Source: a virus
Lineage: Duplodnaviria > Heunggongvirae > Uroviricota > Caudoviricetes
IMG/VR virus record: IMGVR_UViG_2657245448_000011
DNA length: 14,790 nt
Reading direction: 5' to 3' (one strand)
Both the position numbers and the translations under genes were made by a program. A model generated the notes under the pieces. That model was not told the origin of the DNA. It made no database searches and saw only the letters and a program-made list of their open reading frames with translations. How positions within the stretch are numbered: the stretch's first letter is position 1; every line of letters begins with the position of its first letter. This document shows, one piece after another, positions 1 through 14,790 of the stretch.

Positions 1-672
1 ATGTGTGGACGTTTCGTTCAATCAATGACGCGTGAAGATTATCTCGCCCTGCTCGCTGTTGAGGCCGAACTCGACATACCATACGATCCCGAACCAATTG
101 GTCGTTTTAACGTCGCGCCAGGCACCAAAGTTCTGCTACTGAGCGAACATGATGAGCAGTTGCATCTTGATCCAGTTATCTGGGGATACGCCCCCGGTTG
201 GTGGGATAAACCGCCACTCATTAACGCACGGTCTGAAACTGCGGCCACCAGCAGAATGTTTAAACCACTCTGGCAACATGGTCGCGCAATTTGCTTTGCT
301 GATGGCTGGTACGAATGGAAAAAGGAAGGTGACAAAAAGCAGCCCTACTTCATTCATCGAGCCGATGGCCAGCCGATATTTATGGCGGCGATCGGCAGCA
401 CACCATTCGAACGTGGAGATGAAGCAGAAGGTTTCCTGATAGTGACAGCTGCGGCCGACAAAGGGCTGGTAGATATACACGACAGGCGGCCTCTGGTACT
501 GTCCCCAGAAGCTGCTCGCGAATGGATGAGACAGGACACTGGAGGGAAAGATGCTGCGGAAATTGCGGCAGACGGTTCCGTACCGGCTGATAAATTTATA
601 TGGCATGCCGTAACGCGCGCCGTCGGGAATGTACGAAATCAAAGCTATGAGCTTATAATGCCGATAAATTAA
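1..672 (+). CDS. yedK: SOS-response-associated peptidase (SRAP), abasic-site processing protein YedK-like
   Basis: Complete 223-aa ORF starting exactly at window position 1. N-terminus MCGRF with Cys2 is the hallmark SRAP nucleophile arrangement; length matches E. coli YedK (about 222 aa). Confidence 0.85.
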   Translation: MCGRFVQSMTREDYLALLAVEAELDIPYDPEPIGRFNVAPGTKVLLLSEHDEQLHLDPVIWGYAPGWWDKPPLINARSETAATSRMFKPLWQHGRAICFADGWYEWKKEGDKKQPYFIHRADGQPIFMAAIGSTPFERGDEAEGFLIVTAAADKGLVDIHDRRPLVLSPEAAREWMRQDTGGKDAAEIAADGSVPADKFIWHAVTRAVGNVRNQSYELIMPIN

Positions 673-690
673 ATCTGTTAGGACTGTATA

Positions 691-1161
691 ATGACAGACA
701 AGGAAATCCTGGAGTGGATCCATAACACTTCTCCGACTATCGAACAGCAGTTGAGGCGCTGGCTGGATGAAATTATGGAGAATGGCCATCAGTCATCCGA
801 GTACGCTCATGGCATAGAGTTACATGACAGGATTCGATTGGCCCTTTTAAGGCCCTACACCAATAAATACAACGGATTTTGTCTTTCGATTTGCACCGTG
901 CGTTTGCCTGCTGAAATTCAGGGAAAAGGATGGTTTAAAAGTTTCCTTAAACTTTGTTGCGAGATAAATCCTTGGCACGATGTAATTTTGGAAGACGTAG
1001 GGAATGAACATCTACTTTCTTTCTGCAAGCGCAACAATTTTCAAGTTCTGGACCCGTTTTATAAAACAACATATGTGGTTAATAAACAGGCTGTAATGAA
1101 TTTGGTAACCAAGCCTCTAGGACGCTATACCGATTATTTAACCCTCAACAAATCAGTGTAA
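691..1161 (+). CDS. yedL: GNAT-family N-acetyltransferase-like protein, possible YedL orthologue
   Basis: 156-aa ORF 18 bp after yedK with AGGA upstream of ATG. Contains GNAT-like motifs (IQGKGWFKSFL and NEHLLSFCKRNNFQV). Recalled E. coli synteny places yedL directly after yedK. Visibly AT-rich compared with flanking genes. Last 28 bp overlap the umuC 3' end convergently. Confidence 0.55.
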   Translation: MTDKEILEWIHNTSPTIEQQLRRWLDEIMENGHQSSEYAHGIELHDRIRLALLRPYTNKYNGFCLSICTVRLPAEIQGKGWFKSFLKLCCEINPWHDVILEDVGNEHLLSFCKRNNFQVLDPFYKTTYVVNKQAVMNLVTKPLGRYTDYLTLNKSV

Positions 1162-2402
1162 CGCGTAGTATACCTTGGAGAGAGCATCTCTCGCTTCATC
1201 TGCCACTGCTGCTGTATACCCTGCCCAGCAAAGTAGAGCGTGCCCCTTCCATCTTTCGCGTTCAGATGATCCAGAACTTCCATCAACTTCTCGCTTCCCC
1301 GGCGAGGCGCATTATCCTCGAACAGATTCAACTGGGCGATGCCCTGACTGAAGAAATCCCCCAGCATTACCCCGGCTTTCTGATATCGGTGTCCGTCTTT
1401 CCATATTGCATCCAGACTCCGCGTCGCTGCGGCAATGATATCCCGGCTGTCCTGTGTCGGGGTGAGCAGCTTCACCGACGCGCTGTTACCGTAGTACGGT
1501 TCGTCCAACGCAAAGGGTGACGTTTTAACAAAAGTAGATATGAAGCGGCAATACTGATGCTCTCCACGTAACTTTTCTGCGGCGCGTGACGCGTAGCTGC
1601 AGATGGCCTGTCGCATAGCATCATAATCCGTAATACGTTCCCCGAATGATCTGGAACAGACAATTTCCTGCTTTACGGGGGCAAATTCCTCCAGTTCAAG
1701 ACAGCGCTCACCGCGCAGTTCGCGCACCGTTCTCTCGAGGACAACATTGAAGTGCTTCCGGATAAAACGAATATCAGTATCAGCCAGATCCAGAACCGTT
1801 TTAATCCCCATTGCCTCCAGCTTTTTGCTGATACGGCGCCCTACTCCCCAGACCTCATCAACCGGAAGCGCAGCCATCAGTTTGCGCTGGCGTTCGAGGT
1901 TCGATAAGTCCACTACTCCGCCCGTCTGTTTCTGCCATTTCTTGGCTGCATGGTTCGCCAGTTTCGCCAGAGTTTTAGTTTGAGCTATTCCAACCCCAAC
2001 CATCAGTCCTGTATTTTGATAAACAGCATCTTTTAATTCCCGCCCAAAATCCTCAAGTACACGACAATTCCTCACACCAGCAAGATCACAGAAAGCCTCA
2101 TCAATTGAATATATTTCGCAGCGGGGCGACATTGCCTCCAGCGTGGTCATCACACGGTTCGACATATCTGCATAAAGCTCGTAATTGCTGCTGAAACAAA
2201 CCACGCCATATCGACGGAATAAGTCCTTCTGCTTAAAATACGGGTCCCCCATTTTCACACCAGCTTTTTTGGCTGCAGCGTTACGGGCGATAACACAACC
2301 GTCGTTATTGGAAAGAACGACAACAGGTTTGTCTTTCAGATCGGGCCGGAATGCCATCTCACAGCTGGCGTAAAACGAGTTCACATCAACCAGGGCAAAC
2401 AT
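1134..2402 (-). CDS. umuC: DNA polymerase V catalytic subunit UmuC (Y-family translesion polymerase)
   Basis: 422-aa ORF; N-terminus MFALVDVNSFYASCE and SIDEAF motif; C-terminus DLLRVK as in E. coli UmuC; high identity over the full length as far as I can recall the E. coli sequence. Start ATG overlaps umuD stop (TGACATG arrangement). Confidence 0.95.
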   Translation of the reverse strand: MFALVDVNSFYASCEMAFRPDLKDKPVVVLSNNDGCVIARNAAAKKAGVKMGDPYFKQKDLFRRYGVVCFSSNYELYADMSNRVMTTLEAMSPRCEIYSIDEAFCDLAGVRNCRVLEDFGRELKDAVYQNTGLMVGVGIAQTKTLAKLANHAAKKWQKQTGGVVDLSNLERQRKLMAALPVDEVWGVGRRISKKLEAMGIKTVLDLADTDIRFIRKHFNVVLERTVRELRGERCLELEEFAPVKQEIVCSRSFGERITDYDAMRQAICSYASRAAEKLRGEHQYCRFISTFVKTSPFALDEPYYGNSASVKLLTPTQDSRDIIAAATRSLDAIWKDGHRYQKAGVMLGDFFSQGIAQLNLFEDNAPRRGSEKLMEVLDHLNAKDGRGTLYFAGQGIQQQWQMKREMLSPRYTTRYTDLLRVK

Positions 2403-2403
2403 G

Positions 2404-2823
2404 TCAGCTTGCCGCTTTCACGATAAACGTCACAACACCAAAGATATCCAGCGTATCTTCGCTGTTTATCGTAATGGGGGCATAAGAGCTGTTTTCAGGA
2501 ACAAGCATAAGTATTGGCTGTAACTGAAGACGTTTAACCGTGAACTCGCCATCAATGGCAGCGATAACAATATCTCCATGTGCAGGCTTTCTGGAACGGT
2601 CGACGACCAGCAAATCGCCATTCCCGATCCCCGCTCCAGTCATAGAATCACCGGACGACTTCACGAAGTATGTCGCACTTGGATGCTGAACTAATAGTTC
2701 ATTGAGATCAATCCGTTGTTCAACGTAATCCTGCGCTGGTGAGGGAAAGCCACATGGGACAAGATCACTAAATAAGGGAAGCGCAACTATCTGGCGCAGC
2801 TCAGTTGGTGAATAAAACTTCAT
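2404..2823 (-). CDS. umuD: DNA polymerase V accessory subunit UmuD (LexA-like self-cleaving protein)
   Basis: Start trimmed to the internal ATG (MKFYSPTEL...) giving 139 aa, the length of E. coli UmuD. Cys24-Gly25 cleavage site and SGDSM serine motif are present. Immediately upstream of umuC. Confidence 0.9.
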
Positions 2824-2843
2824 AATAAACTCACTCATATTTA

Positions 2844-2863
2844 TACTGTTTATGCATACAGTA
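2844..2863. promoter_or_regulatory. LexA operator (SOS box) proximal to umuD
   Basis: TACTGTTTATGCATACAGTA, a perfect CTG-N10-CAG palindrome matching the TACTG(TA)5CAGTA consensus, 21 bp upstream of the umuD start codon. Confidence 0.8.
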
Positions 2864-2865
2864 TA

Positions 2866-2885
2866 TACTGGCATTCAGCACAGTA
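2866..2885. promoter_or_regulatory. Second LexA operator (SOS box) proximal to dinI-like gene
   Basis: TACTGGCATTCAGCACAGTA, again CTG-N10-CAG with TACTG/CAGTA arms, 2 bp from the first box and 16 bp upstream of the dinI-like ATG, directly followed by an AAAGAGGAG ribosome-binding site. Confidence 0.75.
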
Positions 2886-2900
2886 AAGAGGAGTTAAAGC

Positions 2901-3143
2901 ATGTTCGTGGAACTCGTTTATGACAAAAGGAATTTTGATGGGCTGCCCGGTGCAAAAGATATCATTCTGGGCGAATTGACCAGGAGGGTTCACCGGATCT
3001 TCCCCGATGCTGATGTTCGGGTTAAGCCGATGATGACACCGCCAGCGATCAACACTGACGCCAGCAAGCATGAGAAAGAACAGATAAGCCGTACTGTTCA
3101 GGAAATGTTTGAAGAGACTGATATGTGGCTGGTTTCAGATTAA
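2901..3143 (+). CDS. dinI: DinI-family DNA-damage-inducible protein (prophage-type paralogue)
   Basis: 80-aa ORF with strong RBS; resembles DinI in length and in the C-terminal acidic motif (MFEETDMWLVSD versus E. coli DinI ...SADDWFVSE). Preceded by a LexA box. Confidence 0.85.
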   Translation: MFVELVYDKRNFDGLPGAKDIILGELTRRVHRIFPDADVRVKPMMTPPAINTDASKHEKEQISRTVQEMFEETDMWLVSD

Positions 3144-3420
3144 ACGCCTTGAACCGTCATATTGCTTAAGTTAAAAAAATGTGAAATACGTCGTAGACAA
3201 TATCGCCCTGCAATTGAAATAAACTACGCTCCCTGTCAAAAACAGGGATAAATAAATCCGATGATTAAAAAAGCATGTTCTACCGTTGACTGGCCACTTA
3301 TCTGGAAGCCAGATAAGTGGCATTTTTTTTATGGGATTCATATGCACAAGAACGAAATGGAGAAGTTATTTCAGTCGATAGAAGCCCGACTCAGCAGGGC
3401 TGATCTTCCGAAACTGGTGA

Positions 3421-3801
3421 CTAAACACCTGGAAGGGTTCTATTCTGCGCATACCGTCCCTTACCAAACATCCGTACAGCGTAGTACATCACCGCACGCT
3501 TCCACTTTGGTACCCCCAGAACCTGCATCCCGTCCAGAAAAATGAGATCGGCTTCTTTCTTTGTCCGTAGCGCATTATCGTACATGTAATCATGAATGAT
3601 AGCGGCTTTGGCGTACCGACCATCAGGCGGGAGGAATGTCCAGAATAACCGTGGTACGCTCGCCAGATCGGTCACAAACCCAGCCGGGACCTTAATCACA
3701 TCACTGTTGTCATCCGAGAGGTAAAACTCGAAGGGTTCGTACACCCGCCATTTGTAATGACCCAGCATTTCCAGAATCGCCGGGGTGGTGAATTTACTCA
3801 T
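3421..3801 (-). CDS. DUF1353-like phage-associated protein
   Basis: Start trimmed to ATG at 3801 (MSKFTTPAIL..., 126 aa). Motifs VPAGFVTDLASVP and IIHDYMYD resemble the DUF1353 family often found next to phage tail-fibre genes. Family assignment is from memory, not a search. Confidence 0.6.
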   Translation of the reverse strand: MSKFTTPAILEMLGHYKWRVYEPFEFYLSDDNSDVIKVPAGFVTDLASVPRLFWTFLPPDGRYAKAAIIHDYMYDNALRTKKEADLIFLDGMQVLGVPKWKRAVMYYAVRMFGKGRYAQNRTLPGV

Positions 3802-3892
3802 TGACTTGTTCCGTCTGATGGTGAAAAAAATCATTCCACCAACAGGATCATTCCTTTCCCGTTGGTAACATACTAATAGGTTATTTTTCTTG

Positions 3893-3926
3893 CACCGCTC
3901 TCTCCCGTGATTGAGCGGTCTTTTTT
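3893..3926 (+). terminator. Rho-independent terminator-like hairpin (plus strand)
   Basis: 7-bp stem ACCGCTC/GAGCGGT with a 12-nt loop, followed by a run of 7 T. No plus-strand gene ends nearby. Confidence 0.45.
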
Positions 3927-4070
3927 TATTCGCGTATCAGTGCTGTCTCATGTTCTAAAATGAGGCTTTGATCATTGTTTTTCACAGGCTGATGGTGAAA
4001 TAAATCTAACCGCCCTGTGGGCCGGGTGCTGTAGATAAGAAATGTGCATAGCATAATAGCCTCGTAGTCT

Positions 4071-4111
4071 AATGGCCGCTTCTTTCCCAACAGGTGAAGC
4101 GGCCATTTTTT
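4071..4111 (+). terminator. Strong rho-independent terminator-like hairpin (plus strand)
   Basis: 11-bp perfect stem ATGGCCGCTTC/GAAGCGGCCAT with a 13-nt loop, followed by TTTTTTT. No plus-strand ORF precedes it. Confidence 0.55.
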
Positions 4112-4280
4112 TATTGAAAACTATCCCCACTCTGCCTGGCGTAATATTCCTGTGTAAAAATGAGATCCCGATCTCTTGCCTTCCGTTTCCTGCCGGTGAA
4201 ATACATTAGGTGTCCTCCGTAACGAGGACGCTGCATATTTACTACCGAAAATATCCTTTAGCAATCTTAATGGCACTTGT

Positions 4281-4320
4281 GGCCGCTTCTGTCTCTCCTG
4301 TACAGAAGCGGCTTTTTTTT
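4281..4320 (+). terminator. Strong rho-independent terminator-like hairpin (plus strand), related to the hairpin at 4071
   Basis: 11-bp perfect stem GCCGCTTCTGT/ACAGAAGCGGC with a 9-nt loop, followed by 9 T. Shares the GCCGCTTC/GAAGCGGC stem core and an upstream TAATGG motif with the 4071 hairpin. Confidence 0.55.
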
Positions 4321-4372
4321 TCAGCTCATCACCCAGCTGGTTCGATAGTGATGGTCCCGGCAGTGTTCACGA

Positions 4373-4744
4373 CTACCAGCGTTTTACGAATGGCTGAAAG
4401 TCATTATTGTTAACCCTGAAGCGTGTATACATACTGCCGTCTGCCATGAACAGGATTTGTGTTATCCATTCTTTTGCGCCACCCACCGCAGGAATGACCT
4501 TCTGTCCGTCATCGCCCGCGCCGAGTGAATCAAGAGTCTGCACCATGCCATACGCCATACTGCCCGATTGCGGATTACCTTCCGTATCCGGGGTGATCTT
4601 CATATAACCGACAGTTGCGGTGTTCAGATTTGCACAGACTGGCGCATCACCCGCATGGAACAGGCCAAACTTTCCGGCCAGCGAGACAATACCTGATGCT
4701 TTACCTGCCTGTGAGCCCAGCGTATTTGAGTTTATAATTATCAT
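4373..4744 (-). CDS. Hypothetical protein (123 aa), last gene of the tail-fibre operon
   Basis: ORF with ATG at 4744 preceded by AAGGTGA Shine-Dalgarno; 8 nt after the stop of the upstream gene. Gly/Ala-rich; no domain recognised. Confidence 0.6.
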   Translation of the reverse strand: MIIINSNTLGSQAGKASGIVSLAGKFGLFHAGDAPVCANLNTATVGYMKITPDTEGNPQSGSMAYGMVQTLDSLGAGDDGQKVIPAVGGAKEWITQILFMADGSMYTRFRVNNNDFQPFVKRW

Positions 4745-4752
4745 GATTGTTA

Positions 4753-5121
4753 TCACCTTTTAATCCAGTTACCCCAGCCTGTCAGCCAGTTCCCCCCTCT
4801 TGAGTGCAGTGAATTATCCGTGCCGTAGAACAACTGATAAGTTACTTCACCAGGCTCCAGAACTTCAGGGATGTATCGCGTACCATCCGGGCCAGCACCT
4901 TTTGATGATATTGTCCAGACAATACCCCAGGGCCATCTCGAATCTGGTACGTGAGGAACGGCTTTGGTGGAGCGCATGAACCCCGTCAGCGTCATGTTGA
5001 AGTCCATTACTTCCGTCATCATGCCTGCCGGCACTGAACCAAACAGCCCGGCAATGACCAGTGGATCGATATCCGGATGCTCTGGAGTAACGAGGGACGG
5101 GGGTTTGATATAGATAGCCAT
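4753..5121 (-). CDS. Hypothetical protein (122 aa)
   Basis: ATG-initiated ORF (MAIYIKPP...), same strand and operon context as the tail-fibre genes; Trp/Gly-rich; RBS is weak. No domain recognised. Confidence 0.55.
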   Translation of the reverse strand: MAIYIKPPSLVTPEHPDIDPLVIAGLFGSVPAGMMTEVMDFNMTLTGFMRSTKAVPHVPDSRWPWGIVWTISSKGAGPDGTRYIPEVLEPGEVTYQLFYGTDNSLHSRGGNWLTGWGNWIKR

Positions 5122-5238
5122 AGTGATTTACCAGTTAACCAGAATAATCTGGCTGTGAACTGAAGATACCAGCCCGCCACCATTCCCGGCTGACGAGCCC
5201 CCCAAAAATCCTGGTGCAGGAATGGGCATCTTAATCTC

Positions 5239-5472
5239 CTACGTCACGATGACACGGACACTGCCGTCATATCCTGATGCTCTGATCCACAGGCGGTCCG
5301 GCGGTGTGGCCGTGAATTTTTCATTATTCATATTGTGCGCAGGATGCGCGGCGTCAGGTTTCTGGGCGCTGGAGCAGACATCAGCCACCCCGTTTATCTG
5401 GACAAAAACCGTCTGACTGCCGTCCGTCAGCTCCTGCCACTCCCGCGCCACAATCATTTCTCTGGTTGCCAT
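5239..5472 (-). CDS. Hypothetical small protein (77 aa), paralogue of the adjacent 89-aa protein
   Basis: ATG start with GGAGG Shine-Dalgarno. Clear paralogy to the upstream ORF (REWQELTDG versus RAWQQLTDG; WIRASGYDGSVRVIVT versus WVRAAGYDNKVRLFIT). Confidence 0.6.
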   Translation of the reverse strand: MATREMIVAREWQELTDGSQTVFVQINGVADVCSSAQKPDAAHPAHNMNNEKFTATPPDRLWIRASGYDGSVRVIVT

Positions 5473-5498
5473 AACCCCTCCGGCCCCTTCTGGCCCAC

Positions 5499-5768
5499 TC
5501 AGTTTTTAATCACAGGAACGCTGGCTGCAGCTCTGTCAGTAATGAACAGTCTGACCTTGTTGTCATAGCCCGCGGCCCTCACCCATGCCTTTGAGGGCGG
5601 GGAAATAATAATGGTTTGTCCCGGGCACCTCAGGGAAGGCGCACACTCTCCCGGCCTGATATCGCTGTCACACAGTTCGATGACACCAAAAAACGCAAAG
5701 ATCATATTCTCCTCACCGTCGGTCAGTTGCTGCCACGCTCTTCCCACTTCCAGTACCCTGGTTCCCAT
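5499..5768 (-). CDS. Hypothetical small protein (89 aa), paralogue of the adjacent 77-aa protein
   Basis: ATG start with GGGAG Shine-Dalgarno, 15 bp after the tfa-like stop. Paralogous to 5239..5472. Confidence 0.6.
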   Translation of the reverse strand: MGTRVLEVGRAWQQLTDGEENMIFAFFGVIELCDSDIRPGECAPSLRCPGQTIIISPPSKAWVRAAGYDNKVRLFITDRAAASVPVIKN

Positions 5769-5782
5769 ACTGTCTCCCGCCC

Positions 5783-6385
5783 TTACCCTGTTCTGGTTAT
5801 GTCCTCCACAGATTCATTCCAGCCCACCCTGTAATTTCTGATGGCGTCCAGCACAGTCAGTGCATTCATTTCGGCTTTCATCTGCAACTGACGCTGGTTA
5901 ATCTGCATGCCCTTTTCAAACATCGCCTTTTCAATGGCGTCCGCCAGCGCGAGCAGTTCTTCCGCTGTCACCGGCACGACAGTGTTATCACCATCAGTCC
6001 AGGCAAAGCCATCCGGCAGTACATTTCGTGACGCCATCGCCACCGAGGTACTCAGCCGGGATTGTGTTTTTTTGCCATAATCCCAGCGCCTGCCGTTCCA
6101 GGTCATCAGATACTCTTTCTCTTCCTGCGCATCGCGCCAGGCGTTAATTTCATCCCGCTTAGCCTGTCTGACTGACGCCAGCATCGCCTCAGTAACGGTA
6201 AACGGTGTCACTTCGCCGTATTTTCCGGCGACCAGGTCTGTATAGAGCTGTTGACCATAGTCAGTCGGGTCATGGGCTGCTGCGGTATAGGGAAGATAGC
6301 GCTCACTGTCACTGAACAGCACCTGCACCGAAATCGTCCCGTTCTCGTTATATCGCCCGTGACGGGCATCAGTTATGGTTACCAT
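5783..6385 (-). CDS. tfa: Tail fibre assembly protein (Tfa-like chaperone)
   Basis: 200-aa ORF 10 bp after the tail-fibre gene. C-terminal region (LDAIRNYRVGWNE) resembles the conserved Tfa C-terminus (lambda Tfa ...AWKKYRVLLNRVD). Confidence 0.7.
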   Translation of the reverse strand: MVTITDARHGRYNENGTISVQVLFSDSERYLPYTAAAHDPTDYGQQLYTDLVAGKYGEVTPFTVTEAMLASVRQAKRDEINAWRDAQEEKEYLMTWNGRRWDYGKKTQSRLSTSVAMASRNVLPDGFAWTDGDNTVVPVTAEELLALADAIEKAMFEKGMQINQRQLQMKAEMNALTVLDAIRNYRVGWNESVEDITRTG

Positions 6386-6395
6386 CGATTTTCCC

Positions 6396-7661
6396 TCAAC
6401 GAATACGCTGGAAAAGCGTTAGTTGATCATAGACATCCCGGAAATACCCCATAGCCTGCCAAGTACCCGTAAGCACAACATTTTCAGTGATGATGATGCT
6501 CACGTTGCCATACAAATAAAGGCCACCTGGTTTTATGTATCTCCCTTCAATCTCACTTCCGAATCCACCTCCGCCTGAAGCATATCCCAGCACATAAGAC
6601 CCCACATCCCCCGGTGAAATAATTCCCCCGCCACTTCCCCGGATATACTCCATGAATGCGGCCATCGAAGTATCACTACCCTGTGGCTGCTGTGACACCC
6701 AGACATCATAAGCAGACGGTCCCGGCGTTTTGGCGATGTCCTGCGCGTCTTTGAGCGCCTGCTGTGCCCCCTGCTCATGAATATCGGCCTGCCGCTCGCT
6801 GTCTGCTGCGGCGTTTTTGTTTCGGTTAACCTCTGCTGCGACCTCCTCAACCCGGGTGACCTGCTCTGTGAGTTCGCCCCTTAACTGCTCCGCTGCCACA
6901 GGAACCGCTTCTGCCACCGCATCAGCTGCTGCGCTTTTTGCGGCATTTTCTGCGCGAACAGCATGCTCTTCTGCGAGGGTTTCGCTGCGCGCGGAAGCTT
7001 CCTCGCTGCTCTTCGCGTTTCGCGCCGAGGTCGCTGAGTTCTGCTCGCTCGTTGCCGCGTTCTCTTCTGAGCGTGCAGCTGACGCTGCACTGCCTGACGA
7101 GGCCTGGCTACTTCGCTCTGAAGCCTGCGCACTTTCTTCAGACTGGCGCGCAGAATCACCGGCATGACGTTCACTCAGGGCCGCAGCCTGGGCATCGAGT
7201 CCGGTCTGATGTGCCAGCCGGGCAACCTCCTCTTTCTCCCGGGCGGCGTCATTCCTGGCATCCTCCGCGGCTTTGCGGATTGCATCCATTCCGGACGCCG
7301 CGAGTTCAGCCTGCTCAGCAGCCTCCCGGGCCTGCTGCGCCATCTGCTCAAACTGCTTCAGTGCATCCGGAGTCAGATAATCCCCGCTCACCACCGTCAG
7401 GAAATCATTCAGCGTGCCGTCCGGCGAATCCGCATAGACATCAATGACGCCTACTTTTTTTGGAGGCCAGCCTTCCATGGCCAGAGTGACCTCATAGCGC
7501 GCCGGTTGCGCCTCAATACGATAGCGACCAGCATTTGTTCCAACGCTGGCCGTGGTGGTGACTACGACATTACTGGTGGTGTTCAGCGCCCGCAGCAGGA
7601 TCTGACAGTCGGGCACGGGTCGCCCGGCCCCATCAATGAGGGTGCCTGAGATTATCGGCAT
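6396..7661 (-). CDS. stf: Side tail fibre protein (Stf-like)
   Basis: 421-aa ORF after J. N-terminus (GTLIDGAGRPVPDCQILL...RYEV...GTLNDFL) resembles the lambda Stf N-terminal tail-attachment region; long Ala/Ser/Glu-rich low-complexity middle; Gly-rich C-terminal domain. Confidence 0.8.
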   Translation of the reverse strand: MPIISGTLIDGAGRPVPDCQILLRALNTTSNVVVTTTASVGTNAGRYRIEAQPARYEVTLAMEGWPPKKVGVIDVYADSPDGTLNDFLTVVSGDYLTPDALKQFEQMAQQAREAAEQAELAASGMDAIRKAAEDARNDAAREKEEVARLAHQTGLDAQAAALSERHAGDSARQSEESAQASERSSQASSGSAASAARSEENAATSEQNSATSARNAKSSEEASARSETLAEEHAVRAENAAKSAAADAVAEAVPVAAEQLRGELTEQVTRVEEVAAEVNRNKNAAADSERQADIHEQGAQQALKDAQDIAKTPGPSAYDVWVSQQPQGSDTSMAAFMEYIRGSGGGIISPGDVGSYVLGYASGGGGFGSEIEGRYIKPGGLYLYGNVSIIITENVVLTGTWQAMGYFRDVYDQLTLFQRIR

Positions 7662-7752
7662 AGGAATTGTCTCCGGATAAAATCAATTTCGTCACTCTGG
7701 TAGTCAACGAAATTCTGGTTTATATGAGAGGGATGAGATGAAAAATGCAGCT

Positions 7753-10700
7753 TCAGCTGATACTGATACCCGCTGTTGATTTCTTCATGACGACTACCAG
7801 TAATTCACTGATACTGGTAGTTGGGGTTCGATTGCCAGAACCATTTGAAAAAACATTGAAGGTAAGGGTGACATGCCCTTTTCCTGCTGGCATATCAATA
7901 GCAGCCGAAAAAACTCCTGAAGAATCCGTAGCGGGTTGATGGAAAATGACCTGTCCATTATTTAATACCTGCAACTGACAGGTGGAATACCAGTACCTTA
8001 TGCCTGCATTACCAACTTCATTTATCTCATGCTTTGCTCCACGGAATAACACTGGTGGAATAATAATCTGCCTGTCAAAAGGCTGATCATCATAAATTGT
8101 CACCGTTACGGTACCACTGGCATAACTGCCATTCCGGGGAAAGGCTTTTCCCACCGTTTTAACAAGATCACCTTCAATCTGGTTGGCAGACAGTTTTCCC
8201 AGAATCCGACAGTTCTGGTTAACAGTAACGTTGTTAAGCGTCCCGGAATTCGCATTAATGTTGCCGCTGAAATCCGCGTTTTTCGCGGTCAGCTTTCCGT
8301 CCGGCGCCAGGGAAAACACCGGCGGATTCCCCCCACTGGTGATGGTCGGGGCATTAATGACTGTCGCACTGAGAAATTTAATCAGCGCTTCATTGATAAA
8401 CGTCTGCCCTCCCTGCGTGACCAGTGCAGGCGTGGTATTTCCATTTGCCGGATCGATAAAAGCCACCCTGTTTGCAGCAAGAAGGATCTGACTTAACTGC
8501 TCGCCATCGACCTCTTCTATTCCGGCACCAATTCCGGCGACATAAGTTACGCCATCTTTGGTCTTCTGGATTTTCAGCATATACAGGGCGTTAAGGTTAT
8601 CATTCGTGTCCTTCTGCACTTTCTGAATCTGCTGTATCGTGGCGCTTTGATCTTCCAGTGTCTTATTTACGGTCTGCTCTATTTCGCTTTTTGTGTCATC
8701 CACCACTTTGCTGATTTCAGCAATATCATCCTCGAGTAAACTGTTGTCGATCTGCTCAAACAACTCCTGTGCCAGATGTGTTTTTTGTATTTCACCGGCA
8801 AAAAAATCAAGATACCCTTGCGCATCCCGGCTGGCCTGACCCACCGCCTCTGCAAACGCTGATTTCCCCACCAGGTTGACGCTGCGTACGTAAAAATAAT
8901 GGTCCTGAAGCGGCTTAAGTCCGTCCTTGACCATATATGACGAAACACCCAGCCGCCGCGCGCTGGACGTAATCTCATCCGCGCTGTTGAGTTGTTTTAT
9001 GGAATACCAGAATTCGTACTGCACATCCGGTTGGTAGTAAGTCTGGTGCGGAGTCACGGTTATCTGAAAGTAACCCGGTGTCAGTTCAATGACCACCGGC
9101 GCTTCCGGAGGCCGGATACTGAAGTCCACCTGAGCAGGCTCCCCCTGCTGGCCAAAGCCATTGATGGCCCGTACGGTGAGCGTATAATCCCCCAGTGGCA
9201 GGGCGCGGAACGTGTACTCAGTGTCACTGGTGGTAGCGGAATCGACCAGCAGAACCGGATCATCGTCCTGACCACTGCCCGTGGTCAGACGGACCAGGAA
9301 ACGAACGCCCTTCACCACCCGCGGCGTATCCCAGTGCGCCCGGGCCTGGTACTGATTTCCTTCCGCTTCTGTGGTAACCGTCAGATGTTCCACTGTCGGA
9401 GGAACCACACTGTTGGTGGTGCCCGGTAGCGGATCAAAGTGCGCACCGTTGTCCACAATGGCTTCTTTCTCAGGCACATGCTGAAGGGCTGTTATGGCGT
9501 ACGTTCCGTCGCTGCTTTCTTTGATGCGTATGCAGCGGAACAGGCGCTGGCGCAGGGAAGGCAGTTTCAGCCCCCAGACACTGTACGCCGCAATCCCCGC
9601 TGGCATATTACTGACCGTTACCCGATCCGGGGCGGGCTGCCCGGTCACATCCACCGTAACCGGTTTTCCGTCCGCACCAATGATATTCAGCGTGGCAACG
9701 CCGGTTTTGGGTATTTCCACCTCCCGGTCGAGGGTCAGAGTACGTGTCATCGCATCCACGCTGAGGATGCGCCCGCCGATACTCACCGCGGCATAATCAT
9801 TGTCGCAGACCTCAATGATATCGCCCGGGGTGTGCCGCAGACCTTCTGCCCCGACAGAAAATTCCACCGTCTGGGTTTCCAGTTGTTCCGTTTTAATAAC
9901 CCACAGTCCGGCGCGGTGCGCCTGCCCCCGGCTCGTACAGCCAAACGCATCCATTTTCAGCAGATTCCGTCCGTCCCGCAGGATTGCCGCTTTATCTTCC
10001 ACCAGCAGAGTGGAGGTCTTCCAGCCGTTCTGCGGATCGGTGTACCGGACCTCGACCGCATTATGCCGGTCCTTACGCGCACTGTAACTGTAGCGGAACT
10101 GCACGCCCTGGCTGTCGGTGACCACATTGCTGTTGGTGTAGGTCCAGACTTTATCTGCAGGGCGGTCCTGAATGAACGTCAGCGTCCGCCCGTTCCAGAC
10201 CGGCATGCAGCGCATCACCGAGCAGAAATCAGCCAGCACGTCGTAAGCTTTTCGCTGGGTGGCCAGATAAGCATTAAACGTCATACGGGGCTCTGTGCCG
10301 CCAAAACCATCGGGGATCATCTGATCGCAGTACTGCGCGATGGCATACAGCGCCCATTTATCCACCTCGCTTATGCCTATGCTCCCGCCCATACCGTAAC
10401 GGGGGTGAGTCAGCATATCCAGCAGACACCAGGCCGGGTTACTGGTGTACGCCGGTTTAAGGACTCCATTCCAGATCCCGGTATATGTCCGCGTTTTCGG
10501 GTCATAATTTGACGGAACCTGAACAATGCGCCCGTAAATATGGTAATTGATCGTCACCTGCTGATTGCCAAACTGCTCTGCAGCCACCTTCAGCCCCACC
10601 ACAACCGTATTCGGGTACGCCTGCTTCAGGTCAGTGATTTCGGTATAGGATGACCAGGTGGATTTATTCTGTAACTGATCGGTGGTGCTGTCCGGCGTCA

Positions 10701-11253
10701 CCCGTACCATGCGAACATTGAACGGGCGCGGGGGTAACTCCTCCAGTACCACTGAGGCAAGAAACTGTGAGGTGGTTTTCCCGTTAATATAAATATCTTT
10801 GACCGTCACCCATCCATCAGCACGCTGGATTTGAAGAACGAGATGCAATGAGGTATTCAGACGATCGCCTTTGTTATTACTTTCCTGGAGATAGGGCGTA
10901 CCAAACGTGATACGCAGCCGGTCAATCTCCTGAGCGGTAATGGTCCGGGTAATGGGGGCATCCTGTTTGATCTCAGCGTTGACCATGACCTCCACGCCGG
11001 TATCTTCAAACCCCTCCAGCGGGGTCTGCTCCTGTTCACCGGCGTTATAAATTGCTGTGACACCGTGTACGTTGTAGCTGTCATCGTCATTTACCAGGGG
11101 GGTGTTGTTGATAAGGATACTTTGCATCCCCTTAACCAGTCCCTCGATCGGCCCTTCCCCGATGGCGTCAATGAAGCTCAGTTCCTGTACCGATTTCAGG
11201 TTATCCGGCTCTTCATACGGCGTGCTCTGCTTTTTCTTGTTCTTCCCACCCAT
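7753..11253 (-). CDS. J: Host specificity protein J (central tail fibre/tail tip)
   Basis: 1166-aa ORF colinear with lambda J from N-terminus (MGGKNKKKQ...DNLKS...) through conserved blocks ([53 protein letters not shown]). Confidence 0.95.
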
Positions 11254-11322
11254 GTTTTACTCACTCCATAAATGACAAAACCGCCATCAGGGCGGTCAGT
11301 ATCGGTACGCTGTTAAACTGCG

Positions 11323-12033
11323 TCAGTGCACAATAACTCGAGGCTTCGTAATGGGCAGCCCGGCAATCTGTAACATGAGCTCCTCGTACCGGGCGAACGG
11401 TCCGCCATAATTAATCACCTTCTCCGGCGAGCTCTCATCCCGTGTACTCAGGGTCTGCGAAATCCGCCGGGACCCCACCATAATTTCACCGTACGGTACC
11501 GGCATCGGATTCCCCTGGGCAATCATGTTTTCGAGTGAGGAAAAGTATGTACTCTGCTTACCGTTATCGGCTGTATTGCCATCCGCCGTATTCACTTTCG
11601 GGGTCAGTAACTGCGCCACGCCCCCCAGTGTCGCTGAGATACCAAATGAAAGCATGGCGGTCGCCACCATTGCATTCAGCCCGGGGATAAATGAAGCGGC
11701 GACCAGAATTCCCCCCAGAATTATCCCCCCCCAGCCGGATTTTGCACCTTCGGCCCGGGGTACGATATGAATGACAGCCCCCGGCAGTAAAGGCTCATGC
11801 AGCCGGGCGGTCACCTCATCAGAAGCAATATCCTGTCCTGAAATCCGGACCTGGTACCAGCCTTCGTTCAGTTTTTGACGGAATTCCGGTATCTGCATAA
11901 ACAGCGCATGCAGCCCTTCCGCCGCTGAATTTATGCTGAGATCGATGCGGCGACCAAATCGTTGTAAATCCCCGTAAAGGCAGATGCGCGCCATTCCCGA
12001 TGGCGCCAGATTGAGTGTGTGCGGCGTTGCCAT
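11323..12033 (-). CDS. I: Tail assembly protein I
   Basis: 236-aa ORF; N-terminus MATPHTLNLAPSGMARICLYGDLQRFGRRIDL is near-identical to lambda I; overlaps the 3' end of K as in lambda. Confidence 0.9.
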   Translation of the reverse strand: MATPHTLNLAPSGMARICLYGDLQRFGRRIDLSINSAAEGLHALFMQIPEFRQKLNEGWYQVRISGQDIASDEVTARLHEPLLPGAVIHIVPRAEGAKSGWGGIILGGILVAASFIPGLNAMVATAMLSFGISATLGGVAQLLTPKVNTADGNTADNGKQSTYFSSLENMIAQGNPMPVPYGEIMVGSRRISQTLSTRDESSPEKVINYGGPFARYEELMLQIAGLPITKPRVIVH

Positions 12034-12674
12034 TTGTCGGTATACCTCTCTCGTTTGCTTAACTGGTCAGGAATATGGTGTAACAGCTCCCCATTGTCAC
12101 AGATCACTGCGGCATGATTCGCCACCGACGATGCGAAGCAGCAAATCAACACATCCCCCGTCTGCGTGGCCTCAGGCTCTACCGGGTAAAAACCAATGTC
12201 AGGAAAATTATCCAGATACATATTCTCCCCACGATCCCACCAGCCATCCTGGCGTTCAAAATCAGGCAGTTCGATCCCCGCCAGATGCCAGGCGTCCCGC
12301 AGCAGTGTGTAGCAGTCCGTCACACCATGTTCAAAACTCCGCCCGGTGAGATGCGGCACGCAGCGAAACTTATGCACTTTACCGTCGCAGGCCAGCCACC
12401 AGGGAAGTGCACTCTGTAACTGCAAACATCGGTCCCCTTCACTCAGAAACGGCTGGCCGCCCGGGTGACTGTGGACCAGCGCCACGATGTCGCCTGCCGC
12501 CTGCGCACGGAGATACGCCTCCGGCACCATGCGAAAATACATGGTGGGTTCCGCAGACAGATTTTCACAGGGAAGGTACATCTCCCCCGCATCCGTTCTG
12601 ACCACATACCCGCACGATTCCGCCGGTGCACACTGTGCGGCATGCGCCAGAATATCCTGTTCTGTTTTTGTCAT
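11931..12674 (-). CDS. K: Tail assembly protein K (NlpC/P60 and MPN/JAB-like)
   Basis: Start trimmed to ATG at 12674 (MTKTEQDILAHA..., 247 aa) by homology with lambda K; conserved HSHPGG and HKFRCVPHLTGR motifs. The in-frame upstream extension in the ORF track overlaps L and is not used. Confidence 0.9.
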   Translation of the reverse strand: MTKTEQDILAHAAQCAPAESCGYVVRTDAGEMYLPCENLSAEPTMYFRMVPEAYLRAQAAGDIVALVHSHPGGQPFLSEGDRCLQLQSALPWWLACDGKVHKFRCVPHLTGRSFEHGVTDCYTLLRDAWHLAGIELPDFERQDGWWDRGENMYLDNFPDIGFYPVEPEATQTGDVLICCFASSVANHAAVICDNGELLHHIPDQLSKRERYTDKWQRRTHSIWRHREWRASAFTGIYNDLVAASISA

Positions 12675-12684
12675 AACGTCACCG

Positions 12685-13380
12685 TCAGGAAAGTTTGTTA
12701 ATGGAGATAAAAAAGCCTGCTCTGGCAATATTGTTGCGTAGCCTGCATCCTGCAGGACATCTGCTGCATTGATCCTTTGCAGGATCTGAGGTGGGTTTAT
12801 CAAATTCATCGGCTACCGGCGGGCCGTCATACCCGCACTCATCTCCCCGGTATGTCCACGTACAGATATCCGCCAGCATAATACGTGCCGGAAACACCGA
12901 GCCGTCAGTTTCAACAGGGTTAGCGAGAATAAATGTGGCGGTGCCGGATGTGAGTTCCGAGAGCTGCTCCACCACATACCAGGCCACGGCCTCCTGTTCC
13001 GGATCGGCATCCGGATTGCCGTTCACGAAATTCACCGCATCGAGAAATTTTGCATACACCAGGCGGCGCACCACCCGCGCGCCGGTCAGACTCTGCAGAT
13101 CTTCCGCCATGCCCGTCACCAGACCAAACATATTCGACACGACAAGACTGATACGCGGGGCCGGGCCGACGCCGTTCATCTCAAAATCATCTGACTGTAT
13201 CGGGTAAGGCTCATACTGTCGCCCCTGCCAGGTCACCGGCTCGCCTTTTTCATTGGGCTCATTACAGAAAAAATAACGCTCCCCTCCGATGGCTGTTGCA
13301 TCAAATTCCCAGAGACTGATTCGGGCGGACTGCTCTGTTCGGGTGGTTTCGTTAAGCGTGTCCTGTGGGACGTCCTGCAT
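12685..13380 (-). CDS. L: Minor tail protein L
   Basis: Start trimmed to ATG at 13380 (MQDVPQDTLNE..., 231 aa); the ORF-track start at 13386 is a TTG codon. Colinear with lambda L (ERYFFCNE, TWTYRGDECGY, C-terminal SINKLS). Confidence 0.9.
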   Translation of the reverse strand: MQDVPQDTLNETTRTEQSARISLWEFDATAIGGERYFFCNEPNEKGEPVTWQGRQYEPYPIQSDDFEMNGVGPAPRISLVVSNMFGLVTGMAEDLQSLTGARVVRRLVYAKFLDAVNFVNGNPDADPEQEAVAWYVVEQLSELTSGTATFILANPVETDGSVFPARIMLADICTWTYRGDECGYDGPPVADEFDKPTSDPAKDQCSRCPAGCRLRNNIARAGFFISINKLS

Positions 13381-13470
13381 AATCAAAATCCTTTCTGTAA
13401 AACTGGTTGAAAAAAGACCTCTCCATCACATAAGAATATTGATGTCATTGACAGAAAAGGAACATTAATC

Positions 13471-13998
13471 ATGGAATTAAGAATATTAGTGATGGCTGGA
13501 ATGTTGATCAGTTGTTCAGCGGTGGCAGAAAACAGCCTGACCGTCAAAATGAACGACGTACTCTCTGACGGTGCAGGTAAAAACATCGGCGAAATAACTG
13601 TGTCTGAGACACCTTACGGCCTGCTTTTTACCCCCGACCTTAACAACCTTACCCCGGGAGTTCATGGCTTCCATGTCCATACTAATCCATCCTGCATGCC
13701 TGGTCTCCAGGATGGTAAAAATGTGCCAGCCCTGATGGCCGGTGGCCATCTGGATCCTGAGAAAACAGGTAAACACCTTGGACCGTACAATGATAAAGGT
13801 CATCTGGGCGATCTTCCTGGGCTGGTTGTCAGTACAGATGGTAATGCCACATACCCGGTCCTGGCACCGCGCCTCAAATCGCTGTCCGATCTTAAGGGGC
13901 ATTCGCTTATGATCCACAAAGGCGGTGATAACTACTCCGACACTCCGGTGACTCTTGGCGGAGGTGGGACACGTTTTTCTTGTGGTGTCATAAACTAA
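13471..13998 (+). CDS. sodC: Periplasmic Cu,Zn superoxide dismutase (prophage-borne, SodCI-like)
   Basis: 175-aa ORF with signal-peptide-like N-terminus; His-rich metal-binding motifs (GFHVHTNPSC, GGHLDP, GHLGDLPGL, HKGGDNYSD) and C-terminal GGGG..CGVI. RBS AAAGGAA. Opposite strand to the tail genes, typical of a moron. Confidence 0.9.
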   Translation: MELRILVMAGMLISCSAVAENSLTVKMNDVLSDGAGKNIGEITVSETPYGLLFTPDLNNLTPGVHGFHVHTNPSCMPGLQDGKNVPALMAGGHLDPEKTGKHLGPYNDKGHLGDLPGLVVSTDGNATYPVLAPRLKSLSDLKGHSLMIHKGGDNYSDTPVTLGGGGTRFSCGVIN

Positions 13999-14059
13999 CT
14001 GCAGGTAATACAACAAAAAGACACCGGACAGCACCTTTAGGAGGAGGCTGGAAAATTTA

Positions 14060-14083
14060 CCCAATAAAAAACCCTCTCAGCGG
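14060..14083. terminator. Bidirectional rho-independent terminator between sodC and the lom-like gene
   Basis: AAAAAA-CCCTC-tcagcg-GAGGG-TTTTTT: a GC stem flanked by an A-run and a T-run, between the convergent 3' ends of sodC (13998) and the lom-like gene (14113). Confidence 0.6.
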
Positions 14084-14112
14084 AGGGTTTTTTATTGGAA
14101 TATTGAATACTG

Positions 14113-14790
<678 letters not shown>

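Follow-up and report, generated by a model that had tools for sequence, protein, structure and literature searches.

Paired predicted LexA operators in the divergent control region between umuDC and a dinI-like gene of a lambdoid prophage

The window analyzed in this study, a stretch of 14,790 nucleotides, is the right end of a lambdoid prophage, probably one from Citrobacter, that carries an SRAP gene, umuC, umuD and, divergently from umuD, a dinI-like gene. The features of the region are collected in Table 1. The gene order of the module is dinI, umuDC, an ORF of 156 aa and the SRAP gene. On the tail side of dinI lie the tail genes M/L/K/I/J, the tail fibre genes and a few small ORFs. Identical copies adjoin yciE-yciF-yciG-trpA in three NCBI assemblies. 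The closest relatives of its UmuD belong to Citrobacter werkmanii and C. youngae (92-94% identity), and an E. coli genome contains the four-gene module at 91% DNA identity, where it ends a different prophage at a tRNA-Pro gene. The SRAP gene accompanies the module in most umuDC-type loci. No LexA box was found upstream of the SRAP gene in locus L001 or in L002, a longer copy.

A reading made from the DNA letters alone (hereafter the sequence-only reading) had named the genes as umuD, umuC and a dinI-like gene, and the Pfam and NCBIfam scores together with the alignments bear this out. The umuD product scores 166.6 bits with the S24 peptidase/UmuD profile of NCBIfam (cutoff 110) and aligns end to end with E. 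coli UmuD (PDB 8GMT; E = 2e-62, residues 1-137). In this alignment the Cys-Gly of the cleavage site, the serine of SGDSM and the lysine of FTVK are all kept. The umuC gene starts 1 nt past the umuD stop codon; its product reaches 855 bits in NCBIfam against a cutoff of 431 and matches the Pfam families IMS, IMS_C and DUF4113. The two genes form a Pol V operon, in which an S24 protein with its cleavage site and dyad adjoins a Y-family polymerase. A longer umuD reading frame that starts at 2874 (156 aa) was considered and rejected: the homology to E. coli UmuD begins at the ATG at 2823, umuD is called with 139 aa in the identical contigs, and relatives do not conserve the upstream ATG.

The DinI-like protein scores 71.6 bits with Pfam DinI (PF06183; cutoff 24.2) and matches E. 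coli DinI (PDB 1GHH/7YWA) with E = 2e-7. It also matches a PHROG profile, namely the DinI half of a longer profile of 151 positions. Its score with the NCBIfam DinI equivalog (NF007893) is below the cutoff (39.7 vs 111), and the protein is therefore a phage-type paralogue and not the E. coli equivalog. As it is a paralogue, the biochemistry of E. coli DinI is transferable to it by inference alone. Members of the DinI family are proteins of about 80 aa in which an acidic and aromatic helix at the C terminus contacts the groove of RecA. Most of the residues through which DinI contacts RecA appear to be retained when the alignment is mapped onto the contact list of PMC9926225: L13, E24, E69 and W77 are identical, the changes of L21 to I, W71 to F and F78 to L are conservative, and D76, which is replaced by M, is lost. 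Past dinI there is no ORF for a Gifsy-like antirepressor or another second gene, and a terminator stands there instead. No Rfam family was found in the 3' UTR of dinI or anywhere in 2600-3600.

Table 1. Genes, predicted operators and predicted expression signals of the umuDC and dinI-like module (positions in the window).
Feature	Position	Strand	Sequence or description
SRAP (YedK-like SOS-response-associated peptidase) gene	1-672	+	convergent with umuC; Pfam SRAP E = 7e-52
umuC	1134-2402	-	422 aa; Y-family polymerase catalytic subunit
umuD	2404-2823	-	139 aa; full length, uncleaved form
dinI promoter -35 (predicted)	2840-2845	+	TTTATA
LexA box 1, umuD-proximal (predicted)	2844-2863		TACTGTTTATGCATACAGTA; strong, HI 3.9; consensus 17/20
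A+T-rich palindromic core	2860-2869	both	AGTATATACT; at the box junction; predicted common -10 region
LexA box 2, dinI-proximal (predicted)	2866-2885		TACTGGCATTCAGCACAGTA; weak, HI 13.3; consensus 12/20
umuDC promoter -35 (predicted)	2882-2887	-	TTTACT; within the outer arm of box 2, overlapping the Shine-Dalgarno region of dinI
dinI Shine-Dalgarno	2888-2893	+	GAGGAG; 7 nt before ATG; conserved in alignment
dinI-like gene	2901-3143	+	80 aa; apparently monocistronic
Intrinsic terminator, dinI transcript	3293-3321	+	stem of 13 bp, then a T run; about 150 nt past the dinI stop

The start of umuD, seen as CAT at 2821-2823, and the ATG of the dinI-like gene at 2901 leave a gap of 77 bp (2824-2900), so that the spacer reads CAT(2821-2823) aataaactcactcatattTATACTGTTTATGCATACAGTATATACTGGCATTCAGCACAGTAaagaggagttaaagc ATG(2901). 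Two LexA boxes 2 bp apart had been proposed in this gap, and they were found there as exact matches to TACTG-N10-CAGTA at 2844-2863 and 2866-2885, the two exact matches of the 14.8-kb window. When one mismatch was allowed, the window contained 3 matches, compared with 0.18 expected from shuffles. The distance of 2 bp applies to the 20-mers; the CTG...CAG 16-mers are 6 bp apart and the centres 22 bp. The consensus used for the counts in Table 1 was TACTG(TA)5CAGTA, a 20-bp imperfect palindrome in which the invariant CTG and CAG are separated by 10 bp.

The boxes were scored by the heterology index (HI) with a symmetrised matrix of 25 LexA boxes of E. coli. Of this set, the boxes of umuDC, dinI and lexA were confirmed in E. 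coli sequence, and the matrix agrees with eight Lewis-model values published in PMC12211044 (r = 0.995, slope 1.04). Boxes 1 and 2 are the two best HI sites in the window, and the next site scores 15.2. The sequence-only reading had presented both as SOS boxes. This holds well for box 1, whereas box 2 is a weak site, although its index is still below about 15. Box 1 corresponds to about 3.8 on the Lewis scale, within the range of the recA and sulA boxes, and we take its right half to be identical to that of the E. coli recA box. Both indices are below the limit of about 15 on the Lewis scale for LexA-binding sites, box 2 being close to it; a cutoff of 15 was used in PMC12211044.

Box 2 combines perfect arms with a G+C-rich inner part. 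Its spacer is GCATTCAGCA, compared with GCATTAAACA in the common variant, and the two substitutions raise the G+C content. It is the weakest variant seen among the homologues, which score 7-12, and the boxes of relatives at that position have HI values of 4.7-12. Nevertheless, a site of this quality is infrequent: across 464 kb of related loci the rate of sites that score 13.3 or lower is 4.5e-5 per position, and shuffling of the 77-nt spacer produced such a site in 0.7% of cases. The count of the minimal motif CTG-N10-CAG was rejected as evidence. This motif occurs 18 times in the window vs 3.4 expected, but 16 of these matches have HI > 15 and only two have HI < 15. The motif alone is uninformative in the window because the excess is attributed to CTG/CAG codon bias.

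Chance does not explain the paired boxes. The first set of loci examined for conservation consisted of genome loci anchored on UmuD and chosen without the box pattern. It contained eight divergent dinI and umuD pairs with gaps of about 77-80 bp, from Citrobacter (2), Kluyvera (4), an unclassified member of the Enterobacteriaceae and a contig labelled Chryseobacterium. DNA similarity added an E. coli locus and a plasmid of K. pneumoniae. In all of these, the eight pairs as well as the E. coli locus and the plasmid, two boxes stand in register with a gap of 2 or 4 bp, and their dinI-proximal boxes (HI 4.7-9.0) are better than that of the window. The exception is the Yokenella locus L055, in which about 280 bp separate the genes and only one box is present at umuD. 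The second set comprised those viral IMG/VR loci for which upstream sequence was available; they were chosen solely by their DinI protein and not by the boxes. In 77 of these 78 loci, boxes are present 15 and 37-39 nt before the dinI ATG. The reverse test gave the same picture, as all 55 viral contigs with the pattern TACTG-N10-CAGTA-N2-4-TACTG-N10-CAGTA had a dinI-like gene beside it.

The manner in which the boxes vary is also informative. Among 21 distinct umuDC-type spacers, none of the 12 columns in CTG/CAG is variable, compared with 17 of the 20 inner columns (Fisher 2e-6, a p-value that overstates independence because the 21 spacers are related to each other). The pattern itself is nonetheless unambiguous. 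Fixed arms with free inner bases are the signature of a protein-contacted motif rather than of a hairpin. The prediction that both boxes are LexA-type operators is thus supported by arms that are conserved across genera. As for the partners of dinI in the viral set, 53 of the 78 loci have a distant S24 protein, 41-58% identical to UmuD, and 15 belong to the umuDC type, as here. The strong and the weak box change places between the umuDC type and the type with a distant, UmuD'-like S24 gene. The box centres are 22 bp apart in the window and 24 bp apart in other lineages; this speaks against cooperative binding that depends strictly on phasing.

A consensus scan of the spacer predicted two overlapping promoters. 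The plus-strand promoter is TTTATA-18-TATACT (2840-2869, with the -10 at 2864-2869) and the minus-strand promoter is TTTACT-16-TATACT (2887-2860, with the -10 at 2865-2860). In the spacer alignment, TATATACTG is invariant at the core, and the column block CAGTAAAGAG is invariant at the umuDC -35. The dinI -35 of the relatives reads TTGACA, TTGATA or TTTACA. In the plasmid locus L090, where dinI lies apart from umuD with its own promoter, its lone box likewise stands between an abutting TTGACA and the -10. The predicted hexamers match the promoter consensus at just 9 of 12 positions. Moreover, the scan is neither sensitive nor specific; it misses the known K-12 umuD and dinI promoters, which served as the positive control, and the hexamer assignments therefore remain predictions. 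A umuD -10 downstream of box 1, CAGTATAAAT, which is like K-12 CAGTATAACT, was rejected as a general promoter; the relatives have CAGTGTCAAT.

According to the scan, each box would lie inside both predicted promoters, and the annotation of the phage phiKO2, considered below, agrees with this placement. The sequence-only reading had assigned one box to each gene. This is too simple for promoters that are predicted to overlap: each box would occupy the spacer of one of them and at the same time cover the start of its partner, and 'one box per gene' is therefore not the best description.

Taken together, it is probable that the spacer is a compact, nearly palindromic bidirectional SOS promoter with two LexA operators flanking a shared -10 core. 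The core would supply the -10 hexamer to both promoters. From the sites, their scores and their conservation we infer the occupancy by LexA, each dimer of which would cover the putative start site of one promoter and lie between the -35 and the -10 of the other: box 1 in the spacer of the dinI promoter and box 2 in that of the umuD promoter. Occupation of the strong box 1 by a single LexA dimer should be enough to close both promoters, and the weak box 2 would add tightness, possibly by cooperative binding. After DNA damage, activated RecA would stimulate the self-cleavage of LexA and both transcripts would appear together, a short monocistronic dinI-like mRNA that ends at the terminator and the umuD-umuC operon mRNA. 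Because the predicted -10 hexamers overlap, RNA polymerase would occupy one promoter at a time, and under this presumed exclusivity the relative strengths of the promoters would set the ratio of DinI to UmuDC. Since the strong operator would gate both genes, the dinI-like gene is predicted to be turned on at the threshold of umuDC. K-12 has a dinI box (published HI about 6.2) of lower strength than its umuDC box (about 2.8).

As a member of the DinI family, the DinI-like protein would be expected in the groove of the RecA filament, where it may modulate RecA-dependent steps, including the processing of UmuD to UmuD'. Yasuda and colleagues are said to have found in 1998 that DinI inhibits UmuD cleavage. 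The suggestion that the DinI-like protein modulates UmuD processing is an analogy drawn from the biology of E. coli DinI, in which DinI and UmuD both bind the RecA groove (PMC9926225). However, control of UmuD cleavage cannot generally explain the pairing of dinI and umuD, because the commoner partner is a distant S24 gene, which is pre-cleaved in phiKO2. A bolder proposal, which we regard as unlikely, is that the unit of two operators and one core is a dedicated phage 'SOS splitter' that fixes the ratio of DinI to UmuD(') at each induction, with the DinI-like proteins as specialised partners of UmuD/UmuD'. For example, such partners on RecA filaments may gate the assembly of the Pol V mutasome or the induction of the prophage, unlike chromosomal DinI. 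The occurrence of the pairing across lambdoid, N15-like and other temperate phages and the reversed box order would fit a functional coupling of this kind.

Several other explanations of the locus were weighed. It is quite unlikely that only one operator works, box 2 having decayed so that box 1 alone serves both genes and the tandem is ancestral rather than current. The index of 13.3 against the better-scoring homologues and the two substitutions that raise the G+C content of the spacer point in this direction. Box 1 already overlaps the -35/spacer of the predicted dinI promoter and the -10/start of the predicted umuD promoter, and there is a precedent in the single box common to uvrA and ssb (PMC8072944). 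However, both arms of box 2 are still perfect (TACTG...CAGTA), a site like it is rare by chance, and its position abutting a strong site favours occupancy. A similarly weak second site (13.49) is paired with a strong one in the SOS-induced impCAB operon (PMC12211044). It is very improbable that the palindromes are not LexA sites but chance inverted repeats, a hairpin-forming element or the operators of a phage repressor. The spacer is indeed A+T-rich and minimal CTG-N10-CAG motifs are common in the window, but the two best HI scores of 14.8 kb stand side by side, and the arms are fixed and the inner bases free without compensatory changes in a stem. Furthermore, both flanking genes are classic SOS genes, and the UmuD of the window lacks a DNA-binding domain, being 139 aa long and aligning over its whole length with E. 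coli UmuD.

It is also possible, although we consider it doubtful, that the module serves the prophage, in that the DinI-like protein tunes RecA filaments and so times or damps induction, or joins a circuit of the antirepressor type, the linkage to umuD reflecting shared SOS timing instead of a control of UmuD cleavage. Regulation by LexA would be unchanged under this reading, which differs in the purpose that the module serves downstream. In the Gifsy prophages, a LexA-controlled dinI homologue heads an antirepressor operon (PMC3121763). Most phage dinI genes of the present type face a distant UmuD-like gene, and the UmuD' of phiKO2 is pre-cleaved, so that no RecA-dependent cleavage is needed. 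The 151-position PHROG profile that the DinI-like protein matches may be read as Tum-like. On the other hand, the dinI-like gene of the window is followed by a terminator and not by an antirepressor ORF, and UmuD in the umuDC subtype is full length with an intact cleavage site. Deletion of the Gifsy dinI homologues had no significant effect on induction (PMC3121763).

If the reading of the spacer as a bidirectional promoter is correct, prophage umuDC cargo travels with a dinI paralogue under a common and very compact bidirectional promoter that is predicted to be controlled by LexA. Both genes would then be turned on together at the threshold of the strong operator, whereas the dinI and umuDC promoters of K-12 are separate and unlinked. 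For studies of divergent promoters that overlap and have two repressor sites, the module would offer a simple natural example.

A full-text literature search returned nothing specific on this exact tandem operator, and the comparison with phiKO2 made below is taken from its GenBank annotation. Parts of the module have been described elsewhere. Aravind, Anand and Iyer (2013, PMC3765255) reported the SRAP gene adjoining the umuDC pair and the presence of the family in prophages; for these neighbourhoods, in contrast to the window, neither a dinI partner nor an operator is reported, and DinI is mentioned only as a protease substrate. In the isolated phage vB_SosS_Oslo, umuDC likewise lies beyond the tail fibre genes. 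The prophages Gifsy-1, -2 and -3 of Salmonella resemble the window in having a dinI homologue with a LexA box at a fixed short distance from the ATG, and the Gifsy homologue is directly repressed by LexA (PMC3121763; PMC8072944). However, the box is single there, an antirepressor gene and irsA come after dinI, the operon is beside the replication genes, and there is no umuD partner.

The window shares the LexA consensus with the dinI and umuDC genes of E. coli K-12. Both have a umuD-proximal box next to the promoter, which in the window is a predicted one, and a dinI box whose end is 15-19 nt from the ATG. The sequence-only reading had contrasted the arrangement with that of K-12, and rightly so: in K-12 each gene has a single box and neither flanks the other, as dinI is located between bssS and pyrC, and umuDC adjoins dsbB/hlyE on an E. 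coli chromosome. Two boxes in close succession are found at the K-12 lexA gene, where two 20-bp boxes are separated by a gap of 1 bp and their centres by 21 bp, compared with 22-24 bp in the divergent dinI and umuD modules. Unlike the window, lexA has a promoter that faces one way and two boxes of medium strength.

A closer parallel is the impCAB operon of TP110 and IncI-type plasmids, in which ImpC is a DinI homologue and ImpAB are UmuDC homologues (PMC12211044). This operon has two LexA sites with HI values of 1.60 and 13.49, and both ImpC and ImpA rise under SOS (PMC12211044). As in the window, a DinI-family gene is linked to a Pol V homologue and one strong LexA site is combined with a weak one. 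However, impCAB is a single co-directional operon with sites 27 bp apart, whereas the window has divergent overlapping predicted promoters with boxes 22 bp apart. The window is therefore not of the impCAB type, since its dinI is transcribed from the other strand and ends at a terminator of its own; the likeness to impCAB is one of logic.

The closest counterpart is phiKO2, an N15-like linear plasmid-prophage (NC_005857), in which gp22 (DinI-like) and gp23 (UmuD'-like) diverge in the same layout as in the window. The pair is likewise located just beyond the tail J gene and is separated by an intergenic region of about 80 bp. In the phiKO2 record, both genes have -35 and -10 signals, of which the -10 signals overlap, and a LexA site is marked as well. 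When read with an 18-nt offset, these signals are TTGACA, TATAAA, TATACT and the LexA box TACTGTATGCATATACAGTAT, which is the same promoter model. The motifs are also alike, TTGACA being followed by an A+T-rich core, a LexA box, AAGGAG and ATG, and the two DinI proteins are close relatives that both start with MFVELVYDKRNF. The differences are that phiKO2 has one full box and a half-site remnant where the window has two full-armed boxes, that the UmuD' of phiKO2 begins at the residue after the cleavage site and is thus pre-cleaved whereas the UmuD of the window is full length, and that phiKO2 is without UmuC and SRAP whereas the window has UmuC, an extra ORF and SRAP. The window contains a divergent dinI and umuD(') module of the phiKO2 type, a type in which the two genes stand about 77-82 bp apart beyond the tail genes of a temperate phage, with at least one LexA box and a common A+T-rich -10 core. 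The same layout is present in dozens of IMG/VR contigs. Far from being unusual, the arrangement is widespread in prophages and phage-plasmids, is annotated in phiKO2 and is paralleled by impCAB. The module of the window is one more copy of a kind that is common in enterobacterial prophages and not a new system, and its concept adds little beyond phiKO2, impCAB and the Gifsy dinI operons.

A match to the SRAP-umuDC-dinI module was present in 240 of 5426 complete E. coli genomes, and most of the module was kept in only three of them. At 5952-6414 of locus L007 (E. coli NZ_CP046396), where a lambdoid prophage ends, a pseudogene of the umuC C-terminal part (DUF4113) directly abuts a C-terminal fragment of DinI. 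This junction indicates that a deletion has taken out umuD together with the operator and the 5' ends of both genes. The structure of the remnant was read in this one genome, out of a group that counts about 235 further E. coli genomes.

Several small features of the window lie outside the operator (see table). The last 28 nt of umuC are overlapped by a 156-aa ORF on the plus strand, for which no match was found in Pfam, NCBIfam or PHROG. A gene call for it is present in contigs identical to the window. The E. coli copy of the module has no such ORF, and SRAP and umuC overlap directly at their ends there. Homology between the window and this copy stops at the stop codon of the dinI-like gene. 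No Rfam match was found in the 3' UTR of this gene, the search covering window positions 2600-3600. In Klebsiella, the 3'-UTR sRNA DinR, derived from the chromosomal dinI, represses ftsZ (PMC10907235). Two small ORFs, which are adjacent paralogues, are flanked by the tail fibre genes on one side and the cargo region on the other.

Small ORFs and dinI-like 3' features of the window
Feature	Position	Strand	Remark
156-aa ORF	691-1161	+	between SRAP and umuC
dinI-like 3' UTR	within 3144-3330		about 150-185 nt
small hairpin	about 3232-3248		CCCTGT-caaaa-ACAGGG; in 3' UTR
strong terminator	3293-3321		in 3' UTR
77-aa ORF	5239-5472	-	phrog_4772 (unknown function)
89-aa ORF	5499-5768	-	phrog_4772 (unknown function)

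In phiKO2 (NC_005857), the annotated -35, -10 and LexA site at 1467-1616 of locus L091 match the sequence only with an 18-nt shift, and one -35 signal is seemingly misplaced by 100 nt. A record labelled Chryseobacterium sp. 18061 (CACSKA010000005.1) carries an enterobacterial SRAP-umuDC-dinI module with 81-88% protein identity, and the dinI in the record of 'Elizabethkingia phage EKP1' shares about 71% DNA identity with the dinI-like gene of the window. The latter two records are probably mislabelled or contaminated.

The commoner subtype, with a distant UmuD-like S24 gene opposite dinI, is represented by the IMG/VR loci L147-L226. Its dinI-proximal box is the strong one, and the distal box is usually TACCGGATAAAAACACAGTA, with CCG replacing CTG; the gap is 314-323 bp in some of these loci, compared with 81 bp. 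The order of the strong and weak boxes in the umuDC subtype is the opposite. In a 41.7-kb K. pneumoniae plasmid (NZ_CP095244; locus L089, 3846-4088), an 80-aa hypothetical gene abuts dinI downstream, its start overlapping the dinI stop codon. This layout is reminiscent of the dinI-antirepressor arrangement of Gifsy. No such gene is present in the window.

Follow-up and report, generated by a model that had tools for sequence, protein, structure and literature searches.

Lambda OOP and P22 sar are short cis-antisense RNAs of phages. Several other small RNAs (sRNAs), namely OmrA/OmrB, PrrF1/2 and LhrC1-5 of Listeria, are tandem paralogues with mapped promoters, transcripts and targets, and the LhrC RNAs carry UCCC motifs in their loops, that of the terminator included. 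Terminators are also found at the morons and boundaries of lambdoid prophages, where moron terminators follow a gene of their own. In Salmonella islands, orphan terminators mostly mark sRNAs (PMC2330248). One of them, IsrG, lies opposite the 5′ end of a tail-fibre gene of a phage as a cis-antisense RNA, and the two are inversely expressed (PMC2330248). In EPEC and EHEC, the sRNAs PasA and PasC adjoin prophage sialate-O-acetylesterase genes (bioRxiv 10.64898/2026.05.13.724894).

Here we describe a non-coding island, within a 14,790-nt stretch of DNA (the window), in which a module ending in an intrinsic terminator is repeated in tandem. As with OOP and sar, a terminator faces against two co-directional genes from within their intercistronic region in a temperate phage, and the implied RNA (~70-130 nt) would be antisense to that region. 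This layout, with a reverse-facing terminator upstream of the candidate target, is seen at the first hairpin of the island (H1) and in five other lineages. However, the island units have no recognisable promoter and no sequence similarity to OOP or sar, they occur in tandem (3-5 copies), and their target would be a late-region phospholipase-family gene rather than an immunity or lysogeny gene. With IsrG the island shares an orphan intrinsic terminator in a prophage intergenic region, but the Rfam IsrG model matches neither the window nor the related loci and transcripts of the island units are hypothetical. Like OmrA/OmrB, PrrF1/2 and LhrC1-5, the units are adjacent copies with conserved ends and a divergent middle, and their TCC/CCC-rich loops are similar to the UCCC loops of LhrC; in the island, however, only the terminators are demonstrable, and the transcript may begin only downstream of the conserved 5′ block.

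The likeness to PasA and PasC lies in a small terminator-bearing non-coding element just downstream of a phage SASA/DUF6645 esterase gene, the esterases beside PasA and PasC in Stx-type phages being homologous. The Stx-type terminator is co-directional with the esterase and belongs to the Q-lysis region (locus L182), whereas that of the island has the opposite orientation and belongs to the tail region; homology with PasA/PasC was rejected on orientation and on the lack of shared sequence. As at moron borders, the terminators are factor-independent and lie where the late operon meets accessory genes, but those of the island follow no same-strand gene and are part of repeated modules with a conserved upstream box. 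Orphan and antisense terminators of prophages are already known; what is new is the tandem amplification of a leader-terminator module that is tied to a pair of genes, for an esterase and a phospholipase. The module is absent from Rfam and from the phage collections searched.

The island and its terminator hairpins

The window covers the tail end of a lambdoid prophage, whose late genes are on the minus strand. NCBI draft assemblies labelled Escherichia coli contain, in a few cases, an identical locus adjoining yciEFG-trpA. The features surrounding the island are as follows.

11253..7753, minus strand: J, a late gene
7661..6396, minus strand: tail fibre, a late gene
6385..5783, minus strand: DUF4376 assembly protein, a late gene
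5768..4373, minus strand: four small genes in two paralogous pairs (89/77 aa; 122/123 aa), between the DUF4376 gene and the island
4335-4400, minus strand: ~65-nt relic of a SASA/DUF6645 sialate O-acetylesterase gene, from its C-terminal part (59% identity over 22 aa by tblastn, E = 0.007-0.016)
3421..3801, minus strand: DUF1353 gene, 126 aa, TtaP-like phospholipase A2 family (Pfam PF07087, E = 1e-31; NCBI gene calls)
3293..3329, plus strand: dinI terminator, 13-bp stem, 3-nt loop, T8
2901..3143, plus strand: dinI, an SOS-regulated accessory gene beyond DUF1353
2846-2861 and 2868-2883: the two LexA boxes of dinI

TtaP, the phospholipase A2 encoded in the typhoid-toxin islet, is a member of the DUF1353 family (PMC11525133). 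The DUF1353 gene of the window most likely starts at the ATG at 3801, as in the NCBI assemblies, and the non-coding spacer is therefore 3802-4372. The original prediction had the island begin at 3835; the non-coding stretch itself stands, with its start moved to 3802, and positions 4335-4400 hold the esterase relic, which overlaps the 3′ end of the 123-aa gene. Further accessory genes past DUF1353 are umuDC (minus strand) and two plus-strand genes, including that for an SRAP peptidase. Transcription of dinI is aimed at DUF1353 and the tail genes.

Three strong plus-strand intrinsic-terminator structures had been predicted in the island. All are present, and the predicted positions were right to 1-2 nt.

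3894-3900/3913-3919, plus strand: H1, ACCGCTC/GAGCGGT, 7-bp stem, 12-nt loop, then C and T7 (3921-3927)
4071-4082/4096-4107, plus strand: H2, AATGGCCGCTTC/GAAGCGGCCATT, 12-bp stem, 13-nt loop, T7 (4106-4112)
4282-4292/4302-4312, plus strand: H3, GCCGCTTCTGT/ACAGAAGCGGC, 11-bp stem, 9-nt loop, T9 (4313-4321)

Each is a G+C-rich hairpin followed by a U-tract, as in an intrinsic terminator, and is so on the plus strand only. RNA folding energies are -12.5, -22.8 and -21.7 kcal/mol for H1, H2 and H3 respectively (z-scores -4.0, -5.8 and -4.4), and none of 200 shuffles folded as well. A terminator finder requiring a perfect stem of at least 7 bp with at least 4 G-C pairs, a loop of 3-16 nt and a T run of at least 6 returned exactly four sites in the whole 14.8-kb window (3293, 3894, 4073 and 4282), four on the plus strand and none on the minus strand. 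Dinucleotide shuffles of the island (n = 2000) gave a mean of 0.002 sites and never reached three. The loops of H1-H3 (9-13 nt) exceed the typical terminator size; a built-in terminator scan missed all three because it allows a maximum of 8 nt. The original prediction called two of the hairpins related. H2 and H3 do share their core, but H1 belongs with them, since its core (CCGCTC/GAGCGG) is theirs (CCGCTTC/GAAGCGG) minus one pair. The TAATGG motif ascribed to both does occur, at 4070-4075 and 4268-4273; the second copy lacks conservation, with AAGTAGCAC in its place in relatives. That nothing is annotated for the hairpins to terminate was confirmed. Judged on these features, H1-H3 are very probably functional plus-strand terminators within a conserved, copy-number-variable module, and such terminators can act only on transcription antisense to the phage late genes.

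One explanation is that the hairpins form a terminator stack, or insulator, that yields no functional RNA and acts as a one-way barrier, halting plus-strand transcription antisense into the tail-fibre and late genes. Such transcription could originate from dinI under SOS induction or from other accessory genes that face inward, or it could enter from the prophage end; extra copies would raise termination efficiency and would have originated by unequal recombination. The four strong terminators of the window all point in the same direction, with none opposite, and cluster at the border of the accessory genes and the late operon, and dinI, on the plus strand with its two LexA boxes, points at the hairpins. 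However, dinI already ends in a very strong terminator (13-bp stem, T8), which is kept beside the 3′ end of DUF1353 in three related loci (L008, L010 and L026). We regard a barrier as a serious possibility, if on balance an unlikely one.

Tandem units and their relatives

Repeat analysis and a profile search revealed that the island is composed of three old, diverged tandem copies of a ~190-bp non-coding module. The duplicated unit suspected earlier is real, but its extent is greater than proposed: whole ~190-bp units are repeated, all three hairpins are included and there are three copies.

3802..3927, plus strand: unit 1, with box CTGATGGTGAAAAAAATC (3815-3832), stem-loop SL1 (3838-3866), AU-rich linker (3867-3893), H1 (3894-3919) and T-run (3921-3927)
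3928..4112, plus strand: unit 2, with box region 3955-4006 (TAAAATGAGG..GATC..TTGTTT..CTGATGGTGAAATAAATC), weak SL1, linker, H2 and T-run; nhmmer match to the unit model, E = 2e-47
4113..4321, plus strand: unit 3, with box region 4155-4207 (AAAAATGAGATCCCGATCTCTTGCCT..CTGCCGGTGAAATACAT), SL1 GTCCTC/GAGGAC (4212-4229), linker, H3 and T-run; nhmmer match to the unit model, E = 1e-46

Read on the plus strand, a unit begins with a ~55-nt box region (AAAATGAGA, GATC, TTGyyT, 10 nt, CTGnnGGTGAAAwAmAT), continues with SL1, whose sequence varies from unit to unit, and an AU-rich stretch of about 25-45 nt, and closes with a hairpin, built on the core CGCT(T)C/G(A)AGCG, whose loop is large and rich in pyrimidines and which is followed by a T-run. 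The boxes are arranged as direct repeats, every hairpin lies ~80-90 nt downstream of its box, and a stem-loop follows the box in every unit although the sequences are unrelated. No additional copies of the unit were found elsewhere in the window. Hypothetical RNAs beginning just past the box would be 92-114 nt long, and their predicted fold consists of a 5′ stem-loop, ~25 unpaired AU-rich nt and the terminator (z-scores -3.0 to -4.5). The units also have the 3′ module of Hfq-type sRNAs, i.e. an AU-rich stretch, a terminator hairpin and a U-tail of at least 7. The DUF1353 start codon, first codons and 5′ leader make up the box region of unit 1, so that units 2 and 3 carry degenerate copies of this start region without an ORF.

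Homologous arrays came only from exact-protein look-ups plus one IMG/VR contig, and are given here beside that of the window.

Window: E. coli draft, 3 units (the esterase being a relic)
L008: Logan run assembly, with esterase and DUF1353 separated by 3 units
L183: also a Logan run assembly, with 5 units in that interval
L010 (IMG/VR) and L026-L036 (E. coli drafts and metagenomes): three DUF1353 cassettes, with 4, 2 and 3 units
L184: NCBI draft, 1 unit, with an unrelated hairpin

In L008, L010, L026-L036 and L183 the arrays are flanked by two minus-strand genes, the SASA/DUF6645 sialate O-acetylesterase and DUF1353, with the outermost hairpin directly after the esterase stop codon; the L010 group also has a truncated DUF1353 copy and an esterase fragment. 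An H3-type unit always adjoins the esterase and an H2-type unit is next, an order common to diverged lineages. The esterase is intact at the position of the relic in L008, L010 and L183, and the window has lost the gene except for the relic. Candidate relic C-terminal codons at the unit junctions were dismissed, the flank outside H3 being the only real relic, as was a kinship of the 123-aa upstream gene of the window with a 127-aa gene of L008, for which there is no homology.

The unit family is rare, and its confinement to a small number of E. coli draft genomes and of metagenome or run assemblies keeps the power of comparison low. Searches with the island by blastn gave no match in 5,426 complete E. 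coli genomes (near or distant mode), nor among 72,556 plasmids (PLSDB) or 50,697 phage records (INPHARED), and the L010 island had no match in the E. coli genomes either. In pattern scans of IMG/VR, L010 was the sole homologue (L009, L015-L018 and L046-L048 being chance matches), and a metagenome scan with the pattern TTTCCTGCNGGTGAAATA gave only chance matches among the matches listed. Genome contigs searched with the DUF1353 protein yielded Citrobacter braakii only. A dispersed repeat (REP/BIME, ERIC or MITE) was rejected as the nature of the unit, there being no genome, plasmid or phage blastn match and no other copies in the window.

Comparison of the arrays points to constraint in several ways. 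Identity between the window and L008 is 85-100% in stems and box regions and 56-74% in SL1 plus linker; direct reading of the sequences shows the H2 stems to be identical. The T-run is kept in 18/18 distinct family hairpins, where it is confined to the plus strand and reaches at least T6 in all but one, which has TTTTCTTT; the stem is intact in all but one of them, unit 2 of L010c, which has two mismatches. Two cases of compensatory double substitution were found (GGCTGCTTC/GAAGCAGCC and GCCGCTC/GAGCGGC). Loops across the family are 9-17 nt long and 75% pyrimidine, with TCC or CCC in 16/18. Such large pyrimidine-rich loops are a poor design for a pure terminator, from which a tight loop like that of dinI (3 nt) would be expected. 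Moreover, the array is kept at 2-5 units across diverged lineages, with the same unit types beside the esterase.

It is also conceivable, if improbable, that the units are inert recombination scars, remnants of esterase-DUF1353 cassettes that were duplicated and lost their coding parts by deletion, with hairpins that survive only through youth or as crossover points. The process can be seen under way in L010 and L026-L036 (three DUF1353 copies, one of them truncated; an esterase fragment; 4, 2 and 3 units), and the ~65-nt relic in the window, the way in which the boxes of units 2 and 3 align with the start region of DUF1353 in unit 1, and the mismatched hairpin of L010c would all fit such an origin. 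Against it, the units are old, given that paralogues are unalignable outside boxes and stems, and yet every T-run and 17/18 hairpins have stayed intact, and compensatory changes have occurred. Unit order is common to diverged lineages, and 400-900 bp of useless DNA is rarely kept in phage genomes.

The original prediction offered, as its second option, that the hairpins are the 3′ ends of lost genes, i.e. terminators of plus-strand cargo that has since disappeared. A locus of an unrelated P2-like Salmonella lineage (L019) lends this some substance, since an opposite-strand acyltransferase gene there fills the slot between the fibre-assembly gene and DUF1353 and has a weak hairpin of its own (interrupted T-run) at the far end. 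However, no plus-strand gene or relic lies in or beside the units of the window, L008, L010, L026-L036 or L183, and the sole relic found comes from a minus-strand gene. We consider this option most improbable.

A further alternative is that the minus strand is the functional one and that the units are repeated 5′-leader elements of the late or DUF1353 mRNA. Their hairpins show GGAG/GGA in the loops (ACAGGAGAGA, CACGGGAGAG) on that strand and could stabilise the RNA, direct its processing or bind a CsrA-like or translational regulator. The unit 1 box is the DUF1353 leader, minus-strand folds are equally stable, and A-C mismatches in the plus-strand SL1 of U1-type units become G-U pairs on the minus strand in the window, L008 and L010b. 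In other units, however, G-U pairs favour the plus strand, and SL1 asymmetry (G-U versus A-C) together with RNAalifold covariation gives a mixed strand signal from too few sequences. A T-run strictly kept immediately 3′ of every plus-strand stem is the signature of a plus-strand terminator, the corresponding 5′ A-run on the sense strand has no known role, and units 2 and 3 precede no ORF. A leader function is very unlikely.

Antisense-facing terminators at this position are not restricted to the unit family. In four further lineages, namely C. braakii L011, P2-like Salmonella L022/L023 and the Mu-like Salmonella L037/L038 and L039/L040, the stop codon of the gene before DUF1353 is immediately followed by such a terminator, of unrelated sequence and 71-95 nt upstream of the DUF1353 start (L011, L022, L037 and L039 lineages), and no sense-facing terminator is present at that slot in any of the four. 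L184, in an esterase context, makes a fifth lineage, with an unrelated antisense-facing hairpin in the same place; for comparison, H1 sits 93-126 nt upstream of the DUF1353 ATG. The antisense terminator is missing where DUF1353 overlaps or abuts the previous gene or follows an invertible segment (L014, L041, L169 and L179). The recurrence of such terminators in these lineages counts in favour of RNA genes. That the five lineages keep only terminator position and orientation upstream of DUF1353, and not sequence, argues for a barrier; on the other side, the genes downstream of DUF1353 in L011 run in the same direction, so that no convergent promoter is nearby.

The box was also compared with Din-family invertase sites (gix/cix/hix) and these were rejected, as the AAACC..GGTTT core of these 26-bp sites is lacking and the repeats are direct, not inverted. 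A true gix-like site, TTCCCGTAAACCTCGGTTTAAAAGAA, is present in the Salmonella locus L169.

Reading frames, promoters and RNA families

The absence of a convincing ORF from the island was upheld, its six small ORFs having no PHROG family match. The only frame open in three lineages (4111-4236, minus strand, 41 aa, basic) shows 1 synonymous versus 9 nonsynonymous codon changes; it is not under purifying selection and was rejected as a gene. A plus-strand ATGAGA ORF was likewise discarded, as it is not conserved from unit to unit. Type I toxin-antitoxin repeats (ibs/sib, ldr/rdl) were rejected because there is no toxin-family match and the recurrent ORF is basic and without purifying selection.

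Promoter prediction upstream of each hairpin, which had been put forward as a check on small RNA genes, was run and found nothing above chance. Neither a built-in tool nor our own position weight matrix identified an above-chance sigma-70 promoter on either strand of the island. The best score was 9.4 against a shuffle mean best of 10.3, and p-values were 0.4-0.5 per unit and 0.2 combined, the latter equal to the control strand. This result, within the units, favours a barrier. Conserved -35-like TTGNNT and -10-like TAnAnT hexamers do flank the box in most units, mostly 19-22 bp apart, and TTGCCT-20-TACATT is found in 7/7 copies of U3-type units. Promoter-like candidates in unit 1 and U1-type units are TTGACT-19-AAAAAT and TTGTTC-17-AATCAT, with a putative start near 3838-3841; an RNA from there would span the part of the leader that lies upstream of the ribosome-binding site and would leave the site uncovered. 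TTTACC-16/17-TATGAT occurs at the 5′ edge of two L010 units. Inspection of the box by eye for sigma-E, sigma-28, sigma-54, LexA, IHF, nut/boxB and MerR-type dyad motifs gave none that was convincing.

An Rfam scan, another of the checks first proposed, gave no match in the window at the gathering score. At E ≤ 10, positions 3700-4500 gave chance-level eukaryotic matches only, and the unit arrays of 17 related loci gave no match. The Rfam 15 models covered included IsrG, IsrK, STnc100, AgvB, AsxR, Sib, Sok and C4.

A tentative reading as antisense RNA genes

On the sequence features described, we tentatively prefer to read the modules as short antisense-strand transcription units, i.e. RNA genes. 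Transcription would start at a weak or factor-dependent promoter in or just past the box region and end at the hairpin, giving RNAs of ~90-150 nt, each with a 5′ stem-loop, an AU-rich single strand, a long-U terminator and an exposed C/U-rich loop. As with lambda OOP and P22 sar and their targets, the RNA from unit 1 would be a cis-antisense RNA of the DUF1353 leader, and it could keep in check a phospholipase with the potential to damage membranes; paralogous RNAs would come from units 2 and 3. The conserved box at a fixed distance, the SL1 structure, the C/U-rich loops and the retention of the array would seem to fit RNA units better than a terminator stack, which leaves the 55-nt box, the box-to-hairpin distance and the large C/U-rich loops unexplained in units without an ORF. 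OOP, sar and IsrG serve as precedents from phages. However, there is no convincing promoter and four terminators are clustered facing dinI, and for these reasons a barrier stays close behind RNA genes as an explanation. Moreover, since the unit 1 box is the translation start region of DUF1353, its conservation could reflect the sense strand.

A more specific proposal, which we hold to be doubtful, joins these elements into an undescribed, copy-number-variable family of phage antisense RNAs and sRNAs guarding a TtaP-like phospholipase A2 gene, with unit 1 cis-antisense, units 2-5 paralogous and the promoters factor-dependent. The C/U-rich terminator loops of the RNAs from units 2-5 would then pair with purine-rich, Shine-Dalgarno-like sequences. 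The conserved 19-22-bp spacer of the promoters (the ‘box’) would need a spacer-distorting phage or host factor, so that the RNAs would respond to a signal.

The family is rare and its general impact is therefore modest. Whichever reading is correct, orphan terminators by themselves are no proof of sRNA genes. If the units act only as a barrier, they would show how prophages shield their late operons from SOS-driven accessory promoters, and that such shields can arise through amplification of a whole intergenic module. If they are transcribed, they would constitute a new phage-borne RNA family, organised in variable-copy tandem arrays at the end of the tail operon and tied to a phospholipase-family gene whose relative TtaP belongs to the typhoid-toxin islet, and would offer a testable case of antisense control of a potentially self-damaging late gene.

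Alternative pairing at the DUF1353 start

In units of the U1 type (window 3815-3866, the related array L008 and unit 1 of cassette c in L010, an IMG/VR relative with three DUF1353 cassettes), the 5′ arm of the SL1 stem-loop, CACCAnCAG, is complementary to the box, CTGnTGGTG. The same arm also pairs with the SL1 3′ arm, CnGnnGGT. Two mutually exclusive hairpins can thus be drawn directly upstream of the DUF1353 start. This alternative pairing of box and SL1 is lacking from the corresponding unit of cassette a in L010. In the five-unit relative L183, ATC (ACTGAT on the antisense strand, ~5990) stands in place of the ATG start codon of DUF1353, and the gene caller runs the ORF through unit 1 to give 218 aa; this DUF1353 may be a pseudogene or use an alternative start.

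A box-related sequence was also found within gene J, where positions 8786-8805 carry the unit 3 box as an inverted copy, including the exact 15-mer TGTATTTCACCGGCA. The J coding strand here reads ..GCCGGTGAAATACA (..AGEI..), and the copy is probably a chance resemblance to a coding motif.

Esterase remnant and cargo genes

Upstream of DUF1353 the window contains the following features:

4335-4400, minus strand: C-terminal relic of a SASA/DUF6645 sialate O-acetylesterase (TLVVVNTAGTITIEPAG vs TVQVVVNNAGIIAIEPAS)
4373-5768, minus strand: four small cargo genes, forming two diverged paralogous pairs

The relic overlaps the final codons of the 123-aa cargo gene, and a complete esterase gene occupies its position in L008, L010 and L183. 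The 122- and 123-aa cargo proteins share 33% identity (E=2e-12) and belong to no Pfam or PHROG family, while the 77- and 89-aa pair (36% identity) is assigned to phrog_4772, of unknown function. Genes of 77, 126 and 124 aa, which match the cargo genes in size and order, also precede DUF1353 in Salmonella Mu-like prophages (L039).

Recombination and inversion at related loci

One related locus encodes a recombinase beside the esterase:

L008 395-1012, opposite strand, directly upstream of the esterase gene: 205-aa tyrosine recombinase (PF00589, FimB/FimE size)

This enzyme is possibly a local invertase or shuffling enzyme; a search for its inverted target sites found none. In two further Salmonella Mu-like prophages (L169 and L170), the tail-fibre segment upstream of DUF1353 occurs in both orientations, differing by strain; TTCCCGTAAACCTCGGTTTAAAAGAA, which resembles a gix site, is located ~230 bp ahead of the DUF1353 gene. 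No invertase gene adjoins this site or segment.

Accessory genes, known RNAs and the SOS region

The accessory slot of two relatives holds the same gene, oriented as the unit terminators:

L010 6495-7379 and L026 673-1497: srgE-like gene (PF06977, SdiA-regulated)

Upstream of it is half a unit, the 5′ part, which comprises box, SL1 and linker; the hairpin is missing. L010 also has neighbouring Rfam matches to isrK (79 bits) and C4 antisense RNA (75 bits), both known phage regulatory RNAs, at 10463-10652 on the minus strand, ~1.1 kb past the third DUF1353 copy; neither is present in the window. The srgE-like gene terminates at GCCACTTATCTGG, which in the window is the terminator behind dinI. 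There, the divergent promoter region of umuD and dinI contains:

2846-2861: LexA-box-like sequence CTGTTTATGCATACAG
2868-2883: LexA-box-like sequence CTGGCATTCAGCACAG

With these two sequences between umuD and dinI, the prophage has its own SOS-regulated umuDC and dinI beside the tail genes.

Follow-up and report, generated by a model that had tools for sequence, protein, structure and literature searches.

Four small genes behind the tail-fibre assembly gene of a caudoviricete prophage form the variable core of a portable cassette with paired, stand-alone knob domains

In this study, four small genes downstream of the tail-fibre assembly gene (tfa) were found to be the variable core of a portable cassette made up of tfa, one or more cupin-like proteins, a cargo and a DUF1353 protein. 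The window analysed is the whole 14,790-nt stretch of the IMG/VR virus record IMGVR_UViG_2657245448_000011. Two of the four genes, ORF3 and ORF4, encode stand-alone tail-fibre knob domains, as judged by their fold and by profile homology to knobs located within real fibres. Taken together, the four genes most probably serve as an accessory module for surface recognition and not for defence.

All genes of the region lie on the minus strand. The side tail fibre gene stf (6396-7661; 421 aa; Pfam PF08400, E 1e-33) specifies a fibre that starts with a PF08400 anchor at its N-terminus, continues as a coiled coil in the shaft and ends in a tip of ~120 aa. It is followed by tfa (5783-6385; 200 aa), encoding a Mu-U-type assembly protein (PF14301, E 1.5e-19; phrog_1141, E 4e-78) with DUF4376, which is the C-terminal domain of TfaMu (PMC7882524). 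ORF1 (5499-5768; 89 aa) begins only 14 nt after tfa; no terminator-like site was found between them, and a promoter scan detected no sigma-70 consensus promoter between the two genes. ORF2 (5239-5472; 77 aa), ORF3 (knobA, 4753-5121; 122 aa) and ORF4 (knobB, 4373-4744; 123 aa from its ATG) come next, and the DUF1353 gene is the fifth of the unit. This layout agreed with the original prediction of four same-strand genes of these lengths after tfa, and so did the translational coupling of the last two: the ORF3 stop (4753-4755) and the ORF4 ATG at 4744 are separated by an 8-nt spacer, with the Shine-Dalgarno AAGGTGA inside the end of ORF3. The ORF list also holds an alternative GTG start for ORF4 at 4756. 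ORF1 has the Shine-Dalgarno GGGAGA, and the ribosome-binding sites of the genes read as good.

We regard the four ORFs as true genes and not chance ORFs because of their homologue clusters (49 for ORF3 and 78 in a second search, with intact frames in more than 100 sequence clusters), their dN/dS of 0.13-0.25 against the closest relative and their confidently predicted folds (pLDDT 79.5 for the knob model and 91.2 for the ORF2 model). None of the four proteins matched Pfam, NCBIfam or PADLOC, and the PADLOC models gave 0 matches at E up to 1 even when the neighbours were included. The earlier failure to match them to a known family thus held for Pfam and NCBIfam but not for ORF1 and ORF2, which match PHROG 4772. 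Signal peptides and membrane segments were not found in the proteins.

ORF3 and ORF4 are paralogues of each other (33% over 87 aa, E 2e-12), and ORF3 aligns over its full length with the ORF4 family. In the predicted fold, a five- to six-stranded antiparallel sheet wrapped by loops can be superposed on known knobs. A combined ORF3 and ORF4 profile matched 33 proteins among 1.84 billion representatives, including a 624-aa PF12571 tail fibre with the knob at 470-554 (P0143; E 1e-8) and a 423-aa fibre in which the knob precedes a terminal Peptidase_S74 chaperone (P0151). Here, and likewise in all homologous loci, the two genes specify complete products of 122-123 aa with their own start, stop and Shine-Dalgarno. 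An N-terminal particle-binding domain or a long fibre polypeptide is absent from both, which carry only 20-30 N-terminal residues, forming a proline-rich peptide in ORF3. In the knob proteins, G24 and G27 are invariant and F26 nearly so; a helix is predicted at residues 17-25, but with a pLDDT of only about 50. Conservation extends over the first 10 residues and a C-terminal KRW, and variability is highest at residues 11-22. Variable residues were expected in the loops, as in pyocin Knob2, but entropy gave no clean contrast between loops and strands. Two knob genes were present at every locus examined, including the distant loci L029, L012 and L008 (hhalign 98.6-99.6%).

The knob family is narrowly distributed. 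Among the 49 clusters of ORF3 homologues, every organism-named one comes from Salmonella enterica, and the others are Logan assemblies. No relative of ORF3 or ORF4 was detected by tblastn in 50,697 phage records, two scans of species-representative genomes returned no locus and only a 23-residue Brevundimonas fragment, and 5,426 complete E. coli genomes contained neither the knob pair nor the cupins, even at low stringency. A sequence search of the PDB gave only noise, with no solved structure matched.

ORF1 and ORF2 are also paralogous, as had been proposed (36% identity over 77 aa, E 4e-22). Both match the PHROG 4772 HMM (E 1.9e-12 and 3.9e-19, respectively), with positions 1-77 of the 79 in the profile covered. 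ORF2 is modelled (pLDDT 91) as a minimal cupin-like barrel of eight strands, and by modelling both proteins appear to have the double-stranded beta-helix fold of the cupin superfamily, though Pfam cupin families did not match them. In a nine-member alignment, M1, T3, W12, T16, G18, P39 and W62 were invariant, but no His or Glu was, and the metal-binding His/Glu motifs of enzymatic cupins are not conserved; since conserved metal-binding histidines are absent, ORF1 and ORF2 are unlikely to be enzymatic cupins. A BFVD structure search seeded with the cupin model gave nothing but uncharacterised proteins from phages. Within the cassette, ORF2 is the constant gene at the 5' side of the frame, whereas ORF1 is an extra diverged copy, present in L023 and L024 and missing from L007 and the Salmonella loci.

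The position after tfa had been described as one of variable cargo, and comparison with related prophages confirmed it. Sister prophages with flanks 95-97% identical to those of the window have a NanS-p-like sialate esterase (SASA) in the cargo slot, and near-identical cupins occur alongside differing cargos. The esterases in this slot of L023 and L025 are homologues of the NanS-p of Stx prophages (52% identity). The 117 nt that separate ORF2 from ORF3 are the recombination scar left by the 5' end of such a gene: positions 5141-5238 on the minus strand hold the ribosome-binding site and the first ~26 codons of a NanS-p-like esterase gene, and the DNA is about 90% identical to that of L023 until codon ~27 of its 685-aa esterase, after which the two are unrelated. 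A glycine-rich 33-aa ORF at 5128-5229 was considered as a microcin-like peptide, but it corresponds to this scar, and its ATG is lost in L007. The other slot occupants are also glycan-related or fibre-like; in L018, for example, a 131-aa protein is followed by its own DUF4376 Tfa. A relationship of this 131-aa cargo to the stf tip was not supported by BLASTP, nor did hhalign support a hidden knob in the 173-aa cargo of L022 or in a 487-aa protein after a Pseudomonas PHROG 4772 gene.

The cassette is not bound to one tail type. The knob genes directly follow stf-tfa in this window, L007, L009, L027 and L028, and a minor tail protein gene in L012; in L029 they come after a DNA methylase, with neither fibre nor cupin genes nearby. 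The cassette also lies behind unrelated fibre systems: those of Mu-like contractile tails, where it comes after gin, and those of lambda-like tails whose partner protein is of the DUF4376 or Gp38_N type (it follows a Gp38_N protein in L006 and L018). DUF1353 and cupin genes without knobs were found in L018-L023 and L025. Homologues in every related phage right after tfa, together with similarity to tail-fibre domains, had been named as what would speak against a cargo module; the structural similarity was found, but the genes are not in every related phage.

In the comparison with L007, identity is 98-100% for J, L, K and I, 84% for ORF3 and 90% for ORF4; in stf it is 94-100% over the first 300 aa but drops to 36-42% in the last ~120 aa. 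The dS is 6-10 times as high as in J, with a dN/dS of about 0.25 for the knob pair (0.25 for ORF3). This high dS under purifying selection indicates that the divergence reflects allele exchange. Positive selection on the knobs was considered and not seen.

At the other end, the DUF1353 gene (3421-3801, minus strand; 126 aa; PF07087, E 1.1e-31) is the constant 3' frame gene, and homology to other loci starts at its ATG at 3801. DUF1353 is the phospholipase A2 family of TtaP; inside the cell, the founding member of the family is apparently maintained in an inactive state (PMC11525133). H70, D71 and D85 of the protein occupy the TtaP catalytic positions, so by sequence it carries the putative His/Asp dyad and the adjacent Asp. 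The annotation "tail assembly chaperone" that DUF1353 proteins widely bear is likely to be a mistake. Between this gene and ORF4, a hairpin-rich non-coding region had been noted, and it is real: positions 3802-4372 comprise three degenerate units of ~200 nt. A GC-rich hairpin and T-run close each unit, and a repeat search placed them on the plus strand at 3904-3927, 4071-4113 and 4280-4322. The RNA folds have z of -2.4 to -4.5, and no Rfam family matched the spacer. It is 77% conserved in L023, which makes it part of the DUF1353 flank and not of the knob cassette.

We tentatively favour the reading that the four genes supply the phage particle with an auxiliary adhesin that is made late and binds glycans. 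Gene reality, the paralogous pairs, the folds, the fibre-knob homology, obligatory pairing, purifying selection, the frame and the cargo swapping are supported directly. Knob domains of pyocin fibres are saccharide-binding, come as tandem pairs and carry host-range variation (PMC6116203). The short gap after tfa and the lack of a terminator-like site within it suggest that the four genes would be transcribed late with the tail-fibre genes. Each knob protein may trimerise like the knob domains inside fibres, the A and B trimers might stack like Knob1-Knob2 of R-type pyocins, and the conserved N-terminal decapeptides could serve as docking peptides. The resulting complex would act as a lectin-like adhesin on the particle, binding surface polysaccharide and adding to the receptor specificity of stf, and the cupin-like proteins would be adaptors or assembly factors of the constant frame. 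However, the cassette follows unrelated fibre systems, and in L029 there is no fibre gene nearby, so that a docking partner common to all these virions is not evident. No virion anchor is recognisable either, the N-terminal helix of the model is of low confidence, and variability is not cleanly concentrated in the loops.

The main competitor of the auxiliary adhesin, which we consider doubtful, is a role off the virion, in which the knob pair would assemble into a soluble complex that binds glycans and directs, gates or accompanies the TtaP-type phospholipase at or after lysis, acting in envelope breakdown, in destroying or masking receptor-bearing debris, or on other cells. At nearly all loci, L029 included, the knob pair goes together with DUF1353, the cassette is autonomous across tail types, and PLA2 activity is proven for the DUF1353 family, although its first-described member appears inactive in the cell (PMC11525133). 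DUF1353 also occurs in the lysis cassettes of the lytic phages IME207, Bjorn and DMCA, a location that suits a non-virion role equally well; in Pseudomonas phage 15b the lysis cassette is followed by a PHROG 4772 homologue and a collagen-like fibre protein, and NanS-p of Stx phages adjoins lysis genes. On the other hand, the loci with DUF1353 and cupin but no knobs, and Francisella phage KIRK, where DUF1353 directly follows Tfa, indicate that the enzyme does not depend on the knobs, and 570 nt with three hairpins lie between ORF4 and DUF1353 in this window. A bolder version, which we consider unlikely, takes the cupin, knob pair and DUF1353 together as a phage-borne, lectin-targeted phospholipase system: trimeric knob lectins (elsewhere the NanS-p-like esterase-lectin) would bind glycans of competitor bacteria, debris or animal-host cells, and the TtaP-type PLA2, released at prophage-induced lysis, would be delivered or unleashed by them. 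If that were true, TtaP in the typhoid toxin islet would work with a glycan-binding partner.

It is still less probable that ORF1-ORF4 are assembly helpers only, that is, scaffolds or chaperones for the folding of trimeric fibres that are missing from the finished particle. Their place immediately after tfa, the proposal that knob domains aid trimeric fibre folding (PMC6116203) and the requirement of DUF4376 Tfa proteins for fibre function (PMC7882524) would suit such a role, but a dedicated Tfa is already there, cupins that hardly differ occur beside different cargos, and comparable knob pairs lie behind unrelated fibres. In addition, no Pfam, PHROG or NCBIfam match to the Tfa and adhesin families Caudo_TAP, DUF4376 and Gp38 was obtained for ORF1-ORF4. 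The suggestion of unrecognised tail-fibre accessory or chaperone genes stands for ORF3 and ORF4 as accessory genes by knob fold and profile homology, whereas none of the four is Tfa-chaperone-like. The original prediction had given equal standing to a module for defence, superinfection exclusion or receptor modification. A moron shielding the lysogen, for instance by interfering with fibres or receptors of incoming phages, would fit the end of the late operon as a known moron hot spot, the variable slot and the narrow, diverse family. We consider it very unlikely, since matches to PADLOC, Pfam and NCBIfam are lacking, the lack of a signal peptide or membrane segment leaves no access to the cell surface, the promoter scan was negative over a separation of just 14 nt from tfa, selection is purifying and not diversifying, and the folds are those of receptor-binding proteins, typical of the virion. 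That the genes are non-functional fibre debris from recombination was already disfavoured and is highly improbable: a true gene scar lies mid-cluster in a recombinogenic region, but the frames, dN/dS, ribosome-binding sites and folds described above, together with pairing conserved in distant loci, are not those of debris.

With these results, two families listed by NCBI, from Salmonella and E. coli prophages, only as "hypothetical protein" gain a fold and a probable role. The knob, otherwise a module within receptor-binding fibres, is here also a protein encoded on its own, and always in pairs. The frame of tfa, cupin, cargo and DUF1353 swaps glycan-directed proteins (knob lectins and NanS-p-like esterases) between Mu-like and lambda-like prophages, an exchange slot of relevance for host-range prediction and for engineering receptor-binding modules. 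Furthermore, the recently discovered TtaP/DUF1353 PLA2 family is placed in a repeatable phage context beside putative glycan-binding proteins, which makes its function experimentally approachable.

Several known systems share features with the cassette. T2 gp38 and Mu U/TfaMu are likewise small proteins encoded just after the fibre gene, and these two end up at the fibre tip and contribute to receptor binding, but neither family resembles ORF1-ORF4 in sequence or fold. The sialate O-acetylesterase NanS-p of Stx prophages, such as phi24B gp84, is an accessory protein that is expressed late and directed at glycans; its homologue fills the same slot in L023 and L025, and a Stx-phage homologue was described as a virion decoration protein (preprint 10.64898/2026.04.10.717836); it is an esterase with a DUF1737 capsid-binding domain, whereas the slot esterases lack DUF1737 and the cargo of this window consists of non-enzymatic knob domains. 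TtaP, encoded in the typhoid toxin islet, shares its Pfam family with the DUF1353 protein and has H70/D71/D85 at identical positions, but here the gene, with predicted PLA2 activity, stands in a prophage late operon as a neighbour of the four genes. Stand-alone phage proteins of 77-100 aa with the fold of PHROG 4772 are common in BFVD. Other knob or beta-prism domains are known from phage K gp144, phi11 RBP, T4 gp34 and the K1F endosialidase; such knobs sit in fibres of 400-1000 aa, while ORF3 and ORF4 are separate gene products, without the particle-binding domain, shaft or foot of known fibres and without a sequence match to solved structures. A further parallel is the tandem Knob1-Knob2 of the R-type pyocin fibre (PA0620; PDB 6CL6/6CU2): ORF3 and ORF4 are likewise a paralogous pair in tandem order, and their IAGxFG motif, a putative helix-turn with a near-invariant Phe before the sheet, is reminiscent of the helix-plus-turn and buried Phe ahead of the pyocin knobs.

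The four small ORFs behind tfa are real genes. ORF calls placed them on the minus strand, as originally described: ORF1 (5499-5768, 89 aa), 14 nt from tfa, then ORF2 (5239-5472, 77 aa), ORF3 (4753-5121, 122 aa) and ORF4 (4373-4744, 123 aa). The 8-nt gap between ORF3 and ORF4 and its ribosome-binding site AAGGTGA could both be read in the sequence, as could GGGAGA ahead of ORF1 and GGAGGGG ahead of ORF2. Against L007, the closest relative, dN/dS was 0.13 for ORF2, 0.25 for ORF3 and 0.24 for ORF4, and the structure predictions were confident. Database entries for the window's exact proteins read 'hypothetical protein [Escherichia coli]'. Homologue clusters number 49 for ORF3 and 78 for ORF4; wherever an organism is named it is Salmonella enterica, with no functional name among these, and the remainder are Logan assemblies. 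On the same strand precede L, K, I and J (7753-11253) of the lambdoid tail region, stf (6396-7661, PF08400 N-terminal domain) and tfa (5783-6385), a 200-aa DUF4376 protein. The name tfa is acceptable, since tail-fibre assembly proteins of the Mu-U type have DUF4376 as their C-terminal domain (PMC7882524). Upstream of L, and not after J as is usual in lambda, lies a gene for a Lom/Ail-type outer-membrane protein (14113-14559); in L007 it is found between a minor tail protein gene and L.

ORF3 (knobA) and ORF4 (knobB) are paralogues with a predicted tail-fibre knob fold. Their combined family profile had only 33 protein matches among 1.84 billion representatives: stand-alone proteins of 110-133 aa, together with knob domains within a PF12571 tail fibre of 624 aa (E 1e-8) and in a fibre with a terminal Peptidase_S74 chaperone. 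Knob domains are trimeric; R-pyocin fibres carry them in tandem as Knob1-Knob2 pairs, those of the K1F endosialidase bind saccharide, and Knob2 bears much of the specificity-determining variation (PMC6116203). All loci examined had two knob genes, a pairing that extends to the distant L029 (DNA methylase, 110 aa, 106 aa, DUF1353), L012 (minor tail protein, 122 aa, 89 aa) and L008 (hhalign 98.6-99.6%). Members of the ORF4 family share ten conserved residues at the N-terminus and a KRW at the C-terminus; variability is highest at residues 11-22, with no clean restriction to loops. The knob pair was absent from the 50,697 phage records searched, and 5,426 complete E. coli genomes contained neither it nor the cupin genes, only the DUF4376 part giving matches, which were distant. 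Its named relatives lie in Salmonella enterica prophages.

In every related locus the genes sat in a frame of tail-fibre assembly gene, cupin (the PHROG 4772 family of ORF1 and ORF2), cargo and DUF1353. The compact form in Salmonella lambdoid prophages is stf, Tfa (DUF4376), 77 aa, 134 aa, 123 aa, DUF1353, while Mu-like Salmonella prophages carry the cassette after an invertible fibre segment and gin, or between U and com-mom. ORF1 is an additional cupin copy, missing from L007 and the Salmonella loci. Near-identical cupins stood beside differing cargos, so cupin and DUF1353 form the constant frame. L024 was identical to the window across 5183-10472 (100%), and the sister prophage L023 matched its Tfa (97%), ORF1 (89%), ORF2 (95%) and DUF1353 (96%), whereas its slot holds, in place of knobs, a 685-aa SASA-esterase/DUF6645 protein with 52% identity to NanS-p sialate O-acetylesterases of Stx phages. 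The swap boundaries fall at 5140/5141 and about 4336/4337. ORF2 and ORF3 are 117 nt apart, and 5141-5238 in that gap aligned to the start of the L023 esterase gene, from its ribosome-binding site through codon ~26. The glycine-rich 33-aa ORF at 5128-5229 is therefore no gene but a recombination scar, what is left of the 5' end of a NanS-p-like esterase gene that L023 retains intact. Elsewhere the slot is filled by an esterase of 703 aa in L025, by an orphan of 173 aa in L022, and in L018-L021 by a 131-aa orphan with its own DUF4376 Tfa behind it. Proteins after the cupin begin with short, similar-looking peptides (MAIYIKPP, MAIYSGFN, MIITGKSL, MLITGQYF, MPILAPGF; knobB, MIIINSNT), at 5121 and 4744 in the window, 5252 in L018, 5246 in L022, 5244 in L023 and 1516 in L025; they may reflect a common docking peptide, or nothing more than conservation of the recombination junction. 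In L023 (3665-4090), a deletion fuses J, after its first ~110 codons, to the tfa region, so that the bulk of J is gone together with the whole of stf; the prophage is thus defective, and it retains intact tfa, both cupins, esterase and DUF1353. In Pseudomonas phage 15b (L001, 5920-7703), a PHROG 4772 homologue is followed after 9 nt by a gene for a 487-aa collagen-repeat, fibre-like protein, the pair sitting between lysis cassette and terminase genes, outside the tail gene cluster.

The gene closing the cassette matched DUF1353 (E 1e-31). It was called as 137 aa from ATG 3834 (3421-3834); the start by homology, shared with all related loci, is ATG 3801 (3421-3801, 126 aa). TtaP, of this family, has experimentally demonstrated phospholipase A2 activity, with H70, D71 and D85 as its catalytic residues (PMC11525133), and the window protein carries all three, which with the ATG 3801 start fall on the TtaP catalytic positions. 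DUF1353 is commonly labelled 'tail assembly chaperone' (phrog_1158), which conflicts with the demonstrated activity and with its placement inside lysis cassettes of IME207, Bjorn and Caulobacter phage DMCA. Between ORF4 and DUF1353 lies a spacer (3802-4372; 77% conserved in L023) built of three degenerate ~200-nt units, each ending in a GC-rich plus-strand hairpin with a T-run (3904-3927, 4071-4113, 4280-4322); these are therefore intrinsic-terminator-like sites oriented against the late operon. The spacer RNA folds stabler than shuffled sequence (z -2.4 to -4.5), and Rfam held no family for it. Unit 1 runs antisense across the 5' end of the phospholipase gene, so an antisense RNA might conceivably control this potentially toxic enzyme. 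Just beyond the cassette (1-3071), SOS-mutagenesis genes sit where the prophage ends or right outside it: a plus-strand SRAP (YedK-like) gene (1-672; cluster mostly Citrobacter) and 156-aa orphan (691-1161), then minus-strand umuC (1134-2402), umuD (2404-2874) and a 73-aa orphan (2850-3071).

Compared with L007, J, L, K and I were 98-100% identical (dS about 0.03), whereas the C-terminal ~120 residues of stf shared only 36-42% identity, and ORF3 and ORF4 were 84% (dS 0.32) and 90% (dS 0.20) identical. Such divergence at high dS on a near-identical backbone indicates that fibre tip and knob cassette have been swapped by recombination on a constant tail, under purifying selection.

We favour, at a little under even chances, the view that ORF3 and ORF4 are expressed late and provide the phage particle with an auxiliary lectin-like adhesin. 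Trimers of knobA and knobB would stack in Knob1-Knob2 fashion, dock via their conserved N-terminal peptides and bind surface polysaccharide, and the cupin would be a constant adaptor or assembly factor. This view draws on the knob fold and the kinship with knobs of fibres, the location behind stf-tfa (in L012, behind a minor tail gene), the exchange of the cassette along with the stf tip and the nature of the alternative cargos; a recent preprint (10.64898/2026.04.10.717836) identifies the NanS-p homologue of phi24B as a virion decoration protein. Against this view, above all, stands the autonomy of the cassette: both myovirus-like and siphovirus-like prophages carry it behind unrelated fibre systems, L029 has no fibre gene nearby, and ORF3 and ORF4 are without an anchor domain. 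In the main rival reading, which we consider rather unlikely, the knobs would still bind glycan but be partnered with the phospholipase and not the virion. DUF1353 is linked to the knob pair almost everywhere, it occurs in the lysis cassettes mentioned, and in phage 15b the PHROG 4772 gene and collagen-like fibre gene come right after the lysis cassette; however, cupin and DUF1353 exist without knobs, and in Francisella phage KIRK DUF1353 directly follows Tfa. The original prediction had weighed a defence or exclusion module against tail-fibre accessories or chaperones; an assembly-helper role for the four genes seems improbable, defence or exclusion still more so, and gene debris barely credible.

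In the literature searched we found no description of a free-standing, obligatorily paired knob family, nor of a cupin-cargo-DUF1353 frame with swappable glycan-directed cargo. The knob fold itself is well known, but fibre knobs are domains of a long anchored fibre, and ORF3 and ORF4 depart from them in that defining feature.

What the first reader, a model, noticed from the sequence alone, without database searches (positions are those of the whole stretch)
5239..5768. Tandem paralogous small proteins with conserved N- and C-terminal blocks and a divergent middle
The 89-aa and 77-aa proteins share an N-terminal block (R-x-W-Q-x-L-T-D-G) and a C-terminal block (W-[IV]-R-A-[AS]-G-Y-D-x-x-V-R) but differ completely in the central 30 to 40 residues. 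Each has its own strong ribosome-binding site. Conserved ends around a variable core is a pattern seen in diversifying binding proteins or paired specificity modules.
Basis: seen in the sequence. Interest (0 to 1): 0.45.

Follow-up and report, generated by a model that had tools for sequence, protein, structure and literature searches.

The report
Paired small tail-fibre accessory proteins
The two small neighbouring genes are real, old paralogues of an uncharacterised family of about 77-residue jelly-roll phage proteins that sits inside host-recognition (tail-fibre) gene modules; they are probably accessory partners of the receptor-binding proteins encoded next to them, and nothing indicates a diversifying or paired specificity system.

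Summary
Observation confirmed. The minus-strand ORFs 5499-5768 (A1, 89 aa) and 5239-5472 (A2, 77 aa) align without gaps at 36% identity (E 4e-22). Identity is 11/18 at the N end, 6/38 in the middle and 11/21 at the C end.

Both belong to PHROG 4772 (unknown function), with no Pfam, NCBIfam or PADLOC match. An exhaustive search found about 70 clusters of 75-85 aa single-domain proteins. The AlphaFold2 model of A2 (pLDDT 97) is a minimal eight-strand jelly roll of cupin type, without a conserved metal-binding motif.

Most of the conserved-ends pattern is family-wide fold signature (W12, TDG, PP, W62, R64). Orthologue comparisons show purifying selection (dN/dS 0.13-0.32). A1 and A2 are not each other's closest relatives. 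Related loci carry one or two copies regardless of how many receptor-binding genes follow.

In every context examined the gene lies in a late module, in most of them beside tail or fibre genes. It usually sits 9-18 nt upstream of a fibre-tip, knob or esterase gene. Contexts are lambdoid and P2-like prophages, Ackermannviridae (upstream of an Sf6-type knob), Pseudomonas phage 15b and baseplate clusters. One fusion protein carries the domain, and a homologue was detected in purified virions.

Best reading: a small accessory subunit of the receptor-binding module. The mechanism is inferred. Ordinary-to-modest interest.

The parts
5499..5768 (-). A1, 89 aa: phrog_4772 member with a 12-residue C-terminal extension
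   Evidence: ORF; phrog_4772 E 1.9e-12; orthologue P0003 (E. coli, 89% identity, 104 aa because TGA is CGA there)
5239..5472 (-). A2, 77 aa: phrog_4772 member, minimal eight-strand jelly roll
5128..5229 (-). 33-codon remnant (MPIPAPGFLGGSSAGNGGG...) of the 5' end of a SASA/DUF6645 esterase gene that follows A2 intact in E. coli relatives
   Evidence: 93% DNA identity to L002 from A2 through about 27 codons of the 685-aa gene, then homology ends; a decayed copy without ATG in L008
4753..5121 (-). B1, 122 aa: disordered N-terminal tail plus a beta domain resembling phage fibre 'knob' / receptor-binding domains
4373..4744 (-). B2, 123 aa from the ATG at 4744 (ORF listing starts it at GTG 4756): paralogue of B1
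   Evidence: B1 vs B2 33% identity, E 2e-12; the L008 orthologue starts MIIVNSNTLG
5783..6385 (-). DUF4376 protein, 200 aa: probable tail-fibre chaperone
   Evidence: PF14301 E 1.5e-19; DUF4376 occurs in papers describing Alteromonas phage tail fibres and their chaperones (PMC10579305, PMC7289586; abstracts only read)
6396..7661 (-). Side tail fibre, 421 aa
   Evidence: PF08400 phage_tail_N E 1.3e-33; many PHROG tail-fibre families
3421..3834 (-). DUF1353 protein: the conserved distal end of the variable module (start more likely at MSKFTTPAILEML, about 3801)
   Evidence: PF07087 E 1.1e-31; present after the variable genes in L002-L005, L010, L014-L016, L018, L023
7753..11253 (-). Lambda J-like tail tip / host specificity protein, 1166 aa: shows that the module is the distal end of a lambdoid tail operon
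   Evidence: ORF; Pfam domains of the equivalent 1166-aa gene (same first 28 residues) in L008 (FNIII-A_GpJ, Phage-tail_3, Ig_J, Phage_Tail_Tip)

Best explanation
A1 and A2 are two old, diverged copies of a small (about 77 aa) single-domain jelly-roll protein family, PHROG 4772. The family is a late-expressed accessory component of phage host-recognition modules.

I think each copy most likely partners physically with a receptor-binding protein encoded beside it, acting as a small adaptor or cap subunit. The family-conserved elements (W12, TDG, Q25, PP, W62, R64) would build the fold and perhaps a common contact. The variable middle strands and the 35-45 loop would fit the particular partner.

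The tandem pair here looks like the product of modular recombination that stacked two such units. A2 travels with the first 27 or so codons of a now-deleted esterase gene. A1 is an extra unit inserted between the fibre chaperone and A2.

Shown: paralogy, family membership, fold, purifying selection, synteny, one domain fusion, and detection of a homologue in virions.

Inferred: late co-transcription, physical partnership, and the adaptor role.
For: Family and fold: phrog_4772 hits; 79 representative hits, about 70 of them 75-85 aa single-domain proteins; AF2 pLDDT 97; jelly-roll / cupin fold, with the PM2 receptor-binding spike second in the list.

Synteny across unrelated phage types:
- Lambdoid prophages: Stf, then DUF4376 or a Gp38_N adhesin, then A, then B1-B2, a 685-aa SASA esterase, a free fibre-tip ORF or a 173-aa ORF, then DUF1353.
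- P2-like L014: after fibre, Tfa and invertase.
- The three Ackermannviridae inspected (CBA120 orf225, UPM 2146, Sajous1 gp120): directly upstream of a knob protein; the CBA120 knob matches the Sf6 knob 3RWN at E 2e-25.
- Pseudomonas phage 15b: directly upstream of a 487-aa fibre-like protein.
- L017: next to baseplate W/J/I genes.
- L022: between a phrog_11600 protein and a minor tail protein.

Other points: gaps to the downstream gene are 9-18 nt with an RBS, and there are no terminators above the shuffle expectation. P0056 fuses a phrog_11600 N-terminal region to a C-terminal A domain. In virion mass spectrometry of CsCl-purified Sajous1, gp120 (97% identical to CBA120 orf225) gave 4 spectra and the knob gp119 gave 16 (PMC10892097, Table 6). 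The homology break just inside the downstream gene shows that A2 and the N-terminal segment of its neighbour are inherited as one block. No defence-system match.
Against: No family member has a tested function. The virion evidence is 4 spectra in one study, whose authors warn that low counts can be contaminants. In L024/L026 and phage 15b the gene lies between lysis and terminase genes, a classic position for accessory cargo. Gene order is not uniform: sometimes the fibre-like partner is upstream, sometimes downstream. No structure of a complex could be computed, and the shared M-[A/P/I]-I N-termini of neighbouring proteins were only seen by eye, not tested against background. In the window itself A2's original partner gene is deleted, so A2 may no longer have its partner here.
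Confidence: 0.5

Rival explanations
1. Assembly chaperone. The small jelly roll helps the neighbouring fibre-tip or knob protein fold or trimerise and is then released, or retained only in trace amounts.
For: It sits among fibre genes next to known chaperone types (DUF4376; the Gp38_N adhesin in L015). The spectral count in virions is low (PMC10892097). It is small and tightly spaced, possibly coupled in translation, to the next gene.
Against: Fibre chaperone genes normally lie downstream of their client, whereas A is usually upstream. Dedicated chaperones (DUF4376) are already present in the same modules. The P0056 fusion places the domain as a permanent C-terminal part of a larger protein. 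No similarity to Caudo_TAP, gp38 or gp57 families.
Confidence: 0.22
2. A1 and A2 are diversifying binding proteins or a matched specificity pair, for example a heterodimer, or A1 with B1 and A2 with B2.
Against: dN/dS is 0.13-0.32 with no excess in the middle. L008 and L014 have one A with two B genes, and E. coli has two A with one esterase. A1 and A2 are not sister sequences. No DGR-like or invertible repeats. Apart from G-Y-D-x-x-V-R, the conserved ends are family-wide fold motifs.
Confidence: 0.1
3. Cargo ('moron') unrelated to the tail, for example superinfection exclusion, anti-defence or a small ligand-binding cupin expressed from the prophage.
For: It lies at the extreme end of the tail operon, where lambdoid prophages keep cargo. 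It lies between lysis and terminase genes in phage 15b and L024/L026. The function of the whole family is unknown.
Against: It is conserved in strictly lytic Ackermannviridae (157 phage records). It has no promoter of its own above background. It is embedded between the adhesin and the fibre-tip/chaperone genes in L015/L018/L021/L023. It gives no PADLOC hit. No cupin metal-binding residues are conserved.
Confidence: 0.12
4. Fragments of one frameshifted gene.
For: The two ORFs are adjacent, on the same strand and only 26 nt apart.
Against: Each ORF spans the full family profile. Family members are single-domain 75-85 aa proteins. The two sequences are homologous to each other rather than complementary parts. 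L008 has a single copy.
Confidence: 0.01

Closest known systems
PHROG 4772 (unknown function), including Escherichia phage CBA120 orf225 (gp174), Salmonella phage Sajous1 gp120 and the Klebsiella phage UPM 2146 protein annotated 'tail completion protein'
   Same: Same family by HMM, same length, single domain, and immediately upstream of a small receptor-binding-type protein.
   Different: Only 24-36% identical to the Ackermannviridae members. Here there are two tandem copies, in a siphovirus-type lambdoid prophage, followed by pyocin-knob-like proteins instead of an Sf6-type knob. The 'tail completion' label in one record is an annotation, not a tested function.
Cupin / double-stranded beta-helix superfamily (for example HppE 1ZZ6, RmlC, the CENP-C/Mif2 cupin dimerisation domains) and the jelly-roll receptor-binding domain of PM2 spike P1 (2VVE)
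   Different: Sequence identity is 3-18%. No conserved His/Glu metal site. At 77 aa it is at the minimal size for the fold. No sequence-level relationship to any solved structure.
Small connector and adhesin subunits of composite tail fibres (T4 gp35/gp36 hinge proteins, T2/T6 gp38 adhesin) and tailspike adaptor systems of CBA120/G7C-type phages
   Same: From general knowledge: small separately encoded proteins within fibre gene clusters that link or cap larger receptor-binding proteins. Gp38_N adhesin genes sit directly upstream of A in L015/L018/L021/L023.
   Different: No sequence or fold similarity was shown to any of them. The analogy is positional and functional only.
DUF4376 tail-fibre chaperones of Alteromonas phages (V22, A5)
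   Same: The same gene neighbourhood: a DUF4376 gene precedes A1. The papers found with the term DUF4376 describe tail fibres that need a cognate chaperone acting as a transient cap (PMC10579305, PMC7289586; abstracts only read).
   Different: A1 and A2 do not match DUF4376 and are less than half its size.

Membership tests
PHROG 4772 (small phage protein, unknown function) | Significant full-length match to the family HMM | tested here: met
   A1 E 1.9e-12 (profile 1-76/79); A2 E 3.9e-19 (1-77/79); CBA120 orf225 E 7e-41
Cupin superfamily (as enzymes or metal-binding proteins) | Double-stranded beta-helix fold | tested here: met
Cupin superfamily (as enzymes or metal-binding proteins) | Conserved His/Glu metal-binding motifs on the two cupin motifs | tested here: not met
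   The family-conserved columns are T3, W12, T16, D17, G18, Q25, G28, S35, P39, P58, W62 and R64. The only His (position 46) is present in 49% of members and is absent in A1
Tail fibre assembly / chaperone families (Caudo_TAP PF02413, DUF4376 PF14301, Gp38) | HMM match to the family | tested here: not met
   No Pfam hit at E up to 1 and no NCBIfam hit at E up to 0.1 for A1 or A2
Diversity-generating or invertible specificity cassettes (DGR targets, Mu/P1 G/C-segment type) | Template/variable repeat with a reverse transcriptase, or inverted repeats with an invertase flanking the variable part | tested here: not met
   No direct or inverted repeat involves 5239-5768; the only nucleotide match between A1 and A2 is 21 nt. 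No invertase or RT was recognised on reading the ORF list; the other window ORFs were not scanned against Pfam. An invertase is adjacent in L014 only, with A outside the fibre segment
Virion structural protein | Detected in purified particles | tested here: inconclusive
   The homologue Sajous1 gp120 gave 4 spectra in CsCl-purified virions (PMC10892097, Table 6; identity established). There are no data for the window's own prophage
Anti-phage defence systems (PADLOC) | HMM match | tested here: not met
   No hit for A1, A2, B1, B2 or DUF1353
R-pyocin / phage fibre 'knob' domain (applies to B1/B2, the neighbours) | Fold similarity to solved knob domains | tested here: inconclusive

The most novel reading that the evidence does not exclude
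PHROG 4772 proteins are a general 'plug' for receptor-binding proteins. In this reading the small jelly roll binds the flexible N-terminal peptide (M-[A/P/I]-I-...) of whatever knob, fibre tip or esterase is encoded next to it and docks it onto the tail fibre or baseplate. This would hold in siphoviruses, myoviruses and Ackermannviridae alike. Tandem copies such as A1/A2 would then give a branched fibre carrying two different accessory binders, and the A gene plus the first 25 or so codons of its neighbour would be the recombination joint for swapping host-range cassettes.
Probability: 0.15. Interest if true: 0.6.

Novelty: new member of a known kind. Interest (0 to 1): 0.3.

Why it matters
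If the family really links accessory receptor-binding proteins to fibres or baseplates, it would name a widespread, unstudied building block of phage host-recognition devices. It is present in therapeutic-candidate Ackermannviridae as well as in Salmonella and E. coli prophages. It would also mark a natural joint for engineering host range. As it stands, the finding mainly assigns two hypothetical genes to an uncharacterised phage family, gives that family a fold and a consistent genomic context, and removes the suggestion of a diversifying or paired system.

Tried and rejected
- Megablast of 4300-6500 against the phage and complete E. coli collections found nothing.
- Word-index protein searches found only near-identical sequences. 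The exhaustive profile search was needed.
- The large WD40 and FN3 proteins in that search are false positives from summed repeats and were dropped.
- A profile search against PDB sequences found no hit.
Single-protein scans for P0035 and P0009 found nothing, and P0017 had no tblastn hit in phages.
- The genome-contig scans were unproductive: no relative in the first; two matches (Faecousia, Nocardia) in the second, neither passing the family HMM.
- BFVD fold matches are all uncharacterised proteins.
- Literature searches for CBA120 orf226 and for an Ackermannviridae baseplate structure locating these proteins found nothing.
- I first suspected that Sajous1 gp214 ('tail completion protein', 196 spectra) was the homologue. 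The record shows the homologue is gp120, with 4 spectra.
- Rfam, promoter/terminator and repeat scans gave nothing relevant.
- The cupin-enzyme, DGR/invertible-cassette, defence-system and split-gene readings were considered and rejected (see the membership test).

Full report
**What is in the window**

The ORF map shows the distal end of a lambdoid tail operon on the minus strand. In order it reads:
- tail L, K and I-like genes;
- a 1166-aa J-like tip protein (7753-11253);
- a 421-aa side tail fibre with a phage_tail_N domain (6396-7661; PF08400, E 1.3e-33);
- a 200-aa DUF4376 protein (5783-6385);
- the two ORFs of the finding, A1 (5499-5768, 89 aa) and A2 (5239-5472, 77 aa);
- two further small ORFs, B1 (4753-5121) and B2 (4373-4744);
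- a DUF1353 gene (3421-3834).

No stretch of 4300-6500 is close to any record in the phage or complete E. coli collections. The nearest relatives are prophage contigs from E. coli assemblies, IMG/VR contigs and read-archive assemblies.

**Checking the observation**

A1 and A2 align over 77 residues without a gap: 28 identities, E 4e-22. Identity is 11/18 in residues 1-18, 6/38 in 19-56 and 11/21 in 57-77. The description is therefore correct, apart from 'differ completely': G28, V29, C33, S35, P39 and P44 are kept.

Both genes have good ribosome-binding sites. Each covers the full profile of its family, so the frameshifted-gene alternative fails.

**What the family is**

Both proteins match PHROG 4772, a family of unknown function. 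Pfam, NCBIfam and PADLOC give nothing.

The word-index search found only near-identical sequences. An exhaustive profile search over 1.84 billion representatives returned 79 hits. About 70 of them are single-domain proteins of 75-85 aa with the consensus M-x-T...W-Q-Q-[ILV]-T-D-G...Q...G...C-x-S...P...P-P-x-x-x-W-[IV]-R. The few large hits are WD40 or FN3 repeat proteins that scored by summing weak repeat matches.

None of the cupin metal ligands is conserved. No solved structure is related by sequence. BFVD returns only uncharacterised small phage proteins.

**Is the conserved-ends pattern special?**

Largely not. Positions identical between A1 and A2 are enriched in the columns conserved across the whole family (mean top-residue fraction 0.55 vs 0.35, p 0.0065). 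Only G-Y-D-x-x-V-R (67-73) is not conserved across the family as a whole; it recurs in the close orthologues P0001 and P0003.

Selection is purifying:
- A1, window vs E. coli orthologue: dN/dS 0.32.
- A2, vs E. coli: 0.14; vs L008: 0.13.
- Neighbouring genes: 0.15-0.25.
- The middle region never exceeds 0.46, and that rests on 3-5 changes.

A1 and A2 are not each other's nearest relatives. A2 is 49% identical to P0005 but 36% to A1, and in a neighbour-joining tree their smallest common clade holds 55 of 69 sequences. The pair is therefore an old duplication or, more likely, two units brought together by recombination. No repeats of DGR or invertible type are present.

**Genomic context elsewhere**

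I searched the ORFs of all fetched loci with an HMM built from the family alignment. I annotated the neighbours with Pfam and PHROGs.

In enterobacterial prophages the gene always lies in one module: Stf, then DUF4376 or a Gp38_N-type adhesin, then A, then a variable set of genes, then DUF1353. The variable set is one of:
- B1-B2 (window, L008, L014);
- a 685-aa SASA/DUF6645 esterase (E. coli loci L002-L007, L010);
- a free-standing 126-131-aa ORF resembling the C-terminal tip of the window's own fibre, plus a DUF4376 gene (L015, L018, L021, L023);
- a 173-aa ORF (L016).

Other contexts:
- L014 is P2-like, with A just after the fibre, Tfa and invertase genes.
- In Ackermannviridae (157 phage records hit; three inspected) the gene is directly upstream of a 169-172-aa 'tail needle knob'. 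The CBA120 copy is a true homologue of the Sf6 knob (3RWN, E 2e-25).
- In Pseudomonas phage 15b it precedes a 487-aa fibre-like protein.
- In L017/L034 it lies next to baseplate W/J/I genes.
- In L022/L029/L030 it lies between a phrog_11600 protein and a minor tail protein.
- P0056 is a fusion of a phrog_11600-type N-terminal region with a C-terminal A domain.

Distances from A to the next gene are 9-18 nt with an RBS. No terminators above shuffle expectation interrupt the run in the window.

Copy number is two only in the window, its near-identical IMG/VR contigs and the close E. coli loci (including IMG/VR and metagenome contigs L010, L020, L033). Everywhere else it is one, whatever follows.

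**Experimental evidence for a relative**

A published proteome of CsCl-purified Salmonella phage Sajous1 virions lists gp119 ('putative tail needle knob') with 16 spectra and the hypothetical gp120 with 4 (PMC10892097, Table 6). The GenBank record shows gp120 is the 77-aa gene upstream of the knob. It is 97% identical to CBA120 orf225 and matches A2 at E 9e-7.

This is weak but direct evidence that a family member travels with the particle. The authors themselves caution about low counts.

**The neighbours in the window**

B1 and B2 are a second tandem paralogue pair (33% identity, E 2e-12). B1 has 49 homologue clusters; all that carry a source name are Salmonella enterica, and they differ from it by 25-35%.

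Between A2 and B1 lies a 33-codon ORF (5128-5229). It is the 5' remnant of the esterase gene that follows A2 in E. coli. DNA identity of 93% runs from A2 through about 27 codons of that gene and then stops. L008 has the same remnant without its ATG. So A2 and the N-terminal segment of its neighbour were inherited as a block, and the body of the neighbour was replaced by B1-B2.

**Interpretation**

The facts point to a late-expressed accessory protein of the host-recognition apparatus. These facts are a tight operon position in late modules, mostly beside fibre or tail genes, in several unrelated phage types, a domain fusion, presence in strictly lytic phages, a jelly-roll fold, purifying selection and a virion hit.

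I commit to the reading that it is a small structural partner (adaptor or cap) of the adjacent receptor-binding protein, with confidence 0.5. A released chaperone is the main rival at 0.22.

The proteins next to A often begin M-[A/P/I]-I-..., and B1's N-terminus is disordered. That would suit docking by a short peptide, but I did not test this motif against background and no complex could be modelled.

Cargo or defence readings are unlikely given the lytic-phage distribution, though not excluded.

**Novelty and score**

These are new members of an already catalogued but uncharacterised phage family. The tandem arrangement is a local variant. A specialist would find the family-level pattern a useful lead rather than a surprise: a conserved 77-aa jelly roll beside very different receptor-binding proteins. 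Interest 0.3.

Noticed in passing
window 5128-5229 (-): A 33-codon ORF (MPIPAPGFLGGSSAGNGGGLVSSVHSQIILVNW) is the 5' remnant of a 685-aa SASA/DUF6645 esterase gene that is intact after A2 in E. coli prophages. Homology to E. coli ends about 27 codons into the gene, which marks a recombination joint. L008 carries a further decayed copy.
   Followed up: yes
window 4373-5121 (-): There is a second tandem paralogue pair, B1 (122 aa) and B2 (123 aa), 33% identical. The B1 model has a disordered N-terminal tail and a beta domain whose best structural matches are all phage receptor-binding or fibre 'knob' proteins. B1 has many 65-75% identical variants in Salmonella enterica, so it is a better candidate for a diversifying binder than A1/A2.
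   Followed up: partly
window 6396-6630 (C-terminal ~80 residues of the 421-aa fibre) vs L015:2895-3275, L018:1074-1469, L021:91-480: The C-terminal tip of the window's side tail fibre (...LTLFQRIR) weakly resembles free-standing 126-131-aa ORFs (...GLYQRIA) that follow the A gene in other prophages. The match is E about 0.01 in a 16-sequence database. This suggests that separately encoded copies of fibre-tip domains exist.
   Followed up: partly
window 3793-3832 and 3967-4006: A 40-nt direct repeat (75% identity) duplicates the 5' end of the DUF1353 gene 174 nt upstream of it. E. coli relatives carry two DUF1353 genes, so this may be the trace of a lost second copy.
   Followed up: no
L002:8001-8315 vs window 5499-5768: The E. 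coli orthologue of A1 is 104 aa and overlaps the start of A2 by 19 nt, because the window's TGA stop is CGA there. The extra 15 residues are not seen in any other family member.
   Followed up: partly
L014:4370-4975: In a P2-like prophage a Hin/Gin-type DNA invertase gene (identified by reading its N-terminal sequence, MAKIGYIRVSTNDQNTDLQ) lies immediately upstream of the A gene and overlaps it. The A-B1-B2-DUF1353 block lies outside the presumed invertible fibre segment.
   Followed up: no
window 1-3143: A cluster related to DNA-damage tolerance lies next to the prophage tail end. It comprises an SRAP/YedK-like ORF (1-672, +), UmuC-like and UmuD-like ORFs (1134-2402 and 2404-2874, -) and a DinI-like ORF (2901-3143, +). 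The DinI-like ORF scores 39.7 bits on NCBIfam, below the family cut-off of 111. The others were identified only by reading the translations.
   Followed up: no
window 13471-14790: A periplasmic Cu/Zn superoxide dismutase-like ORF (13471-13998, +), an Ail/Lom-type outer-membrane protein ORF (14113-14559, -) and the end of a transposase-like ORF (14584-14790, -) flank the tail genes. These would be typical lambdoid prophage cargo. The Ail/Lom call is suggested by Ail_Lom Pfam hits on the gene at the same position in L008 (the two genes were not compared). The other two rest on reading alone.
   Followed up: no
L011:9244-9762 (CBA120 orf226) and L013:4230-4739 (Sajous1 gp119): Ackermannviridae myophages encode a free-standing homologue of the Sf6 podophage tail-needle knob (3RWN, E 2e-25). 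The Sajous1 copy was detected in virions with 16 spectra. No paper found says where it sits in the particle.
   Followed up: partly
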